NCBI GenBank assembly: GCA_036845805.1
Contig: DAIUDD010000002.1
Coordinates: 55,868-119,867 of the forward strand
DNA: 64,000 bases
Direction of reading: 5' to 3'
Source of the DNA: Patescibacteria group bacterium
GTDB taxonomy: Bacteria; Patescibacteriota; Patescibacteriia; UBA2196
Part shown: piece by piece, positions 1 through 64,000 of the stretch
How the letters are laid out: the number at the start of each line of letters is the position of its first letter
Numbering within the stretch: the stretch's first letter is position 1
Made by a program: the position numbers and the translations under genes
The notes under the pieces: generated by a model
The model's database searches: none
The model's input: the letters and a program-made list of their open reading frames with translations, nothing else
Told to the model about the DNA's origin: nothing

Positions 1-104
1 AGAGCGCGTAGTTTATCAAACAAAAAAATTATAAAAGTGACAAGATTTATAAAAATTAAATAATAAAATAGTGGTAACATGTTTTTTACTTATTAATTTT
101 ACCT

Positions 105-150
105 TAAAAATAAAAAAAACAAAAATCCTGCCGTTAAACAGACAGGATTT
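105..150 (-). terminator. Rho-independent terminator downstream of rpsI (hairpin aatcctgccgttaaacagacaggatt followed by a T-run on the minus strand)
   Basis: Perfect stem-loop at 124-149 followed by a U-run in the direction of minus-strand transcription. Confidence 0.6.
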
Positions 151-199
151 TAAAATAAAAATAATGATCTAAAAATAATTAATAAAACAAATGGCGGTT

Positions 200-700
200 T
201 TAACGCTTACTCCATTGTGGGGCACGGCGAGCTCTTTTTAAACCAAACTTCTTACGTTCTTTGGCTCTAGGATCGCGAGTTAAATAACCATGAGATCGTA
301 AAGATGGGCGATATTCTTCGTTGAATTCAATCAAAGCGCGGGCAATACCTAAACCTACCGCCGCTGCCTGTCCTGATTTGCCACCACCATTAACTTTAAC
401 ACTAAAATCAAAGGAGGTTCTTTTGCCCACAATATCTAAAGGTCCAGTAACCTTGTTTTTAAGTTCAAAATAAGGGAAATATTCGTCTAGTTTTTTATTA
501 TTAATTAAAATTTCGCCCTGACCGTTTGGTATAAGCCGAACCCGGGCGACAGCTTCTTTGCGGCGACCCAAAGCACGAGTAAATTCATCTTTAATCTTGG
601 TCGCGGATACGACCTGTTTTTTTATTACAGCCCTTTTTTCAGTTAAATCTCTTTTAACTTTTTGATGTTGAATTGTCTTTTTTGATTCTTTTTTAAGCAT
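200..700 (-). CDS. rpsI: 30S ribosomal protein S9 with an N-terminal extension of about 35 aa
   Basis: C-terminal GGGKSGQAAAVGLGIARAL...RDPRAKERKKFGLKRARRAPQWSKR is the canonical S9 signature; lies adjacent to rplM. Confidence 0.9.
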   Translation of the reverse strand: MLKKESKKTIQHQKVKRDLTEKRAVIKKQVVSATKIKDEFTRALGRRKEAVARVRLIPNGQGEILINNKKLDEYFPYFELKNKVTGPLDIVGKRTSFDFSVKVNGGGKSGQAAAVGLGIARALIEFNEEYRPSLRSHGYLTRDPRAKERKKFGLKRARRAPQWSKR

Positions 701-709
701 ATATGAAAA

Positions 710-1057
710 TTAAACAAATTTTAACCTTTTCATCATGGCAGTTCTTAGTTTGTTTTTAGGTAGCATATAATAAACAGCACGACTAAAAACCTTGGTTGGA
801 TTTTTTTGCCAAACATCTTTCAATTTGGTAGTGCGCAAATGCCCCACATAACCAGTATGTTTGTGATAAACTTTTTGTTCCATTTTGCGCCCGGTGAATT
901 TAAGCGCTTGGACATTTTTAATAATAACAATATCACCCTCATCAGAAGCGGGATTGAAAGTGGCTTTATTTTTACCACGCAATAACAAAGCCACGGCGGT
1001 CGCGGCGCGACCGACCGATTGTCCGGTTAAGTCAATAGTGTGAGTGTTTCGAGTCAT
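710..1057 (-). CDS. rplM: 50S ribosomal protein L13
   Basis: Sequence MTRNTHTID...GRAATAVALLLRGKNK...VYHKHTGYVGHL is typical of L13; conserved rplM-rpsI pair. Confidence 0.9.
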   Translation of the reverse strand: MTRNTHTIDLTGQSVGRAATAVALLLRGKNKATFNPASDEGDIVIIKNVQALKFTGRKMEQKVYHKHTGYVGHLRTTKLKDVWQKNPTKVFSRAVYYMLPKNKLRTAMMKRLKFV

Positions 1058-1063
1058 AAATTA

Positions 1064-1414
1064 TTAAACAAATTCAATTAAAGACAATTGGGCGTTATCG
1101 CCGCGACGGTTTTTAATTTTTATAATACGCAAATAACCGCCTTGACGGCTTTGATAGCGCGGAACAATAACTTCAAACATTTTCTTCATGGCTTTTTCCG
1201 TGGTCAGTTTGTTTCTAACTAAACGGCGATTAGCCAAGGTATCTTTTCTGGCGCGCGTAATCAATCTTTCTAAAAGCGGGCGAATTTCTTTGGCCTTGGC
1301 CTCGGTAGTAGTTACTTTTTCATATAATATTAAAGAAGTGAGCAAATTTTTTAATAAAGCTCTGCGTGGACCAGATTTTCTATCTAATTTTCTTTTGGTT
1401 TTCTGATGTTTCAT
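1064..1414 (-). CDS. rplQ: 50S ribosomal protein L17
   Basis: MKHQKTKRKLDRKSGPRRALLKNL...QGGYLRIIKIKNRRGDNAQLSLIEFV; lies downstream of rpoA as in the alpha operon. Confidence 0.9.
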   Translation of the reverse strand: MKHQKTKRKLDRKSGPRRALLKNLLTSLILYEKVTTTEAKAKEIRPLLERLITRARKDTLANRRLVRNKLTTEKAMKKMFEVIVPRYQSRQGGYLRIIKIKNRRGDNAQLSLIEFV

Positions 1415-1423
1415 AATTATTTT

Positions 1424-2245
1424 TTAAACTTCAGTGGTGTCGTTTTTTTTCTTGCGACCACGTTTCTTGGGTTTAGGTTCTTCACTTTCTTCTCTTGACA
1501 CTATTGATTGATTACTAGTGTCAAGATTAAGTTCAGCCTCTTCTTTTAATTCTTTTCTGTAATCTAAGAAAAAAGAAAATTGATCAATTAAAATTTGCGC
1601 TGATTTTTTTAAAGCCTCTTCGGGAGTAACAGTCCCATCAGTCTCAATATATAAAAGTAAACGATCCCAATTAGTCATTTCGCCCACCCGCACATTTTCT
1701 GTATCGACCGCCACCCGCTTAACTGGCGAGAAAAAAGCATCGATAGCAATCATGCCAATTTCTTTATCGCGAGTTTTCATCATCTCGGTTGGTAGATAAC
1801 CACGGCCTTTTTCTAACCACGCTTCTAAATTAAATTCTGCCTGATCTTCAGTAATGGTGGCAATAACCAACTCAGGATTAGTAATTTTAACACCAGCAGT
1901 TTTTTTGAAATCACCAGCCAAAACTTCACCAGCGCCAGTTTTGTTTAATTCCATTTTAATTGGCTCTTCAAAATCACCATCAACTTCAAAACGCACCTGT
2001 TTTAAATTAAGAGAAATATCCACCGCATCTTCTTTAACCCCCTTAACTGCCGAGAACTCATGATCTACACCTTGGAGACGAATAAAAGTAATGGCGGTGC
2101 CTTCTAAAGAAGAAAGCAAAACACGACGTAAAGCATTACCCAAAGTTAAGCCATAACCCGGGTAAAGCGGCTCAATAACAAATTTGCCCTGATTGGCGCC
2201 AGTGGTGTTAAAGTCTTTTTTTTGAGCGATGGGGATAGATAACAT
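1424..2245 (-). CDS. rpoA: DNA-directed RNA polymerase alpha subunit, N-terminal domain only; no recognisable alpha-CTD
   Basis: PLYPGYGLTLGNALRRVLLSSLEGTAITFIRLQGVDHEFSAVKGVKEDAVDISLNLK matches the alpha NTD; start chosen at internal Met (MLSIPIAQ, 2245) by alignment with E. coli alpha; protein ends in a Lys/Arg-rich tail about 40 aa after the NTD. Confidence 0.85.
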   Translation of the reverse strand: MLSIPIAQKKDFNTTGANQGKFVIEPLYPGYGLTLGNALRRVLLSSLEGTAITFIRLQGVDHEFSAVKGVKEDAVDISLNLKQVRFEVDGDFEEPIKMELNKTGAGEVLAGDFKKTAGVKITNPELVIATITEDQAEFNLEAWLEKGRGYLPTEMMKTRDKEIGMIAIDAFFSPVKRVAVDTENVRVGEMTNWDRLLLYIETDGTVTPEEALKKSAQILIDQFSFFLDYRKELKEEAELNLDTSNQSIVSREESEEPKPKKRGRKKKNDTTEV

Positions 2246-2323
2246 ATTGATTGCTAGACAGTGTTGGTTTGTCAAATTAAGAAATAAATAAGACAAACCA
2301 ACAATGAAAATAATTTATATTGA

Positions 2324-2959
2324 TTATTTAGAATAAAACTCAACAATTAAACGCGGGTCAACGCCGATTTGCAATTCATCACCTTCGGGTAAAGCTAGCA
2401 CAACACCTTGACCTTTTTCTTTGTCCCAAGAAAGCCAAGAAGGCAACAGACCTTCGGTGGTTGATAGACTTTTTAAATTTTCGGCCAAAGAACCTTTGAT
2501 TTTGGTTTTTTCTTTACGAATAGTAATAATATCACCAACCCTTACTTGATATGATGGAATGTTGTTTTTTTTATGATTAATTAAAAATAAGCTATGGCCA
2601 ATAAATTGGCGCGCTTGTGCTCGAGTTAAAGCTAAACCCAAACGATAAACAACATTGTCCAGACGACGTTCCACAATTTCAATTAATTTAAAGCCACTAT
2701 TGCCCTTACTTTTTACCGCTTCATTAAAATATTTACGCAATTGGCGCTCCATTAAACCATACATGACTTTTAATTTTTGTTTTTCTTGCAAATGTAAACC
2801 ATAATCAGTAATGCGCTGATAACCTTTAGGACCGTGTACGCCTGGAGGATAATTTCTTTTTACCAGCGCGCACTTGCCATCGCCCCGCTCGCCCTTACCA
2901 CATAATTTTATACCCAGGCGGCGGCATTGTTTACATTTAGGATTTAAATTTCTAGCCAT
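2324..2959 (-). CDS. rpsD: 30S ribosomal protein S4
   Basis: MARNLNPKCKQCRRLGIKLCGKGE...LDNVVYRLGLALTRAQARQFIGH matches S4. Confidence 0.9.
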   Translation of the reverse strand: MARNLNPKCKQCRRLGIKLCGKGERGDGKCALVKRNYPPGVHGPKGYQRITDYGLHLQEKQKLKVMYGLMERQLRKYFNEAVKSKGNSGFKLIEIVERRLDNVVYRLGLALTRAQARQFIGHSLFLINHKKNNIPSYQVRVGDIITIRKEKTKIKGSLAENLKSLSTTEGLLPSWLSWDKEKGQGVVLALPEGDELQIGVDPRLIVEFYSK

Positions 2960-2974
2960 AGAAAATATTTTAAA

Positions 2975-3505
2975 TTACACGCGGCGTCTTTTTTTAGGAC
3001 GTACACCGCCGTGGGGCACGGGTGTCATATCTTTAATTGCAGTAATTTTTATACCATTAGTATCAAAAGCGCGCACCGCTGCCTCGCGACCCATACCAAC
3101 ACCCTTAACAAACACATCGAGCTCTTTAATGCCTAATTGCTTAATCTTATCAGCTAATGATTTAACTATAACGCCAGCAGCATAAGGAGTGGCTTTTTTA
3201 GGGCCCTTAAAACCAGCGCGGCCAGCCGTGGCCCATAATAAAACAGAACCATTTAGATCGCTAATAGTAATAATAGTATTGTTGTAAGTAGCTTTAATAT
3301 GAGCCTGCCCACGACCGCCACGTAAAAACGGGGCAGCTTTCTTTTTTTTCTTACCCTTAACAACCACTGTCGATGAACTGGCAGAATTTTTTAATTTTGT
3401 TTTTTCCTCGTTCAGAGATTCTGTCTTTTCTTCAACAGCAACAACTTCAGCTGGGGCTACTGAATTTTCAGTCATCGAATTAATTGTTTTTTGTTCATCG
3501 TCCAT
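2975..3505 (-). CDS. rpsK: 30S ribosomal protein S11 with an N-terminal extension of about 45 aa
   Basis: C-terminal two thirds (GQAHIKATYNNTIITISDLNGSVLLWATAGRAGFKGPKKATPYAAG...PHGGVRPKKRRRV) is canonical S11. Confidence 0.9.
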   Translation of the reverse strand: MDDEQKTINSMTENSVAPAEVVAVEEKTESLNEEKTKLKNSASSSTVVVKGKKKKKAAPFLRGGRGQAHIKATYNNTIITISDLNGSVLLWATAGRAGFKGPKKATPYAAGVIVKSLADKIKQLGIKELDVFVKGVGMGREAAVRAFDTNGIKITAIKDMTPVPHGGVRPKKRRRV

Positions 3506-3544
3506 GTAAAAAAGTATTTTATTTATTTAAATTAATCATCAATT

Positions 3545-3934
3545 TTATGTCTTTTGAGCGGCGGGTTTGCGACCAGAACCCACTGTCTTTCGAACATTGC
3601 CACGAACAGTTCTGGTGTTACGGCGAGTACGCTGGCCTCTGGCCGGCAATCCTTTGGCATGACGAGAACCGCGGTAAGAACCAATTTCTTTTAAACGTTT
3701 AATATTACTAGCTATTTCTCGACGCAAATCACCTTCCACGCGATGTTCTTTTTCTATTTTTTGTCTTAATTTGTTAGCTTGATCATCTGTCAAGTTTTTT
3801 ACTCTGATATTAGGGTCAATATTTAATTCCTTTAAAATTTTCTGCGATTGACTTAAGCCAACACCAAAAAGATAGGTTAAACCTATCTCGATCCTTTTTT
3901 CGTTTGGCAAATTAACACCGGCAATCCGAACCAT
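3545..3934 (-). CDS. rpsM: 30S ribosomal protein S13
   Basis: [26 protein letters not shown]...[24 protein letters not shown] matches S13. Confidence 0.9.
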
Positions 3935-3995
3935 AAAAAAATATTTTTAAGAATCAAAAGTTTTGACTTTTGAATTTTTAATTTTGAGTTTTAAA

Positions 3996-4109
3996 TTAGC
4001 CCTGTCTTTGTTTGTGTTTAGGGTTTTTACAAATCACAACTACGCGCTTATTACGGCGCACAACTTGGCAATCTTTGCATATTTTTTTAACAGAAGCTCT
4101 AACTTTCAT
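3996..4109 (-). CDS. rpmJ: 50S ribosomal protein L36 (37 aa; missing from the ORF track because it is under 60 aa)
   Basis: Manual translation of the minus strand gives [37 protein letters not shown]; sits in the conserved infA-rpmJ-rpsM position. Confidence 0.85.
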
Positions 4110-4126
4110 AAATAGATAATGAATTT

Positions 4127-4429
4127 TTATATTCTATACATAATCCGTCCTTTTGTCAAATCATAGGGCGTTAACTCCACCTTAACTTTATCACCGGGAA
4201 TTAGCATGATCTTATGCAGCCGCATTTTACCAGAAAGCCGGGCCAAGATTTCATGTCCGTTTTCCAAGCGCACCCGAAAGGTAATACTGGGCAAAGTTTC
4301 CACAATTTCTCCTTGCATTTCAATAAAACCCTTTTTAGTAATTTTATGCGGAGAAAAATCATTAGCCACGTTTCCGCTGGCTGGTAATGATGGTTCAATT
4401 TTTGATTGATCAGTGTTTAAATCAGACAT
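4127..4429 (-). CDS. infA: Translation initiation factor IF-1; the annotated ORF carries about 38 extra N-terminal residues, so the true start may be internal or a non-ATG codon
   Basis: [65 protein letters not shown] aligns end-to-end with bacterial IF-1. Confidence 0.8.
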
Positions 4430-4601
4430 TAAAATTGGGGGTATAAAAAATACCCAGAATTTAAAATTCTTGACGATAATTAGTTAAAGATTGGTAAATA
4501 TGATATTTAGCAATATATAATAGTATAATATAAAAGCTTCATAGCTGTCAAGAAAATAGAAGTAAGCCAATTTTATACAAAAGAACTTGATTTTATTGCC
4601 C

Positions 4602-5813
4602 TTAATTGTTTTTTATTACCACCTGGACCCTATTAGCCCAATTGGGAATGCGCTTACCCATACCAAGAGAAAAGACAAAACGGGCATCTTTAATATAGGG
4701 CAGAGATAATAAATAACGACGAGCTTCGCTTTCGTTCTTGCCTAAAATATTTTTTTTAATCTCATCTAAGTCAACTTTCTTAACCACTGGAAAAGTGGCT
4801 TTAATTTTTAAATCAGCCAGACCTAAATTAAAATCGGCTTGAGCATTAATGATTTCAAGACTAATGTTTTCGGCCTCACCCAAAGATTGATCTGCTTTTA
4901 AGTTGTTAGAAAATTTATCCCGAAGAACCTGGCGCATTTCTTTTTGAGAAAAAATCAAGGCTGATGCTTTTAGGGTTAAGGACAAATCAAATTCCTTCAT
5001 TTTGCTATCGGCCGCAACTTCTGGCGAAATACTGGTAACTTCGTAAGAAATTAATTGTTCGACTACTGATAAATTATCACCGGCTTCTTGGCGCAACTTG
5101 TCTTTCAATTTTATTTGCAAATTTTTAGTTAATTTATCCTTGGCTTGATCAAGATCTTCTTGCGAAACAACGGTAACAATATTAGAAGTTCCGCCTTGCA
5201 AAGGGCCGGATAATTGGCCGTAAATTTTATCTTGTTTTTCCCAGGGCAGCGAGTTGATATTAAAACGACCAGTAGTGCCATTAGCTTTATCACCAGCTTC
5301 TTTTGCTTCCACTACCACCTGAATTTGACCAGGCACGACCCTGCCTTCGGCATCAACTTTGGCACCGGGAATGGTTATTGTTTCTTTAACTCGCACAATA
5401 ACACCAGTGATGGTCATTAAATCAACATCAGGAGTTACTGGTTGAGAGGGTCCGGTAGTGTTATAAAATATAGCTTGCCCACTAGCTTTTTGACCCAAAT
5501 CTTTTTGCCCAGTAGCATTAAATTTTTCCTTAATCGATTCTTCGGCGGTTTTTAATTCGGCAACAAAAATATTATTGGCAGGATCACTCTTGGTTTGGTC
5601 GGTAGTTAATTTAAGATCTAATTCTTGAGTCATGTTTTCGGCGGTCAAAACCAAATTAACAGTGACCTGAGGAAAAAAATAGTTAAAAAGGAAAAATAAA
5701 ATTAATAGACCAGCAAAAAAAAGCCACCACTTTTTATGACGTGATACTCCTTTAAGGGGTTTATGAGAAGAAGGAAAATTTTTTTGATAGGCACCAAATT
5801 TGGTAGTAATCAT
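4602..5813 (-). CDS. Hypothetical N-terminally membrane-anchored protein, paralogous to 53491..54636
   Basis: Single TM helix (WWLFFAGLLILFFLFNYFF) followed by a large extracytoplasmic domain; shares blocks with the 53491 ORF (TVNLVLTAEN/TITLTLGEEN, GQAIFYNTTG/GQVKIINNST, TIPGAKVDAEG/SIPAGKETMA). Confidence 0.6.
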   Translation of the reverse strand: MITTKFGAYQKNFPSSHKPLKGVSRHKKWWLFFAGLLILFFLFNYFFPQVTVNLVLTAENMTQELDLKLTTDQTKSDPANNIFVAELKTAEESIKEKFNATGQKDLGQKASGQAIFYNTTGPSQPVTPDVDLMTITGVIVRVKETITIPGAKVDAEGRVVPGQIQVVVEAKEAGDKANGTTGRFNINSLPWEKQDKIYGQLSGPLQGGTSNIVTVVSQEDLDQAKDKLTKNLQIKLKDKLRQEAGDNLSVVEQLISYEVTSISPEVAADSKMKEFDLSLTLKASALIFSQKEMRQVLRDKFSNNLKADQSLGEAENISLEIINAQADFNLGLADLKIKATFPVVKKVDLDEIKKNILGKNESEARRYLLSLPYIKDARFVFSLGMGKRIPNWANRVQVVIKNN

Positions 5814-5822
5814 AAAAACAAA

Positions 5823-7700
5823 CTAAGATAGAACTGCTTTAATTCTTCTCACGCCGGCTGAACTGGCTTCTTCTTTAATAATTTTGAAAGCCCCGAGTTC
5901 GCCGGTATTTTTGACATGTGGCCCACCGCAAATTTCACAACTAAAATTTTCAGCTAAATTATTCGGGTCGCACACAGAATAAACTTTTACCTGATCGCCA
6001 TATTTATCAGCAAAGACGCCAATCGCACCTTTGGCTTTAGCTTCCGTGACAGTCATTTCTTCGCAAGTTACATCCATCTTCTTATTTATCATTTCATTAA
6101 CCAAATCTTCCGCTTGCTTAATCTGCTCCGCTGTCATTTTTTCACTATGGGAAAAATCAAACCGCATTCTCTCTTCGGTAATATTGGAACCTTTTTGATA
6201 AATATGAGGACCCAATACTTTGCGCAAAGCAGCATTCAATAAATGGGTGGCAGTATGATATTGGGTCACTTTTTCGGAATGGTCAGCCAGGCCGCCTTTA
6301 AATTTTCCGGCCGCGGCTGTGCGTGAAAGTTCCTGATGTTTTTGCATTTCAATATTAAAACCACTTTCATCAACTGCCAATCCTTTTTCTTTGGCCAACT
6401 CTTTAGTCAATTCCAAAGGAAAACCAAAACTTTGGAATAAATTAAATGCTACAATTCCCTTAATTTCTTTATCTCTGGTTGCTTCAGCAACCATCCCGCC
6501 ATGGCGGGATGAAAGCGGAGCTTCCAATTTCTTAGTTTCTTTTTCAAATTCCTTTATTCCCTCTTGCAACGTCTGAGTAAATTTTTCTTCCTCCACCTGT
6601 AAATTATCAAGCACAAATTTACGGCTACGATCTAATTCCGGATAAACATCATTCATTAAATTAATTACCACTGTCGCAATTTGGTGAGTAAAATTTTCTT
6701 TAATGCCAAGCAGGCGGCCATGGCGAATGGCACGACGAATTAATTTCCGCACCACATAGCCTTGGTCCACATTAGCGGGCGCAATACCATGATCATCGCC
6801 CATAATAAAAGTAACCGCCCGCAAATGATCAGCAATAATGCGCATCGATCTGATAGTCCCCTCCTTTTCAAGGAGGGGCCCATGCCCCGCAGGGGCAGAG
6901 GGGGTGGTTATGTATTTTTGCCCAGATAACTCTTCAATCTTTTGAATAATTGGTAAAAATAAATCTGTTTGATAATCATCATCCAAACCACTTATCACGG
7001 CTAAATTTCTTTCCAAGCCAGTGCCATTATCAATGTTTTTTTGATTGGCTGGTTTATATTTATTCTCCCCTATTTTTTCGTATTGCATTAAAACATCATT
7101 GCCAATTTCTACCCAGCGCTTGTCCGAGGGATCAAAAACTTTTGGCGCTGGTCCTTTTTTATCAACCCAATAAAACATCTCGGTGCACGGGCCGCAGGGG
7201 CCAGAATTGCCAGTTGGTTCCCACCAATTGTCTTTTTTGGGCAAAGATTTAATTCTATCTTGATCAATTCCGAGTTTTTTCCAAATTTCAATTGATTCAT
7301 CATCGCGTGGCGCATTTTCATCACCAGCAAAAACAGAGACGGCCAAAAATTTTTTATCCAAGCCAAGCTCCTTTGTAACAAACGCAAAAGTCATTTTCAA
7401 GGCTTCCTCTTTCCAATAATCTCCTATTGACCAATGACCGAGCATTTCAAAAAATGTGTGGTGAAAGCCGTCGCCGACTTCATCAATGTCACCAGTGCGA
7501 ACGCATTTTTGCGAATTAACTAGTCGCGCGCCAGCTGGATGTTTTTCGCCAAGCAAAAATGGCACGAGCGGGCTCATGCCGGCAGTGGTAAATAAAATTG
7601 AGGGATCATTTTCTGGAATTAAAGAAGCGCTCGGGATTTCTGCATGCCCATTTTTTTTAAAAAATTCAATGTATTTTTGCCGCAATTCTTTAGAAGTCAT
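5823..7700 (-). CDS. alaS: Alanyl-tRNA synthetase, short form (625 aa): catalytic, tRNA-recognition and editing domains present; no C-Ala domain
   Basis: N-terminal class II motifs, internal HTATHLLNAALRKVLGPHIYQKGSNITEERMRFDFSH editing-domain signature, and a metal-binding C..C.GGPHV site near the C-terminus. Confidence 0.9.
   Translation of the reverse strand: MTSKELRQKYIEFFKKNGHAEIPSASLIPENDPSILFTTAGMSPLVPFLLGEKHPAGARLVNSQKCVRTGDIDEVGDGFHHTFFEMLGHWSIGDYWKEEALKMTFAFVTKELGLDKKFLAVSVFAGDENAPRDDESIEIWKKLGIDQDRIKSLPKKDNWWEPTGNSGPCGPCTEMFYWVDKKGPAPKVFDPSDKRWVEIGNDVLMQYEKIGENKYKPANQKNIDNGTGLERNLAVISGLDDDYQTDLFLPIIQKIEELSGQKYITTPSAPAGHGPLLEKEGTIRSMRIIADHLRAVTFIMGDDHGIAPANVDQGYVVRKLIRRAIRHGRLLGIKENFTHQIATVVINLMNDVYPELDRSRKFVLDNLQVEEEKFTQTLQEGIKEFEKETKKLEAPLSSRHGGMVAEATRDKEIKGIVAFNLFQSFGFPLELTKELAKEKGLAVDESGFNIEMQKHQELSRTAAAGKFKGGLADHSEKVTQYHTATHLLNAALRKVLGPHIYQKGSNITEERMRFDFSHSEKMTAEQIKQAEDLVNEMINKKMDVTCEEMTVTEAKAKGAIGVFADKYGDQVKVYSVCDPNNLAENFSCEICGGPHVKNTGELGAFKIIKEEASSAGVRRIKAVLS
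6856..6912. repeat. Family-2 palindromic element (cccctccttttcaaggagggg ... cagagggggtggttat) inserted in-frame inside alaS
   Basis: Same hairpin plus ggggtggtta module as the intergenic copies at 7712-7801, 26577-26650 and 26781-26945; encodes the extra segment TPSAPAGHGPLLEKEGT just before the conserved RIIADHLRA block. Confidence 0.7.
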
Positions 7701-7711
7701 GTGGTGTTGTT

Positions 7712-7801
7712 AGTCCCCGCCTTATGAAGGCGGGGCCTCATGTTCCACCACCCTTGTGGTGAGTGGAACAGAGGGGGCGGTTAATAAGATCGCCGATAGG
7801 C
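7712..7801. repeat. Family-2 palindromic element, intergenic copy upstream of alaS
   Basis: gtccccgccttatgaaggcggggc shows compensatory changes relative to the cccctcc/ggagggg copies, so the stem is conserved; shares the 3-prime module ggttaataagatcgccgataggc with the 26577 copy. Confidence 0.7.
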
Positions 7802-7847
7802 AAAATAAATGTTATTTATATAATTTTTATTTTAACAAAAATTGACT

Positions 7848-7900
7848 AAAAAAGCAATTTTAAATATCAAAAAACCGCTTGTCTAACAAACGGTTTTTTG
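7848..7900. terminator. Bidirectional terminator-like hairpin (aaaaaccgcttgtctaacaaacggtttttt)
   Basis: Stem aaccg/cggtt flanked by an A-run and a T-run. Confidence 0.45.
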
Positions 7901-7924
7901 TCTTATCTTTCATTCGCCAACCAT

Positions 7925-8195
7925 TTTTATCTCAAGAGAGTTTGGTAGATAAAATTAATAATGATTGACGAGTGAAAGAAAGGAACTGGCTAAATTGTGA
8001 TATTCTCCGTTCCTTATTGTTTTTAAAACCCCAAAAAAGGGGTGCGAGCTCGGTATCCGGATCTGTGAATATTGGATACCTTCCTGAACTGTGTCTGGTA
8101 CTCGCGCCAGACAAGGGAAGTTCTCACGTCTATAACTTCCGAACGTAGTCATAGCTTACGGCGTATGACCGCCTTTTTAATAAGTCTCTGGTGTA
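7925..8195. ncRNA. Putative structured non-coding RNA at the 3-prime end of a high-GC island; strand and family unknown
   Basis: At least five perfect 6-7 bp stems within 270 nt (aaggaac/gttcctt, acccc/ggggt, ggtatcc/ggatacc, ggaagtt/aacttcc, gtcata/tatgac); one longer stem needs a U-G pair on the plus strand; no long ORF; no match to tmRNA, RNase P or SRP signatures that I can recognise. Confidence 0.25.
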
Positions 8196-8196
8196 T

Positions 8197-9003
8197 TTAA
8201 CCTCTTCGGCAATCCGAGGAGATCACCAGAAAAGATGTTTCTTCTGTGCCGTAGGCTGGAAAAAACACTGCTTTAGTTTCCCCTCTCCTTACTTGAGAAA
8301 CTGCAGTATTAATATCATATGGGGATTTCCACCCTCTGCGTTTCCGAACAAATCTATTAGGCCGAATAAACTTACCCGGACATTCGTGCCCAGATAATTC
8401 ATCCGTGCCTTCTTCGGAAACAACAACCACAACGTCGCAAGAACAGATTTTTTTCCCGTCGCTACTGATTGCAACGGCTCGGTCAAAATCGCTCTCGGCG
8501 TTTTTTGCGATTGACTTAACTGCTAAGGTGAGTCTCTCTAACAAAAAGCTCCGAGCCTCAATGTCATCCCAGCGAAATAGCAATGCCAAGACAACATCGG
8601 CATTGGTAATTGACCGAATTCTTCTGCCAATTACCTCGCATTGTGCGACGCCGGCTTTTCCTCGGTATTCCACCAAGTAGGCATCAATCGCACCAAAAAC
8701 ATTTGGCAACCCGTAGATATTGGCTAAATCTCCACGGATTAGCCAATCAGCCAACCCACTAGTGAGAGCCGCAAAAGATTTCTTTAGGAATCTGGTGACA
8801 ACCCCGTCCCACTGAAAGTGAGTGGTGTTAAACGGAAATACAATTTCCGCCGCATTCAACCATGCCTGTTTCCAGGACATCACGGCCGAATACCCAGCTC
8901 CAGTGGCTGGTCGTTTTTGAAGGTAATTTAAGGGATCTTTAATCCCAAAAACTTCCTCTAGCCGGTTGGCCACAAAGGCCAATTTTTTTTCTTCTAGATT
9001 CAT
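8197..9003 (-). CDS. Hypothetical protein (268 aa) in a high-GC island; no family recognised
   Basis: Long ORF with an AGGAGG RBS; local GC about 45-47% against about 33% genome-wide; contains a Cys/His cluster (CSCD...HECPG); structured leader (hairpins 9028-9042 and 9065-9101). Confidence 0.5.
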   Translation of the reverse strand: MNLEEKKLAFVANRLEEVFGIKDPLNYLQKRPATGAGYSAVMSWKQAWLNAAEIVFPFNTTHFQWDGVVTRFLKKSFAALTSGLADWLIRGDLANIYGLPNVFGAIDAYLVEYRGKAGVAQCEVIGRRIRSITNADVVLALLFRWDDIEARSFLLERLTLAVKSIAKNAESDFDRAVAISSDGKKICSCDVVVVVSEEGTDELSGHECPGKFIRPNRFVRKRRGWKSPYDINTAVSQVRRGETKAVFFPAYGTEETSFLVISSDCRRG

Positions 9004-9218
9004 AACTTCCTCCTAAGAAGTTTGTTCGGGAGCACTACTCCCGTTTGCCTGCTTGACCATCAAGCAGTATTTTGAATACTAAAATAATAATCAAAATACT
9101 GCCTGTGGTAATTTTTTAAAGGACTATTTTCTTCTCTTCTAAAACTTTCCAAAAAATGAAAAGTTTTAGTAAAGAGCCAAAGCAGCGGTGCATTGCTGCT
9201 TTGGCAAAAGCGTGTGGA

Positions 9219-9614
9219 TTACTCCGCATTCTGGAACACGCGTTCCAGAATGGCGAAATAATTTGACTTTTGGTCTCCACTCCCGATATATTGGGAGCAG
9301 ACAGCCACCCATTCGCCACCACCTCGGTTGGTGCACACGAGGTGGGCGTTAGAGGTGGCTGAGCCAAAAGTCAAGCTCAGCAGGTCTTGGGGCCGATAGC
9401 CCTTCCACCCGCCGAACTGGCCATCCAGAAATAAAACATTTTCTGAACGGTCTTCATAGGGGTCTACCACGACATCACGGTAGCCCCACGAGTTGACCGC
9501 GATCCACACGCGATCGATGGCAAAACATTTCTCCTCCTCACCTTGGGTGAGAAGGCGGCTCAACCTGCAGAGTTGCGACTCTGTAAGGAGCCTTGTTTCT
9601 TTTAAAAAACTCAT
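9219..9614 (-). CDS. Hypothetical protein (131 aa), same high-GC island
   Basis: ORF with a GGAG RBS 7 nt upstream of the ATG; high GC; co-directional with the 8197-9003 ORF. Confidence 0.5.
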   Translation of the reverse strand: MSFLKETRLLTESQLCRLSRLLTQGEEEKCFAIDRVWIAVNSWGYRDVVVDPYEDRSENVLFLDGQFGGWKGYRPQDLLSLTFGSATSNAHLVCTNRGGGEWVAVCSQYIGSGDQKSNYFAILERVFQNAE

Positions 9615-10146
9615 AATTTCTCCAATTTTTTAACCGACGCCCAATTGCGCCAGTAAACCAGTATGCTCTGGATTGGAGAATCTTGCCACCGCTTCTATTT
9701 CTTTTTTTAAGAAACAAAAGTGGTGGCAAAAAAAATTTTAAAGAACTTTTTTTCTATTGACTGTGGTGAAGACGATTTTCTTAGTAAGAGGCAGATCAAT
9801 AAACAATGTTTGTTAATATCCGCGTTACTAATGTCTCTCTTCTCCACCACGGTCCTTAGAAACAAAAAAGTCTTCTACTGTTCAAGAGAGAAGACCATAA
9901 TTAATAAATCTAATAAAAATTGACTTGTTGTAGGGCTCGCAGTGCCTACCAGACTGTCTCTCTTGTTTTAATCCTAAATTGTAAAGATTAAAATTTATCT
10001 CACATTTTTTATTTTGTATATCTTATTATAGCACACTTGTATAATTTTGTCAATAGATAGATTGTGTATAAATAAAAAAATTACCTAAAATTAGCTAAAT
10101 TAAAGACGTGATAAATCACGTCTCTACAACCATAATTATTACTTTT

Positions 10147-10180
10147 CCTTAATTTCTTAGTTTCTTAATTTCTCTATTTC
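10147..10180. repeat. Family-6 short repeat, T-rich orientation (ccttaatttcttagtttcttaatttctctatttc)
   Basis: Reverse complement shares 23 identical nt (agaaattaagaaactaagaaatt) with the copy at 12746-12777. Confidence 0.6.
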
Positions 10181-10184
10181 TTTT

Positions 10185-12740
10185 TCATCTCAGATCTCTT
10201 TCATGTGGTGGCGCTTCCACTCCCTCGCCCAACTTAGACCGCTCAAAAATTTCTTTTTCCACTTCGGCTTTAGGCCGACCATATTTAAGGCGGGAAAATT
10301 CACGCGCCGCATGAGCAATTTCGGGATTACCTTTAACCGGCGAGAAAGCTGCCATATTAAATGGCCGGGCGGCTTCGTTATTAATCATTAAACGCACATA
10401 AGCATTAAACTTTTCAATATTCATTAAATCATATTCATTAAAAACCGGCGCAAATTGTTTGGACATTACTTCGGTGTCTTCCACCCCAATCCGATAACAA
10501 ACCATGGTGCCGACATTGCCAAAAACAGCGTCTCTCACTTTAGTGTCATTATTTTTAACAAGCTGGCTGATAAATTGATGCGCCATAATCATATTCAGGC
10601 GATATTTTCTAGCTTCAGCTAAAATGGTGGCAATGGAATCAGTGACATAATTTTGAAACTCATCAATATATAAATAAAAATCATTTCTTTGGTTTTCTGG
10701 TACATCCGCGCGCGATAAGGCGGCCATCTGTAATTTGGAAACAAAAGTTAAGCCTAATAAATCACTATTAACTTCGCCAACTTTGCCTTTGGATAAATTA
10801 ACCAAAAGAATTTTCTTCTGATCCATGGCAGAGCGAATATCAAAACCAGAATGCGGCTGGCCAATAATATTTCGCATCATTTCATTTTCCACAAAACGAC
10901 CAGTTTTGGAAATCACATAGGAAAGCATGTCAGCGGCACTCGAACCGCGCTGGGATTGAGCATATTCTTTTTCCCAAAATGATTTAACTAATAAATCATG
11001 ACATTTAGAGAGTTTGTAATTACGAAATTCTTCATCGGTAAAAATCCGCGCGATTTCCACTAAAGTGCCAGGGTCTTTTTGATCTGACATTAAAAGCAAC
11101 ATGGCATTACGCATATAATGCTCAAACATCGGGCCAATCATGGACGGATCAGTGACTAATTTATAGAAAATGGCAATCATTTCCTGAACAGCAAAATCTT
11201 GCTCTTGGGGAGTTTGGGCATCCAACATATTAAGGCCAACCGGACGATCAATGTCTGAAGGGTCAAAATAAATCACATCTGCTAATCTTTCTTTGGGAAT
11301 GGCAGGCAAAATATCATCAATGCCGTTGCCGTGCGGATCAATATAGCAAACACCTTCGCCGTTTTGAATATCTTGTACCGCCATGTTAACCATTAAAGTG
11401 GACTTGCCTGTACCGGTCATCCCAATAATATACATGTGTCGGCGGCGATCGTCGCGTTGTAATTTAACAATAGTTTCTTTGCCGCGATAAATATTTTTGC
11501 CTAAGATAATTCCCTCCTCTGGCATATTGACTGGCGCTGGCGCTTTTCTGGCCCCCAACCAATAAATATTAGGGGTGGGGCAAGAGGGTAAGGGAAAATG
11601 AAACAAAGAAGCCAACTCTTCGGTGTTTAAAATAAAGGCAGACTCGGCTCTAAATTGCCGATGAATTGAATCGGAAATGGTGCGCTCTGATTTTTTTACT
11701 AAAGCCTTAAAACCATTGCCATACTCATAGATATTATATTGGCCAAAAGAATTTAAAATATTTTTTAGATTAATTTCGGAACCGCCCTCAAAAGCGCTGG
11801 CCACCACTAAACGCAAATTAACTTGGAGCGCGCCTTTGGAAGATTTTTCTTCCATTGATTTAATTAATTCCTGATCAAATGGCGTTAATTCAGCGTTTTT
11901 ATTAAGCTGATTTTTAGGTTTTTCACCAGCAGTCATCATAGAATGCAAAGAACCAATACTGCCAAAAGTGCCCTCGGCTAATTTATCATACCAAGACTTC
12001 TGGTTTAAACTTTTTAGAACTGTTTCTATTTTTCTGCCAGACATTATTTCTTTAACTGCTTTTCGGCCACGCTTATGCCATTCTTTATGGATGGGTCTAA
12101 TAATTAATTGGATCAACGCTCCTTCTTTTGAACTAAACTTAGACAAACTGTTGGTCGTGGCGTTTAAAGGATCAACTTCCATTTTGCGGTAAGTTTTAAT
12201 TGGCAATACGTCGGGCCGGGTTAGAAGTAAATTAGCAGCCGAAGCATTACCGGTCGGCGTGAATAAATTATAATCCTCGCTAATTTCGGTTTGGGCATGA
12301 GGATATTGAGCTTGAATTTGTTGTTCAACAAATTGGGCTAGATAGGCGGGTACTACCACATAGAAATAAACCAGTTCGCGCTGAGCTACAATTTCTAAAG
12401 AAATCTGATCGTGGCGACCATAAAGCCAAGTATGCCAACCCTTAAGTGGTTTAATGGCAGCAAAGGCCGCCCATAAATTTTCCGCCCAAGAAATTTGTTC
12501 CTGAATACGATTAGGGCCGGTGTTTTGATTTTGAAGCTCGTCTTTACCGGCCGCTGCTTCTTTGGGCACAGTAATTAATAAAATTATTGGGCGAAACTCG
12601 GCGGGTAATTTATAGTGACTTCTCATCCAAGCGCGCCAGAGGTATAAAACAACAATGATTAAAATAATTACGCCAATCAAAAATAACCCAACCACCAAAG
12701 CGGGGTTATTAAAAATTAATGAGGAAAAAGAAGAAGTCAT
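10185..12740 (-). CDS. Membrane-anchored P-loop ATPase of the VirD4/TraD/TrwB (type IV coupling protein)-like superfamily
   Basis: N-terminal TM helix; Walker A IIGMTGTGKST; Walker B-like LYIDEFQNY; large cytoplasmic domain; start set at internal Met (MTSSFSS, 12740) because the upstream part of the ORF runs through a repeat. Confidence 0.65.
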   Translation of the reverse strand: MTSSFSSLIFNNPALVVGLFLIGVIILIIVVLYLWRAWMRSHYKLPAEFRPIILLITVPKEAAAGKDELQNQNTGPNRIQEQISWAENLWAAFAAIKPLKGWHTWLYGRHDQISLEIVAQRELVYFYVVVPAYLAQFVEQQIQAQYPHAQTEISEDYNLFTPTGNASAANLLLTRPDVLPIKTYRKMEVDPLNATTNSLSKFSSKEGALIQLIIRPIHKEWHKRGRKAVKEIMSGRKIETVLKSLNQKSWYDKLAEGTFGSIGSLHSMMTAGEKPKNQLNKNAELTPFDQELIKSMEEKSSKGALQVNLRLVVASAFEGGSEINLKNILNSFGQYNIYEYGNGFKALVKKSERTISDSIHRQFRAESAFILNTEELASLFHFPLPSCPTPNIYWLGARKAPAPVNMPEEGIILGKNIYRGKETIVKLQRDDRRRHMYIIGMTGTGKSTLMVNMAVQDIQNGEGVCYIDPHGNGIDDILPAIPKERLADVIYFDPSDIDRPVGLNMLDAQTPQEQDFAVQEMIAIFYKLVTDPSMIGPMFEHYMRNAMLLLMSDQKDPGTLVEIARIFTDEEFRNYKLSKCHDLLVKSFWEKEYAQSQRGSSAADMLSYVISKTGRFVENEMMRNIIGQPHSGFDIRSAMDQKKILLVNLSKGKVGEVNSDLLGLTFVSKLQMAALSRADVPENQRNDFYLYIDEFQNYVTDSIATILAEARKYRLNMIMAHQFISQLVKNNDTKVRDAVFGNVGTMVCYRIGVEDTEVMSKQFAPVFNEYDLMNIEKFNAYVRLMINNEAARPFNMAAFSPVKGNPEIAHAAREFSRLKYGRPKAEVEKEIFERSKLGEGVEAPPHERDLR

Positions 12741-12745
12741 AAACG

Positions 12746-12777
12746 AGAAACTAGAAATTAAGAAACTAAGAAATTGA
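12746..12777. repeat. Family-6 short repeat, A-rich orientation (gagaaactagaaattaagaaactaagaaattgag)
   Basis: Inverted relative to the 10147 copy; its 17-nt core gaaactaagaaattgag is identical to 26536-26552. Confidence 0.6.
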
Positions 12778-12877
12778 GGGTTTATTGTTTTCGCCCTTAA
12801 TTTCTCCCGCCCGCCTTGCAAGCCAGAGTGCTGTGGGCAGGTTATTTCTGTGTTTCTTTATTTCGTTTTTTTATTAT

Positions 12878-13348
12878 TTATTTCTCTATTTCAAGTATGC
12901 GGTCCGCTTTAATCTTGGCTTCCTGTTCCACAAAAAATCGATTTAGACCAGGAATAATTTTTAGCCATTTTTTGATCAAATTAAAGACTCGGCGAAACGT
13001 AATTTTAGCTGTTTCAATTAATTCAATAATTTTTTTAGCGGTTTGTTCGCCTTCGGCTTTAAAAATTTTTTGCTTTTCCGGCGAGAGTGAAAAATACAAA
13101 TCACCCAAGTCTTCTTCTAAGACTGCTTCAATGTTTTGATGCAGAGGTGTTTTACTAGAGTCAATTCCTGGTGCACCTACTCCCAGATCACTAACGAGCG
13201 GTAAATTTTTTTCTCCAATTTTTTCGACTTGTTCTAAAGGTGGTGCTTCCATGGCCGAGGAAACTGAGATTTCCGATGATTCAAAATCAGACACCCTTTC
13301 CGGTGTTTTAATTTTTTCTATTTTGCCTGGTTGAATAATAGTATCCAC
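12878..13348 (-). CDS. Hypothetical acidic protein (156 aa), upstream of and co-directional with the VirD4-like ATPase
   Basis: ORF only; no family recognised. Confidence 0.45.
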   Translation of the reverse strand: MDTIIQPGKIEKIKTPERVSDFESSEISVSSAMEAPPLEQVEKIGEKNLPLVSDLGVGAPGIDSSKTPLHQNIEAVLEEDLGDLYFSLSPEKQKIFKAEGEQTAKKIIELIETAKITFRRVFNLIKKWLKIIPGLNRFFVEQEAKIKADRILEIEK

Positions 13349-13410
13349 ATAATTTATTTTAGCATAAAAACAAAAAAGATGGTATAATTGATTTAGAATT
13401 AATTAGTTCT

Positions 13411-14340
13411 ATGTGGCAAAATTTGTTTATTTTGATTGTTTCTCTTTTTTTAATTGTCAAAGGCGCCATGCTCTCAACTAAACACGCCGCGCGCCTAGCA
13501 AAAAATTTTCAAGTTTCCAAATATGTAATTGGTTTTATTGTGGTAGCTATTATTTCCATTTTGCCTGAAACTTTTGTGGCCATTAATTCTTCTTTGGAGG
13601 GCGTACCCGCTTTTGGCTTGGGCGCTCTTTTTGGCTCGAACGTAGCCGACCTAACACTTGTTTTTGTTATTATCATTGCCCTTTCTGGTAGAAATATTAA
13701 AGTAGAAAGTAAAATTTTAAAAAACAACATAATTTATCCTTTCCTTTTTTTAATACCTTTAATTTTAGGGCTCGACGGCTATTATTCCCGCTTGGAAGGT
13801 GGCGCTCTTATAGTCGCCGGCGCCATTTTCTATTACTTAGCCTATAAAAAGGGTCAACGCCATCACCAAACAGAAAAAAATCATAATGGAATTTATAAAA
13901 ATGCGCTTTTTTTAATTTTGGGTATGGCCATTTTACTTATTGGCGCTCATTTTACAGTCACCTCGGCCACCGATTTAGCCCACGATCTTAAAATTACGCC
14001 GATTTTAATTGGCATGTTAATTGTTGGTCTGGGCACCACTATTCCAGAAACAATTTTTTCCTTGGAAGCGGTTAAAAACGATAATGATTCTCTGGCGGTT
14101 GGCGATATTTTGGGTACGGTTTTAGCCGATGCGACAGTGGTCGTTGGTTTGATTGCAATTATTAAACCATTCTTTTTTCCCATAAATATTATATATGTGA
14201 CTGGCGTCTTTATGCTTTTGGCCGCTTTCATGGTGGCTTATTTTATGCGTACTGGTAAGACTATTTCCAAAAAAGAATCTGTACTTTTATTTTTCTTTTG
14301 GTTAATTTTTATTTTTACTGAATATTTTATCAATCACTAA
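13411..14340 (+). CDS. Ca2+/cation antiporter (CaCA / YrbG family)
   Basis: Two alpha-repeat motifs (GLGALFGSNVADL and GLGTTIPETIFSLEAVK) in a 10-TM-like polytopic protein. Confidence 0.8.
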   Translation: MWQNLFILIVSLFLIVKGAMLSTKHAARLAKNFQVSKYVIGFIVVAIISILPETFVAINSSLEGVPAFGLGALFGSNVADLTLVFVIIIALSGRNIKVESKILKNNIIYPFLFLIPLILGLDGYYSRLEGGALIVAGAIFYYLAYKKGQRHHQTEKNHNGIYKNALFLILGMAILLIGAHFTVTSATDLAHDLKITPILIGMLIVGLGTTIPETIFSLEAVKNDNDSLAVGDILGTVLADATVVVGLIAIIKPFFFPINIIYVTGVFMLLAAFMVAYFMRTGKTISKKESVLLFFFWLIFIFTEYFINH

Positions 14341-14341
14341 T

Positions 14342-15280
14342 ATGTCTAATTTGCCCCACATTCAAATTTTTAAACACCAAAATTTTACTTGGTATGACGT
14401 GGATAAACCAAGCAAAAAACAACTAATTTGGTTGAAAGAAAATTTAAATTTTGAAGCAATCGATCTAGACGATTGTTCGCCATTGACTGAAAGACCAAAA
14501 CTGATCGATCGCGGCCATTATGTTTTTTTAATTCTTCTTTTTCCTTTCTATGATAAAGAAACCAAGGAAATCCGTTCTTCAGAAGTAGATTTTTTTATAG
14601 ATAGTGAAAAAATTGTCACTGTCCATAGCGGCGAACTGGAACCAATAATTCGCTTGACCAAAAAAGCGGGCCAAGACCCGGAATTTGGTGAAAAATACAT
14701 GGTTAATGGTTCTATTTTATTGTATGAAATCTTAAATAACTTGCTTCACGAATGTTTTCCCATGCTTAGCCACATTAATCGAGACATCGACGGTATCGAA
14801 ACTAACGTCTTAAATGTTTTTGAAAAAAGATTGGCCATTATTACCGAGATTCTGCGCATCAAAACCAATATTGTTAACTTCAGAAAAGCGATGCAGGCGC
14901 ACAAAAGTATAATTAGCAAGTTAATTAAAGTGTCAGAAAGATTTTATCCTAAAAACCAACTTCATCTATATTTTAACAATTTGGTTAACCACACTAAAGA
15001 TATCTGGGATTTTTTGGAAAATTATAAAGATTCAATCAATGCCATTCACGAAACACATGAATCTTTGATGTCACATCGGCAAACAGAAATCATGAAAACT
15101 TTGACTGTAATTTCAGTGATTGTGTTTCCATTAACTTTATTTGCTGCCATTTTTGGCATGAATACCATGACTGCCATGCCATTCTTAACTTCTAAATATG
15201 ATTTTTGGTTAGTGATTGCGATTATGATTTTTGGAGCTCTGAGTATGTTATTGGTGTTTAAGAAAAAGAAGTGGCTGTAA
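14342..15280 (+). CDS. corA: CorA-family Mg2+/Co2+ transporter
   Basis: C-terminal two TM helices with the signature GMN motif (AIFGMNTM). Confidence 0.85.
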   Translation: MSNLPHIQIFKHQNFTWYDVDKPSKKQLIWLKENLNFEAIDLDDCSPLTERPKLIDRGHYVFLILLFPFYDKETKEIRSSEVDFFIDSEKIVTVHSGELEPIIRLTKKAGQDPEFGEKYMVNGSILLYEILNNLLHECFPMLSHINRDIDGIETNVLNVFEKRLAIITEILRIKTNIVNFRKAMQAHKSIISKLIKVSERFYPKNQLHLYFNNLVNHTKDIWDFLENYKDSINAIHETHESLMSHRQTEIMKTLTVISVIVFPLTLFAAIFGMNTMTAMPFLTSKYDFWLVIAIMIFGALSMLLVFKKKKWL

Positions 15281-15302
15281 AAATTAATTAGGAATAACTT
15301 GT

Positions 15303-15365
15303 TGGTTCAGGATTACACCCTGAACCTTTTTTGTTATAAAAAAACCCCGTATAAACGGGGTTAAG
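15303..15365. terminator. Pair of convergent terminators (ggttcaggattacaccctgaacc + T-run for corA; aaccccgtataaacggggtt for the minus-strand ORF)
   Basis: Two perfect hairpins, each followed by a U-run on the appropriate strand. Confidence 0.65.
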
Positions 15366-15383
15366 CTGAATTATCTCTCACTT

Positions 15384-15629
15384 TTATTTTTTAGAAGCCA
15401 AATCTGTTAAACCGGCGACATTGGTAATTTTAATTAAGCCGGTATTTTTATCCCTTTGTAAAACATCGTCTTGATTTTCTAATTCTTCCAACAAAATCAA
15501 GACGTCTTCTTCTTCGTCAATGTTGAATTCCCAAAGCACATCATTTAGTGGTATGGCCTGGTCTTCTACCTCATCGAGTTGCAATAATAAAAAAATGCAC
15601 AACTTTTTCTTTAATGCTTTACGGGTCAT
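15384..15629 (-). CDS. Hypothetical small acidic protein (81 aa)
   Basis: ORF with its own terminator; no family recognised. Confidence 0.4.
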   Translation of the reverse strand: MTRKALKKKLCIFLLLQLDEVEDQAIPLNDVLWEFNIDEEEDVLILLEELENQDDVLQRDKNTGLIKITNVAGLTDLASKK

Positions 15630-15694
15630 GTGGCCCTCCTAATTTATCATCTTTGCCAAAATAACTTTTTTAAGATAAAATAAACTTACCATTT

Positions 15695-17152
15695 ATGAAT
15701 AATTTTTTCAAGATTTACAATACACTTGGCCGAGAAAAGCAAGAATTCAAGCCCCTGAAAAAGGGGCGGGTTTTGATGTATCATTGTGGACCGACGGTCT
15801 ATTGGACCCAACACATTGGCAATATGCGCGGCATGGTGATGGCGGATTTAATTGTCAGAAGTTTGGAATATTTGGGCTATCGGGTAAAATTGGCGCGCAA
15901 TTATACTGATGTCGGGCATTTAACTTCGGATAGTGATGAAGGTGAAGACAAAATAGAAAAAGGAGCGAAAAGGGAAAATTTAACGCCAAAACAAATCGCG
16001 GATAAATATATAAAAATTTTTGAAGCAGATATTAAAGAACTAAACACCCGACCGGCAGATTATAAACCACGAGCCACTGAAACAATTCCCGAAATTATTA
16101 AAACTGTGCAAACGCTTTTGGACAAAGGCTATGCCTATGAAACAGATTTGGCAGTTTATTTTGATGTTTCTAAAACAAAAAATTATACCAAGCTTTCTGG
16201 CCAAAAAATGGCAGAAAATATAAAAGAAGCCGGCAAGGCCGGAGTCAGCGACCCAGATAAAAAAAATCCAGCGGATTTTGCGCTTTGGTTTTTTCGCGCG
16301 GGCAAACATAAAAATGCACTGCAATATTGGAGCTCGCCATTTAAATCAAATTTGGTAAAAAATGGTGAAGGTTTTCCGGGTTGGCATATTGAGTGTTCAG
16401 TCATGGCCAAAAAATTCTTGGGTGAAACCATTGATATTCATATGGGCGGAGTGGAACATATTCCAGTGCATCACACTAATGAAATTGCCCAAAGTGAAGC
16501 GGCTAATGGGGTGGAGTTTGTCCGCTATTGGCTCCACAATGAACATTTGGTGGTGGATAATAAAAAGATGGCTAAATCAGAGGGCACGAGCTATGCTTTA
16601 AGCGAAATCAAAGAAAATGGTTTTGCCTCAATGGCTTTGCGTTATTTCTTTTTACAAGCGCATTATCGGAGCAAACAGAATTTTACTTGGGAGGCGTTGA
16701 AAGCAAGCCAGACGGCTTATAATAAATTAATTTCTTTTTTAACCGACGAGAATTCAAAAGAATCAAGAATTACAGATTACAAATTACCTGCCTCGCCGAC
16801 AGGTAGGCAGATTACGGATTACAAAAATAAATTTATACAATATCTAGCTGATGATTTTAATATTCCTGGCGCGCTTTCATTAATTTGGGAGATTATTAAA
16901 GACATTGCACTTCCCTACTCTGAAAAAAAGAAACTGATTTTGAATTTTGATAAAGTCATGGGTTTGAGACTGGATAAAATTAAAAAAGAAAAAATAGTTA
17001 CCCCAATTGAAGTGCAAAAATTAATAGCTGAAAGAGAAAAAGCTAGAAAAAATAAAAATTGGCAACAAGCTGATGAATTAAGAATTAAGATTTATGATTT
17101 AGGATTTATAGTGGAAGATGTTGGCGAAAAAAGTGTGATAAAAAAGAAATAA
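15695..17152 (+). CDS. cysS: Cysteinyl-tRNA synthetase
   Basis: HCGPTVY...HIGN (HIGH-type motif), zinc-binding Cys, KMAKSEG (KMSKS motif). Confidence 0.9.
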   Translation: MNNFFKIYNTLGREKQEFKPLKKGRVLMYHCGPTVYWTQHIGNMRGMVMADLIVRSLEYLGYRVKLARNYTDVGHLTSDSDEGEDKIEKGAKRENLTPKQIADKYIKIFEADIKELNTRPADYKPRATETIPEIIKTVQTLLDKGYAYETDLAVYFDVSKTKNYTKLSGQKMAENIKEAGKAGVSDPDKKNPADFALWFFRAGKHKNALQYWSSPFKSNLVKNGEGFPGWHIECSVMAKKFLGETIDIHMGGVEHIPVHHTNEIAQSEAANGVEFVRYWLHNEHLVVDNKKMAKSEGTSYALSEIKENGFASMALRYFFLQAHYRSKQNFTWEALKASQTAYNKLISFLTDENSKESRITDYKLPASPTGRQITDYKNKFIQYLADDFNIPGALSLIWEIIKDIALPYSEKKKLILNFDKVMGLRLDKIKKEKIVTPIEVQKLIAEREKARKNKNWQQADELRIKIYDLGFIVEDVGEKSVIKKK

Positions 17153-17208
17153 TATATATAGTGTGTCATTCCAGCGAAAGCTGGATCCAGAAAAAACAAA
17201 AATAAAAA

Positions 17209-17235
17209 AGCCCCAAATAATGGGGCTTTGTGTTT
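17209..17235 (+). terminator. Terminator after cysS (aagccccaaataatggggctt followed by a T-run)
   Basis: Perfect hairpin plus T-run. Confidence 0.6.
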
Positions 17236-17258
17236 TATTTCGCGCTCGGCTTTTTAAA

Positions 17259-17453
17259 TCACTGCCAAGCTTTCCCCTTTTGTTCATAATATTGATCCGT
17301 GCTCACAGAGCTCGAGCCAGTGGGAATAGCTGGTGGCTCAGTGCCTTCAGCATCGCGACGATCTTCCTCTCCCTCTGGTGTATGAACCGCGCCGTCAGGC
17401 CAGCCAGTATGGGCTAAAATTTGTCCGAATTTTTCATCTTTGTCATTTGCCAT
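17259..17453 (-). CDS. Small hypothetical protein (64 aa) encoded by a high-GC (about 50%) segment
   Basis: Strong RBS (aaggagg, 4 nt spacer) before the ATG; Pro/Glu/Gly-rich; GC content far above its surroundings. Confidence 0.4.
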   Translation of the reverse strand: MANDKDEKFGQILAHTGWPDGAVHTPEGEEDRRDAEGTEPPAIPTGSSSVSTDQYYEQKGKAWQ

Positions 17454-17483
17454 TGTGCCTCCTTGTTTGAAATAATCGGTCGT

Positions 17484-18005
17484 TTATACTTCCGAGTTAG
17501 GAAACATAGAAACGATATTAGCATCTTGTTTTTTTTCTTGACCCATTTTTTTTAAATGTGCATCGATATCCAGATCTAATTCATCGGGCCCGTCAACCAA
17601 GAAATTAATTCTTTCATAGTAACAGGCACAGTGTCCGGTATGGTCATACGCTTGATGACACTCCGAGCAATAGCGCACCACGGCTGCTGCCATCTTTTTG
17701 ATTTCCTCTATGGTTAAAATAGATGCTAACGGTTTTATTCTTTTAATGCCAGTGCTATTTAAATGCTGAGTAATTTTTTTTGCTAAATCATTAATTTTCC
17801 TAAAGCCCCAGAGAGGGTGCGGGACGGTAACTAATAATTGGTGTCGCCGCAAAGCTCTTTCTAACAAATTTGATAAAATTAACCTTTTTTCTAGATCATC
17901 AACGTCTGGCAATTCACCATCATAATTATGATGCTCATTTTTGTAAGCCAGACAGATGGGAGAAATTATGGTTATAACTTCTTCGACTGTTATTTCTTTT
18001 TTCAT
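17484..18005 (-). CDS. Hypothetical protein with a C-terminal Cys/His metal-binding cluster (YCSECHQAYDHTGHCAC)
   Basis: ggagg RBS just upstream of the Met at 18005; no family recognised. Confidence 0.5.
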   Translation of the reverse strand: MKKEITVEEVITIISPICLAYKNEHHNYDGELPDVDDLEKRLILSNLLERALRRHQLLVTVPHPLWGFRKINDLAKKITQHLNSTGIKRIKPLASILTIEEIKKMAAAVVRYCSECHQAYDHTGHCACYYERINFLVDGPDELDLDIDAHLKKMGQEKKQDANIVSMFPNSEV

Positions 18006-18095
18006 ATGTAAACCTCCAAACTTATTTATCTTGTCTAAATAGCCATTTTCTTGTATGCTTACAATACTATTTTTAACAAAATAAATCAAGAAGCA

Positions 18096-19082
18096 ATGAA
18101 CAACGCGCGAAAAAAAAATAAAAAAATAATCTTGGCATTGGCACCAATTGCTGGTTATACCGACAGTGCTTTTCGGGTTCTTTGTTTAGAAAACGGAGCG
18201 GATTTGGTTTACACGGAAATGATTAGCGCGGAAGGTTTAGCCCGCCACAATAAAAAAACATTAGAAATGCTGAATTTTTTACCAGAAGAAAAGCGAGTTG
18301 TGGTGCAACTTTTTGGCAAAAATCCAGAGGCATTTGCAAAGGCCGCGGAAATAATATCAAAGTGTCCGGTGTCAAAGTGTCAAAAAAAAATTTGGGGATT
18401 AGACATTAATCTCGGCTGTCCGGCGCATAAAGTTTTTAAAACCGGTGCCGGCGCGGCACTGATGGATAATAAAAAATTAGCTCGCAAAATTATTGAAGCG
18501 GTTTTGAATAATACCAATTTACCAGTATCCATAAAAATTCGCTCGCGCGTTAAAAACACTACGGCGGAAGAATTTATAAATTATATAAAAGTTTTAGATT
18601 TTAAAATGGTTATGGTACATGGCCGCACACTTTCACAAGGCATGACTGGCGAAATAGATTTTGCCATGATAAAAAAAGTAAAAAATCTATTGCCAGATAA
18701 AATTGTGCTGGGCAATGGCGGTATAGATTCATTAGAAAAATTGCAGGAAATGATTGAAAAAACCGGAGTCGATGGGGTGGGGATTGGCAGAGGCGCTTTG
18801 GGTAGACCAGAAGTGTTTTCTGTTCTCGGGTGTCATCCTTATGAAAATGAGGATCCCCTAGACAAACAAGATCCCCTTTTTCAAGGGGATGACAAAAAGA
18901 ATATTATCCTCCGCCACGCAAAACTATTTTTACAACAAAATTCCAACTTAATTCCCTTGCGCAAACATTTAGTTCATTATTTTAAAGGACAAAAAAATGC
19001 CTCAGAATGGAGGCAAAAGTTAATTAAAGTAGAAACTTGGGAAGATTTAAATTCTGCGTTAGTCGGCGTTAAGTCTGCATAA
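18096..19082 (+). CDS. tRNA-dihydrouridine synthase (Dus family) carrying two in-frame repeat insertions
   Basis: LAPIAGYTDSAFR...VVQLFG...GLDINLGCPAHKV are Dus motifs; the repeat at 18361-18385 encodes KCPVSKCQKK and the palindromic element at 18829-18897 encodes LGCHPYENEDPLDKQDPLFQGDDKK. Confidence 0.85.
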   Translation: MNNARKKNKKIILALAPIAGYTDSAFRVLCLENGADLVYTEMISAEGLARHNKKTLEMLNFLPEEKRVVVQLFGKNPEAFAKAAEIISKCPVSKCQKKIWGLDINLGCPAHKVFKTGAGAALMDNKKLARKIIEAVLNNTNLPVSIKIRSRVKNTTAEEFINYIKVLDFKMVMVHGRTLSQGMTGEIDFAMIKKVKNLLPDKIVLGNGGIDSLEKLQEMIEKTGVDGVGIGRGALGRPEVFSVLGCHPYENEDPLDKQDPLFQGDDKKNIILRHAKLFLQQNSNLIPLRKHLVHYFKGQKNASEWRQKLIKVETWEDLNSALVGVKSA

Positions 19083-19090
19083 GTCCGCAT

Positions 19091-19657
19091 TTATTCCGAT
19101 GGTGGCCGACCCGGTCCCTTCTTTTTCCATTTATTAATTAATAAAAATAATATCACCGGCGCTACCAGCCAAAGCCAATGTGCTAGGTCAGTATTTAAAA
19201 TATTTTGGCTTAAACCAGAAAATTTTTGCAATACTTCTAAAGGTAAAAAGGTGGCCGATAATGATAATAATAAACCAACATTAATAATCCCCAAAACAGT
19301 ACCTTGAAATACTCGACTAATAAAACCGCCAAAAATACCGGCTAATAAATGGGCGCGGGAAAAAATAATCGCCAAAAATAATGAGCATCCAAAAAAACCG
19401 CCCACTTTAATTAAAACCAGTTGCTCTAAGGAAACATGACTTAACCAAAGTTGATAGGGAAAAAACAAAACTAACAAATAGCTACTATAAATACCAAAAG
19501 TCCAGGACACAATTTTGTCGCGTTGTAATAAAAAAATATTAGCCAAAATGCTAAGGGCAAAAAATAACAACAAAATTAAATCCGCGGAATTAGCCGACCA
19601 ATTTAATTGGTTAAGTGATTGATTTAAATTTGGCAGATTAACGACAATTGATAACAT
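19091..19657 (-). CDS. Small polytopic membrane protein, possibly CvpA-like
   Basis: Four predicted TM segments; Gly-rich GIFGGFISRVFQG segment. Confidence 0.4.
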   Translation of the reverse strand: MLSIVVNLPNLNQSLNQLNWSANSADLILLLFFALSILANIFLLQRDKIVSWTFGIYSSYLLVLFFPYQLWLSHVSLEQLVLIKVGGFFGCSLFLAIIFSRAHLLAGIFGGFISRVFQGTVLGIINVGLLLSLSATFLPLEVLQKFSGLSQNILNTDLAHWLWLVAPVILFLLINKWKKKGPGRPPSE

Positions 19658-19733
19658 AAATTTTATTCACAGTCTTATTATAACATATTTTTAAAAAACT
19701 GTCAGAAAATGACAGTTTTTTAATTTTCCTTAA

Positions 19734-20858
19734 TTAAATAATTTCTTCTTTTAACTCTTCTAATATTTTTTTGGCCTTGCGCGACAAGCGACTCGGCGTT
19801 TTAACAAAAACTTCCACCAACATATCACCCCGCCGGCTCGGCCGATTTAATTCGGGCACGCCTTTATCTTTTAAGATAAATATTTTGCCGGATTCCGTAC
19901 TTTCCGGAATTTTTAAAATTACTGGCCCGTCAACCGTTTCCACCTCCACTTTATCGCCCAAACTGGCTTGAACAATATTTAGATTAATTTTAGTTAAAAT
20001 ATTTTGTCCTTGACGAATAAATTTCCTATCAGGTCTAATCTGAAAAGAAACATATAAATTACCCGCGCTCGTGCCTTTGGGACCAACATGACCCTGACCA
20101 GCTATTTTAATTTCTTGATTTTCATCAATCCCGGCCGGAATGGTAATTTTAATTTCTCTTTTATTTCTCACCCGGCCTTGGCCATGACATCTATTACAAA
20201 ATTTCTCTGGTTTTTTACCAGTGCCATCACAAGTCTGACAAATTACTTCAGTGGCAAAAACACCAAAAAAAGTTTGCTGAGTTTGCTGTTTTTTACCGCG
20301 GCCATGACATTCGGGACAAGTAATAATTTTACTGCCCGGTTCAGCGCCAGAGCCAGTGCATTTATCACACACATCTTGTTTATCTAAAACAATAATTTTT
20401 TCCGCCCCAAAAATCGCTTCTTTAAAATCAATGGCTAGTTGAATTTGAATGTCCTCGCCAACTTTTTGTTTGGCCCGACTACGGCTGCGGGCACCACCAA
20501 ATAAATCACCAAATAAATCGCCCAGATCAAATTCTTCGCCATTAAAAGAAAAATTGCCGGAGTTAAAACCGCCCTGGCCACTGGCTCTGGCAAAATCTTG
20601 CCAATTGAACCCGCCAAAACCTTGCCCACCACTAAAACCACTAGCATTATTAAAAGTCTGGCCAAACTGGTCATATTGCTTGCGCTTTTCTTCATTGCCC
20701 AAAACCTGATAAGCCTCGTTTATTTCTTTAAACTTGGCTTCATTGCCGCTTTTTTTATCTGGATGATACTCATGGGCTAACTTACGAAATGCTTTTTTGA
20801 TTTCATCTTGCGAGGCAGATTTGGACACACCTAATATTTGATAATAGTCTTTGGACAT
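19734..20858 (-). CDS. dnaJ: Chaperone DnaJ
   Basis: J-domain (DYYQILGV...HPDK), G/F-rich linker, four CxxCxGxG zinc-finger repeats; start set at MSKDYY. Confidence 0.9.
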   Translation of the reverse strand: MSKDYYQILGVSKSASQDEIKKAFRKLAHEYHPDKKSGNEAKFKEINEAYQVLGNEEKRKQYDQFGQTFNNASGFSGGQGFGGFNWQDFARASGQGGFNSGNFSFNGEEFDLGDLFGDLFGGARSRSRAKQKVGEDIQIQLAIDFKEAIFGAEKIIVLDKQDVCDKCTGSGAEPGSKIITCPECHGRGKKQQTQQTFFGVFATEVICQTCDGTGKKPEKFCNRCHGQGRVRNKREIKITIPAGIDENQEIKIAGQGHVGPKGTSAGNLYVSFQIRPDRKFIRQGQNILTKINLNIVQASLGDKVEVETVDGPVILKIPESTESGKIFILKDKGVPELNRPSRRGDMLVEVFVKTPSRLSRKAKKILEELKEEII

Positions 20859-20876
20859 AAAATAATAAATAATAAT

Positions 20877-21376
20877 TTCCAAGATACAATTTCCCCGCCC
20901 GCATCGCCTTGCAAAGCATGGCGGACAGGCAATTTCCAAATAAAATTCAAATTTCAAATTATAAATTATTTTTCTCTTTTTTAATAATAATTGATGATAA
21001 TATATTTTTTAATTCTATAGCTTCTTGTTTTAGATTCTGCATTCGAGGAGAAAATTCAGGATTAGCTTCTTCTATAATTTCTAACCAATGTAAGGTTTCT
21101 TTGCATTCTTTGCGAGCTATTTTCATGCGATGAATAAAATCTTTGTTACCTAAGGCGTCATTAGCTTCCCGATAATTAGCTCCTATAGAGCCAGCGGATC
21201 TAATTATTTGACTAATTAAAGGTCTGTTAATTTCATCTTTTGATAATTCCCTACACAACCTAACAGTTCTTTTAGCAAAATCAGTAGTTCTTTGTTCTAA
21301 ATTGTATCCGGAATAATCCATAAATTTTATTTTGGATATTGTTATTTGAAATTTATTTGGAAATTGTATCTTGGAA
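20877..21376. mobile_element. Cassette bounded by perfect 18-bp inverted repeats (ttccaagatacaatttcc / ggaaattgtatcttggaa) carrying a four-helix-bundle protein gene
   Basis: 18/18 inverted repeats at 20877-20894 and 21359-21376 verified by eye; right end followed by tandem ggaaattg units. Confidence 0.5.
20959..21321 (-). CDS. Four-helix-bundle protein (TIGR02436-type, the family found in 23S rRNA intervening sequences)
   Basis: SIGANYREANDA...KDFIHRMKIARKECKETLHWLEII is the signature of this family. Confidence 0.75.
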   Translation of the reverse strand: MDYSGYNLEQRTTDFAKRTVRLCRELSKDEINRPLISQIIRSAGSIGANYREANDALGNKDFIHRMKIARKECKETLHWLEIIEEANPEFSPRMQNLKQEAIELKNILSSIIIKKEKNNL

Positions 21377-21388
21377 ATTGGAAATTGT

Positions 21389-21676
21389 CTACTCACCCTT
21401 AAATCCTAACTCTTTTTCCGGTGCCATCGCTTCTTCTATTTTACCAAAATTATTTTCATATTTTTCTAAATTTTCTTTAAGCGCCGCAATCATCCTTTTC
21501 ATGTGCGCTGGGTTGGTAATAATTTTAGCGGCCACACGGCCAGATGGTGGTAAAACATTCATGTAGGTTAAAACAAATTCCTCTTTGCTATGAGAAACTT
21601 GCATAGCATTGGCATATTCGCCACCAGGAAAATTATCTTGGATTTTAATTTCTTGAGGTTGGTTTGGATTAGGCAT
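21389..21676 (-). CDS. DUF3467-family protein
   Basis: GEYANAMQVSHSKEEFVLTYMNV...AKIITNPAHMKRMIAALKENLEKYE closely matches the DUF3467 consensus as I remember it. Confidence 0.55.
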   Translation of the reverse strand: MPNPNQPQEIKIQDNFPGGEYANAMQVSHSKEEFVLTYMNVLPPSGRVAAKIITNPAHMKRMIAALKENLEKYENNFGKIEEAMAPEKELGFKGE

Positions 21677-21686
21677 AAAAATTATT

Positions 21687-21971
21687 TTAATTATTATTTT
21701 TTTTAAAAATTCCTGGTAGGTATTTTAACCAATTGAGATGCAAAAGCAAATGAATAAAAATTAAAGCCAACATAGTCCAACCACTCCAATTGTGCAAGTC
21801 TTCCCAAAAATGTCGACTGCCACCTAAAAAATTAGCAGTTAAATAATTGGGGTTGCGACCGCCCTGAAAACCTTGGGGTAAAAAATATAAAGCCGCGCTG
21901 GAAATTAAAACCAAAATAAAATCGATAAAAGAAATAATATTAACAAAAGCATTAAATTTGATTTTCGACAT
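21687..21971 (-). CDS. Small membrane protein (94 aa)
   Basis: Two hydrophobic helices; ORF only. Confidence 0.45.
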   Translation of the reverse strand: MSKIKFNAFVNIISFIDFILVLISSAALYFLPQGFQGGRNPNYLTANFLGGSRHFWEDLHNWSGWTMLALIFIHLLLHLNWLKYLPGIFKKNNN

Positions 21972-22015
21972 AAAATTTTATTTTTAATTTAAAAAATTTA
22001 TTTCCTTTGCATCCG

Positions 22016-22130
22016 TAGGGACAGGTTTGAAACCTGTCCCTACAAAATAATTTTTATAGTGGAGACGGGTTTGGTATTATCCCGCGATTAGTGGGACCAC
22101 CAAACCCAAGGTTGCGAACTGTCCCTACGA
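22016..22130. repeat. Family-3 palindromic element (gtagggacaggtttgaaacctgtccctac ... gaactgtccctac) upstream of dnaK
   Basis: Perfect 12-bp stem; related copies at 27590-27613 and in-frame at 61433-61460. Confidence 0.6.
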
Positions 22131-22241
22131 AAAATAACATTAAAATTGTCATCCTGAACTTGTTTCAGGATCTCTCTATATAAAATTTTTTTTAAAATAA
22201 TGAGATGCCGAAATAAATTCGGCATGACAAAACATATAGTA

Positions 22242-24158
22242 TTATTTCTTCACTTCCTCAAAATCAGCTGGTTCTGCTTTCGACTCTTCACCACCTGCTG
22301 TTTGTTCACCAGCATTTTCTGTTGCTTTATCTGTTGGCTGTTGACTGCTGGTTGCCTGTTGCTGCTTATACATGGCTTCCCCAATCTTTTGTGCGGCAGT
22401 AGAAAGTTCTTCAGTAGCTTTTTTAATTGCTTCCACATCTTCACCGCCTTTTACTTTATTTAAAACATCTAATTTTTCCTGAACATCTTTTTTAATGTTT
22501 TCCTCAACTTTATCACCAGCATCTTTCAGAGCTTTCTCAGTGGTATAGCTTAAAGTATCAGCCATGTTTTTGACTTCGATCATTTCTTTTTTCTTTTTGT
22601 CATCTTCAGCATGAGCTTCAGCTTCTTTCTTCATCTTTTCGATTTCATCTTTTGATAAACCTGTAGAAGCTGTAATAGTAATATGTTGTTCTTTACCCGT
22701 GGCTTTGTCTTTGGCTTTAACATTTAAAATACCATTGGCATCAATATCAAAAGAAACTTCAATTTGGGGTATGCCCCGAGGAGAAGGCATAATGCCATCT
22801 AAAATAAATCGGCCTAAGGTTTTATTATCAGTAGCCATTGGGCGTTCACCTTGCAAAACATGAATTTCAACTGATGGCTGATTATCCGCAGCTGTAGAAA
22901 AAACTTGCGATTTAGAAGTTGGAATGGTGGTATTTCTTTCAATCAAAGGGGTGGAAACACCGCCCAAAGTTTCAATACCTAAAGTCAATGGTGTCACATC
23001 TAAAAGCAAAACATCTTTAACATCACCCTGCAAAACACCGGCTTGCACAGCAGCGCCAGCCGCCACCACTTCATCTGGATTAACTGTCATGTTGGGTTTT
23101 TTGCCAAAAAACTTTTCTACTGTTTGTTGCACTAATGGCATGCGAGTCATACCACCGACCATTACCACTTCTTCAATATCACCAACTTTTAAACCAGCGT
23201 CAGAGAGGGCTTTTTTGGTTGGCTCTAAAGTGCTTTCAACCAAATCACCAACCAATTCTTCGAGTTTGGCGCGAGATAATTTTAATAATAAATGCTTTGG
23301 TCCGTCGGAGCCAGAAGTAATAAACGGTTGATTAATTTCCGTATCACCGGCAGTGGACAATTCAATTTTGGCTTTTTCTGCGGCTTCTTTAACACGTTGC
23401 AGGGCCATTGGATCTTTGCTTAAATCAATGCCTTCGGTCTTTTTAAACTCATCTAAAATCCAATTCATAATTCTTTGATCAAAATCATCACCACCAAGAT
23501 GAGTATCACCATTAGTTGATTTTACTTCCACTGTATCAGCTGAAATATCCAATATAGAAATATCAAAAGTACCACCGCCCAAATCATAAACAGCAATTTG
23601 TTGACCTTTTTTCTTATCAAAACCATAGGCCAAAGCCGCAGCAGTTGGTTCATTAATAATTCTTTTAACAGTTAAGCCAGCAATTTCTCCTGCTTCTTTA
23701 GTGGCTTGCCTCTGCGCATCATCAAAATAGGCTGGCACAGTGATCACTGCTTCAGTAATTTTTTCACCTAATTTTTCTTCGGCATCTGCTTTTAATTTGC
23801 CTAAAACCATGGCAGAAATTTCTTGCGGCGTATAATCTTTGCCGCTCATTTCCACTTTCACACCAGCGCCTGATTGTTTAATTTTAAATGGCATGGACTT
23901 TAAATCTCTTTGCACTTCTTCATCTTCAAATCGACGGCCAATTAAACGTTTAATAGAAAAAAGAGTGTTAGTTGGATTGGTAACGGCTTGACGTTTAGCT
24001 AAAAGACCAACTAATCTTTCACTAGCTTTATTAATAGCTACAATTGAAGGCGTAGTACGATTGCCTTCCTTATTTTCTAAAATTTTTGGCGCGCCACCTT
24101 CCATAATAGCCATACAGGAATTAGTGGTGCCAAGATCAATACCTAATATTTTTGACAT
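22242..24158 (-). CDS. dnaK: Chaperone DnaK (Hsp70)
   Basis: [19 protein letters not shown] and the full Hsp70 architecture. Confidence 0.95.
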
Positions 24159-24238
24159 ATTTTTTAATAAGATGTCATTCCAAGCGAAGCGAGTAATTCC
24201 AGCTTCTTTGGAATAAATTAATTAATTATTATAATTTT

Positions 24239-24294
24239 GTAACTCCGGTCTTTAGACCGGATTGGATTTATCCGGATCTAAAAATCAGAGTTAC
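24239..24294. repeat. Family-5 palindromic element (gtaactccggtctttagaccggatt...gagttac)
   Basis: Copies also at 30276-30301 and in-frame at 61583-61613. Confidence 0.55.
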
Positions 24295-24596
24295 ATTAAT
24301 TTTTGATGTACCTCAATCACATCGTCAATGGTTACCGGTCCCGAATTTCTAAATTTATTAACTTCCTCGGCGACTAAATCAGTTAACATGGCCGAACCAA
24401 CAATTCCAAAGGGCATTTCCGTAATTTGCGCCAAAAGCGAACTCTGACAAACATCACAGAAAAAATGAACCAGAACACCATTCTCAGTAAAATCTATAAT
24501 TTGGATTTTACGTGCCTCATATTTGGTAGCACAAACTGGGCATTGTTTGATTAGACGCAAAGAACCATTAATAATGTTTTTGTTTTTATTATCCAT
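24291..24596 (-). CDS. Hypothetical zinc-ribbon protein (CPVC...CDVC)
   Basis: Two CxxC pairs; ORF only. Confidence 0.45.
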   Translation of the reverse strand: MDNKNKNIINGSLRLIKQCPVCATKYEARKIQIIDFTENGVLVHFFCDVCQSSLLAQITEMPFGIVGSAMLTDLVAEEVNKFRNSGPVTIDDVIEVHQKLM

Positions 24597-24624
24597 AAAA
24601 AATTAAATTCTAAATTCGAAGCGC

Positions 24625-24662
24625 GAAATTCGAAATAAGATCATTAATGTATTTCGAATTTC
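24625..24662. promoter_or_regulatory. Operator-like perfect inverted repeat (gaaattcgaaata-N12-tatttcgaatttc) upstream of the zinc-ribbon gene
   Basis: 13-bp arms with a 12-bp spacer, 30-70 bp upstream of the 24596 start codon; an aaattcgaa direct repeat lies just before it. Confidence 0.35.
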
Positions 24663-24689
24663 TGATTTATAATTTCAAATTTTTATATT

Positions 24690-25109
24690 TTATTTTCTAA
24701 TCTTTACTTCGACACTCTTTGGTTTAACCCGTTCTTCTTTGGCTAAAGTAACTTTTAAAACTCCGTTTTCAAATTCGGCTTCTACTTTATCATTATCAAC
24801 TGCTGCCGGTAGCGCTACGGCACGATGAAAAGAACCAAAGCGAACCTCTTTGCGATAATAATTTTTTTCGTCAACCTCGGACTTGCTTTCTTCTCTTCCT
24901 TCAATTGTTAAAACGTCATTTTCCACGGCTACATTAATATTTTTGGGGTCATAGCCAGCCAAAGGACAAGAAACATAGACATTGTCTTTGTCTTGCCAAA
25001 CGTCAACGGCAGGCACAAAAGCATGACGATGAGTGGGCCAATCTAAAAAACGGTCCATGTCGTCAAAAAGGGGATCAATTGAAAGGGGGGTCCATTTAAT
25101 AAGTGACAT
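24690..25109 (-). CDS. Hsp20 / alpha-crystallin family small heat shock protein
   Basis: Alpha-crystallin domain (VENDVLTIEG...GVLKVTLAK). Confidence 0.85.
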   Translation of the reverse strand: MSLIKWTPLSIDPLFDDMDRFLDWPTHRHAFVPAVDVWQDKDNVYVSCPLAGYDPKNINVAVENDVLTIEGREESKSEVDEKNYYRKEVRFGSFHRAVALPAAVDNDKVEAEFENGVLKVTLAKEERVKPKSVEVKIRK

Positions 25110-25208
25110 ATATTTAACCTCGAGTTTGTGCTCTGGCTTAAAATAAATAAGCCCGGGAGCATAAACATATTAATTGTTTAAAATTACATCTTGTCTTTTG
25201 ATTATTAT

Positions 25209-25724
25209 TTATTTTACTACGACCATGGCTGGCACAATGACTCGGCCGTGTAATTTATAGCCATCGCTTAAAACTTTGACTATTTTATTTTCCATTTCTA
25301 TTGCTTTCTTAGTTTGGTTGTCGTCATCGTCTGGGTTTAGCTGTGTTTCATCCGTGTTTTCTACCGCTTCGTGTAATTCCGGGTTAAATTCTTCACCCAC
25401 TTGCGGCACGATTTCTTCCAAACCATTATCTTTTAAGACTCTGGCAAACTGATTTTTAATATTTTCAATTCCTTTAACCCAATTATTATCTTTTAAGCTA
25501 TCGGGGATGAAATTTAAAGAAGTTTTTAAATGATTATAAATAGGCAAAAGTTCAACGATAAAATTTAAAGTGGCAAATTTGGCAAAATCTTGTTTTTCAC
25601 GCGTGGTTTGTTTTTTTAAATTTTCATAATCAGCCAAAGCCCGCTTCCAGCCGTTTAAATTTTCCTCAGATTGAGCTTGTAATTTAGTTATTTCTTCGTG
25701 TTGAGGTTCATGTTTTGTATGCAT
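25209..25724 (-). CDS. grpE: Nucleotide exchange factor GrpE
   Basis: RALADYENLKKQTTREKQD ... GYKLHGRVIVPAMVVV; start placed at MHTKHE because the longer ORF runs into a repeat element. Confidence 0.85.
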   Translation of the reverse strand: MHTKHEPQHEEITKLQAQSEENLNGWKRALADYENLKKQTTREKQDFAKFATLNFIVELLPIYNHLKTSLNFIPDSLKDNNWVKGIENIKNQFARVLKDNGLEEIVPQVGEEFNPELHEAVENTDETQLNPDDDDNQTKKAIEMENKIVKVLSDGYKLHGRVIVPAMVVVK

Positions 25725-25738
25725 ATTTTTTTTAGAGA

Positions 25739-25841
25739 ATGTCATTCTGAGGAGCAAAGCGACGAAGAATCCCATATTATCCATGACTGACGGGCTTCCC
25801 TCGTCCCCCACTAGGTTTAGTGGGGGAATCGGAATGACATT
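25739..25841. mobile_element. Family-1 MITE-like palindromic element with terminal inverted repeats aatgtcattc / gaatgacatt, between hrcA and grpE
   Basis: About 103 bp; perfect 10-bp TIRs; internal hairpin cccccactaggtttagtggggg; the hrcA stop codon lies in the right TIR. Confidence 0.65.
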
Positions 25842-26529
25842 ATTTTAAGATATTCTTTACAAAATTTATTAATTCGACATTTTTTTGATAATTCATGCGC
25901 ATCGGACCAATAATGCCTAAGAGCACATTTTTTATTTTAATCATGACCGCGGAGCAGTCGCTTGAAAAATTATTGTCACGGCCGATTTTAATCACAGTTT
26001 CTTCTCTAACTTCTTCATAAACCCTTTTCATTACCTCATCCAAATGATCAATGACTGCAGAAAAATTACAAACCAGATCTACGTTATTAAATTCCGGCTG
26101 GGAAAAAAGATTAGCGAGCCCGGTATAATAGGAATCACCTGGCCCGAAACCAATAAAAACACCAAGTTCTGATTTTTCCGCTAAAATTTTGGCTAAATTT
26201 TTAATCTTTTGTGCTGAATCTTTAATGTCTTTAAAATTTTGAATATCTTTAATTAGTTGTTCTTTTTCCTTACCACTTAATTCGCTTTTTAAATCAATTT
26301 GTTCCGTCACATATTTTTTATAACCATATTCGGTGGGCACCCGGCCAGCAGAAATATGCGGCTGGAAAATATATCCAGCTTCTTCCAACTCCATCATATC
26401 GTTTCTAACAGTAGCCGAGGAAACGTCAATTTTATATTTGTCCACGATTAATTTAGACCCGACTGGTTCAGCTGTACGGATATATTCATCAATAATATTT
26501 TTAAATAATTCTTTTTGACGAGGGTGCAT
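25840..26529 (-). CDS. hrcA: Heat-inducible transcription repressor HrcA
   Basis: N-terminal winged helix (RTAEPVGSKLIV...VSSATVRNDM), typical length; a CIRCE operator lies upstream. Confidence 0.85.
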   Translation of the reverse strand: MHPRQKELFKNIIDEYIRTAEPVGSKLIVDKYKIDVSSATVRNDMMELEEAGYIFQPHISAGRVPTEYGYKKYVTEQIDLKSELSGKEKEQLIKDIQNFKDIKDSAQKIKNLAKILAEKSELGVFIGFGPGDSYYTGLANLFSQPEFNNVDLVCNFSAVIDHLDEVMKRVYEEVREETVIKIGRDNNFSSDCSAVMIKIKNVLLGIIGPMRMNYQKNVELINFVKNILK

Positions 26530-26532
26530 ATG

Positions 26533-26567
26533 TTAGAAACTAAGAAATTGAGAAATTAGAAACTAAG
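26533..26567. repeat. Family-6 short repeat, A-rich orientation (gttagaaactaagaaattgagaaattagaaactaag)
   Basis: 17-nt core identical to 12761-12777; inverted partner at 27653-27690. Confidence 0.6.
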
Positions 26568-26576
26568 GGTTCCAAG

Positions 26577-26650
26577 CTCCCCTCCTTTTCAAGGAGGGGC
26601 GATAGAGGTGATAGCCTCATCGGGGTGGTTAATAAATCGCCGATAGGCGG
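26577..26650. repeat. Family-2 palindromic element
   Basis: cccctccttttcaaggagggg + ggggtggttaataaatcgccgataggcgg. Confidence 0.7.
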
Positions 26651-26742
26651 ATAGTTTCCCTTTATTTCTCTTTTTCTTTATTTCTTAATTACTTTTTCAT
26701 TTATCCCCAACTTTTTTAATCTATTTCCATTATACAAAACAA

Positions 26743-26769
26743 TTAGCACTCGTGTCAAGCGAGTGCTAA
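26743..26769. promoter_or_regulatory. CIRCE operator (HrcA binding site) ttagcactc-N9-gagtgctaa
   Basis: Perfect match to the CIRCE consensus TTAGCACTC-N9-GAGTGCTAA, upstream of hrcA-grpE. Confidence 0.85.
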
Positions 26770-26780
26770 ATGGATTAGCA

Positions 26781-26945
26781 GTCCCCTCCTTTTGAAGGAG
26801 GGGCCTTAAGCCCGAAGGGCTAAGGTGGTGGTTATGGTATTTAGAATTAATTTTATCTTAATGTTATAACCACCCCCGTCTCTGCTTCGCAGAGTCGCCC
26901 GTTAATGTTTGCCGTTGTGGCAAACATTAACTTTAAAAGGAGGGG
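26781..26945. repeat. Composite family-2 palindromic elements (two hairpin modules plus the perfect hairpin gttaatgtttgcc-gttgt-ggcaaacattaac)
   Basis: cccctccttttgaaggagggg ... ggtggtggttat and, inverted, ataaccacccccgtctctg. Confidence 0.65.
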
Positions 26946-27062
26946 ATAAAAAGCTAATTTTAGCCAAAATTTCTATTAGCTATTGACATAATAATAATAA
27001 GATATAATGGTGACATAAATTTTTTAACTTTTTCACAAATCACAAATCAGGGAGGCAAAAAA

Positions 27063-27419
27063 ATGAAAGCCTACTGGATAGAGGGGTTTGGAATTTGTGT
27101 GCCATATGATTCTCAAAAACATCTCCAGTATATTTGCAAATTTATGGTGATGTCCACGCCCGACGGCAATATTATAATTGCCGGTCCTCAAAATACACAT
27201 CGCGCTCTGATGAAGGACGCGGAAAATTTGTTGGAGATGTTAAATTCTCGATCACCCAGATATCCTCTTTATGCTGGCGAGTGCGCCCGCGGTGGAAAAA
27301 TTAATTTATTTGATATGCTTTTTTCATCTGATTGGGAAAGCGTTGAATTTGGAGCGCACACCCCACAAAACATGCGCCTTGAAATTGTAAAAATTTTGGG
27401 ATTAATTACAAAAGCGTAA
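27063..27419 (+). CDS. Hypothetical protein (118 aa) in a self-contained high-GC cassette with its own promoter, RBS and terminator
   Basis: RBS gggagg; upstream ttgacataataataataag motif; downstream hairpin terminator 27456-27490; GC about 45%. Confidence 0.5.
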   Translation: MKAYWIEGFGICVPYDSQKHLQYICKFMVMSTPDGNIIIAGPQNTHRALMKDAENLLEMLNSRSPRYPLYAGECARGGKINLFDMLFSSDWESVEFGAHTPQNMRLEIVKILGLITKA

Positions 27420-27455
27420 CGGTCCCCAGAAATCGGGTGCGAAGATTCTTGTTAG

Positions 27456-27490
27456 CACATTTCCTTATGGAATGTGCTTTTTATTTTTTC
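27456..27490 (+). terminator. Terminator (gcacatttccttatggaatgtgc + T-run)
   Basis: Perfect 9-bp stem plus T-run. Confidence 0.65.
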
Positions 27491-27652
27491 AATTGTCATC
27501 CTGAACTTGATTTAGGATCTCCCAGAATAAGTTTGTCTCAGAGTAAGGGGGTGCTAAAATAAATTCAGTATAAAAATATAAATAAAAATGGACAGGTCGC
27601 GACCTGTCCCTACATCACACTTCATTATTCTCTGTTTATTACTTTTTTGCCA

Positions 27653-27690
27653 CCCTTAATTTCCAATTTCTTAATTTCTAGTTTCTATTG
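27653..27690. repeat. Family-6 short repeat, T-rich orientation
   Basis: Reverse complement reads caatagaaactagaaattaagaaattggaaattaaggg; overlaps the rnhA stop codon. Confidence 0.55.
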
Positions 27691-28091
27691 TCAATCGCCT
27701 CATTTACCAGCTTATCTGCCAGTTTATTTTGTTCGCGAGGAACATGTTTAAAAATTATCTTTTTAAAACTTTGGCGTAAATTAAAAATTTTAATAAAACT
27801 ATCTTGAAAATCAGGATTTTTTAATTTATATTGGCCATTAATTTGTTTGCAAACAAGTTCGGAATCCAAGCGCACCTCGACTTCAGTGACGCCAAGTTTT
27901 TTTGCTTCTTCCAAGCCCAAAACCACAGCTTTATATTCTGCTTGATTATTGGTTGTTTCGCCAATATATTTTTTGTGTAGATACAAAGGTTTGGTTAAAT
28001 TTTTGGCATCAAAAATCACCGCGCCAATGCCAGCGGGCCCTGGGTTGTTACGAGCGCCACCGTCAGTATAAATGATAAGTTTTTTATTCAT
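27678..28091 (-). CDS. rnhA: Ribonuclease HI
   Basis: IYTDGGARNNPGPAGIG...NNQAEYKAV...HVPREQNKLADKLVNEA (DEDD catalytic residues in the canonical order). Confidence 0.85.
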   Translation of the reverse strand: MNKKLIIYTDGGARNNPGPAGIGAVIFDAKNLTKPLYLHKKYIGETTNNQAEYKAVVLGLEEAKKLGVTEVEVRLDSELVCKQINGQYKLKNPDFQDSFIKIFNLRQSFKKIIFKHVPREQNKLADKLVNEAIDNRN

Positions 28092-28098
28092 AGTTTGA

Positions 28099-28519
28099 GG
28101 TTGTCATTCCGAGGAGTAAAGCGACGAGGAATCCCGTGTGATTACCAGCACCCCGGTTTTCCAAAATCGCTCCCAAATTAAACTTAAATCATTAAAATTT
28201 GGATTTATTAGTTTAATTAAATTTATCTTCTTTTCCCTTCTCCATCCTTTGATTTCTTTTTCTCGTTTTATAGCTTCAAGCGGTTTATTAAAACATTCAA
28301 AATAAACTAACTTATTAATATTATACCTTTTTGTAAAACCTTCTTTCTTTTTTCTTTCATGCTGTTTATCTCTATTAGGCAGATATCCAGAAATACCAGT
28401 ATAAAAAACAGTGTTTCTTTGATTAGACATGATGTAAGTACAATAATTTTTTGGTCTTTTGATTCTCATATTTGTTATGATAACACGGGATCCTTCGCTA
28501 ATCGCTCAGGATGACAACC
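28099..28519. mobile_element. Family-1 palindromic element split into two halves by a GIY-YIG nuclease gene
   Basis: Left half ggttgtcattccgaggagtaaagcgacgaggaatcccgtgtgat (28099-28142) and right half atgataacacgggatccttcgctaatcgctcaggatgacaacc (28476-28519) form a 43-bp imperfect inverted repeat; the 366-bp GIY-YIG ORF lies exactly between them. Confidence 0.5.
28104..28469 (-). CDS. GIY-YIG nuclease family protein (YhbQ/COG2827-like)
   Basis: YIMSNQRNTVFYTGISGYLPNRDKQHE...LVYFECFNKPLEAIKREKEIKGWRREKKINLI matches the GIY-YIG motifs; the last 15 codons and the stop are encoded by the repeat half. Confidence 0.8.
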   Translation of the reverse strand: MRIKRPKNYCTYIMSNQRNTVFYTGISGYLPNRDKQHERKKKEGFTKRYNINKLVYFECFNKPLEAIKREKEIKGWRREKKINLIKLINPNFNDLSLIWERFWKTGVLVITRDSSSLYSSE

Positions 28520-30259
28520 TTTAAAGTCTATGACCTTCAACTGCAGTTCGCGCGAACCATTCCACTCATTTACTCCTAATTCTAAAACCGCATCGATAAT
28601 ATCGCCAACTTTTATTTGACTCCCCCATTCAAGAGCAGTACCAAAAGAAATCGCCTTGCGTATTAAATTGTTTTGTTTCAACTGAAAACGCAAATGTTTG
28701 CCCTCCTTGCCAACAGTTGTCATGTCCACAATTTCTAGATTTTTAACTAAAAATAAAGGTGCTGGATTGGCCTCGGCAAAAGGTTCAAATTTTTTTAAAT
28801 CATCAATCAATTGCCAATCCAAATCTTTTAAATTAACCTCGGCATCAATTTCTAAAGTCGGTATTAACTCGACATCTTTTAATTTTTCACTAGCTAATTT
28901 TTTAATTTTTTCAACAAATTTTTGATAATTAGCCTCCCCTTTTATGCCCAAACCGCAAGCTTGGCTATGCCCGCCAAAACGTTCTAAAAATTCAGAGCAC
29001 TGCCCCAAAGCTTCGGTAATATTAAATTCTTTAATGCTTCTGCCCGAGCCAGCCATAATGCCATTATTTAAAGTAAATAAAATTATTGGCCGATTGTATT
29101 TATCTTTTAATTTACCCGCTACCAAACCTAAAAGTCCGTGCAACCAATTTTTATTAAAAATAATTATAATTTTTTCTTTATCATCAAGTGTTTTCAGGCT
29201 TTCCTCAACTTCCATTAGCATTTGCTCGGCAATTTTTTGTCGTTCCAAATTTTTTTCCTGAATATCGCGAGCCAAAGCAATGGCTTCCAATTCGTCTTCA
29301 GTAGTCAGCAAATTATAGGCCAAATTAGCATGGTCAATTCGGCCAGCGGCATTAATTCTTGGCACTAATTGAAAACTAATATTTCTCACATCTAAATCAT
29401 ATAATATAGAGCCGAGCGGCAAATCTTTTAATTCGTCGCCATTGGATAAACTACTCACGCGAATAAGTTCTTGCAAGCCCTTGCGCGGAGTTTTATTTAA
29501 AACCTTTAAACCATAAGATACCAGGGTTCTATTTTCGCCCAAAATTGGCGACACATCGCCGATGGTGCCAATAGCTACCAGATCTAAAAGCCATTTTTCA
29601 AAAGCCAAATATTGTTCTGGATTTTCTGCTGATAAAAATAAGGCTTGAGATAATTTATAAGCCACTCCAACGCCAGCCAGTTTTTTAAATGGATATGGCT
29701 CATTTTGCAAAGAACAATCTAAAATAGCTAAAGCTTCTGGTAATTTTTCTCCGGCCAAATGATGGTCAGTAATAATAGTATCAATTTTATTTTTTTTAAG
29801 TTCAGCTATAGCTTCCAAATTGGTAATGCCACAATCAACAGTGATAACTAAATCTATTTTATCAGCGATTATTTTTTGTACAACTAAATTATTCAGACCA
29901 TAACCTTCAATATCGCGGTGGGGAATATAAATAGCAACATATTTTGCGCCAAGTTTTTTTAAACTTTTTTCTACCACTACTGTAGCTATTACTCCATCTG
30001 CATCATAATCGCCATAAATTAAAATTTTTTCCTGCTTGGCAATAGCCTGCTTAATTCTTTCCACTGCAATTTTCATATCTTTAAATAAAAATGGATCATG
30101 CAAATCTTGGGTAAAATCTGGTTTAAAAAATTCTTCAATTTTTTCCTCTGTGTCTAAACCACGATCATAAAGCAATTGCAAAATAATCCCGCCATAAGCG
30201 GGAAATTTTTTTTGCCAGTCAGAAGGCACTGGTTTTTTGATTAGCCATTTTTGAGGCAT
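28475..30259 (-). CDS. recJ: Single-stranded-DNA-specific exonuclease RecJ
   Basis: DHH motifs (ILIYGDYDADGV, ITVDCG, ITDHH) and DHHA1; the C-terminal 14 aa GCHPERLAKDPVLS and the stop codon are encoded by the right half of the palindromic element. Confidence 0.85.
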   Translation of the reverse strand: MPQKWLIKKPVPSDWQKKFPAYGGIILQLLYDRGLDTEEKIEEFFKPDFTQDLHDPFLFKDMKIAVERIKQAIAKQEKILIYGDYDADGVIATVVVEKSLKKLGAKYVAIYIPHRDIEGYGLNNLVVQKIIADKIDLVITVDCGITNLEAIAELKKNKIDTIITDHHLAGEKLPEALAILDCSLQNEPYPFKKLAGVGVAYKLSQALFLSAENPEQYLAFEKWLLDLVAIGTIGDVSPILGENRTLVSYGLKVLNKTPRKGLQELIRVSSLSNGDELKDLPLGSILYDLDVRNISFQLVPRINAAGRIDHANLAYNLLTTEDELEAIALARDIQEKNLERQKIAEQMLMEVEESLKTLDDKEKIIIIFNKNWLHGLLGLVAGKLKDKYNRPIILFTLNNGIMAGSGRSIKEFNITEALGQCSEFLERFGGHSQACGLGIKGEANYQKFVEKIKKLASEKLKDVELIPTLEIDAEVNLKDLDWQLIDDLKKFEPFAEANPAPLFLVKNLEIVDMTTVGKEGKHLRFQLKQNNLIRKAISFGTALEWGSQIKVGDIIDAVLELGVNEWNGSRELQLKVIDFKGCHPERLAKDPVLS

Positions 30260-30306
30260 GGATATCTTATCTAATTAATCCGGCTTGAAGGCCGGAGTTA
30301 CAAATT

Positions 30307-31170
30307 TTATTCAAATTCTTTCAATAATTTCTCTTTATTAAACACGATTTTTTCAGTAATGGCATTAGTGCCAGCTGTCCAATCAATTTTTTCTTCATAA
30401 ACCGGACGCTTGGTTTGATAAAAAATTCCAATGGGCAGTTTTTCTGTTTCGAGTGCTTTATCTAAGGCTAATTGATAATTATTTTTATCATAATTGGCGC
30501 CTAATTCGTAAACTCTTTGTTGATACCACTCGACAGTGTTTATTTTATTTAATGTGACACATTGTTGTAAAACATCAATATGGGAAAAGCCGGGGTGTTT
30601 AATGCCTTGCTTAATTAAATTAGTCAAATGTGATAAATTAAAAGCGGCACCACGAGCCACAAAAGTCGTACCAGAAACTAAAGATAAGGCCAAGGGATTA
30701 AATTCATGCTTGATTTCACCCCAAGGAGTAGTTTTAGTGGCCGTGCCTTCGGGAGTGGTGGGTGAAGCTTGGCCGGTAGTTAAGGAAAACAAACGGTTAT
30801 TGGCCACGATTAAAGTAATGTTGGAGTTATAACGTGCCAGATGAATTAAATGATTAGTGCCCTCCGAGTATTGATCGCCATCGCCAGCTACAGCAATCAC
30901 GGTTAAATTTTTATTAGCGATTTTAGCGCCCAAGGCCACTGGTAAAGCACGCCCGTGCAGCGAATGAAACCCATAACATTTAATGGTAGAGGCCATATTG
31001 CCAGCGCAGCCAATGCCATAAACAATCACCACGTTGTGCGAAGGAATTTGTAATTCAGATAGGGCATTTTTAATAGCGGCCATAATGCCAAAATCGCCAC
31101 AACCCGGACACCAAGTTGGTAAATAGGAAGTGTGATATGATTGAGGGGTAATTTTTTTATCTATTGACAT
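30307..31170 (-). CDS. 2-oxoacid:ferredoxin oxidoreductase beta subunit (TPP-binding)
   Basis: CPGCGDFGI TPP/Fe-S signature; GDG...N TPP motif. Confidence 0.85.
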   Translation of the reverse strand: MSIDKKITPQSYHTSYLPTWCPGCGDFGIMAAIKNALSELQIPSHNVVIVYGIGCAGNMASTIKCYGFHSLHGRALPVALGAKIANKNLTVIAVAGDGDQYSEGTNHLIHLARYNSNITLIVANNRLFSLTTGQASPTTPEGTATKTTPWGEIKHEFNPLALSLVSGTTFVARGAAFNLSHLTNLIKQGIKHPGFSHIDVLQQCVTLNKINTVEWYQQRVYELGANYDKNNYQLALDKALETEKLPIGIFYQTKRPVYEEKIDWTAGTNAITEKIVFNKEKLLKEFE

Positions 31171-31187
31171 ATTTTTTTATTTATTTT

Positions 31188-32915
31188 TTATATTTTCTCT
31201 ATTTTCCTTATTATCTCCTCCGGCCAAAAAGGTCGGCCATCGTATTTTAAAATTTTATCTTTAATTTCCAGACCAGTTTCTTCGCGAATTAATTGGCCCA
31301 ACTGGCCTTGATAATTATTTTCCACTAACACTAATTTTTTAAATTTATTTAAATGTTTATCTAGACCCAAAGGCAGTGGCCAGACATAACTAAAATGCAT
31401 GACATTAATTTTTTTCTTTGACACTTTGACGCTCTGGCACTCTGACACTGCGTTTAGACACGGTCCCAGCATCGAACCCCAACAGACGAGTGTAATATCA
31501 GCGTCGACATCACCATACAAAGTGGGCAAAGGTATTTCTTTTTTTAACTCGGCTAATTTTTTCATTCTTTTTTCAGTGTTATGTTTTTTATTTTCTGCTT
31601 CTTCGTTAGTCAAACCAAACTCATCATGCTCATCAGAATTGGCAATATATTCGCCGCCGGCGACACTGGGAATAGTACGCGATGAAATACCATCTTTTTC
31701 TAATTTATAACGGGCAAATAAATTTTCATTTTGCCTTGACAATTGATACTGAACACTGGATACTTTTTTTTCAACCTGATTAAATATTTTTTCAGATACA
31801 GTATAAGATGATTCACCTAAAAATTTGTCAGACAAAACAAAAACGGGAATTTGATATTTGTCAGCTAAATTAAAAGCTTTTTGAGTTAAAATAAAACATT
31901 CTTCGGGGTTGCCCGGTGCTAAAACCGCACGCGCAAATTCACCATGGGCAGCATTAATCACATATTTTAAATCGCCTTGCTCGGTCCAAGTGGGCAGTCC
32001 AGTGGCCGGAGCTGGCCGCATCACTTCAAAAATAACTACGGGTAATTCTAATTGCCCAGCTAATGACAAACCCTCGTTCATTAAAGCAAAACCACCGCCA
32101 GAAGTACCGGTAGCTGCGCGCGCACCAGCAAAAGAAGCGCCCAAAGCAGCGTGAATAGCGGCGATCTCATCTTCCGCTTGATGCGCGATAATGCCAGTTT
32201 CTTTTTCTTTGGCCACCAAATAATGCAAAACTTCGGTGGCTGGCGTCATAGGATAAGCACTATAAAATTGACAACCAGAAGCAATGGCACCCAGTGCACA
32301 AGCTTGATTACCAGTCATTAACAAACTATTGTTTTTTTTCTTTAAACCTTTCATACTATATTCATTTGTGTTAGTCGTTTTATTGGCTTTTCCCCACTCA
32401 TAACCAAGATTAAAAGCATTTTTATTTTGTTCAACTACATCGCCCTTATGACCAAAAGATTCTTCAATAATGTCATTGATAATATTAGGGGAATAATCCA
32501 ATAATCCCAGCGCCACGCCAATAGCTACAGTATTTTTCATTAACTCCCCACCGCTTTTTTTTGCTAATTCTACTAAAGAAACTCTGACTATGTTGTCACC
32601 TTTGCGCAAGCGAAGGTCCGGTGCCACGCTTTCATCACAAATTATAATGGCCTTATTGTTTAGATTGTGTTGTTCTTTCTCTAGAGCCTCTTTGGTTAAA
32701 GCAATCAATAAGTCACATTTTTCTGAGGCGGAATGAATGGGCTCAAGAGAAACATCTATTTGAAAAGTATTGTGTCCGCCGCGGATAAGTGAAGGATATT
32801 CAGTATAGGCAAAAACATTTGCGCCTGAGCGTAAAAAATACTTGGCTAAAATTTGTCCGGTGACTTTAATGCCAAAGCCAGCTGGGCCGACAATCTTAAT
32901 GGAAAAATTATTCAT
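31188..32915 (-). CDS. 2-oxoacid:ferredoxin oxidoreductase alpha subunit with fused N-terminal gamma domain; contains an in-frame family-4 repeat
   Basis: Gamma-like N-terminus (IVGPAGFGIKVTGQILA), alpha core; the repeat at 31418-31462 encodes VSECQSVKVSKKK. Confidence 0.85.
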   Translation of the reverse strand: MNNFSIKIVGPAGFGIKVTGQILAKYFLRSGANVFAYTEYPSLIRGGHNTFQIDVSLEPIHSASEKCDLLIALTKEALEKEQHNLNNKAIIICDESVAPDLRLRKGDNIVRVSLVELAKKSGGELMKNTVAIGVALGLLDYSPNIINDIIEESFGHKGDVVEQNKNAFNLGYEWGKANKTTNTNEYSMKGLKKKNNSLLMTGNQACALGAIASGCQFYSAYPMTPATEVLHYLVAKEKETGIIAHQAEDEIAAIHAALGASFAGARAATGTSGGGFALMNEGLSLAGQLELPVVIFEVMRPAPATGLPTWTEQGDLKYVINAAHGEFARAVLAPGNPEECFILTQKAFNLADKYQIPVFVLSDKFLGESSYTVSEKIFNQVEKKVSSVQYQLSRQNENLFARYKLEKDGISSRTIPSVAGGEYIANSDEHDEFGLTNEEAENKKHNTEKRMKKLAELKKEIPLPTLYGDVDADITLVCWGSMLGPCLNAVSECQSVKVSKKKINVMHFSYVWPLPLGLDKHLNKFKKLVLVENNYQGQLGQLIREETGLEIKDKILKYDGRPFWPEEIIRKIEKI

Positions 32916-32982
32916 AAAAATTATTTATTTTTTAATTAAATTTTGTGAAAGAAGAGAGGGATTTAAGAGATAAGATTTAAGA

Positions 32983-33015
32983 GCGAAAAAATTGTAAAAC
33001 AATTTTTTCGCATTC
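32983..33015. terminator. Hairpin terminator (gcgaaaaaattgtaaaacaattttttcgc) downstream of ackA
   Basis: Perfect palindrome flanked by A-run and T-run. Confidence 0.55.
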
Positions 33016-33029
33016 ATAATTCATAATTC

Positions 33030-34121
33030 TTAAATCGTAATTCTTTGAATTTCCCTGGCTATCGCTAATTCCTCATGCGGTTGGACTACTACGATCTCAA
33101 TTCCTTCCAATATTTTCATTTTATCACAAATTTTACGGCGTGTCTGGGGTTGGCCAGCACCAATTTTTCCCGTAAAAACTATGGCGTCAGCGCCACCTAA
33201 AAGCGCCAAATAACCACCAAGATATTTTTTAATCCGTTGAATAAACATTTCAAAAGCCAACTTAGCTCGTGGCTCACCAAAGCCAACTGCTTTTAACAAT
33301 TCTAAATAATCATTATAGCCGCTAATACCTTTAATGCCAGAGGAAAAATTAAGTAATTTTTTGGTTTCAATAATCGCCTGTTCCGCAGACAAATTACTGC
33401 GTAAAAATCCTTGCAAAATTTCTAAAACCACCGCCGGATCAAGGTCGCCGGTTCGAGTTAACATCATTAATCCCTCCAGAGGAGTAAAGCCCATGGAAGT
33501 ATCGATTGGTCTGCCTTTTTCAATGGCCGCAATTGAACAACCGCCACCTAAATGTATGGTAATTAATTTGGCTTGATTAAGATCTAAACTCAATTCTTCA
33601 CAAGCTTTTTTGGCGGCATAACAATGGGAAGTGCCATGAAAACCAAATTTCTTTAAGCCAAATTTTTCATAATAAGGCCAAGGCAAAGGATAAATTTTGC
33701 TGGCTAAGGGCAAATCTTTAAAAAAGGCTGTATCAAAAACGGCGTAATTTTTTATAGCTGGTAAATATTCCATAGCAGCTTTGATGCCAGCTAAATTATA
33801 GGGGTTATGAAGTGGAGCCAGATCGTTTAGTTTTTCAAGCGCCTCAATTATTTCGGTGGTAACAAGCGTATTTTCTTGAAAAACATCACCGCCATGAACA
33901 AACCGATGACCGATAACTTCGATTTCACTAGTATCCCCAACCGCGCGCAGGGCCTCGCGAAAAATTTTATTAATTTCGGTTTGCAAATCACTCGCCGTCT
34001 TTGGCTTTAATTCATAAGCACCTTTTTTAAGCGACGCAAAACTTTCACTGTCAAACAGTTCGAATTTAAAAGAAGTGGAGCCGAGATTAAAAACTAAAAT
34101 GTTTTTCATTAGGGTTGTCAT
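33030..34121 (-). CDS. ackA: Acetate/butyrate kinase family protein
   Basis: ILVFNLGSTSFKFELF, HRFVHGG, APLHNP are acetokinase motifs; 363 aa is on the short side. Confidence 0.75.
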   Translation of the reverse strand: MTTLMKNILVFNLGSTSFKFELFDSESFASLKKGAYELKPKTASDLQTEINKIFREALRAVGDTSEIEVIGHRFVHGGDVFQENTLVTTEIIEALEKLNDLAPLHNPYNLAGIKAAMEYLPAIKNYAVFDTAFFKDLPLASKIYPLPWPYYEKFGLKKFGFHGTSHCYAAKKACEELSLDLNQAKLITIHLGGGCSIAAIEKGRPIDTSMGFTPLEGLMMLTRTGDLDPAVVLEILQGFLRSNLSAEQAIIETKKLLNFSSGIKGISGYNDYLELLKAVGFGEPRAKLAFEMFIQRIKKYLGGYLALLGGADAIVFTGKIGAGQPQTRRKICDKMKILEGIEIVVVQPHEELAIAREIQRITI

Positions 34122-34181
34122 CCTGAACTCCGATGAATATCGAAGTGATAGGATCCCGTATTATATTAGGGGTAATTATTT

Positions 34182-34751
34182 TTAAGTTATCAAAAATCCA
34201 AACCCGCACACTTTTCCTAACCCGCAAGCATTAGCTTCATCGGTATCAAGATGGCAAGACAAGCTATATTTATTTTCTGGCCGCACAACCACATTATCAA
34301 AAATCAAACCGCGAGCACCAATAATTTCTACTTTTACCAGCTGCCCCTTTTTCAAACCCAATTTTTTGGCTTCACTGGTTAAACAATGCAGATGTCTTTT
34401 AGGCACCATGGCTTTTACTTTAATTGTACCCCGTGGGCCTTTAATTGCCAATTGAGGCTTAATTTTTTTTAAATCACCAGACAAAGTTATCGGCGCTTCA
34501 ATACCTAAACGGATAGCATCGGTCAATGCCAATTCCACTTGGCTTTCCGGCCGTACTGGACCAACCACGCGAAATTTATAGCGCGGATCATCGACAGTCG
34601 ACACTTCTTCTGCGGCCGCAAACTGGCCATGCTGGGATAAATCTTTCTTCTTTTTCAATTGATAATTTTTGCCAAAAAGTTTTTCTAAATCTTTTTGACT
34701 TAAATGAATGTGCCGGGCCGACACTTCCACCGAAATTTTTATTTTTTTCAT
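34182..34751 (-). CDS. PduL-like phosphate acetyl/propanoyl-transferase
   Basis: Two PduL repeats, each with an (E)VSARHIHLS-type motif. Confidence 0.75.
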   Translation of the reverse strand: MKKIKISVEVSARHIHLSQKDLEKLFGKNYQLKKKKDLSQHGQFAAAEEVSTVDDPRYKFRVVGPVRPESQVELALTDAIRLGIEAPITLSGDLKKIKPQLAIKGPRGTIKVKAMVPKRHLHCLTSEAKKLGLKKGQLVKVEIIGARGLIFDNVVVRPENKYSLSCHLDTDEANACGLGKVCGFGFLIT

Positions 34752-34758
34752 AGATGCT

Positions 34759-34852
34759 AATTGTCATCCTGAACGATTAGTGAAGGATCTCATTTAAATT
34801 CTTCGCTGAGTTTCGATCACGAGTACTCGGAACTCCACTAAGAATGACAATA
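34759..34852. mobile_element. Family-1 MITE-like element (TIRs aattgtcatcc / gaatgacaat)
   Basis: About 94 bp with 10-bp terminal inverted repeats. Confidence 0.6.
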
Positions 34853-34863
34853 AAAATAATTAA

Positions 34864-36186
34864 TTAATTTTTATTTAAATATTCTTCTAATTTACTGCTA
34901 GCAACAATCTGACCGCCCAATCTGGCAATAATACCTTTTAAATTATAAGAGGTTCTACCAAGACCGGCTGGCATTACCCACGATAATCTTCTGACTCTGG
35001 TGCCGTAATCAAATAAATTTGGATCTAATTCCTGATTAGCAAATAAATATAAAGTATGACTGACTGAGTTCCATTTTAAATAACCAGCGCCAACAGATTG
35101 AGCGGCGATCGCGCCACCAGTTAATTCGCTATCAACATCAATAACAATTTTACCAAATTTACTATCTATAATATAACCATTGGCCAAAAGTTCTTTTAAC
35201 TTTTCCGAGGAAGAATCAACAACTCTCTTTTGTTTTTCTTGATTATTTACAATTTTACCATGTTTGTCAGTATAGATAAAACCATATTTTTTTAATTCCT
35301 GGTCAGATAATTGGCGGAGATAATCTCCGTCCGTTTCTTTAAAAAATTTCCACAAATTTTCAAAAGTCATAAATCGATTCAAACCCAAAATAGTACGATC
35401 TGATTGATAAAAATGTTTAGGGTCACCCAAAGCCTGATAACCGTAACTATCAACCAAATCAACAAATTTGATCAACTTAATTAGTTTGTTTCTTTCCCCT
35501 GTTGACAGGGGTGCATTTTCAAAATTCTGAGAACTGCTTAAAAGACCAAGTTTATCCAGTAATTTAAAAACCATGCCGGCAGCAGAAGGTTCCATAGATT
35601 CTGGATGATGATCAATAATTAAACCTAATCGCCACCAAAAATCACTCTTATTTAATTTTATGATTTTTTCTTGATCTGATAAATCAATCGTTTCCAGCTG
35701 GCCATCGACCTCTTTAAGTAAAGCAACTCCATCATATTGGGCAACATCCATATGAACTGTGGCTGTTTTGCGATCGGAAAATTCAGGATATGAAATTTTT
35801 TCTTTGCTTAACTTCCAACCAGCTAGTTTGAGCAGCCCCAAACAAGTTTTGCCATCTAAATCCGGGTAAGCGGCAATAATTCTGTGGCCGTCTTTATCAA
35901 TAGTTGGTGAACCGTGGACGGCTAATTGAGAAAGAACATGGGGTAAAATCTTTTTTAATTTATTACGTAAATTATTTTCCGCCGCTAATCTGTTTGACCA
36001 ATCATGTCTCATCTTTTCTATAACAGTTGGACCTTTTCCTAAATATTTCTGTTTAATGATTTTTTCCAATTCTCTTTGGATTTTATCTTCTACCCAGGAA
36101 TCAACCGCGGTTTCCCAAGTTTCTTTTGGATCACTTTCAATTTTAGTTGATGTTGGGTCTATTTTTTCCAATGATTTATTTAGCAT
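34864..36186 (-). CDS. DHH-family phosphoesterase-like protein (440 aa)
   Basis: Motif I AAYPDLDGKTCLG and motif III LIIDHHPE; the rest is divergent; contains a small in-frame hairpin (cccctgttgacagggg). Confidence 0.5.
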   Translation of the reverse strand: MLNKSLEKIDPTSTKIESDPKETWETAVDSWVEDKIQRELEKIIKQKYLGKGPTVIEKMRHDWSNRLAAENNLRNKLKKILPHVLSQLAVHGSPTIDKDGHRIIAAYPDLDGKTCLGLLKLAGWKLSKEKISYPEFSDRKTATVHMDVAQYDGVALLKEVDGQLETIDLSDQEKIIKLNKSDFWWRLGLIIDHHPESMEPSAAGMVFKLLDKLGLLSSSQNFENAPLSTGERNKLIKLIKFVDLVDSYGYQALGDPKHFYQSDRTILGLNRFMTFENLWKFFKETDGDYLRQLSDQELKKYGFIYTDKHGKIVNNQEKQKRVVDSSSEKLKELLANGYIIDSKFGKIVIDVDSELTGGAIAAQSVGAGYLKWNSVSHTLYLFANQELDPNLFDYGTRVRRLSWVMPAGLGRTSYNLKGIIARLGGQIVASSKLEEYLNKN

Positions 36187-36192
36187 AAAATA

Positions 36193-37083
36193 TTATAAAA
36201 TTTTTATGGCTATTAAAGTGCGCTCGTGACCATATTTACTTGGATCTTTATTAATTAATTCCTTTTCCAAAAGAAACAAAGATCTTTGATTTTTGTTCCT
36301 AATAAATTCAATAAATCTGCTTTCAGCCAAATATTCATAATAACCATCGGTACCTAAAACAATCAAATCTTCTGATGCTAACTTTATTTTACCACAATCT
36401 AAATATTTAATGGCTTTTTCTTCGCCCGTAACAACGCCATAACCAATCTTTTTACTATTTTTAAAACCATTGCGTAAAAATCGGCGAATAAAAATATGTT
36501 TGGCATTTTCATCAAAAATTTTAGACATTTTCATAAAGCGCCAACCATCAGGCGAACAAAATTTTTGTTTGCCTTGTTTATCAAACACAGCCACAAAAGC
36601 GTCGGCAATAGTACTCCAATATAAATAATTATCTTTTAAGATTACATTGGCCGCAGTGCAAGCAAATAAATCAAAATCTAGGTAATTTATCTTGTTCTTA
36701 ATTCGACCATGAGAATCATTAATTTTTTTAACAGCCTGATTACCAAATTTAAAAATGTCTTTTAGAGAATTTAAATTAAAATTATCATATAACTGGCTGC
36801 TCTTTTTTACTGACTGTTTGGCAAATATATCAGCCACTAAATAGGCCCCGGAAGGATTAGGATAGCCAAATTCTCTTTTAGGATCAAGGGTAACGCCGTC
36901 GGTAACACAAAAAATGGGAAATTTTTTGCTAAAACACAAGGAATCTTCTTGTGGCCAATTTTTATATTGGTATAATTTTTGAATACTTTTTTCTTTTATT
37001 TTAGCCGAGTATCTTTTTTTGGCTAAATTAAAAAAATCTCGAGACACTGGTCGATAAATAGAAAAAAAATGATACTTTAACAT
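36193..37083 (-). CDS. Hypothetical protein, distantly PP2C/SpoIIE-like
   Basis: FCVTDGVT... and LIVLGTDGYYEYL resemble PPM phosphatase metal-binding motifs; weak. Confidence 0.35.
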   Translation of the reverse strand: MLKYHFFSIYRPVSRDFFNLAKKRYSAKIKEKSIQKLYQYKNWPQEDSLCFSKKFPIFCVTDGVTLDPKREFGYPNPSGAYLVADIFAKQSVKKSSQLYDNFNLNSLKDIFKFGNQAVKKINDSHGRIKNKINYLDFDLFACTAANVILKDNYLYWSTIADAFVAVFDKQGKQKFCSPDGWRFMKMSKIFDENAKHIFIRRFLRNGFKNSKKIGYGVVTGEEKAIKYLDCGKIKLASEDLIVLGTDGYYEYLAESRFIEFIRNKNQRSLFLLEKELINKDPSKYGHERTLIAIKIL

Positions 37084-37124
37084 GTTTTTTTAAATCTTGA
37101 TTTAATAATTTGTTCTTTACCACA

Positions 37125-37265
37125 CTACGGACAAAACCAATCTTTTCTTTTATTTGGGGCATCGCCAATCCCCCACCATTTATGACAATGCCCACAATTA
37201 AAATGATAAAATTTTTCCAAACTTACCCGGCCAGTAATTTTTTTATTTTTTATTTTATTTTTCAT
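37125..37265 (-). CDS. Small zinc-ribbon-like ORF (46 aa) ending at an in-frame TAG inside a would-be CPxCG motif; possibly a pseudogene or a stop-codon readthrough gene
   Basis: MKNKIKNKKITGRVSLEKFYHFNCGHCHKWWGIGDAPNKRKDWFCP-TAG-CGKEQIIKSRFKKTC-TAA; the ATG overlaps the TGA of the upstream gene (ATGA); the TAA abuts the ATG of the 36193 gene. Confidence 0.35.
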   Translation of the reverse strand: MKNKIKNKKITGRVSLEKFYHFNCGHCHKWWGIGDAPNKRKDWFCP

Positions 37266-38395
37266 GATTGATTTTTGTGTAAAATATCTTGGTAATGATC
37301 TAAAAAATAACTTTCAAAATCTTCGCTGCCGCTTGTGCTATAAGCCGCAAAAAATTGCCAAATTCTTTCAGACAAGATATCTCGCCCGTATTTCTCATAA
37401 TACCTCCTCATTATTTTATCATTTGTTAATAATTCTGTAACGCTCGCCGCCATAGCAGCACCTTCTTGTTGTTTTTCATCGTTCAACATCTTTTGTAATT
37501 TTGATTTATCAGCACTTAATAATTTAGCTCTAAAATTATCAAAACTTGGCTCATTTTCTTTTTTAAATCCTGTTTTATAAGTCCTAATTATTTCTTCGGT
37601 TAAAATACTTTGGGGATATTGGTAACTTTTTAATTTATTAGGACAAAGTTCTAAAATTATTTTTTCATCATCTGCGGAGAGCTTAATCTTTTCCATGACC
37701 GGATTAATTATGCTGTGCAAAAATTCATGAATTTCATTAATTTCGTTGCCAAGCTCGGCGCTGACATAATAATTTTCATCTATCTCCAAACCGTAGCCTG
37801 ATTGTTCCTTGGTTAAAGGGTTGGTTGGCAAATAAATAATTTTTTTGAGGCGCGATGGCCGAGGATTAAAAAATTTTATTGCTTCATTAATCTTCCTCTC
37901 TAATTCTGGAAGTTGCTCTTTTCTTTTATCAATATCATGACTAGTAAAATTTATGATCTCAGATAAGTCTATTTTTTCTTTTATCTGCAAATAAAAACTA
38001 ATGAATCTCAAAAGTAGTTCTAAAGCATCTTCCTGGTTAAAATCCTTGTATTTAACCATTTGATCAATAATTGCCTGCTGTGATTTTTGGTCTTTTCCAG
38101 CCACAAAAGCTAACCATCTTAAAGTTTCCTCGTCGTCATGAGCTAATCGTTTAATTTCGTCATAAGCAGTTAATAATTCCTCGCTTATTTCAACTTGTTG
38201 ATTTTTAATTATTTCGGTCGCCTGTTTATTTTGTTCATTTCCCCAACGATGGTCGATTGTTTTTGAGATGGCAGAAAATATAATACTTGATTCTATATCA
38301 CTAAAACCACCAATTTCAATTTTTGGTTCAAATTTTTCTTTTTGTTCGTTTTCATTAATTTCTATTTTAATGTCCATAATTATTAGCCATGACAT
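37262..38395 (-). CDS. Hypothetical protein with an HExxH zinc-metallopeptidase motif (NEIHEFLHSIIN)
   Basis: Single HEFLH motif; start ambiguous (Met at 38395 or 38377). Confidence 0.45.
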   Translation of the reverse strand: MSWLIIMDIKIEINENEQKEKFEPKIEIGGFSDIESSIIFSAISKTIDHRWGNEQNKQATEIIKNQQVEISEELLTAYDEIKRLAHDDEETLRWLAFVAGKDQKSQQAIIDQMVKYKDFNQEDALELLLRFISFYLQIKEKIDLSEIINFTSHDIDKRKEQLPELERKINEAIKFFNPRPSRLKKIIYLPTNPLTKEQSGYGLEIDENYYVSAELGNEINEIHEFLHSIINPVMEKIKLSADDEKIILELCPNKLKSYQYPQSILTEEIIRTYKTGFKKENEPSFDNFRAKLLSADKSKLQKMLNDEKQQEGAAMAASVTELLTNDKIMRRYYEKYGRDILSERIWQFFAAYSTSGSEDFESYFLDHYQDILHKNQS

Positions 38396-38468
38396 TTCTT
38401 AAATTTTTTTACACTTCCGTCCCTCCTTTCGCGAAAAGAGGGGCTTTGCTTAGTTTAACAAAAAAACT

Positions 38469-41288
38469 TTATTTGCCATGACAATGCTTAAATTTAATTG
38501 GTGAGCCATCTGGTTTAGTCGCTCCGCATGGGCAGGGGTCATTACGGCCGACTTTTTCTTTATTCACAGTTAATTTGGAGTTTACATCTACTTGTTGCTG
38601 ATCGCTAAAAACTTGTCGCTGACTGGCGGTTGGCGAAACAGAAACTTTAAAAATAGAATAGACAACTTGCCTTCTGATATTTTCCAACAACTCTTTAAAC
38701 AGGCGGTGAGCTTGATTTTTATATTCCACCAGTGGATCTTTCTGGCCATAACCCACGAGGCCAATACCGGTTCTCATGTGATCCATGGCATCAATATGCT
38801 CGACCCACAAAGTATCAATCGAGCGCAAAAGAATGGTGGTCTCGATTAAATTCATGGGCTTTATTTTTTCGCCAAATTGCTTTTTAAGATTTTCATCATT
38901 ATTAATTTTGTTTTCAAGTTCCGTGTATTGCTCTGCAGCTAACTGATAAAAATAGTTAATCAATTTTTCTTTTAAATTATTGCCCTCAATTTCTTTATTT
39001 CTTAATTGCTCTATTTCCAGTGTTTCTTTGGCAGAAAAGATCGTGTTCATAACCTCGAAAATCTCTTTTAGATTCCACTCGCTTTCATGTTCGCTTGAGG
39101 TGTGAAAATTAACCACATTCACAATTTCATCTTTAACATAATCTAAAACAATTTCCCTTAATTTCTTTATTTCTTTATTTCTTAATTTCTCATTATCTTG
39201 TCCGCGTAAGTCAGCGTTATCTTCCGCGTTAGTCCGCGCTAATAATAAGATTTCATTTCTTTTGCGATAGATGGTTTCGCGATGCTTATTAATCACGTCA
39301 TCATATTCAACCAAGTGTTTTCTAATGTCAAAATTATGTCCTTCAACTTTCATCTGCGCTTTTTCAATGGAATTAGAAATTAATTTATTTTCAATGGGCA
39401 TGCCGTCAGGCAAACCCAAAGTGTTCATTAAAGATTTTAATCTTTCGCCGCCAAAAATGCGCATCAAATCATCTTCCATGGAAACAAAAAATTGTGATTC
39501 ACCCGAATCCCCCTGACGGCCAGCACGACCGCGCAATTGATTATCAATCCGTCGCGACTCATGACGTTCCGAACCAATCACACATAAGCCCCCCGCGGCC
39601 TTAACCTTTTCTTGTTCTGACAAATCAGGCGGATTGCCACCAAGAATAATGTCGACACCGCGGCCGGCCATATTGGTAGCAATAGTGACGGCACCTAATT
39701 TTCCGGCTTGAGCGATAATTTCGGCCTCTTTTTCGTGTTGTTTAGCATTTAAAACTTGGTGTGGCACACCAGCACGAGATAATAACTCAGATAAATATTC
39801 ATTATTTTCAATAGAAATGGTACCCACTAAAACTGGTTGGCCTTTTTCGTGTCTCTTTTTAACTTCTTGCACAATAAAATTATATTTTTCCTCAACAGTT
39901 TTTAAAATTACATCGGATTTATCTAGGCGCACCATGGGTTTATTAGTCGGAATAATAATAACATCTAAATTATAAATCTTAGCAAACTCCTCGCCCTCGG
40001 TCGCAGCCGTGCCGGTCATGCCGGATAATTTTTGATACATGCGAAAATAATTTTGAAAAGTAATGGTGGCCATGGTAACTGATTCTTGCTTAATTTGCAC
40101 CCCTTCCTTGGCTTCAATGGCTTGATGCAAACCATCAGAATAGCGCCGACCAAGCATTAAGCGGCCAGTAAACTCGTCGACAATAATAATTTCGCCGTCT
40201 TTAGTCACATAATCACGGTCTTTTTTAAATAAAACGCGAGCACGCAGCGCCTGTTCAACATGGTGAACATCGCGAATGCCTCGATCAGTATAAATATTTT
40301 CTACACCTAACCATTTTTCCATTTTTTTAATACCCGCTTCTGTCAAAGTGGCGCTTTTCATTTTTTCATCAATATTGTAATCAGTGTTTTCTTCCAGACG
40401 GGAAACTAATTGAGAAAATTGCCGATATTTATCAGTTGGTTCGGAATCAGGCGCGGAAATAATTAAAGGAGTGCGCGCCTCATCAATTAAAATTGAATCA
40501 ACTTCATCGACAATAACAAAATGCAAAGAACGCTGAACTTTATAATTCAAACTTTGTACCATGTTATCACGCAAATAATCAAAGCCAAATTCATTATTAG
40601 TACCATAAGTAATATCAGCCCCATAAGCTAGTCGCCGCGGCACTGGTAATAAATAATCTTCCACTATTTTATACCCACCCACCACATCGCGTTTTTTATC
40701 TAATTCATCTTTTTTATCATTTTGAATTTCTAAATTTGAATTTGTTTCTGATTTCGGATTTTGAATTTCTGATTTATCTTGATAAAGATAGGCTATTTCA
40801 TGATTTAAACAACCAGTGCTTAAACCCAAATAAGCATAAACTTGCCCCATCCAAACAGCATCGCGACGAGCTAAATAATCATTAACGGTAATCACATGGA
40901 CTCCGCGGCCAGTTAAGGCATTTAAATAAACGGCAGCGGTAGCAGCCAAGGTTTTACCTTCACCGGTTTTCATTTCCGAAATATTGCCTTCATGTAAAAC
41001 CATGCTAGCCAAGAGCTGCACATCATAATGTCGCTGGCCCAAAGTTCTTTTAGCGGCCTCGCGTACCAAGGCAAAACATTCCGGTAAAATTTCGTTTAAA
41101 ATATTTTGTTGCTCGGCATATTCCTTGTCGGCTAGTTTTTCTTTAAATTCTTGGGTTCGCTGCTTAAATTCGGACGCAGTTAAACTCTGGATTTTTTGTT
41201 CCAGAGCATTGATTTCCTCAACTCGTTTTTGTAGACGATTGATAACTTTTTCATTAGCATCGCCAAATATTTTTGATAAAAGAGACAT
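38469..41288 (-). CDS. secA: Preprotein translocase ATPase SecA
   Basis: DEAD-like motor motifs, full length, C-terminal zinc site CPCGATKPDGSPIKFKHCHGK; contains AT-rich low-complexity in-frame inserts. Confidence 0.9.
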   Translation of the reverse strand: MSLLSKIFGDANEKVINRLQKRVEEINALEQKIQSLTASEFKQRTQEFKEKLADKEYAEQQNILNEILPECFALVREAAKRTLGQRHYDVQLLASMVLHEGNISEMKTGEGKTLAATAAVYLNALTGRGVHVITVNDYLARRDAVWMGQVYAYLGLSTGCLNHEIAYLYQDKSEIQNPKSETNSNLEIQNDKKDELDKKRDVVGGYKIVEDYLLPVPRRLAYGADITYGTNNEFGFDYLRDNMVQSLNYKVQRSLHFVIVDEVDSILIDEARTPLIISAPDSEPTDKYRQFSQLVSRLEENTDYNIDEKMKSATLTEAGIKKMEKWLGVENIYTDRGIRDVHHVEQALRARVLFKKDRDYVTKDGEIIIVDEFTGRLMLGRRYSDGLHQAIEAKEGVQIKQESVTMATITFQNYFRMYQKLSGMTGTAATEGEEFAKIYNLDVIIIPTNKPMVRLDKSDVILKTVEEKYNFIVQEVKKRHEKGQPVLVGTISIENNEYLSELLSRAGVPHQVLNAKQHEKEAEIIAQAGKLGAVTIATNMAGRGVDIILGGNPPDLSEQEKVKAAGGLCVIGSERHESRRIDNQLRGRAGRQGDSGESQFFVSMEDDLMRIFGGERLKSLMNTLGLPDGMPIENKLISNSIEKAQMKVEGHNFDIRKHLVEYDDVINKHRETIYRKRNEILLLARTNAEDNADLRGQDNEKLRNKEIKKLREIVLDYVKDEIVNVVNFHTSSEHESEWNLKEIFEVMNTIFSAKETLEIEQLRNKEIEGNNLKEKLINYFYQLAAEQYTELENKINNDENLKKQFGEKIKPMNLIETTILLRSIDTLWVEHIDAMDHMRTGIGLVGYGQKDPLVEYKNQAHRLFKELLENIRRQVVYSIFKVSVSPTASQRQVFSDQQQVDVNSKLTVNKEKVGRNDPCPCGATKPDGSPIKFKHCHGK

Positions 41289-41436
41289 AAAAGCGTTTAA
41301 AGATAGCTAAATTTTAACAAAATTAGCTACAAAAAGCAAATTTGACGCTTTAAAATAAAATGTGTTAAATTATTAATAATTAAAAATAAAAAATAATAAA
41401 TTATAAACCAATAAAAAACTTTAAAAAGGGGGCCCT

Positions 41437-42045
41437 ATGAATCACCAAAAACCTTTCTTTGTTGTTTTCGAGGGAATTGACAAAAGTGGTAAAGATACAC
41501 AAGCAGATTTATTGGTAAAATACATTAAAAACAACTTGGGGAAAAAAGTATTTTTTACTTTCGAGCCCACAAGGAGCAATGTGTTTGGGAGATTAATTCA
41601 TTTGATGCTGGCTAAGCACATTAAAATTTCACCTCTGTTTTTTCAAAGAATGTACTACTGGGATCGCTGCTGTCATGTGCGCCAAATAAAAAGGCGGTTA
41701 AATCTTGGCTATACAGTGATTTGTTGCCGTTATTTTTTTTCAACCATCGCTTATGGTTATAGCGCTGGCATAAACCCACAGAAAATAGTTAATTGGCACA
41801 AAAAAATGCCATTGCCAGATCTTGTCTTTTATTTAGAAATTGAAGCCGCAGAAGCCATGCGCCGCTTAAAAAAACAAGGTGCTCAAGGTGAACTCTTTGA
41901 AAAAAAAAGCTTTCTAAACAAGGTAATTGCAGGTTATAATTTTTGCCGACAAAAATTTCCAGATATTTGGCAAACAATTCCAGCTCAAGGTAATCAAATC
42001 AGTGTTTTTGAACACATTAGAACGACTTTTATAATAAAAACATAA
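41437..42045 (+). CDS. tmk: Thymidylate kinase
   Basis: P-loop FVVFEGIDKSGKDTQ; DR(C) motif; lid region. Confidence 0.8.
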   Translation: MNHQKPFFVVFEGIDKSGKDTQADLLVKYIKNNLGKKVFFTFEPTRSNVFGRLIHLMLAKHIKISPLFFQRMYYWDRCCHVRQIKRRLNLGYTVICCRYFFSTIAYGYSAGINPQKIVNWHKKMPLPDLVFYLEIEAAEAMRRLKKQGAQGELFEKKSFLNKVIAGYNFCRQKFPDIWQTIPAQGNQISVFEHIRTTFIIKT

Positions 42046-42055
42046 AAAAGGAACA

Positions 42056-42080
42056 GTCCCGTGCTACGGGACTTTTTTTA
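42056..42080 (+). terminator. Terminator after tmk (gtcccgtgctacgggac + T-run)
   Basis: Perfect hairpin plus T-run. Confidence 0.6.
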
Positions 42081-42133
42081 TTTAAAAAATTATGATAAAG
42101 TTAAAACAGAATAAATTAAATTAGTGTCTAGCT

Positions 42134-42172
42134 ACGGGATTCCTCGTCGCTTCACTCCTCGGAATGACAACC
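42134..42172. repeat. Family-1 palindromic element half-site that supplies the gatB start codon
   Basis: acgggattcctcgtcgcttcactcctcggaATGACAACC; the ATG of gatB is the atg of ggaatgaca. Confidence 0.55.
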
Positions 42173-43687
42173 GCAAAAAACTATCAACCAACTATCGGCC
42201 TGGAAATTCATATAGAATTGAAAACCAAAACCAAGATGTTTTGTGGTTGTTTAAATGAAAATGAAAAAATTGGCAGCGCAGAAATTTTGGCTGCCAATAA
42301 AAATGTTTGTCCAATTTGTCTGGCGCATCCAGGCACCATGCCAGTGCCAAATGTAGCAGCCATAAAAGCAGTTATTAAAGCTGGCCTGGCCCTAAATTGT
42401 GAATTGGCAGAAAAATCAAAATTCGACCGCAAGCAATATTTTTATCCGGACTTACCCAAGGGTTATCAAATTTCCCAATATGATGCGCCACTATGCCAAG
42501 ATGGCTATCTAGAAATTAATCAGAAAAAAATTGGGATCACCAGAATTCACTTAGAAGAAGATACGGCCAAACTAACACATACCAAAGAAGGAACGCTAAT
42601 CGATTTTAATCGCGCTGGCGTGCCTTTAATGGAACTGGTAACTGAACCAGAAATTGAATCAGGGGCAGAAGCTAAAGAATTCTGCCAGGAATTACAGGCG
42701 ATTTTACGCGAACTGGAAATTTCTGATGCCAATATGGAAAAGGGTCAGATGCGCTGTGAAGTTAATATTTCTCTCTCGGCTACAAAAAATCTCGGTACTA
42801 AAGTAGAAATAAAAAATTTAAACTCTTTCCGCGCAGTAGAAAAATCGATTGATTATGAAATAAAAAGACAAACTAAAATTTTAGAGGCTAATGAAAAAAT
42901 TATCCAGGAAACGCGTGGTTGGAACGAAAGCGTGGCAGAAACTTTTTCCCAGCGCGCCAAAGAGGGTTCGGCTGATTATCGTTATTTCCCCGAACCAGAT
43001 ATTCCGCCGCTTATTTTTAAAGCAAACAATAAAGAGATCGATCTGAAAAAAATAAAACGAGAATTGCCAGAATTGCCGGCTGATAAAAGAAAAAGATTCA
43101 GCGAGGAATATGGTTTTAATAATTCTGATGCAAAAATTATTACGAGCGATCCCCTCTTGGCCGACTATACTGAAAGAATTGTTTCAGAAATAAAAATTTG
43201 GCTACAAGATTGTGGCGAATTTGAAGGCACCGCAGAAGAAATCTGGCAAAATAATAAAGATAAGGCATTTAAATTAATGGCTGGCTGGCTCACGAGTAAA
43301 TTAGCCGGCTTATTGACCGCGCGCAAATTAAGTTGGGCAGAAAATACCATTAGCGCGGAAAATATGGCCGAATTTATTACCATGATTTTAACGAAAAAAG
43401 TTTCCAGCAAAAACGCTAATATTCTTTTAGAAAAAATGCTCGAAACTGGGGGTGATCCATCACAAATTTTGGAAGATGAGGATTTAAAGACAACTACTGA
43501 TTTTGATTTGGAAAAAGTAATAACAGAAATAATTAATAAAAATCCCGAACAGGTCGCTCAATTTAAAGCTGGTAAGGTTGCTCTGTTAAAATTTTTCTTA
43601 GGCCAAGTGATGAAAGAGTCAAAAGGTCAAGCAGAACCAATGGAAGCAGAACAAATATTGATAAAAAAACTAAGTGATAAAAATTAA
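42164..43687 (+). CDS. gatB: Asp-tRNA(Asn)/Glu-tRNA(Gln) amidotransferase subunit B
   Basis: IGLEIHIEL, the CPIC...HPG region, and the C-terminal YqeY-like domain. Confidence 0.9.
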   Translation: MTTAKNYQPTIGLEIHIELKTKTKMFCGCLNENEKIGSAEILAANKNVCPICLAHPGTMPVPNVAAIKAVIKAGLALNCELAEKSKFDRKQYFYPDLPKGYQISQYDAPLCQDGYLEINQKKIGITRIHLEEDTAKLTHTKEGTLIDFNRAGVPLMELVTEPEIESGAEAKEFCQELQAILRELEISDANMEKGQMRCEVNISLSATKNLGTKVEIKNLNSFRAVEKSIDYEIKRQTKILEANEKIIQETRGWNESVAETFSQRAKEGSADYRYFPEPDIPPLIFKANNKEIDLKKIKRELPELPADKRKRFSEEYGFNNSDAKIITSDPLLADYTERIVSEIKIWLQDCGEFEGTAEEIWQNNKDKAFKLMAGWLTSKLAGLLTARKLSWAENTISAENMAEFITMILTKKVSSKNANILLEKMLETGGDPSQILEDEDLKTTTDFDLEKVITEIINKNPEQVAQFKAGKVALLKFFLGQVMKESKGQAEPMEAEQILIKKLSDKN

Positions 43688-43712
43688 TTTTTCTAACTTT
43701 TTATCATAATAA

Positions 43713-43737
43713 AAAGCCCAGAAATTTTGGGCTTTTT
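43713..43737. terminator. Bidirectional terminator (aaagcccagaaattttgggcttt) between gatB and miaA
   Basis: Perfect hairpin flanked by A and T runs. Confidence 0.65.
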
Positions 43738-43750
43738 AAATTAACGGGTT

Positions 43751-44719
43751 TTATTTTAAAAAAAGATTAACCAATTTTTCCGCTGAATCATAATTTTTTA
43801 CCCACTTAATTCTTTTATCTCTTTTAAACCAAGTCAACTGGCGTTTGGCAAATTGATGAATGGCAATTTTTAATAATTTAATCATTTCTTCTTTGGGATA
43901 CTGACCGCGCAAATAGCGAGAAATATAGCGATATTCCAAACCAAAATCATCCAACCGCTGCCAACTGACTCCTTTTTGGTGTAACAGTTCTATTTCTTTA
44001 ATCATCCCCTCTCTCAGACGCTCATCAACCCGCTGGTCTATTCTTTGATTAATAATTTCACGGGGAAATTTAATGCCAATAATAAGCGGATTAAAAAGCG
44101 GGTTTTTTTTCTGCCGCAAAGCAGAAAACTTGTGTCCAGATAAACAAACCTCAAGTGCGCGGTCTAGACGTCGTGGGTTTTTAGTATCTACAAATTCTAA
44201 AGCGGCTGGATCTAATTTTTTTAATAATTTTATTTTTTCCAAAGTTTCCATTTTTTCGATTTTTTTTCTCAATTTTATGTTGGGCTTAACAGCGGGAATA
44301 TTATAATTATCAATCAAAGCGGAAAGATAAAGGCCGGTACCGCCAACCACGATGGGCAATTTACCACGCGCGATGACATTATTAATGGCTTTTAGTGCTA
44401 ATTTTTTATATTTAGCGACATTAAATTTTTGATTCGGATTAACCACATCAATTAGATGATAAGGGACAAAAGAATTGTCATTCCGGACTTGATCCGGAAT
44501 CCACTTATTTTTATTTCTGGATCCCAGCTTTCGCTGGGATGACAAACTATATTCGCTCAAATCTTTGCCAGTGCCAAGATCCATGCCGCGATAAACTTGT
44601 CTCGAGTCAACAGAAATAATTTCGCCATTAAATTTGGCAGCTAATTTGACAGCTAATTTTGTTTTACCAGTAGCTGTGGGACCGAGAATAACAATGATTT
44701 TTGGTTTTAATATTGACAT
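43751..44719 (-). CDS. miaA: tRNA dimethylallyltransferase with an in-frame palindromic-element insertion
   Basis: P-loop GPTATGKT, ISVDSRQVYRGMDLGTGK; the element at 44475-44546 adds about 27 aa (LSEYSLSSQRKLGSRNKNKWIPDQVRNDNSF) between the GTGK and HLID motifs. Confidence 0.85.
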   Translation of the reverse strand: MSILKPKIIVILGPTATGKTKLAVKLAAKFNGEIISVDSRQVYRGMDLGTGKDLSEYSLSSQRKLGSRNKNKWIPDQVRNDNSFVPYHLIDVVNPNQKFNVAKYKKLALKAINNVIARGKLPIVVGGTGLYLSALIDNYNIPAVKPNIKLRKKIEKMETLEKIKLLKKLDPAALEFVDTKNPRRLDRALEVCLSGHKFSALRQKKNPLFNPLIIGIKFPREIINQRIDQRVDERLREGMIKEIELLHQKGVSWQRLDDFGLEYRYISRYLRGQYPKEEMIKLLKIAIHQFAKRQLTWFKRDKRIKWVKNYDSAEKLVNLFLK

Positions 44720-44808
44720 AATATAATTAATATGATAAATTATATTAACTAAACAAAGTTAATAAAAAAATTAATAAAAAGATAAAATTCACATCGGGAG
44801 GATGGGCA

Positions 44809-45435
44809 ATGGAATTATCAGAAAAAATATTTTTGTATTTTTTGATTATTCTCCAGACAATGTTCATGCCGGAAAGCTCGGTGCCGGTTTGGACAGCCAT
44901 GGAATTACTGTGGTGGCAGGTTTTTTTTATTGTTTCCTGTTTTGCCAATGTCCCGGTGGCTATTATTTTCTGGCCACATCGGTTTGCTAGACTTATTATA
45001 GCACAAAAAAAAATGGCGCAATTTTACCGCCAATGGCAGAATTGGAAAAAAGAAGAAATAAAAGCCACCATCAATAGTATAAAAAAAATTACAGACAAAA
45101 AAACTACTAGTCTGCCGTTTTTAAAAATAATGGTTGGCTGGATTGTTGTTCTGGTCACCATTATTGCCACTTGGTGTAAACTGATTAAAGAAAAGGCAAA
45201 AAAAAGCTTACACCACGCCAGCAATCGAGTAATCGATTGGCTACGGGGACTTGGCTACACCGGCGTTATTATTGGTGCCGGCACACCTCTTTTGCCTGGT
45301 GCCAGACCAGGCGGGTTAGCAGCGGCTTTAATTCTAGGAACAAAGCAAGCAAAGCTGCTGTTCATTTTGTGCGAGGAGCTAAGGATATTGTGCGAGGCGT
45401 ATCTTTGTTCCTTGGGCGTGCAATTATTTCAATAA
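44809..45435 (+). CDS. Hypothetical membrane protein (208 aa)
   Basis: Several TM helices; Gly-rich GVIIGAGTPLLPGARPGGLAAALILG segment. Confidence 0.45.
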   Translation: MELSEKIFLYFLIILQTMFMPESSVPVWTAMELLWWQVFFIVSCFANVPVAIIFWPHRFARLIIAQKKMAQFYRQWQNWKKEEIKATINSIKKITDKKTTSLPFLKIMVGWIVVLVTIIATWCKLIKEKAKKSLHHASNRVIDWLRGLGYTGVIIGAGTPLLPGARPGGLAAALILGTKQAKLLFILCEELRILCEAYLCSLGVQLFQ

Positions 45436-45611
45436 TTTAGCATGCCCGGCATATTTTTTTACAACCTCGAGGCGAGATATTTGGCCAGCCAAAGTCCCGC
45501 CTTTTTTATTTTTAATTTTTTGTTTCTTTTTAAGAATTTCTCTCTTTTCAGATTTGGTTTTTTTCATACGCCAGAACCCCATACATTGGGGCTTTTTATT
45601 TTATTTATTAA

Positions 45612-47012
45612 TCAGCGACTTTGAATATTTTTAACTTTATTCGATACCAACTCCCCTTCTAAATTCCAAATATTGGCTTTAGTAATCTTTACTCGAATAA
45701 AATTACCAATTAATTTGGAACTGATTGGTCTTGGATTATCTAAAATTTTTATTCTTTTAAAATTTCTGGTTTTACCAAAAGCCACGCCATTTTTTACCTG
45801 ATCAACTAAAACCCCCGTTATTAAGCCTAACATTTTTTGATTATTTTCTAAAGCTGTCTTTTTTAAAACCTCATTTAAAACATCTCTTCTTTTTTCTTTT
45901 TCTATGGCGGAAACATTGTCTTTTAATTTAAAGGCGGCGGTACCGGGACGCGGCGAATAGGTGGCCAAATAAGCCATATCAAATTTTATTTTTTCCATAG
46001 CTTTTTTGGTTTTTTTAAAATCGGCTTCTAACTCGCCAGGGAAGCCCACAATTATATCTGTGGAAATATTAATCTTTTTGTTGAGCTGACGAATTTTTTT
46101 AATTAAATCTTCATAATGCTCTAGATTATAATGACGATTCATGGCTTTAAGAATTTTGTTTGAACCAGTTTGCAGAGGCAAATGTAAATAAGGTACTAAA
46201 TGAAAACAAGTGCTAAAACATTTTATTAACTCCGCGGTCATATCTTTAGGATGAGAAGTAAGAAATGATAACCAATAATCACCTGGAATTTTATCAATCA
46301 TTTTTAATAGTTCAACAAAACCTATCTTTTTTATCATTTTTCTGGTACTAGTAATTATCTCTTGAATATTGCTATATGAATTTACATTTTGGCCAAGTAA
46401 AATTATTTCTTTACAACCTCGAACAATTAAATTGTTCACCTCTTCTAAAATTTCTTTAACTGGCCGAGAATATTCCTGACCCCGAGTATAAGGCACGGCA
46501 CAGTAGGAACAAAAGTTATTACAACCAGTCATAACCGGCACATAGGCGCTATAATGGGAAGAATATTGGGGTTTAATATTTAAATATTCATTATCATAAT
46601 TTGTTTTAATGCTTTTACCTGCCTGCGACGCCAGCAAACTGGCTCGCTTGGCAGACAGGTGTTTTAATGAATTAATTTTTTGTGGCCATTCATTTAACTT
46701 TTTAATAGCCAAGATTATTATCCCCTTTTCTGCAAATTTCTTTTTATCTGAGGATAAAATGCAGCCAGTTAAAATTATCTGCTGTTTTTTTTTATTTTTA
46801 TTTTGTTTTTCAATTTTATTAATGATTCCCCAAATCCGATCAATAGCATGCTGACGCACTGAGCATAGATTATAAATTAAAAAATCAGCTTGGCTTGATG
46901 TGGTTTGTTTAAAACCCGCTTGTTCCAAAACAGCCACAATCCGTTCGGAATCAGCATAATTCATCTGGCAGCCAAAAGTGGTTAAATTAAAAATGGGCGC
47001 CAATTTTTTCAT
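45612..47012 (-). CDS. miaB: MiaB-family radical SAM methylthiotransferase
   Basis: N-terminal MTTase domain (FGCQMN), radical SAM CNNFCSYCAVP, TRAM domain. Confidence 0.85.
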   Translation of the reverse strand: MKKLAPIFNLTTFGCQMNYADSERIVAVLEQAGFKQTTSSQADFLIYNLCSVRQHAIDRIWGIINKIEKQNKNKKKQQIILTGCILSSDKKKFAEKGIIILAIKKLNEWPQKINSLKHLSAKRASLLASQAGKSIKTNYDNEYLNIKPQYSSHYSAYVPVMTGCNNFCSYCAVPYTRGQEYSRPVKEILEEVNNLIVRGCKEIILLGQNVNSYSNIQEIITSTRKMIKKIGFVELLKMIDKIPGDYWLSFLTSHPKDMTAELIKCFSTCFHLVPYLHLPLQTGSNKILKAMNRHYNLEHYEDLIKKIRQLNKKINISTDIIVGFPGELEADFKKTKKAMEKIKFDMAYLATYSPRPGTAAFKLKDNVSAIEKEKRRDVLNEVLKKTALENNQKMLGLITGVLVDQVKNGVAFGKTRNFKRIKILDNPRPISSKLIGNFIRVKITKANIWNLEGELVSNKVKNIQSR

Positions 47013-47411
47013 GGACTTAGTTTAACATAAAATTGTTCACTTTTCAAGATTTATGACTAAACAAAAAATACCGATTGAACGGTATTTTTGTTTTTGTTTT
47101 TTGAATTGTATTTTACAAGGAACGCCTCGTTTGTCGAGGTTTATTTTTTATACCCCGGCCTGATTATTTTTTGCGGCTATTTTTATTTTTTTTAGCCGCC
47201 GATTGGCCAGTGGCTAAATTAAATAAAAATGAGAGAGCTTAAAAAAATAATAAGTGACAGAAGGAAAAAAATTTTAGTGTAAAGAGCAAACTCGGGCGTG
47301 ACCACAAAATACAATTCTTTTAAAGGTGCGGGCATAAGTGAATTTTGCGCTTATTCGAACCAACAGTAATAAGTATAGCATGAATTTTATAAAAAGTCAA
47401 ACAAAAAAATG

Positions 47412-48521
47412 CTAATTAATGCGCGTTTTGACATTTTCAATCATACCGATGGCAATTAAGCTCATAACCAAAAAACTGCCGCCATAGCTGACAAAAGGTA
47501 AAGGCAATCCAGTAACCGGCAACACGCCGGTGGCCATACCGACATTAATCAAAAATTGAATAAAAAACATCATCGTTAAACCAAAGATTAAAAATAAACC
47601 AAAATCATTGCGGCAGTGATGCATGATGCGATAGAGACGATAAAAAATAACCAAATATAAAAGAAAAACGATCAGAGTGCCGGCAAAACCCCACTCTTCA
47701 CCCAGAGCAGCAAATATAAAATCAGCTTCGGAAACAGGTAAAAAGTGCAACTGACTTTGAGTACCCAGACCAAGACCGCGCCCCCATAACCCGCCAGAAC
47801 CAAGAGCGATAAGTGACTGCCGAACGTTGTAGCCGCTACCCAAAGGATCTAATTGCGGCTGCAAAAAAGTAATAATCCTGTCTTTTTGATAAGGTTGTAA
47901 AAAAAACTGCCAACCCACTACAGCCAAAATAACCAAGATCAAACAAAAAAATAAAAAATGTTTAATTTTTATACCAGTTAAAAAAAGCATAGCAAACCAA
48001 ATTAAAAAAATTACGACCATCGAACCAAAGTCGGGCTGCAAAACCACCAACAATAAAATTGGTAAAATAATAAAAAAAGATTTAAACCAAATATCAAGAG
48101 AAATTTTTTCACGGCTGGCTTTAGTAGATAAAAAACGAGCCAACAAAATAATAATGGCTATTTTGGCGATTTCTACTGGCTGCAAATTAAATGGGCCAAA
48201 AACAAACCAGCCGGTTGTACCTTGAATTGTTTGACCAAAAAAAAGTACGGAAATCAAAAGTACAAGAGACAAACCATATAACCACCAAGCAAAAGCATGC
48301 CAAAAACGATAATCAATAAAAGAAACTATTAATAACAAAACCAAGCCAAAAAGACTAAAAACTATCTGGCGATTTAAAGGATTAAAGTTTTTGTTATCAC
48401 TACTCAAGGTTAAACTATAGAGGGTGGATAAACCAAAGGCAATTAAAAGAAAAACGGCTACTAAAAGTAGCCAGTCAAAATTTTTAATTAAAGAAAAAAA
48501 TTTAGACCACATATAAGACAA
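47412..48521 (-). CDS. ftsW: SEDS-family peptidoglycan glycosyltransferase (FtsW/RodA)
   Basis: 10-TM protein with GSGYNVRQSLIALGSGGLWGRGLGLG and PVSEADFIFAALGEEWGFAG motifs. Confidence 0.85.
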   Translation of the reverse strand: MSYMWSKFFSLIKNFDWLLLVAVFLLIAFGLSTLYSLTLSSDNKNFNPLNRQIVFSLFGLVLLLIVSFIDYRFWHAFAWWLYGLSLVLLISVLFFGQTIQGTTGWFVFGPFNLQPVEIAKIAIIILLARFLSTKASREKISLDIWFKSFFIILPILLLVVLQPDFGSMVVIFLIWFAMLFLTGIKIKHFLFFCLILVILAVVGWQFFLQPYQKDRIITFLQPQLDPLGSGYNVRQSLIALGSGGLWGRGLGLGTQSQLHFLPVSEADFIFAALGEEWGFAGTLIVFLLYLVIFYRLYRIMHHCRNDFGLFLIFGLTMMFFIQFLINVGMATGVLPVTGLPLPFVSYGGSFLVMSLIAIGMIENVKTRIN

Positions 48522-49397
48522 CTATTTATTTTTCTGAACATTGGTTGTAGTGCCGCGCACAAAACGAGTTTCGGGATTCTCCCCTAACCAAATATAGTTG
48601 TTTGTCTCTAATAAGTCAATGTCGGGAATAATTTCAATGCGGCTGGGGGTAGATAATGCTTCTAGCCAACTAACCCTAAGCTGCCGAGTTTGACCGGCTA
48701 AAAATTTATCTAGGCTAACATAATTAACTGTTTCCGGATAATCACCTTGATATAAAATAACTTGCCAGCCGGTTTGCCACCAACCAAAATTATTATTATT
48801 AATTATTTCTAATTCCACTTCGGACGTACCACGTTCGGAAATAAAATTTTCTTTATTAATAACAAAATTATCTAATGCATTTAATAACTCCCGATCATTA
48901 AATTTTTGCCATTGCACATTTTCAATCTTTAATTCTACAACGCCAGGATAGTTATCAGAAAGATAAGCAAAGTGCCATAAAAATTTCTGCTGACCAGGCA
49001 AAACAAAGGCGCTTTTGGTCGTTAAGGGCAAGCCATCAACCACAAACACATAATCTAGGCGGCGCACCTGCCACCGAAAATTAGGATTATTAATTTTAGC
49101 CACCAAATCATATTTATTTTTATCGGTTTTAATTTGATAGGTGCCAAGAATTTGCAGCTCCTGGGGCTGACTATTTTTAAGATAATTGGCCCACGGACTT
49201 TCGAAAACAGTCAAATCGGCCAGAAGTTTTCGGTAGGCAGCGGTGGAGGAAGTATAAGCAACAAATTTGGTCCAAACATTGGCCCAGAGGAAAATATTTA
49301 ATAAAATCAAAACCATGACTCCAAACCGTTTTAAAAAAACTTGGTGTGCAACGAAAAAATATACCAATTGATAATACCATTTATTTTGTTCGTTCAT
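48522..49397 (-). CDS. Hypothetical membrane-anchored protein (291 aa), translationally coupled to ftsW
   Basis: N-terminal TM helix; no family recognised. Confidence 0.45.
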   Translation of the reverse strand: MNEQNKWYYQLVYFFVAHQVFLKRFGVMVLILLNIFLWANVWTKFVAYTSSTAAYRKLLADLTVFESPWANYLKNSQPQELQILGTYQIKTDKNKYDLVAKINNPNFRWQVRRLDYVFVVDGLPLTTKSAFVLPGQQKFLWHFAYLSDNYPGVVELKIENVQWQKFNDRELLNALDNFVINKENFISERGTSEVELEIINNNNFGWWQTGWQVILYQGDYPETVNYVSLDKFLAGQTRQLRVSWLEALSTPSRIEIIPDIDLLETNNYIWLGENPETRFVRGTTTNVQKNK

Positions 49398-49480
49398 ATC
49401 TTTTTTTAGTTTTCCACTTTTATTATATCATTTTTTAAAAAAATATGATATAATCAAATTATAATTTTTTACACAAAAAT

Positions 49481-49819
49481 ATGTTAGCAACTTCTAAAGA
49501 TCTTTTATATCTAGTACTGGCCTTCTGTGTTCTCTGGGTAACGGTTTTTTTCTGCTGGCTTTTGTATTATTTTATTTCGATTGTGGGTGGAATGAGAAAA
49601 ATAGTCAAAAGTGTTGAGAGTAAGATTGAAAAAATTGACCGGCTAATAGATTTGTTTAAAGATAAAATTGAAAATTCGACCAATTATCTATTTATGATGG
49701 TAGAAAGTGTGGGTAAATTAATGGACTATTTAAAAAATAAGAAAAAAGAATTTATGGAAGAAGATGAAGAAGAAATAAAAAAACAGAAAAAGAATACAAA
49801 AAAGGCAAAAACTGAATAA
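49481..49819 (+). CDS. Hypothetical membrane-anchored coiled-coil protein (112 aa)
   Basis: One TM helix and a Lys/Glu-rich tail. Confidence 0.4.
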   Translation: MLATSKDLLYLVLAFCVLWVTVFFCWLLYYFISIVGGMRKIVKSVESKIEKIDRLIDLFKDKIENSTNYLFMMVESVGKLMDYLKNKKKEFMEEDEEEIKKQKKNTKKAKTE

Positions 49820-49949
49820 AAAATAAATTATATAATTAACAAAAAAAGAGCTGAGAATAACTCTTTTTTTGTTTAATAAAAAATTTGTCAAGCATGGGTG
49901 TATTTGTTAAGATGATAATGTTAAATCATTACTTTTGAATTTTATCTTT

Positions 49950-52900
49950 ATGTTTATCTCCTTACATAACCATTCTCACTATTCTCTCCTAGATGGATTG
50001 CCAAAAATTGATGACTATATTAAAAAGGCAGTGGAATTTGGAATGCCAGCTTTAGCCTTAACCGACCATGGGGTAATGTATGGAGTAATTGAATTCTACC
50101 AAAAATGTCTAAAAGCAAACATTAAGCCAATTATTGGCTGTGAAGTATATCTGGCGCCTAGGGCATTACAATTAAAACATTATGGTGTTGATGAAAAAAA
50201 TAGCCACCTCATTCTTTTGGCTAAAAATGAAGAGGGTTATCGAAACCTGATGTTTCTTTCTACGGTAGCGCACTTGGATGGTTTTTATTACAAACCAAGG
50301 ATTGATAAAAAAATTTTAAAAGAAAAAGCAAGCGGACTTATTGCCACTTCGGCCTGTCTTAATGGGGAAATTCCCAAAGCCTTAAGAAATAATAATTTAT
50401 GGGAGGCGGAAAAATTACTTAAAGAATATCAAGAAATATTTGGACCAGAAAATTTTTTCTTAGAATTAGAATATATTGGTGCGGTTAAAGAACAATTGGA
50501 AGTCAATGAAAAATTAATTGCCTTGGCCAAAAAAACCGGTGCGCCAATGATAGCGGCGCGTGATACACATTATATTAGTGATGAAGATAAAATTGCCCAA
50601 GATGTGCTCGTCTGCGTCCAAACCGGAAAAACTCTAGATGACCAAAAAAGATTAAACATGACGGGAGCAGATTTGTCTTTTATTCAACCAGAAAAAATGG
50701 CAGAATTTTTTAAGGCGGTGCCTGAAGCAATTATCAATACCGAAAGAATTGCAGCCATGGTAGAACTAAAACTAGAATTAGGCAAGCTTAAATTTCCCCA
50801 ATTTCCTTTACCAGAAAACATTGATCCCAATAATTACCTAGAAAAAATTTCTTGGGAAGGTTTAAATAAAAAAATACCTGGCGCTGATGAGGAAACAAAA
50901 AAAAGACTGGCTTATGAATTAGAAGTAATTAATAAAAAGTGCTATGCGCCATATTTTTTAATTGTTTCTGATTTAATCAAGTTTGCCAGAGAACACAGCA
51001 TTCCCACCACAACCCGAGGATCAGCAGCTGGCTCTTTAGTCAGCTACACGGTAGACATCACTACTCTTAATCCACTTGATTATGGTTTGCCGTTTGAAAG
51101 ATTTTTAAATCCATTTCGGCCTTCACCACCAGATATTGATATGGATTTTGCTGATAATCGTCGAGAAGAAGTAGTAGAATATGCTAGACAAAAATATGGC
51201 CACGAAAAAGTAGCCAATATCGCTACCTTCGGCACCATGATGGCGCGCGGTTCAGTGAGAGACGTCACCAGAGTACTGGGTTTACCTTATGAATTTGGTG
51301 ATAAAATTGCTAAACTTATTCCTTTTGGGGCACAAGGTATGCCAATGACAATTAATAAAGCGCTTGGTTTGGTGCCGGAACTAGAAAATATTTATAAAAA
51401 CAATACCGACGCCCAAAAAGTAATTGATTTAGCTAAAAAAATCGAGGGCAGTGCCCGGCACGTATCGGTTCATGCAGCTGGAGTAGTAATTGCGCCAGAT
51501 ATTTTAACCAATTATACCCCGTTACAAAAAGACCCGAGTGTCCAACGCAACATTATCACCCAATATGAAATGCATGCTTGCGAGGAAGTTGGTTTAGTAA
51601 AAATGGATTTTTTGGGTATTAGAAATTTATCAATTTTAGGCGAAGCAGTAAAAATTATTGAAAAAACCAAAGGCATAAAAATTGATTTAGAGCAGCTGCC
51701 ACTAAACGATAAAAAAACTTTTGATTTTATTGCGGCCGGTCATACATTTGGCATGTTCCAACTCGGCGGTACTGGCATGACCAAATGGCTGATGGAATTA
51801 AAACCAACCAGCGTTAAAGAAATTATGGCCATGGTCGCCTTGTTTCGTCCTGGGCCAATGGAATCAATCCCTGAATTTATTGCCAGGAAACAAGGCAAGA
51901 AAAAAATTGAATATCTTGATCCAAAATTAGAGCCGATCCTGAAAGATACATATGGCGTAATTACCTACCAAGATGACTTACTTTTGATTGCTATTAATAT
52001 CGCCGGCTATAATTGGGAAACAGTGGACAAATTTCGCAAAGCAGTAGGTAAAAAAATACCAGAATTAATGGCGGAGCAGGAAAAAATTTTTATTGAAGGC
52101 TGTCAAAAACATAGCAACTTTAGTCTGGAAAAAGCTTTGGCTTTATGGCAATTGTTTGACCCCTTTAAAGGCTATGGTTTTAATAAAGCACATGCAGCTT
52201 CTTATGCTCTGGTGGCTTATCAAACAGCTTATCTAAAAGCCCATTATCCAAGCGAATTTATGACCGCGGTCATGACAGCCGAATATGAAGATCTAGATAA
52301 AATTGCCGAAGCGGTTCAAGAATGCCAAAATATCGGCATTCGAGTTTTGCCACCAGATATTAATCATTCGCGGCCAGACTTTACCTATCTTTCCGACCAA
52401 GAAATAATTTTTGGACTATTAGCAATTAAAAATTTGGGCGCTGATATTGCTAAAGCTATTATTGATAATAGAAAAAAAGAAGGCCAATTTAAATCTTTAA
52501 ATGATTTTTTAAAAAGAGTAAACCATAAAAATTTAAATAAAAAATCTCTGGAGGCCTTGATTAAATCCGGGGCCATGGATTCATTGGGCGAAAGAAATCA
52601 AACGCTGCAAAACATGGACGTGATTCTTAATTTTATTCGTCAAAGAAATAAGCCAGAAAATAACAATGGACAAGCTTCTTTGTTTGGCTCTTTACCAAAA
52701 ACAACGGAAGAAAGGGGTGTTGTTTTGGAGCCGGCACCGCCAGCGGATTTAAAAACCAAGTTAATTTGGGAAAAAGAACTACTGGGTCTTTATGTTTCTG
52801 GTCATCCTTTTAGTGAGACAGAAAAAATGGTAGCTGAAAAAATAACCCACAAGTGTGGAGAAATTGCTACTTTAAAAAACGCCCAAAAGGTGGCCATAGC

Positions 52901-53471
52901 TGGCTTGATTATAAAAGTACAAAAAATTCTAACTCGCCAACAAGAACCGATGGCTTTTGCCATCATAGCTGATTCTAGCGCGGAAATAGAACTGGTGATT
53001 TTTCCAGAAACTTTTAAAAGCACGACGGAAATTTGGCAAAATGATAAAAAAATATTTGTGATTGGCCAGACCAATTTTCGTGATGACAAACCCAAAGTGG
53101 CAGTTAATGAGGTTTTTGAAATAACCCAGGAAACTTGGAACGAAAAAACTGCCAAAATTAAAACGGAAACAATAAAAAATGTTTATGTCAAAAATGGAAA
53201 TGAAATTAAGGTGGGCCAGAAGCGGACCATACCGAGTGAATTGACGATAACCAGAATTTGGATAACTTTGCCTAAATTTTTTAATTCTAATATCCATCAA
53301 AAGCTAAAAAATATTTTTGACAATTATCCGGGTGAGACAAAAGTTTTTTTAAAATTAAATCAAAGCGGAGTGTGGCGTAAGATTGAGACTGATTTTAAAA
53401 TATTTTATCGACCAGAGATTGGACAAAAACTTGAAGAAATAGTGGGAAGTGGTAATATAAAAACAGAATAA
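49950..53471 (+). CDS. dnaE: DNA polymerase III alpha subunit
   Basis: PHP domain (SLHNHSHYSLLDG), polymerase core, OB fold; start set at MFISLHN by alignment. Confidence 0.9.
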   Translation: MFISLHNHSHYSLLDGLPKIDDYIKKAVEFGMPALALTDHGVMYGVIEFYQKCLKANIKPIIGCEVYLAPRALQLKHYGVDEKNSHLILLAKNEEGYRNLMFLSTVAHLDGFYYKPRIDKKILKEKASGLIATSACLNGEIPKALRNNNLWEAEKLLKEYQEIFGPENFFLELEYIGAVKEQLEVNEKLIALAKKTGAPMIAARDTHYISDEDKIAQDVLVCVQTGKTLDDQKRLNMTGADLSFIQPEKMAEFFKAVPEAIINTERIAAMVELKLELGKLKFPQFPLPENIDPNNYLEKISWEGLNKKIPGADEETKKRLAYELEVINKKCYAPYFLIVSDLIKFAREHSIPTTTRGSAAGSLVSYTVDITTLNPLDYGLPFERFLNPFRPSPPDIDMDFADNRREEVVEYARQKYGHEKVANIATFGTMMARGSVRDVTRVLGLPYEFGDKIAKLIPFGAQGMPMTINKALGLVPELENIYKNNTDAQKVIDLAKKIEGSARHVSVHAAGVVIAPDILTNYTPLQKDPSVQRNIITQYEMHACEEVGLVKMDFLGIRNLSILGEAVKIIEKTKGIKIDLEQLPLNDKKTFDFIAAGHTFGMFQLGGTGMTKWLMELKPTSVKEIMAMVALFRPGPMESIPEFIARKQGKKKIEYLDPKLEPILKDTYGVITYQDDLLLIAINIAGYNWETVDKFRKAVGKKIPELMAEQEKIFIEGCQKHSNFSLEKALALWQLFDPFKGYGFNKAHAASYALVAYQTAYLKAHYPSEFMTAVMTAEYEDLDKIAEAVQECQNIGIRVLPPDINHSRPDFTYLSDQEIIFGLLAIKNLGADIAKAIIDNRKKEGQFKSLNDFLKRVNHKNLNKKSLEALIKSGAMDSLGERNQTLQNMDVILNFIRQRNKPENNNGQASLFGSLPKTTEERGVVLEPAPPADLKTKLIWEKELLGLYVSGHPFSETEKMVAEKITHKCGEIATLKNAQKVAIAGLIIKVQKILTRQQEPMAFAIIADSSAEIELVIFPETFKSTTEIWQNDKKIFVIGQTNFRDDKPKVAVNEVFEITQETWNEKTAKIKTETIKNVYVKNGNEIKVGQKRTIPSELTITRIWITLPKFFNSNIHQKLKNIFDNYPGETKVFLKLNQSGVWRKIETDFKIFYRPEIGQKLEEIVGSGNIKTE

Positions 53472-53490
53472 AATATAAAAATTAAAATAT

Positions 53491-54636
53491 ATGCCTTACA
53501 AAAATCAAAATCCAGCATCAAAACCAATTTTTAAAAAAATTATTATTTCCTTTACTGTTTTAGCAATCGTGCTTTTACTTTTAGTAAGTTATTTTTCACT
53601 AGCCAAGGCCACCATCACATTAACGCTGGGGGAAGAAAATAAACCACTTGCTATTGATTTAATTATTGCCCCCACTTCTACCGTCGGAGCACTAATTGGA
53701 AAAATAGTTGATGAACAAATGACACTTAGCCAAAATTTTACGGTCGCTAATTTTACAGAAAGTCCCGGGCTGGCTGAAGGACAAGTAAAAATTATTAATA
53801 ATAGCACTCGAGCGCAAACTTTAATAAAAACCACCCGTCTTTTAACTCCCGATGATTTATTATTCCGGTTAAAAGAGGATGTGTCTATTCCAGCAGGCAA
53901 AGAAACAATGGCCACGGTCTATGCTGATCAAGAGGGTGGAAAATATGATATCCAACCTACTAAATTTACTATCCCGGGCTTATCAAAAGAGCTGCAAAAA
54001 GTAATTTATGCCATTTCAGAAACACCAATGACTGGTGGTTTTAAAAAAACAGGAGTTCTAACGGAAAACGATCTTAATCAAGCACAAGAAAAAATGAAAA
54101 ACGAACTAAAAGATCTAATTAAAAAAGAATTAGAAAAAAAATATTCCGGAACAACTTTTTTGCTAAATTTAATTAATTACGAAATAATTAACCAGAAAAG
54201 CGAGCCGGCAATTGGTACGACGGTTGATAAATTTTCTCTAATTTACCAACTCGGCGTTAAAGCTGTGGTCATAACGGAAAATGAATTGATTTTGGCCGCA
54301 CAGGAAAAATATAAAAATAAAATTATTGAAACTTCAAATAGTGCTAACCTCGAACAAATAACCAACTGGCAAAATGAAAATTTTGAATATTGGTTAAAAG
54401 AAATTTCGCCAAGCAACGAAACAGCAACTATCGCCACCAAGGTGACGGCAGAATTATCAGGCAAACTAGAGGTGGAAAAAATTAATAAAAAAGACTTGGC
54501 CGGCTTTGATCAAAAAGGTGTAGAATATTATTTTTCTCAATACCCGAGCATTAAACAAGTAGAAGTTAAATTCTGGCCCTTCTGGGTTAAAAGCATGCCA
54601 GCTAGCCCAGAAAGAATAACGATTATTACGAAATAA
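53491..54636 (+). CDS. Hypothetical N-terminally membrane-anchored protein, paralog of 4602..5813
   Basis: Same architecture and conserved blocks as the 4602 ORF. Confidence 0.6.
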   Translation: MPYKNQNPASKPIFKKIIISFTVLAIVLLLLVSYFSLAKATITLTLGEENKPLAIDLIIAPTSTVGALIGKIVDEQMTLSQNFTVANFTESPGLAEGQVKIINNSTRAQTLIKTTRLLTPDDLLFRLKEDVSIPAGKETMATVYADQEGGKYDIQPTKFTIPGLSKELQKVIYAISETPMTGGFKKTGVLTENDLNQAQEKMKNELKDLIKKELEKKYSGTTFLLNLINYEIINQKSEPAIGTTVDKFSLIYQLGVKAVVITENELILAAQEKYKNKIIETSNSANLEQITNWQNENFEYWLKEISPSNETATIATKVTAELSGKLEVEKINKKDLAGFDQKGVEYYFSQYPSIKQVEVKFWPFWVKSMPASPERITIITK

Positions 54637-54644
54637 GCCATAAA

Positions 54645-54670
54645 GACCTCCTAAATAAGGAGGTTTTTGT
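54645..54670 (+). terminator. Terminator (gacctcctaaataaggaggt + T-run)
   Basis: Perfect hairpin plus T-run. Confidence 0.6.
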
Positions 54671-54795
54671 GGCTTGAGATTATGTTTTTAATTTCAATTA
54701 AAGTTTTAAAAAAATCAAGATTTTTTTAGAGTTAATGTTTGACTAAAACTAAAGAATAGTTTAGAATATAAATGCTTTATAACTAATTATCTTAT

Positions 54796-55473
54796 ATGAC
54801 AAAAGTTTCTCTTAATTTAAAAGCGGAAAAACGTGAAATTACCGGTAAGGCGGTCGCAAAACTAAGAGCCGAAAACAAAATTCCGGCCGTGGTTTATGGT
54901 CATAATATCGATAATATTAACGTGATGGTTAATGCGGTTGATTTAGAAAAAATCATGCGTCAAAGTAGCGCTTCGGATTTAATTGATCTACAAGTTGGCG
55001 ATAATCCAGCGGTCAAGGTATTAGTTCATGAAATTGACCGCGAACCAGTTAGGGGCCAGATCAGACATGTAGATTTTTATCAGGTTAACATGAAAGAAAA
55101 GATCAGTACAGACGTATCTTTAAACTTTATTGGCGAATCACCAGCGGTTAAGGATTTATCGGGAGTTTTAATTAAAACCTTAGATAAAATAGAAATTGAA
55201 TGTTTGCCAGGAGATTTGATTTCAAATCTAGAGATTGATTTGTCTTTATTAAAACAAATCGGTGATAGTTTGCGTGTTAAAGATCTGGACGTGCCAGAAA
55301 AAATTACGGTTTTAACTGAACCGGAAACAACGGTAGTATTAGTAGAAGAACAAAAAGTAGAAGTGGTTGAAGAAAAACCAACTGAAGTAGCAACTGGCGA
55401 ACAACCCGCAGCCGAACAAAATGCCGAGAATGACGAACAAACTCCGGCTAATGAAAAAAATAATGAAGCTTAA
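54796..55473 (+). CDS. rplY: 50S ribosomal protein L25 (Ctc form)
   Basis: MTKVSLNLKAEKREITGKAVAKLRAENKIPAVVYG... plus the acidic C-terminal Ctc extension. Confidence 0.85.
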   Translation: MTKVSLNLKAEKREITGKAVAKLRAENKIPAVVYGHNIDNINVMVNAVDLEKIMRQSSASDLIDLQVGDNPAVKVLVHEIDREPVRGQIRHVDFYQVNMKEKISTDVSLNFIGESPAVKDLSGVLIKTLDKIEIECLPGDLISNLEIDLSLLKQIGDSLRVKDLDVPEKITVLTEPETTVVLVEEQKVEVVEEKPTEVATGEQPAAEQNAENDEQTPANEKNNEA

Positions 55474-56521
55474 AAAAATAAAAAGACAATTTTTGATCAG
55501 AGCTGGCTTATGGCTGGCTCTTTTGGTAATTATAATTGGTGTTTTTTTTGTTTTGAAACAGCCAAAAGAAATAAATGAGGCGTCGCTAACTAAAGAAACA
55601 GCCCAATCTTGCCTGATGCGTAAAATCGATGGAGTGTGTATAGAAAATAAAGAAAGCCAAGATCTTTGGCCAGTAGCTTTGATGATCGATAATAACCCCG
55701 AGGCTTGGCCACAAAATGGATTGAGTCAGGCACAAGTCGTTTATAATACTTTGGTGGAAGGCGGCACAACCAGAATAATGGCTGTTTTTGCCAGTACGGA
55801 AAAAATAAAAAAAATCGGTCCAATTAGAAGCAGCCGGCCTTATTACTTGAACTGGGTTAAAGAATTAGATGCGCTTTATGGCCATTCGGGAGGCTCACCC
55901 GAGGCGTTGGAAAAAATTATTAAAGAAGAAATACTTAATTTGGAAGAAATTACTTCTTATGGGCCAAAATATTTTTATCGTGATAAAAATAAACTGGCGC
56001 CGCATAATCTTTTTACTGACAGCGAAAAAATAAACCGGGCGCGTCAAGATTGGGAACTTAATAACAAAGCCACAACTTATGTCGCCAGAAAATTTAATCA
56101 AAACAACAGTTTTGCCATTGGTCAGGAAATAAAAAAAATAAGTATTGATTATGCGGCTGGCCAATTGTTTGATGTTGGTTATCAATACCAAACTTCTACC
56201 GAAGATTTTATCCGCTATCAAAATAATGATTTGCAAATTGATGCTAATGATAAAGAGGCAATAAAAATTAAAAATATTATTGTCCAAATCGTGCCCGAAG
56301 AAAAACACCTGGACGAGCTTGATCGTTTAAGCATTGAAACAATCGGCACAGGTACGGCGATGTTTTTATCGCAAGGAAAATTAATCAAAGGCACTTGGCA
56401 GAAAAAATTCATAAGCGAGCCAACAAAATTTTTTGATAGTTCTCAACAAGAAATAATTTTTACGCCGGGTAATATTTGGATCGAAATAGTGCCGGGCGAA
56501 AGAGAAATAAAAATAGAATAA
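55451..56521 (+). CDS. DUF3048 (YerB-like) membrane-anchored protein
   Basis: WPVALMIDNNPEAWPQNGLSQAQVVYNTLVEGGTTRIMAVFAS matches the DUF3048 N-terminal domain; start uncertain and overlaps the rplY end. Confidence 0.6.
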   Translation: MKKIMKLKKIKRQFLIRAGLWLALLVIIIGVFFVLKQPKEINEASLTKETAQSCLMRKIDGVCIENKESQDLWPVALMIDNNPEAWPQNGLSQAQVVYNTLVEGGTTRIMAVFASTEKIKKIGPIRSSRPYYLNWVKELDALYGHSGGSPEALEKIIKEEILNLEEITSYGPKYFYRDKNKLAPHNLFTDSEKINRARQDWELNNKATTYVARKFNQNNSFAIGQEIKKISIDYAAGQLFDVGYQYQTSTEDFIRYQNNDLQIDANDKEAIKIKNIIVQIVPEEKHLDELDRLSIETIGTGTAMFLSQGKLIKGTWQKKFISEPTKFFDSSQQEIIFTPGNIWIEIVPGEREIKIE

Positions 56522-56530
56522 ACATAAAAA

Positions 56531-56560
56531 ACACCTTGAAAATAACAAGGTGTTTTTTAA
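56531..56560. terminator. Bidirectional terminator (acaccttgaaaataacaaggtgt)
   Basis: Perfect hairpin with A and T flanks. Confidence 0.6.
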
Positions 56561-56609
56561 TTCATGATATTTAATTATTTGCATTAATTGCCATTAATTT
56601 TAATGTATG

Positions 56610-57428
56610 TCATTTAGTGTCTAATCGCCACCATTTCCAAAAATATTTAATCCAAGAGATAATATGAATCCAGGCCATCTTCCTGGTTAAATCTAAAAAC
56701 CAATGATTGGCGCCAGATTCGCGCGCATAATAATGAATCATTTGACTATGCGGCACATACCAAACCTCATAACCAGATTGCCAAACACGGCGGCACAAAT
56801 CCACATCTTCCATATACATAAAAAATCTTTCATCAAAACCAGCGGTAAGGCGTTCTAAAACACTGCGACGCAACATCAAAGCACTGCCACGCGCCCAATC
56901 AATTTTGTGTGGTTCTGCGCTAGAAACATCTTCCATAAAATATTCTTTGATCTGCTGCCGCCAAATTTTTTTTAAACCCGTACGTATTAAAGCCGGCAAG
57001 AGGAAAATCTTAGGGAAACGATAACGCGACTGCTGTTCAGTGCGATTAGGGTTAAGCAGACGCGGCGCCACTAGACCAATTTGAGTCCGTGGGTGAATAA
57101 AGCGCCACAAATTTTCAATCGCCTGATCTAAAACCACCACGTCGGGATTGAGAATTAAAAGATATTCTCCCCGTGCCTGTGCCAAACCCAAATTATTGCC
57201 GGCGCCCATGCCGCGATTGTCATGATTTAAAATTAAGCGGTGGCCAGGAAAATAATCATGCATCATTTCTGCCAAGCCATCGTTTGAATTATTGTCCACC
57301 ACGATAACCTCATAATCAAAAGGTAAGGAAAAACGAGCAATGTTTTTTAAACACTGCTTAACTAAATTCTTTGTTTTATAATTAAGGATAATGATAGATA
57401 AAACCATATTTTTTAAGCCACAAACCAT
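56610..57428 (-). CDS. Family 2 glycosyltransferase
   Basis: LSIIILNYKT...VIVVDNNSNDG...LILNPDVVV GT-A motifs. Confidence 0.8.
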   Translation of the reverse strand: MVCGLKNMVLSIIILNYKTKNLVKQCLKNIARFSLPFDYEVIVVDNNSNDGLAEMMHDYFPGHRLILNHDNRGMGAGNNLGLAQARGEYLLILNPDVVVLDQAIENLWRFIHPRTQIGLVAPRLLNPNRTEQQSRYRFPKIFLLPALIRTGLKKIWRQQIKEYFMEDVSSAEPHKIDWARGSALMLRRSVLERLTAGFDERFFMYMEDVDLCRRVWQSGYEVWYVPHSQMIHYYARESGANHWFLDLTRKMAWIHIISWIKYFWKWWRLDTK

Positions 57429-58453
57429 TTTCTAAGAGCGGCAGCTGGCAAATGTTTCCGGCCAAAAGTAATTCTTCTCTTAAGAATCATGCGCGGTAAA
57501 AGTTTAAAAAATTGTCCATAAGCTCTTAGAGTTTTGGGCTCAAAAAATAACAAAAAAATAAATTTTTTAAACTCCAACCAAACAATAAAGGGCAGGTGCC
57601 GCCAAAAGTTGGCGCCGGATTCGTTTTTAATTAAGACAAAAAGATGATTTTTGTAAGAATGAAAATTAATTAATTGAGATTTAGCACGCCGTGCTTTTCT
57701 AATGGCCAAAAATTGCCACGGGCGTAAATTTTGATTGCGTGCTGACCGAAAGTGATAAGCCTTGGCCGAAGGCACAAAAAAACTTTGCCAGTTAAGCAAC
57801 CGTAACCGATAAGACAGATCAAAATCATCTTGATAGGCAAAAAAATCTTCATCAAAATATTCGTCTTGAAATTTAATGCTCTCTAAAGCGACGCGTCGAT
57901 ACAACACACATCCACCAGAAAAACCAAAAACTTCTTGAAGGTTATCATATTGGCCAATATCTTTTTCGCCTTCGCCAATATTCTTAACCAGACGTGATTT
58001 TTTCACCAAAAGACCATAAGAATCAACGATGTCGGTTTTAGCAACTCTGGCTAACCCTCCTTCTTCTAATAATGTTTCGGCGCGTAAAATTTTGCCAGAC
58101 AAAGCGGCGGTATTATCTGTGGCTTTAAGTGCCGCCGCCATTATTTCGGCCAAAAAATTTTCTGCCAAAATGACATCGGGGTTCATAATCAAAACCCAGT
58201 CGCTATAATGCATTTTAAGGGTTTGATTATAAGCGCGACAAAAACCCAAATTGTTAATGTTTTTTAAAATGTGCACTTCCGGATAATTATTTCTTATAAA
58301 TTCTACCGTGCCGTCGCTAGAGCCGTTATCAACTAAATTTACCGCAATTTGAAAATTTTTATCATGCCAAACACTTTGCTGGAAAATCGCTTCCAAACAA
58401 TCTTTAATGAATTTCATGGAATTCCAAGTGACCAGACAAATAGAAATACTCAT
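57413..58453 (-). CDS. Family 2 glycosyltransferase
   Basis: ISICLVTWNS...NLVDNGSSDGT...NPDVIL. Confidence 0.8.
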   Translation of the reverse strand: MSISICLVTWNSMKFIKDCLEAIFQQSVWHDKNFQIAVNLVDNGSSDGTVEFIRNNYPEVHILKNINNLGFCRAYNQTLKMHYSDWVLIMNPDVILAENFLAEIMAAALKATDNTAALSGKILRAETLLEEGGLARVAKTDIVDSYGLLVKKSRLVKNIGEGEKDIGQYDNLQEVFGFSGGCVLYRRVALESIKFQDEYFDEDFFAYQDDFDLSYRLRLLNWQSFFVPSAKAYHFRSARNQNLRPWQFLAIRKARRAKSQLINFHSYKNHLFVLIKNESGANFWRHLPFIVWLEFKKFIFLLFFEPKTLRAYGQFFKLLPRMILKRRITFGRKHLPAAALRKWFVA

Positions 58454-58482
58454 AAAGTTTAATTTTAAATATTAACAAAATA

Positions 58483-60057
58483 CTAATTATTTGGCAAGGG
58501 TTGGTATTGGAAGATAAAAATTAAAACAATAAAGCCAATGCCCAAAGGATGATTTAAATAGGGGGTAAAGATATTAACGGCGAGTAAGGCCACTAAGGCG
58601 ATGCCAAATGAATAATGAATTATGAATAATGAATTATGGTTTTTTTGATTTAAGTTTGAAAAATTAGAATTTGTTTCGAATTTTAATAACTTTTTTATAA
58701 TTAAAAAAAATAAATATAAATAAATGCCTAATCCAACTAGCCCAAATTTAAGGATCATATCCAAATAGCCCCACTCAGAAGCATAAGTAGTCACTTCGCC
58801 GCTTTGGCCAGCAGTTTCATTAATTAAGCGCGGGTCAGTGCTAAAATAAGTAAAAGTGGCGCCAAAGCCAGAACCAATTAGAGGGTGTTTTTTTATACCT
58901 TGCCATAAGGGTGTTAATTGATTCAGGCGGGCAGCCGAGGCAGCTTCACCTTGAGTTAAACGTTGGCCTAAAATACTAGCCCAGTCCCCCACTGGTTTTG
59001 GCGGCAAAAAATAAATGGCACTAACCAAAACCAGACTGGCGAATAAAAATAAAATTATTTTTCCAATCTGTTTTAAAATATTAAAAAATTTTTCTTTAGT
59101 GATAATAAAATAAACCAAATAACTAAGCAGGCCGGCGATTAAACCCACCCAGAAACTGCGGGAAAAAGAAATAATTAGCACGGCTAAACAAAAAATTGGC
59201 AATAAAAAATCAATTAAGATTGAATAAATTTTGTGTTCAGTTTTTTTAAATTTTAAACCAACAAACAAAATAAAAAATAAAATTAAAACATAAATTTGCG
59301 CCGGCATAAATATGCGCCAGACATTGCCAGCCACATGAGTAATTTCAGCGACATTGGTATCGCGCACCCATTGATATATTTCCGGCAGAAAAAAAGAAAC
59401 TTGATGAGTAAAAATATAAAATAAAAATATAGTTTTTAAAAAAATAACACTGCCGGCAGCGCATAAAATTGAGATAATGTTTATTATGAATTTGTGTTTA
59501 TTCGTGTTCTTATTGGTGTAGATTAGTGTCATTGGCAGCGCAACTAACCAATACAACCAATTATTAAAATCTAAAAACACATTACCAAAATCATTGCCGC
59601 GAATTATTCCCCAAACAAAGGCCCAGACAACAATGATTGTCATTCCGAGTTCCGCAATTAATGCGGAACGAGGAATCCTGCGGAAAACAGAATTAATTTT
59701 GTATAATGTTTTGCTTTGTTTTTCACGGGATCCTTCGTCGTTAACACTCCTCAGGATGACATTTACTAAAAACACTGCCATCACCACTATAAAAATTCCC
59801 ATCCTTATAGATAAAACCGTGTTACCTAAATCTACCGAAAACAGATATCCTTTAGAACCAACAAATAATTCTGCTAGTAAAATATAAAGGCCATATTTTA
59901 ATTTGTATAAAGATAAAAAAAGCGTGGCTAAAATTATAGCCACAAAACAAACCGTATTTAGCCAATGATTGGCCCAGCTTAAATATGACAAAATTTCTGC
60001 TAAAATTAGCAAAAAAAATGTAATTTTAAAATATTTTTTACTAATAAAACTTGACAT
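58483..60057 (-). CDS. O-antigen ligase/polymerase-like (Wzy/WaaL family) polytopic membrane protein carrying an in-frame palindromic element
   Basis: More than 10 TM helices and a large periplasmic loop; the element at 59636-59762 encodes VILRSVNDEGSREKQSKTLYKINSVFRRIPRSALIAELGMT. Confidence 0.6.
   Translation of the reverse strand: MSSFISKKYFKITFFLLILAEILSYLSWANHWLNTVCFVAIILATLFLSLYKLKYGLYILLAELFVGSKGYLFSVDLGNTVLSIRMGIFIVVMAVFLVNVILRSVNDEGSREKQSKTLYKINSVFRRIPRSALIAELGMTIIVVWAFVWGIIRGNDFGNVFLDFNNWLYWLVALPMTLIYTNKNTNKHKFIINIISILCAAGSVIFLKTIFLFYIFTHQVSFFLPEIYQWVRDTNVAEITHVAGNVWRIFMPAQIYVLILFFILFVGLKFKKTEHKIYSILIDFLLPIFCLAVLIISFSRSFWVGLIAGLLSYLVYFIITKEKFFNILKQIGKIILFLFASLVLVSAIYFLPPKPVGDWASILGQRLTQGEAASAARLNQLTPLWQGIKKHPLIGSGFGATFTYFSTDPRLINETAGQSGEVTTYASEWGYLDMILKFGLVGLGIYLYLFFLIIKKLLKFETNSNFSNLNQKNHNSLFIIHYSFGIALVALLAVNIFTPYLNHPLGIGFIVLIFIFQYQPLPNN
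59636..59762. mobile_element. Family-1 MITE-like element (TIRs attgtcattccgag / ctcaggatgacat) inserted in-frame in the Wzy-like gene
   Basis: 127 bp with about 13-bp TIRs; preserves the reading frame (42 codons). Confidence 0.65.
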
Positions 60058-60129
60058 AATAATAATAATAAGCTAAGATGGGTGCAAATACTTATGACAG
60101 TGGTCGTAAACATACCAAAAAGGAGGGTG

Positions 60130-60557
60130 TCATGAAAAAGGAGATGTCCATTCGTGATTTTCTGATGATGCCGGAGATCGTGGACTCGCTCATTGGCGAG
60201 GTGATCAAAACAATGGTGAACGGAAATTTCGTCGAACCCGATGACGCGGTAGCGGGTTCGGAAAGAGTATTGGGGGAAATGAATGCGCTCGAAAGAGCTT
60301 TGTACACCCTCCTTTACAACTGTAAAAAAGAACACGAAACGATGGAGGAACGCCACGACCACAAGAAGTGTATGTCCATCGGGCAGAGAGCTGCTTCTCT
60401 CCGGGGAATGCTTTGGGAGAGCGTCGAAAAAAGGTTTGCCGCCGGGATTGACAATGAAGAGGTCGGTGGCACGGGGGTGCGAAAGGGCTTCAAAATTGTC
60501 ACTTTTCCTCCCCAAACATCCTCGGTCTTCATGGAGATTTTAAGAGCCAGTCTTTAA
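60130..60557 (+). CDS. Hypothetical protein (142 aa) in a self-contained high-GC cassette
   Basis: RBS aaaggaggg before the ATG; GC about 48%; upstream ttgacataataataataataag motif; downstream terminator 60566-60600. Confidence 0.5.
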
Positions 60558-60565
60558 GTTACGGG

Positions 60566-60600
60566 TCACCGGTGAAACCACCGGTGATTTTTTATTTTTT
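60566..60600 (+). terminator. Terminator (tcaccggtgaaaccaccggtga + T-run)
   Basis: Perfect 9-bp stem plus T-run. Confidence 0.65.
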
Positions 60601-60686
60601 TATCTTCTACCAACCTTTAGTTAAGGGTCGGTTCCGATTTATCAGGGCTTTTATTTTTATTTAATTTTCGGTAACACTACTCTTTT

Positions 60687-60773
60687 TTGTCATCCTCGTT
60701 CACCTTTTGTCATCCTCGCGAAAGCGAGGATCTGGGTATTTTTTTGGATTTCCGGTTAGATCGGGAATGACAA
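60687..60773. mobile_element. Family-1 MITE-like element (ttgtcatcctcg ... gggaatgacaa)
   Basis: Duplicated left TIR (ttgtcatcctcg twice) and a gaatgacaa right end. Confidence 0.55.
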
Positions 60774-60782
60774 ATAAAAATA

Positions 60783-61808
60783 TCACAAATCTTTACTCTT
60801 ACCTACTTTTTTTCTAATCCCTGCTATGCTATCAATGATAGTTAAAAATAAATTAGTGGGTTGCGCGAGCCAGAGAATAAAAAACTGCCAAAAGGGTTTA
60901 TGTTTTTTAAAATAATGGTATAACGACCGGTTAAAATTAATCTGCTTGCGCAAACTTGGCCAGTGTTTAAAACTTTGCTCTTTGTGATGAATAATTTGCC
61001 AGGCTGGATAAAAATAAATTTGATAACCCACGTCTTTAGCTCTTTTACAAAAATCAACTTCTTCAAAAATCGCCCAAAATTTTTCATCAAATAAGCCAAT
61101 TTTTTCAATAACTTCTTTTTTAATTAACATGGCCGCGCCCATCACCTGATCCACGGCCATATTTTTGTCATGATTAAAATCCAACATAAAATATTGGCGC
61201 GCGGCTTTAAATTTTTCCGGCCAGAAATTATAAAATTTTAATTGAATTAATAATTGGTCTGACAACTTGGGGAATTGGCGACAAGAGCGTTGAAGCGTGC
61301 CATCAGAATTTAATAATTGCGGGCCGAGAATACCAATATTCTTGTTTTTAATCATAAAATCAATGGCAGCTAAAATTTTATCACTAATAAATTCAGTATC
61401 GGGATTAAGTAGAAGAATGTAATTATCTTGTTGTCGGGACAGGTCGCGACCTGTCCCGACGAGTAAAACAGAATTTAGAGCTTGATTATTGGCTTTAGCA
61501 AAACCCACATTTTTTTGATTAATAATAATTTCTAAATTATCCGAACTAAAGTTCGGAGTTACATTAAAAACAGCACCATTATCTGTAACTCCGGTCTTTA
61601 GACCGGATTGTACGGCCAAAAATTCTTGCACTGCCCTAACTGTACCATCAGTTGAATTATTATCTACTAAATAAATTTTCCAATTCACTTCTGACACTGG
61701 ACGCTCTGACACTTTGACACCTTTTTTCATATATTCAAAAACGGACTTTAAACATTTTAAAGTCAATTCGCGCGTATTCCAGGAAACAATAATAATATTT
61801 AAAAACAT
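60783..61808 (-). CDS. Family 2 glycosyltransferase containing three in-frame repeat insertions from three different families
   Basis: GT-A motifs IIVSWNT, YLVDNNSTDGT, LLLNPDTEF; inserts: family-4 at 61689-61722 (VKVSERPVSEV), family-5 at 61583-61613, family-3 at 61433-61460 (VGTGRDLSR). Confidence 0.75.
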   Translation of the reverse strand: MFLNIIIVSWNTRELTLKCLKSVFEYMKKGVKVSERPVSEVNWKIYLVDNNSTDGTVRAVQEFLAVQSGLKTGVTDNGAVFNVTPNFSSDNLEIIINQKNVGFAKANNQALNSVLLVGTGRDLSRQQDNYILLLNPDTEFISDKILAAIDFMIKNKNIGILGPQLLNSDGTLQRSCRQFPKLSDQLLIQLKFYNFWPEKFKAARQYFMLDFNHDKNMAVDQVMGAAMLIKKEVIEKIGLFDEKFWAIFEEVDFCKRAKDVGYQIYFYPAWQIIHHKEQSFKHWPSLRKQINFNRSLYHYFKKHKPFWQFFILWLAQPTNLFLTIIDSIAGIRKKVGKSKDL

Positions 61809-61811
61809 ATC

Positions 61812-63230
61812 TTATTTATGAACGATTACTTTGGTTTTGTCAACCTCGACCCAATCATAAACCTTTTTGGCTTCACCAATACCAAGACGCACACAACCAT
61901 GGGAAACAGCGCGGCCTAAACTGGTTTCACCTTCGCGTCGGCCGTTTAAAAAGGGCAATTCATGAATCCCATTTTCCAAGCCACCGGATTTATAAAAACC
62001 AATAAAATAGGGCATGCCCCACTTTTGGCCATCAGCGCCACCATAAGCCATGGGGTATTTGGAAAAAGCAGTAAATTCTCCCAGCCGCGTGGGGGTGGAT
62101 GGTTTGCCAGTGGAAGTTAAGACATCGTCAATCAGATAACCGTTTTGATAATAACGAAAACGTTGCTTCAAAACATCAATATCAATATATTTATAAAGTT
62201 CAGCGCGGCCGGTAATTATACTTTCTGGCAAAACTAAAATTTCTTTTTCTAAATCTTTGTCAAAATTGCCAACTAAAGGAATCAGGCCACCATTAAATTC
62301 TGGCATAAATTCAATTTCGGGCAAATCGGTTTTTATCTCACCCCAACCATCGGTTATTTTCAGGCGCGAACCACCAGCAATACCGAGCCCGATAACAATT
62401 TCGCCCGTCTTATTTTGATCAACATCAAAACCAAAAATGTGCAAACCTAACAAATAATTTTGATCAGTAATATTTTTTAATTCATTAACCAAACTTAAAT
62501 CGCCGCGGTAAATACTAACTTTAGCCTCATTGCCTTTACCGCCGGCAATTAAAATTTCTTCTTTACCATCACCGCCCAAATCAATTGAGCTGAGATTGAC
62601 TTCTTTGTTTTTGAAATTTAATTTGTTGCTCTTGATTAATTCACCGGCGCTGGAAAAAATTTTAATCACGATATTATTGTTTTCTTCGGCCACAGCCACG
62701 ATTTCATCTTTTTGATCGCCATTAATATCAGCGCAGGCAATCTCGGCACCATGATGATATTTTTTATCAAAAGCAAAAAAACCGGCATTAATAACTGGTT
62801 CGCCATAACCATTAAAAATACGAATATGGGCAGTGCCCCCTGGACCAGCACTGGTTAAAATTTCTCCTTGACCATCGCCATTAAAATCACAGCCAGCTAC
62901 CTTAACCCCGCCTAAAAAATTTTTATCATAAGCTAAAAAACTGTTTATAGTCGAACCATCACTTCTCATAATTTTCACCACTGGGCTTTCGAGGCGGCCA
63001 CTGCCAATTAAAATTTCCTCTTGGCCATCACCGCCTAAATCAATAAGCGCGGCTGAATAATTTAAACCAGCGGGTTTAAAATTAAACTCGTTTTCTAATT
63101 GACCATTAAGAACAGAAAATATTTTGGCCGCGCCAAAATTTTCAGCCGCTTGAGCAAGGCCTAAACCAAAAAATAAATAAATGAAAATTAAATTTATAAC
63201 TAAAATAAAATTTGGAATCTTATAGTTCAT
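61812..63230 (-). CDS. L,D-transpeptidase (YkuD domain) with N-terminal FG-GAP-like repeats
   Basis: Repeated DxxGDGxxEIL units (DLGGDGQEEILIG, DFNGDGQGEILTS, DINGDQKDEIVAV, DLGGDGKEEILIA); C-terminal catalytic HGCVRL. Confidence 0.75.
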   Translation of the reverse strand: MNYKIPNFILVINLIFIYLFFGLGLAQAAENFGAAKIFSVLNGQLENEFNFKPAGLNYSAALIDLGGDGQEEILIGSGRLESPVVKIMRSDGSTINSFLAYDKNFLGGVKVAGCDFNGDGQGEILTSAGPGGTAHIRIFNGYGEPVINAGFFAFDKKYHHGAEIACADINGDQKDEIVAVAEENNNIVIKIFSSAGELIKSNKLNFKNKEVNLSSIDLGGDGKEEILIAGGKGNEAKVSIYRGDLSLVNELKNITDQNYLLGLHIFGFDVDQNKTGEIVIGLGIAGGSRLKITDGWGEIKTDLPEIEFMPEFNGGLIPLVGNFDKDLEKEILVLPESIITGRAELYKYIDIDVLKQRFRYYQNGYLIDDVLTSTGKPSTPTRLGEFTAFSKYPMAYGGADGQKWGMPYFIGFYKSGGLENGIHELPFLNGRREGETSLGRAVSHGCVRLGIGEAKKVYDWVEVDKTKVIVHK

Positions 63231-63264
63231 GCGATAATTATAACAGAAAATAACCTAATTTAAA

Positions 63265-63290
63265 AAACGCTCGAATAAGCGTTTTTTATT
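63265..63290. terminator. Terminator (aaacgctcgaataagcgttt + T-run)
   Basis: Perfect hairpin. Confidence 0.55.
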
Positions 63291-63316
63291 TTCCATAATA
63301 CATAATAATTTATACA

Positions 63317-63991
63317 TTATACATTAATCTTCACTCCCGGTCCCATAGTGGAACACAAAACAATTTGTTTCAGATAAACGCCTTTAACGCCAGCCGGCTT
63401 GGCTTTTTTTAAGGCTTCTATAAAAGTTTCATAATTTTCTTTTAGTTTGGCTTCGGACCAAGAAATTTTGCCCAAGAGCTGGTGCACATTGGAATTTTCA
63501 TCGCTTTTAAAAACAATCTTGCCACCTTTTAAATCAGCCACGGCTTTTTTAATATTGGTGGTGACGGTTTCGTTTTTGGGACTGGGCATTAAACCTTTGG
63601 GCCCCAAAATTTTAGCGACTTGAGCCAACTCTTTCATCATCTCGGGGGTGGCGACGGCGACCTCAAAATCAATCACACCAGTAGTTTTAATTTTATTAAT
63701 TAATTCTTTGTTGCCAATAATATCGGCACCGGCTTCTTTGGCTTCTTTTTCATTGTCAGTAAAGACAGCGATTTTTTTGCTTTTGCCAGTGCCGTGCGGT
63801 AAAACCACGGCCGCGCGCACTTGCTGTTCGCCTTTTTTGGGATCAGTACCCAAACGCACGTGTGCTTCCAAAGATTCATCAAACTTGGCTTTGGCTGTTT
63901 CTTTAATTAAACTTAATGCTTCGTCCAAAGAGTAAAGTTTGTTTTTTTCAATTTTAGCTTTAAGAGCTAAATAACGTTTTGATCGTTTCAT
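63317..63991 (-). CDS. rplA: 50S ribosomal protein L1
   Basis: MKRSKRYLALKAKIEKNKLYSLDEALSLIKE...GTGKSKKIAVF... is canonical L1. Confidence 0.9.
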   Translation of the reverse strand: MKRSKRYLALKAKIEKNKLYSLDEALSLIKETAKAKFDESLEAHVRLGTDPKKGEQQVRAAVVLPHGTGKSKKIAVFTDNEKEAKEAGADIIGNKELINKIKTTGVIDFEVAVATPEMMKELAQVAKILGPKGLMPSPKNETVTTNIKKAVADLKGGKIVFKSDENSNVHQLLGKISWSEAKLKENYETFIEALKKAKPAGVKGVYLKQIVLCSTMGPGVKINV

Positions 63992-64000
63992 AAAATTTTC

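Follow-up and report, generated by a model that had tools for sequence, protein, structure and literature searches.

The DNA analysed is a stretch of 64 kb (64,000 nucleotides, hereafter the window) from a contig of about 722 kb. It is bacterial chromosome using the standard code, about 90% coding and about 36% G+C, and the genes identified in it include those for SecA, GatB, thymidylate kinase, PFOR, acetate kinase, AlaRS and RodA. Related loci come from MAGs of Patescibacteria/CPR. The feature under study is a small zinc-ribbon ORF lying on the minus strand (Table 1); a plus-strand reading of the same interval was discarded, as its translation is nonsense. Downstream of the ORF is a gene for a PP2C-like protein. 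Upstream, and on the same strand, secA is found one gene away, with a gene of the HExxH type (HEFLH, residue 223) interposed. This 377-aa gene is lineage-specific and is missing from the three related loci L096, L099 and L007 described below.

The zinc-ribbon frame runs on the minus strand from an ATG at 37265-37263 to a TAA at 37079-37077, and reads MKNKIKNKKITGRVSLEKFYHFNCGHCHKWWGIGDAPNKRKDWFCP-TAG-CGKEQIIKSRFKKTC-TAA, i.e. 62 codons of which the 47th (37127-37125) is an amber stop. Translation of this strand, which the first-pass annotation had not named, confirmed the layout proposed there, CGHC, 17 residues, then CP-TAG-CG. The run of sense codons up to a TAA that the annotation had described was also found, but the codons following CG number 13 and not 14, making 15 sense codons behind the TAG. 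Similarly, the product of an uninterrupted frame would indeed be a complete C4 zinc ribbon, of 62 rather than 61 residues. As for the neighbours, the ATG does overlap the TGA of the upstream gene (37264-37262, overlap ATGA). On the other side, the TAA had been placed directly against the ATG of the next gene at 37083, which is not the case: the PP2C-like ATG (37083-37081) lies within the last codons of the extended zinc-ribbon frame, and the two genes overlap as ATGTTAA.

Table 1. Features at the zinc-ribbon locus (window positions).
Feature	Position	Strand	Remarks
Downstream 296-aa PP2C-like gene	36193..37083	-	ATG inside the ancestral zinc-ribbon end
Cut-off 3' end of the ancestral gene, CGKEQIIKSRFKKTC + TAA	37077..37124	-	Fourth Cys, conserved Gly and Gln, last beta-strand; profile match persists
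Amber codon TAG (CTA on the plus strand)	37125..37127	-	Changed base 37126; stands for a near-invariant Trp TGG
Truncated ORF, 46 codons + TAG	37125..37265	-	N-terminal three quarters of the zinc ribbon: Cys24, Cys27, Cys45
Upstream 377-aa gene, HEFLH	37262..38395	-	TGA overlaps the zinc-ribbon ATG
secA	38469..41288	-	Commonest same-strand upstream neighbour of the zinc-ribbon family

A word-indexed protein search retrieved the 46-aa product itself and a single orthologue of 56 aa, P0002. An exhaustive HMMER search with P0002 as query yielded 468 clusters at 50% identity (E ≤ 1e-3). Members of this family are about 55 to 65 aa long, contain four cysteines, come mostly from Patescibacteria, and are often encoded downstream of secA: the latter is the most frequent neighbour, lying upstream in the same orientation at 32 of 92 family loci, which is a tendency and no strict rule. 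When a profile built on 99 members was run against the six-frame translation of the window, the zinc-ribbon ORF was the sole match (68.1 bits, E = 1e-22, model positions 3 to 55), and the match continued unbroken across the stop. The zinc-ribbon feature is thus far beyond chance. The window ORF shares 71-75% identity with the intact orthologues P0002 and L096. It is a member of a conserved, small, four-cysteine zinc-ribbon family, uncharacterised and uncurated.

The signature of the family reads E-x-[LF]-x-H-F-x-C-x-x-C-x-K-W-W-[ST]-I-G-D-A-P ... W-[FY]-C-P-W-C-G-x-x-Q. Across 103 aligned homologues, the invariant or nearly invariant positions are E17, H21, F22, C24, C27, W30, W31, D35, C45, P46, W47, C48 and G49, and all four cysteines occur within one chain in all homologues but one. 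Around the four cysteines, the window frame has kept E17, H21, F22, K29, W30, W31, I33, G34, D35, A36, P37, W43, F44, P46, G49 and Q52. C24, C27 and C45 precede the TAG and C48 is encoded behind it, so that the ORF as terminated does not give a four-ligand product. Among the three closest genes (window, L096 and L007), dN/dS is about 0.07, which indicates strong purifying selection on the family. The AlphaFold model of an intact orthologue (pLDDT 88) is a four-stranded ribbon, in which the window's stop would fall ahead of the last strand (residues 48-50) and of the fourth cysteine.

Curated resources did not provide an assignment. Against Pfam, no gathering threshold was reached by the window ORF, whose best match was CoiA_N (17.7 bits for a cutoff of 26.3), and other family members gave weak, sub-threshold matches (E about 1e-6 to 1e-2). 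NCBIfam gave no relevant match and has no model for the family. A PDB sequence search returned weak matches to rubredoxin, RPO12 and S27, and Foldseek against the PDB weak fold matches (best E-value 0.4). All of this amounts to a generic, sub-threshold likeness to zinc ribbons, and a curated family assignment was therefore rejected. The literature was also searched for a zinc ribbon linked to secA in Patescibacteria, with no relevant result. The family resembles the generic zinc-ribbon or rubredoxin-like knuckle proteins (Zn_ribbon_8 PF09723, DUF5817, HVO_2753-like) in its two CxxC-type knuckles, spaced by about 17 residues, in the CPxCG type of the second knuckle and in the four-stranded ribbon, which for our family is predicted; ribosomal protein S27e, LysW, RbpA and Tim15 are named structural relatives. 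Its own signature (ExLxHF, KWW[ST]IGDAP, W[FY]CPWCG) is present in none of those known families. With 468 clusters and neither a Pfam nor an NCBIfam model, it could deserve one.

We then considered the codon at which the frame is interrupted. The stop had initially been described as falling at the one position of the motif where any residue is tolerated. This does not hold: the second knuckle of the family is CPWCG, with Trp at position 47 in 95 of the 103 homologous proteins, the remaining 8 having Y, H, F, R or L. At the DNA level, among 81 other loci fetched through a genome-collection scan or the L007 lookup, the codon is TGG in 80, TAC in one and a stop in none. A set of 11 metagenome loci from the closest clade ('KWWGIGDAP') was retrieved with a pattern not touching the knuckle, and all 11 encode Trp; this metagenome scan gave only other species, the window's own population not being among them. 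Over the 92 other loci with an intact knuckle, TGG is thus found in all but one (TAC), and a stop never. Comparison of the orthologous ORFs, which the first-pass annotation had proposed, showed that the downstream CG segment is present and that both nearest relatives have TGG. The closest, L096, reads CCG TGG TGC at the knuckle, and the next closest, L007, CCG TGG TGT. L096 is syntenic with the window (secA ... zinc ribbon, PP2C-like gene, 440-aa gene), at 77% identity for SecA, 72% for the PP2C-like protein and 70% for the 440-aa protein. The ancestral codon 47 was TGG: given its near-universality in the family and its presence in both nearest relatives, the TAG is derived, by a G>A transition. 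The apparent precision in the placement of the stop vanishes once the family alignment shows that this codon was a Trp codon.

The TAG itself is reproducible. The same 46-aa ORF, with identical DNA around the TAG, occurs in six assemblies that belong to six sample accessions (ENA, JGI, Logan) and were made by different pipelines (MEGAHIT-type, SPAdes, JGI), in a look-up that by design retrieves only contigs encoding exactly the 46-aa product. These assemblies are 99.95-100% identical over 1.8 to 6.9 kb. Two of them, L004 and L005, have a SNP in common at window position 38079; at least two haplotypes thus carry the TAG, which is also present in two NCBI MAG protein records. A full-length allele of the same species is absent from the 90%-identity cluster of the 46-aa product, in a collection of about 15 billion proteins; the only other member of that cluster is the L096 orthologue. 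The TAG is genuine, and it is fixed in the population sampled; at the level of assemblies, a sequencing error is ruled out.

Within the window, TAG is an ordinary terminator. The 60 long ORFs end with TAA (48), TAG (6) or TGA (6), and the terminal TAG codons are followed by T, A or C, contexts like that of the zinc-ribbon site. For RodA and an RNase H-like protein, the TAG comes 3 to 5 residues past the end of the Pfam profile. We also carried out, within the window, the survey of in-frame TAG codons suggested by the first-pass annotation, using all same-frame ORF pairs parted by one stop, and no other TAG-interrupted gene was found. Two other in-frame TAG junctions involve real genes. The one between a 291-aa ORF and RodA was rejected as an interrupted gene, RodA being complete alone; the one between AlaRS and a 403-aa ORF is a coincidence, as homologues of the 403-aa protein are standalone proteins of 400-412 aa with no likeness to AlaRS. 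This 403-aa protein had no Pfam or PDB match. Recoding of TAG across the genome was rejected on these grounds, namely TAG ending 6 of 60 window genes at the expected C-termini and the lack of any other interruption in the 64 kb. ARAGORN found no tRNA gene in the 64-kb window, and neither Rfam elements nor pyl genes were found in it; with ARAGORN and Rfam both empty, a suppressor tRNA or RNA element in the window was rejected as well. So was a structure stimulating readthrough: no stable RNA structure is predicted 3' of the TAG, the 101 nt around and after it folding worse than shuffled sequences (z = +1.16).

Additional loci were collected by anchoring on the PP2C-like neighbour, independently of the state of the zinc ribbon, and among them were L099 and L100. 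The small subclade then comprises four species-level lineages, of which two, L096 and L007, have an intact gene, and two, the window and L099/L100, have a stop. L099 and L100 are two strains, 99.2-99.7% identical to each other. Their zinc-ribbon gene has a TGA at the first conserved Trp, W30 (K-TGA-W-GIGDAP), and its other 55 codons are perfect. The change is again a G>A transition (TGG>TGA), at a different Trp from that of the window. The simplest reading of two stops in the subclade would be relaxed selection, with recurrent decay of a dispensable gene under AT-biased mutation. The two independent Trp-to-stop events suggest that the gene is dispensable in this subclade. Two out of four lineages with a stop at a Trp codon of an otherwise perfect gene is nonetheless somewhat high for pure chance decay. 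Further out, near the more distant PP2C-like loci L101-L108, the zinc-ribbon gene is absent. A closer relative was also sought, so as to date the mutation in the window, but the protein collection contained no homologue of the PP2C-like neighbour between 100% and 72% identity. A profile search for a second, intact zinc-ribbon copy in the 64-kb window found none.

Of the three options listed in the first-pass annotation, recent nonsense mutation, programmed readthrough and sequencing error, the evidence supports the first. Very probably, the gene is a young pseudogene or truncation created by a TGG>TAG nonsense mutation, and the TAG is no special decoding signal. The Trp codon of the second knuckle became TAG through a single G>A change (C>T at plus-strand position 37126), and the allele has spread through the sampled population. 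In AT-rich genomes, spontaneous mutations are most commonly of this G>A / C>T kind. With TGG restored at codon 47, a stop can arise in the ORF by only nine GC>AT transitions, eight of them within its four Trp codons; since TGG is one G>A step from TAG and Trp codons make up eight of the nine such sites, the exact placement of the stop in the knuckle is accounted for. Translation would now end after residue 46, giving a product devoid of the fourth zinc ligand and of the last beta-strand, and the gene is most likely inactivated, as judged from its sequence and the structural model. Background misreading of UAG would provide at best a trace of full-length protein, and the 15 codons behind the stop would simply be still undecayed.

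The mutation is probably young. The dN/dS between window and L096 is about 0.07, the same as between the intact L096 and L007, and the window branch shows no excess of amino-acid change. Codons behind the TAG are undamaged: the conserved C, G and Q are kept, and 'CGKEQ' is identical to that of L007. These observations, together with the near clonality of the population, are what argue for youth. Intact codons behind the TAG are however also predicted by continued translation and, with so few sites in a near-clonal population, they cannot discriminate between the two.

Continued translation would take the form of functional readthrough, in which a leaky or suppressed UAG (near-cognate or suppressor tRNA, weak RF1) gives enough 62-aa protein to be seen by selection. 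In its favour are the intact downstream codons, with C48, G49 and Q52 retained, and a window branch free of excess dN. The insertion would also be bearable: Tyr is among the residues that UAG usually receives, and the 8 homologues out of 103 with Y, H, F, R or L at position 47 make it acceptable there. The gene of the sister lineage is equally clean around a TGA at another Trp, and UGA is classically misread by tRNA-Trp. Against this, a clean downstream segment is expected anyway from a recent mutation in a near-clonal population, TAG ends 6 of the 60 window genes in the same contexts and at the ends expected from Pfam, and the programmed form of readthrough finds in the 64-kb window no tRNA, no structure downstream of the stop and no other gene with an in-frame TAG. 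At codon 47, a stop is absent from all 92 other loci whose knuckle is intact. We consider readthrough improbable, although these results cover 64 kb of a contig of about 722 kb and a suppressor tRNA may be encoded elsewhere in the genome. Compared with known UAG recoding (pyrrolysine, amber-recoded phages and genomes, suppressor tRNAs), the in-frame UAG and the conserved frame behind it are shared features, but the window has a single such site in 64 kb and TAG ends 10% of its genes as expected; in contrast to Pyl-type sites, orthologues encode Trp at position 47. A broader version, in which the zinc ribbon of the subclade stays functional despite UAG at W47 and UGA at W30, would call for stop-to-Trp correction at the RNA level or for efficient, context-independent readthrough, the full-length protein being then conditional; we see little chance of this.

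Such a correction could be A-to-I RNA editing, turning UAG, and UGA in L099, into UIG and UGI read as Trp, so that the genomic stop would be only apparent. In eukaryotic systems, stop-to-Trp editing shows in the genome as in-frame stops at conserved Trp codons, with the amber/W site of hepatitis delta virus and stop-loss editing sites of fungi as precedents. Both stops of our family do replace conserved Trp codons, and A>G would restore Trp in each; the same A>I change by TadA, or as in the viral and fungal cases, would return the stop to the conserved Trp. Trp codons are nevertheless where GC>AT nonsense mutations are expected in any case. TadA, the only known bacterial mRNA A-to-I editor, needs a UACG in a hairpin resembling an anticodon arm (PMC12255301). 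The UACG motif is missing both from the site in the window, CCG-UAG-UGU, and from that in L099, AAG-UGA-UGG, which led us to reject TadA-type editing; for the RNA 3' of the stop in the window, folding did not predict a hairpin either. Editing of any kind appears highly unlikely. Only slightly better placed is the possibility that the 46-aa form works as such, as a three-Cys variant, as a zinc-sharing dimer, or as a translational coupler of the HExxH and PP2C-like genes. The start still overlaps the upstream stop as ATGA, the form is fixed in all sampled contigs, and every conserved family position is kept in the N-terminal 46 residues. Yet no natural member, among 103 proteins and 92 loci, stops short of the fourth Cys, and the model puts the fourth ligand and the last strand after the cut. 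The first-pass annotation would have taken the 46-aa form as genuine if orthologues lacked the CG segment. Such orthologues were not found: C48 is kept in 102 of 103 homologues and G49 in 101, so the 46-aa form is not native, and we give a working one very little credit. Finally, a sequencing or assembly error hiding a true TGG would be just one base from the family consensus, but the same TAG comes from six sample accessions, different assemblers and two MAG records, on two haplotypes told apart by SNP 38079, and in a local sequence, CCGTAGTGT, containing no homopolymer. This explanation can practically be dismissed.

The favoured nonsense mutation has all the attributes of an ordinary Trp-codon pseudogene: a single G>A in an AT-rich genome, a stop codon used normally elsewhere, the rest of the gene intact, and a parallel TGG>TGA in a related lineage. 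Nothing sets the window case apart, and a nonsense mutation of one base in a gene of small size, a routine and well-understood event, matters little as biology. Its one peculiarity is that a tiny gene with codon overlaps to both neighbours is concerned, so that downstream coupling may suffer. Coupling to the PP2C-like gene is perhaps weakened, termination now occurring 41 nt upstream of its ATG; in L096, the zinc-ribbon stop lies 3 nt before the start of the next gene. Sequences resembling a Shine-Dalgarno were seen in only 9 of 60 window genes, and since the organism rarely uses them, the effect on this coupling is not predictable. In public MAG annotations, the 46-aa product is recorded as a hypothetical protein (HPI67128.1 and HPL95479.1); both records correspond to the truncated product, and a pseudogene flag is advised for them.

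A second stop codon was found in the zinc-ribbon family, in an orthologue from a related lineage represented by two strains, L099 and L100. The codon of the first conserved tryptophan (W30) has become TGA ('CGK*WGIGDAP'), while the remaining 55 codons of the gene are intact. The gene is flanked by a PP2C-like gene and PTAC, and the TGA is common to both strains, which are 99.2-99.7% identical to one another. This is the family's second case of a TGG codon turned into a stop by a G>A change, and it is independent of the first.

The interval between secA and the zinc-ribbon gene has a different content in every close relative, including the syntenic relative L096, in which the zinc-ribbon gene is intact (see table). 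The lowest G+C of the window also lies at 36-38 kb, with 30% versus about 36%. The family as a whole comprises 468 clusters at 50% identity, mostly from Patescibacteria, with a few from Anaerolineae and Verrucomicrobiota, and has no Pfam or NCBIfam model. Among the loci examined in other genomes (L007-L098), about one third have the gene downstream of a co-oriented secA; further recurrent neighbours are NUDIX, AI-2E transporter, CYTH, ThrRS, YchF and GyrB genes. The SecA closest to that of the window (77.6% identity) comes from a MAG, L027, which is labelled Gammaproteobacteria but evidently belongs to Patescibacteria. Its secA appears as two ORFs, and the gap between them could reflect inserted sequence, a frameshift or faulty assembly.

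Coordinates of the features discussed
Feature	Location	Strand	Content
Zinc-ribbon orthologue	L099:3926-4096		TGA at W30
Zinc-ribbon orthologue	L100:1911-2081		TGA at W30
Interval, window	37262-38395		one 377-aa HExxH gene
Interval, L096	2045-3145		215-aa and 147-aa ORFs
Interval, L099	2012-2856		three small ORFs and PP2C-like gene
secA, L027	2-2586		ORFs 2..1417 and 1789..2586, gap about 370 nt
AlaRS, window	5823..7700	minus	625 aa, ends in TAG
403-aa ORF, window	4602..5813	minus	same frame as AlaRS, three codons after its TAG
GIY-YIG nuclease and RNase H / RVT_3-like ORFs, window	27678-28469	minus	121 aa and 137 aa
Long intergenic gaps, window	7701-8196, 9615-10184, 26530-27062, 15281-15694, 47013-47411		roughly 400-570 nt

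The AlaRS of the window lacks the C-terminal C-Ala/DHHA1 domain, and a split gene spanning 4602-7700 (minus strand) was considered. It was rejected because homologues of the 403-aa ORF, which has no Pfam or PDB match, are standalone proteins of 400-412 aa; judged by these sequence comparisons, the in-frame junction is a coincidence. Elsewhere in the window, a GIY-YIG nuclease ORF and an RNase H / RVT_3-like ORF share a frame, with one TGA plus four codons lying between them.

Across all 60 long ORFs of the window, a Shine-Dalgarno-like motif precedes only 9, and many start codons overlap the stop codon of the preceding gene. Initiation here thus probably relies little on Shine-Dalgarno pairing. 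No tRNA or Rfam match was found in the five long intergenic gaps, whose length is unusual for so compact a genome.

Follow-up and report, generated by a model that had tools for sequence, protein, structure and literature searches.

Within the window, the 64,000-nucleotide stretch of Patescibacteria DNA analysed here, the region between a GT2 gene and a Wzy-like gene is interpreted, with a probability of about 0.6, as a moron-like, self-contained single-gene cassette that entered, in opposite orientation, an operon (GT2-Wzy-GT2-GT2) whose genes had been translationally coupled. As it stands, the locus is a well-characterised insertion coding for a 'hypothetical protein'. The features of the locus are collected in Table 1.

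Table 1. Features of the inserted segment and of a related promoter module elsewhere in the window.
Feature	Position	Strand	Description and basis
Inserted segment	60058-60782		725 bp, between the GT2 stop (60783, minus) and the Wzy-like start codon (60057, minus)
Putative sigma-70-type promoter	60051-60079	+	TTGACA-17 nt-TAAGAT; consensus match, kept in sibling L020
-35 hexamer	60051-60056	+	TTGACA
-10 hexamer	60074-60079	+	TAAGAT
(TAA)5 microsatellite	60057-60071	+	Spacer of the promoter; doubles, on the minus strand, as the leader directly before the Wzy ATG
5' UTR	60086-60131	+	About 46 nt; start site inferred from the -10 position
SD	60119-60127	+	AAAGGAGGG; 4 nt 5' of the ATG
CDS	60132-60557	+	141-aa acidic protein (pI 5.7), predicted cytoplasmic; 82 homologs, motifs, dN/dS
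Possible anti-SD	60304-60315	+	ACACCCTCCTTT; perfect 12-nt complement of the SD region 60119-60130
His/Cys stretch	60348-60383 (residues 73-84)	+	ERHDHKKCMSIG; tip between two long helices (predicted model)
Predicted intrinsic terminator	60563-60600	+	Stem 60563-60590, 12 bp (6 G-C), AAAC loop, T-run to about 60600
Non-coding flank kept in sibling genome	60603-60670	+	TTCTACCAACCTTTAGTTAAGGGT ... CTTTTATTTTTATTTAATTTTC; alignment
Hairpin repeat	60688-60732	+	TGTCATCCT-N-AGGATC, one and a half copies, then T-run; dispersed repeat
Sister promoter module	26983-27008	+	TTGACA(TAA)4GATATAAT; upstream of an unrelated 118-aa ORF (27063-27419)

The insertion site and its predicted expression signals

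In L014-L017, the orthologous GT2 stop and Wzy start codons are only 3 nt apart (TAA-AAT-ATG), and the Wzy N-terminus of these loci, MLDLIDKKYFKY, aligns with MSSFISKKYFK of the window. Since the two codons are this close in more distant relatives, the segment at 60058-60782 is considered to be an insertion. The presence/absence comparison proposed in the initial annotation located an ortholog at the same site in the closest sibling (L020) and no such segment in L014-L017. The sibling ortholog encodes 148 aa with 41–43% identity to the protein of the window, and it is preceded by the same promoter with (TAA)6. In a third species (L012), the same site is occupied by an unrelated 63-aa Cys-rich ORF with a TTGACA-17-TATTAT promoter. 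Six conspecific contigs were identical across the cassette; the differences seen in L006 are concentrated within the GT2 gene, at the end of a contig.

The interrupted operon is one for cell-envelope glycosylation (surface sugar), and its host is a Patescibacteria (CPR) bacterium. Flanking genes include ribosomal and core genes (L1/L11/NusG/SecE), gyrB, DNA Pol III and glycosyltransferase genes. The cassette had been described as lying immediately after the Wzy-like gene, but on the Wzy coding strand it is located upstream and is divergent. An antisense ORF of 169 aa (60006-60515, minus) was discarded, the sibling genome having no conserved counterpart of it.

The proposal that the segment constitutes a self-contained expression unit was supported, as a predicted promoter, an SD, an ORF and a predicted terminator are present on the strand opposite to the operon; the hexamers TTGACA and TAAGAT with their 17-bp spacer, the RBS, and the terminator with its T-run were each located. 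The promoter had also been singled out for its clean geometry. The sequence is indeed as described, but a single promoter match is not above chance (37 promoter-like matches were scored in 7 kb, vs 21.6 expected). Support for the promoter is therefore drawn from its perfect conservation in the sibling despite a diverged coding sequence, and not from the consensus match alone: from -35 through -10 the two genomes are identical save for one extra TAA in L020, whose coding sequence shares only 58% nucleotide identity. This conservation could partly stem from constraint on the overlapping Wzy start and leader. The -35 hexamer overlaps both the Wzy start codon (60057-60055, minus) and Wzy codons 2-3, and the spacer consists of (TAA)5 plus GC, with the repeat occupying 15 of the 17 nt.

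The sequence of the 5' UTR is poorly kept in L020 with the exception of the SD, of which AGGAGGG is conserved, and strong SDs are found upstream of most other family members examined. An analogous CACCGG-containing hairpin followed by a T-run is present in L020, and terminators follow nine of the ten other transcription units examined. The hairpin repeat further downstream may serve as a back-up terminator; it also occurs downstream of a cassette elsewhere in the window (27494) and of the 63-aa unit in L012, and it is dispersed throughout the genome, also inside CDSs.

The initial annotation had regarded the unit as a second copy of a high-GC cassette at 26940-27490. The proteins are, however, unrelated: the 118-aa protein of that first cassette was tried as a relative of the 141-aa family and rejected (hhalign probability of 0.5%), and its ORF is not GC-rich either (40.6% GC, GC3 of 0.39). 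Common to both cassettes is a TTGACA(TAA)n module of about 18 nt, identical at 26983 and 60051 (18-mer), and nothing else. Tracts of (TAA)≥4 occur at three places in the window, two of them directly after TTGACA. No second copy of the 141-aa family was detected within the window.

The encoded protein and its family

The protein is 141 aa long rather than the 142 aa annotated earlier, a count of codons that included the stop. The GenBank form is 159 aa from an ATG at position 60078, which overlaps the -10 box and is not preceded by an SD. We favour the ATG at 60132 because all homologs align from the Met at this position. An exhaustive profile-free HMMER scan identified 82 relatives at E ≤ 1e-3, and the family amounts to at least 82 clusters when grouped at 50% identity. 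Wherever a lineage is named for a member, it falls within Patescibacteria, including Gracilibacteria, Komeilibacteria, Minisyncoccia and Saccharibacteria, and every member bearing a name is called 'hypothetical'. Most of the proteins are between ~130 and 200 residues in size; fused double-domain forms of ~320 aa and a tandem pair were also found. The conserved motifs are G-x-F-x-[ED]-P, E-x-V-I-G-E-M-N-x-L-E-K-A-L-Y-T, W-x-S-I-x-x-R and G-x-G-[VI]-R-x-G-F-K-I-V. A dN/dS of 0.34 was obtained between the ORF of the window and the sibling ortholog. Judged by its sequence, the ORF is a genuine protein gene of an unnamed family.

The statement that the protein matches no recognised family was confirmed, with no matches above threshold in Pfam, NCBIfam, PHROGs and PADLOC; the same databases searched with 43 relatives gave nothing beyond scattered single-member noise. 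The homology check proved the initial annotation right in one respect, as no homolog of known function was retrieved, and incomplete in another, since a protein with 82 relatives and clear motifs is not an orphan. A word-indexed search of 5.8 billion proteins returned the query protein itself only, and with the family profile this search returned 7 proteins only. Family members are solitary, with no neighbour conserved across 11 loci, and guilt by association with neighbour genes yielded no conserved partner. As other members are found in unrelated contexts without glycan genes, the function of the protein appears to be independent of its context.

The structure was predicted using AF2, which produced a confident model from a 43-sequence alignment (pLDDT 94, pTM 0.84), vs a pLDDT of 48 from the single sequence. 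In this model the chain begins with short N-terminal helices and a beta-strand, continues into a long helical hairpin whose tip is hypervariable, and ends with a beta-hairpin and a C-terminal helix. No relative of the fold was detected among solved or viral structures. A PDB sequence-profile search resulted in noise only, and BFVD viral structures gave no meaningful match.

The protein is predicted to be cytoplasmic, and it is probably a dimer, as suggested by the tandem paralogs and the fused double-domain forms. The conserved beta-sheet and helix base would provide a scaffold or active surface around E44, E49, E54, W95, R101 and R117, with the hypervariable helical tip, often Cys/His-rich, setting the binding specificity. 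We infer that an accessory binding or 'conflict' factor (immunity, anti-phage or host interaction) would fit better than a housekeeping enzyme.

Composition, divergence and alternative readings

The high GC content reported for the ORF persisted upon exact computation, at 49.3% vs 36.35% for the window (z-score of ~4.8), and only 0.5% of 426-nt windows are equally GC-rich. GC at the three codon positions is 0.52, 0.36 and 0.60 (GC3 0.599), compared with a median GC3 of 0.31 for the 58 ORFs of the window, among which this ORF is one of only two GC3 outliers; neighbouring genes have 33–40% GC and a GC3 of 0.30–0.40. The two findings that the initial annotation had named against itself, a homolog of known function and a normal GC content, did not occur. 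A similar excess is seen in the sibling ortholog (GC3 of 0.63 vs 0.28 in its flanks), and members in other AT-rich hosts (L021, L022 and L026) are also GC-richer than their flanks. The excess is not family-wide, however, with the members in L007, L009 and L010 being near their flanks. High GC3 could be kept by selection instead of transfer.

Comparison with the sibling established, at the level of substitution rates, that the cassette has diverged much faster than its neighbours: dS/dN was 1.46/0.49 for the cassette, 0.87/0.21 for GT2 and 0.84/0.07 for YkuD, bearing in mind that the dS excess (1.46 vs ~0.85) is near saturation and confounded by differing base composition. The gene family probably circulates horizontally, or its alleles are exchanged between the conserved flanks, so that inheritance would not be strictly vertical. 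A simpler history, in which the gene was acquired recently and only once from a GC-richer donor, has not ameliorated and has no special properties, is in keeping with a GC3 of 0.60 vs 0.31 for the window, with the insertion into a conserved operon and with the homologs present in GC-richer Patescibacteria, e.g. L008 and L009 (45% GC). We nevertheless find this history improbable. The sibling species carries the gene in the identical position and with the same excess in GC3, and dS between its flanks and those of the window is ~0.85, so that the acquisition is not recent unless it happened there on two occasions. The same GC excess in members from other AT-rich hosts also speaks against it.

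A broader interpretation, which we put forward as conjecture and regard as improbable in its entirety, is that of an unrecognised class of self-expressing single-gene Patescibacteria cassettes that bring along, or settle at, a TTGACA-(TAA)n promoter module and exchange their cargo at fixed chromosomal sites, the cargo being a 141/148-aa member in two species and the unrelated 63-aa Cys-rich ORF in the third. The foreign GC-rich codon signature would then be kept by horizontal circulation, possibly via the TGTCATCCT...AGGATC hairpins, the 141-aa protein would be a fast-evolving new fold engaged in phage/host conflict, and length changes of (TAA)n would jointly control the cassette and the overlapping start of the surface-glycan polymerase gene.

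Transcription of the cassette would be antisense to read-through from GT2 into Wzy, and it could consequently interfere with the downstream half of the operon. Such read-through is possible because the terminator stem is not followed by a T-run on the minus strand. This raises the alternative that the unit is mainly regulatory, possibly a phase-variable switch or an insulator for surface-glycan genes, with the protein being secondary. Consistent with it are the missing minus-strand T-run, the overlap of the -35 hexamer with the Wzy ATG, the double role of (TAA)5 as promoter spacer and Wzy leader, and the occupation of the site by an opposite-strand unit in three species with differing cargo; furthermore, the spacers of cassette 1 (14 nt, (TAA)4 to TATAAT), the window (17 nt, (TAA)5) and L020 (20 nt, (TAA)6) differ by one TAA unit each. 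We rate a mainly regulatory unit as unlikely, given that all six conspecific assembled contigs have exactly (TAA)5, that five trinucleotide units are a short tract for frequent slippage, and that other family members occur away from any glycan genes. If the promoter does truly interfere with the Wzy start, the locus would offer a simple model for the control of surface-glycan genes in an episymbiont.

A further alternative is a true phage moron, left over from a prophage or another mobile element, or else a toxin/antitoxin or defence gene. In its favour are the moron-like anatomy and the surroundings of some homologs, which include a transposase (L026), a RelB/DinJ-like ORF and Hcp (L007), or tRNA genes. 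A tRNA gene is located ~90–510 nt upstream of the family gene in four of the five GTDB loci, and such proximity, typical of insertion hot spots, also fits the inserted cassette favoured here. These origins are nonetheless quite unlikely. No phage genes were observed within 10 kb on either side of the cassette, where the flanks are core genes. Searches beside the family members, tRNA-adjacent homologs included, found no mobility machinery, att-like direct repeats or integrase, which also weighs against the favoured reading of a moron-like cassette. IMG/VR viral contigs scanned with the family pattern and tblastn searches of the phage (INPHARED) and plasmid (PLSDB) collections produced no match, a result that likewise counts against the favoured reading; PHROGs, PADLOC and BFVD gave no meaningful one, and the gene is solitary and lacks a partner gene.

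The His/Cys stretch pointed out in the initial annotation is present, but it is not a feature of the family, as H75, H77 and C80 are mostly replaced by E/K/L in relatives. That the protein is a small metal-binding protein or sensor of the CsoR-like type, using this stretch, is very doubtful. In the model, HDHxxC sits at the tip of the helical hairpin, similar patterns are present in P0002 (HDRVMC) and P0009 (HDHSLC), and CxxC clusters are found in several members, either within this loop or in C-terminal tails. The His/Cys columns are unconserved, however, and in many members the loop contains neither Cys nor His; the match to CsoR spans a generic helical hairpin only, and the residues invariant across the family are E, W, R and G.

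GC-rich islands in AT-rich genomes are often structured ncRNA genes, and here a predicted promoter and terminator enclose a segment that is GC-rich for a genome of 36% GC, folding of 60086-60600 gives an MFE z-score of -4.2 (-2.7 without the terminator), and a perfect 12-nt long-range pairing is present. The pairing involves ACACCCTCCTTT, which is paired in the MFE fold and lies within the codons of the conserved ...YTLL... motif; its significance as an anti-SD is uncertain since L020 does not share it. A structured non-coding RNA gene with an incidental ORF is the least likely reading of all, in view of conservation of protein and motifs across 82 relatives, a coding-like GC1>GC2<GC3 pattern with a dN/dS of 0.34, an AF2 pLDDT of 94 only when the homolog alignment is supplied, no Rfam match at gathering score (noise only at E ≤ 5), and a sibling transcript that folds no better than shuffled sequence (z of -1.7) and is devoid of the long-range pairing.

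Significance and comparison with known systems

CPR/Patescibacteria genomes are small and streamlined, with about half of their genes lacking a known function, and to our knowledge the gain and exchange of accessory genes in these bacteria is poorly understood. The locus described here is a clean three-species example of a single-gene unit with its own predicted expression signals inserted into a tightly coupled operon, in which the codon composition has remained foreign through substantial divergence and the cargo varies behind a promoter at the same position. It also draws attention to an unnamed family with a confident predicted fold, and because this fold is unmatched by solved or viral structures the family lends itself to structural and functional study.

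Among known systems, CsoR/RcnR-like metal sensors carry conserved Cys/His ligands on a helical bundle, a conservation that is not seen in the present family. Type II toxin-antitoxin and known defence systems are two-gene or multi-gene operons, whereas the present unit is monocistronic, with no matches in PADLOC or Pfam. The likeness to the other Patescibacteria 'hypothetical' families lies in a small size, the lack of a Pfam/NCBIfam model and the exclusive occurrence of the lineage-named members in Patescibacteria; the differences are the GC3 excess over the hosts, unusually fast evolution and an unmatched fold predicted with high confidence.

Haemophilus hif and Neisseria porA/opc are known for phase-variable promoters in which a simple repeat lies between the -35 and -10 hexamers. 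As in these promoters, a simple repeat forms the spacer and the number of repeats differs between related loci; unlike them, the repeat here is a trinucleotide in only 4-6 copies, and no length variation was seen among six conspecific assembled contigs. Integron cassettes are likewise single-ORF units; they can be swapped at one defined site, and each has an imperfect hairpin behind it, which would correspond to the TGTCATCCT...AGGATC repeat after three cassettes. They are normally promoterless and depend on Pc, in contrast to the unit described here with its own predicted promoter and terminator, and the hairpin of the latter belongs to a dispersed repeat that is also found in CDSs. A Pfam scan of the immediate neighbours of the cassette detected no recombinase.

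The phage 'moron', a concept that is said to go back to Juhala and Hendrix, resembles the cassette in being an extra unit with one ORF between a promoter and an intrinsic terminator (both predicted for the cassette), in sitting between genes that are adjacent in related genomes (725 bp vs 3 nt), and in having a base composition different from that of its neighbours. It differs in that the present cassette resides among core genes of a bacterial chromosome rather than in phage or prophage DNA, runs counter to the operon around it, and occupies a site that holds different cargo in a related species (L012).

Organization of the cassette and its insertion site

The promoter, SD and terminator that the initial annotation had described behind the Wzy-like gene were all found, and so was the ORF, whose product has 141 rather than 142 residues (see the table). 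In GenBank the ORF is annotated as a 159-aa form starting at ATG 60078. We rejected this start, as it overlaps the -10 box and lacks an SD, while all homologs align from the downstream Met. By its sequence layout the cassette is a self-contained single-gene unit, oriented against the GT2-Wzy-GT2-GT2 glycosylation operon; its -35 hexamer overlaps Wzy codons 1-3, and the repeat-containing spacer doubles as the immediate leader of Wzy. The transcript would start near 60086 and end near 60600. On the minus strand the cassette terminator has no T-run, so Wzy probably owes its expression to transcription continuing from GT2; being antisense to the cassette, such read-through would permit mutual interference between the two. 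A perfect 12-nt complementarity was observed between the SD region (60119-60130) and positions 60304-60315, in codons of the conserved ...YTLL... motif; this complement falls inside the ORF, 173 nt downstream, and the predicted MFE fold of the mRNA shows it paired. It was not relied upon because it is absent from the sibling locus L020.

A scan of 7 kb returned 37 promoter-like matches against 21.6 expected, and a single match in AT-rich DNA is not significant; the case for the putative cassette promoter rests on conservation between genomes, which we reached through GT2 orthologs. In four more distant relatives (L014-L017; GT2 55-58% identical) the operon is contiguous, the GT2 stop being joined to the Wzy start by TAA-AAT-ATG, and the Wzy N-terminus MLDLIDKKYFKY aligns with MSSFISKKYFK of the window. 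This contiguity identifies the 725 bp at 60058-60782 as an insertion at the operon junction. The closest sibling, L020 (GT2 67% identical by BLAST and 72% over a global alignment; YkuD 87%), carries P0002, a homolog of the 141-aa protein, at the corresponding site and likewise oriented against the operon, with the same SD core, a similar terminator and a promoter identical except for (TAA)6 instead of (TAA)5. A third relative, L012, is fully syntenic between SecE and L25 and has at this position a TTGACA-17-TATTAT promoter that also overlaps the Wzy ATG. Its GT2/Wzy junction (5750-6187) holds an unrelated 63-aa Cys-rich ORF (…CLRCNKPNECCHCDEDEEIF) with its own SD, terminator and two hairpin repeats, for which Pfam gave no match. 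The junction is thus a cargo-variable slot.

Positions of the cassette and of other features in the window
Feature	Position	Strand	Detail
Inserted segment	60058-60782		725 bp
Cassette -35 hexamer	60051-60056	+	TTGACA
Cassette promoter spacer			17 nt, (TAA)5 then GC
Cassette -10 hexamer	60074-60079	+	TAAGAT
Cassette SD	60119-60127	+	AAAGGAGGG
Cassette ORF	60132-60557	+	start ATG at 60132; stop codon ends 60557
Cassette terminator	60563-60590		12-pair hairpin, then T-run
First cassette	26983-27490		TTGACA(TAA)4; spacer only 14 nt to perfect TATAAT
First-cassette ORF	27063-27419		118 aa, GC3 0.39
GC3-outlier promoter	10053-10025	-	perfect TTGACA-17-TATAAT; then leader of about 400 nt
GC3-outlier 131-aa ORF	9219-9614	-	GC 52.5%, GC3 0.61
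GC3-outlier 268-aa ORF	8197-9003	-	
GC3-outlier tail			GC-rich non-coding, about 300 nt; terminator near 7865-7900
CIRCE-like inverted repeat	26729-26767	-	TTAGCACTC-N9-GAGTGCTAA
HrcA-like ORF	25840-26529		
Hairpin repeat	18831, 22147, 27494, 28516(-), 34116, 34762, 59761(-), 60688, 60708		TGTCATCCT-N(8-23)-AGGATC

The encoded protein and its family

Curated libraries gave no match for the 141-aa protein, in which the initial annotation had recognised no family, and a word-indexed search of 5.8 billion proteins yielded nothing beyond the query. When 1.84 billion cluster representatives were scanned exhaustively with phmmer, 82 relatives emerged at E<=1e-3, the best being P0002 (148 aa, 43% identity, E=5e-26). 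The cassette ORF is a protein gene, neither an orphan nor an RNA. The reading as an RNA gene fails on the absence of any Rfam match, a coding-like GC1/GC2/GC3 pattern, a dN/dS of 0.34 and a sibling transcript that folds no better than shuffled controls.

Most family members are about 130-200 aa long; in a few of about 280-340 aa the domain is present at least twice. They share the motifs G-x-F-x-[ED]-P, E-x-V-I-G-E-M-N-x-L-E-K-A-L-Y-T, W-x-S-I-x-x-R-[LF] and G-x-G-[VI]-R-x-G-[FY]-K-[IV]-V. Members with a named source belong to Gracilibacteria, Komeilibacteria, Minisyncoccia and Saccharibacteria, all annotated as hypothetical; two loci are labelled Gammaproteobacteria MAGs, and their genomes look CPR.

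AlphaFold2 gave a pLDDT of 48 from the single sequence, and of 94 (pTM 0.84) with 43 homologs. The predicted fold opens with short helices at the N-terminus and a beta-strand (residues 45-49); two long helices (52-71 and 77-101) come next, followed by a beta-hairpin (113-125), and a C-terminal helix closes it. The invariant positions (E/W/R/G) are concentrated in the beta-sheet and at the base of the helices, whereas the tip of the helices is hypervariable and often rich in Cys/His. The His/Cys stretch pointed out earlier is present at the tip of the predicted helical hairpin, where the family varies most, and shows no conservation. The protein is probably cytoplasmic, since it is acidic (pI 5.7) and contains no hydrophobic segment. 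It may act as a dimer, as suggested by tandem paralogs with stop/start overlap (ATGA) at L008 (5600-6480) and by double-domain fusions about 320-340 aa in length (listed with tandem paralogs as P0004, P0006, P0012, P0020, P0042 and P0074). With low confidence, the conserved base, hypervariable tip and fast evolution suggest a binding or conflict factor.

Composition, divergence and genomic context

The high GC content first noted for the cassette is clearly anomalous: its ORF has 49.3% GC and a GC3 of 0.60, against 36.35% GC for the window and a median ORF GC3 of 0.31. Only one other of the 58 window ORFs, the 131-aa ORF on the minus strand, has a comparable GC3. The excess is shared by the L020 ortholog (0.60-0.63 in the two genomes, flanking genes about 0.28-0.31) and recurs in the AT-rich hosts of L021 (0.47 vs 0.14-0.29), L022 (0.51 vs 0.31-0.35) and L026 (0.46 vs 0.33-0.37); it is absent in hosts around 39-45% GC (L007, L009, L010). 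When the window and L020 were compared gene by gene, the cassette ORF (41% amino acid identity, dS 1.46, dN 0.49) had diverged far more than the flanking GT2 (72%, 0.87, 0.21) and YkuD (87%, 0.84, 0.07).

Family genes are solitary, with 0 neighbours conserved across 11 loci. A terminator hairpin with T-run ends 9/10 of the other transcription units examined; most have a strong SD and several a recognisable TTGACA promoter. At four of the five GTDB loci (L007-L010) the family gene, at about 5600-6000, is preceded at a distance of about 90-510 nt by a tRNA gene (Gly, Asn, Ala or Gln), a frequency far above the one expected from tRNA density. No att-like direct repeats were found beside the tRNA-adjacent genes, and no integrase, phage or plasmid links for the family. 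We read the family as moving horizontally, or as being replaced between conserved flanks, rather than as strictly vertically inherited; selection maintaining GC-rich codons is an alternative.

At L022/L023 the family gene stands between a 171-aa ORF of high GC (…WFQWYCRYYMGRR…) and a very acidic 65-aa ORF with its own TTGACA-17-TATACT promoter (L023 825-1340 and 2428-2625); neither matched Pfam, and the neighbourhood may be a small foreign islet. An Hcp-like (T6SS_HCP) ORF in L007 is followed, at 7680-8111, by an array in which repeats of about 20 nt that contain AAGTTTAAAACTTG occur together with duplicated units of about 100 nt.

Shared elements in the window and likeness to known systems

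The cassette had been regarded as a second copy of the first cassette, itself taken as high-GC. The two proteins are unrelated, the first-cassette ORF has an ordinary GC3 and no family match, and the upstream regions differ beyond about 20-25 nt. The 18-mer TTGACATAATAATAATAA has exactly two occurrences in the window (26983 and 60051), and at least four TAA units in succession occur in only three places, two of which abut TTGACA, so that coincidence does not account for the shared module. The 5' UTR of the first cassette contains AATCACAAAT, as does that of the L012 63-aa cassette.

A dispersed hairpin repeat with nine matches (0.01 expected) looks like a REP/RPE-like element. Copies follow each of the two window cassettes and the L012 cassette; one lies in frame within the Wzy-like CDS (59729-59760, 'VILRSVNDEGS') and one at the 3' end of a RecJ-like ORF, adjoining a small GIY-YIG-like ORF (28104-28469). 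The other strong GC3 outlier (7860-10060, minus strand) lies downstream of an 878-aa HerA/mad8-like ATPase ORF; neither of its ORFs matched Pfam or PADLOC, and the only Rfam match, to Phe_leader, fell below threshold. In front of the HrcA-like ORF the CIRCE-like repeat overlaps a perfect TTGACA-18-TATAAT promoter, the classic layout of a heat-shock operator. Across the 64 kb, ARAGORN found no tRNA genes and no Rfam family reached gathering score.

The cassette is not a toxin-antitoxin or known defence gene. An integron cassette was rejected as well, because the unit comes with a putative promoter and no attC or integrase was identified, the Pfam scan covering the immediate neighbours. The repeat within the promoter spacer recalls phase-variable promoters; however, (TAA)n showed no length polymorphism among six conspecific contigs. 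The cassette is a real, well-delimited, moron-like insertion, and its cargo belongs to a Patescibacteria protein family that has no name and whose predicted fold is unmatched among solved or viral structures. It resembles a phage moron in sitting between otherwise adjacent genes, in carrying a putative promoter and terminator of its own and in its foreign composition, but it is not in a phage, the defining requirement. Small hypothetical-gene insertions are by themselves common in such genomes; unusual here are a site that varies in cargo, a promoter module that is shared and a GC3 excess that persists.
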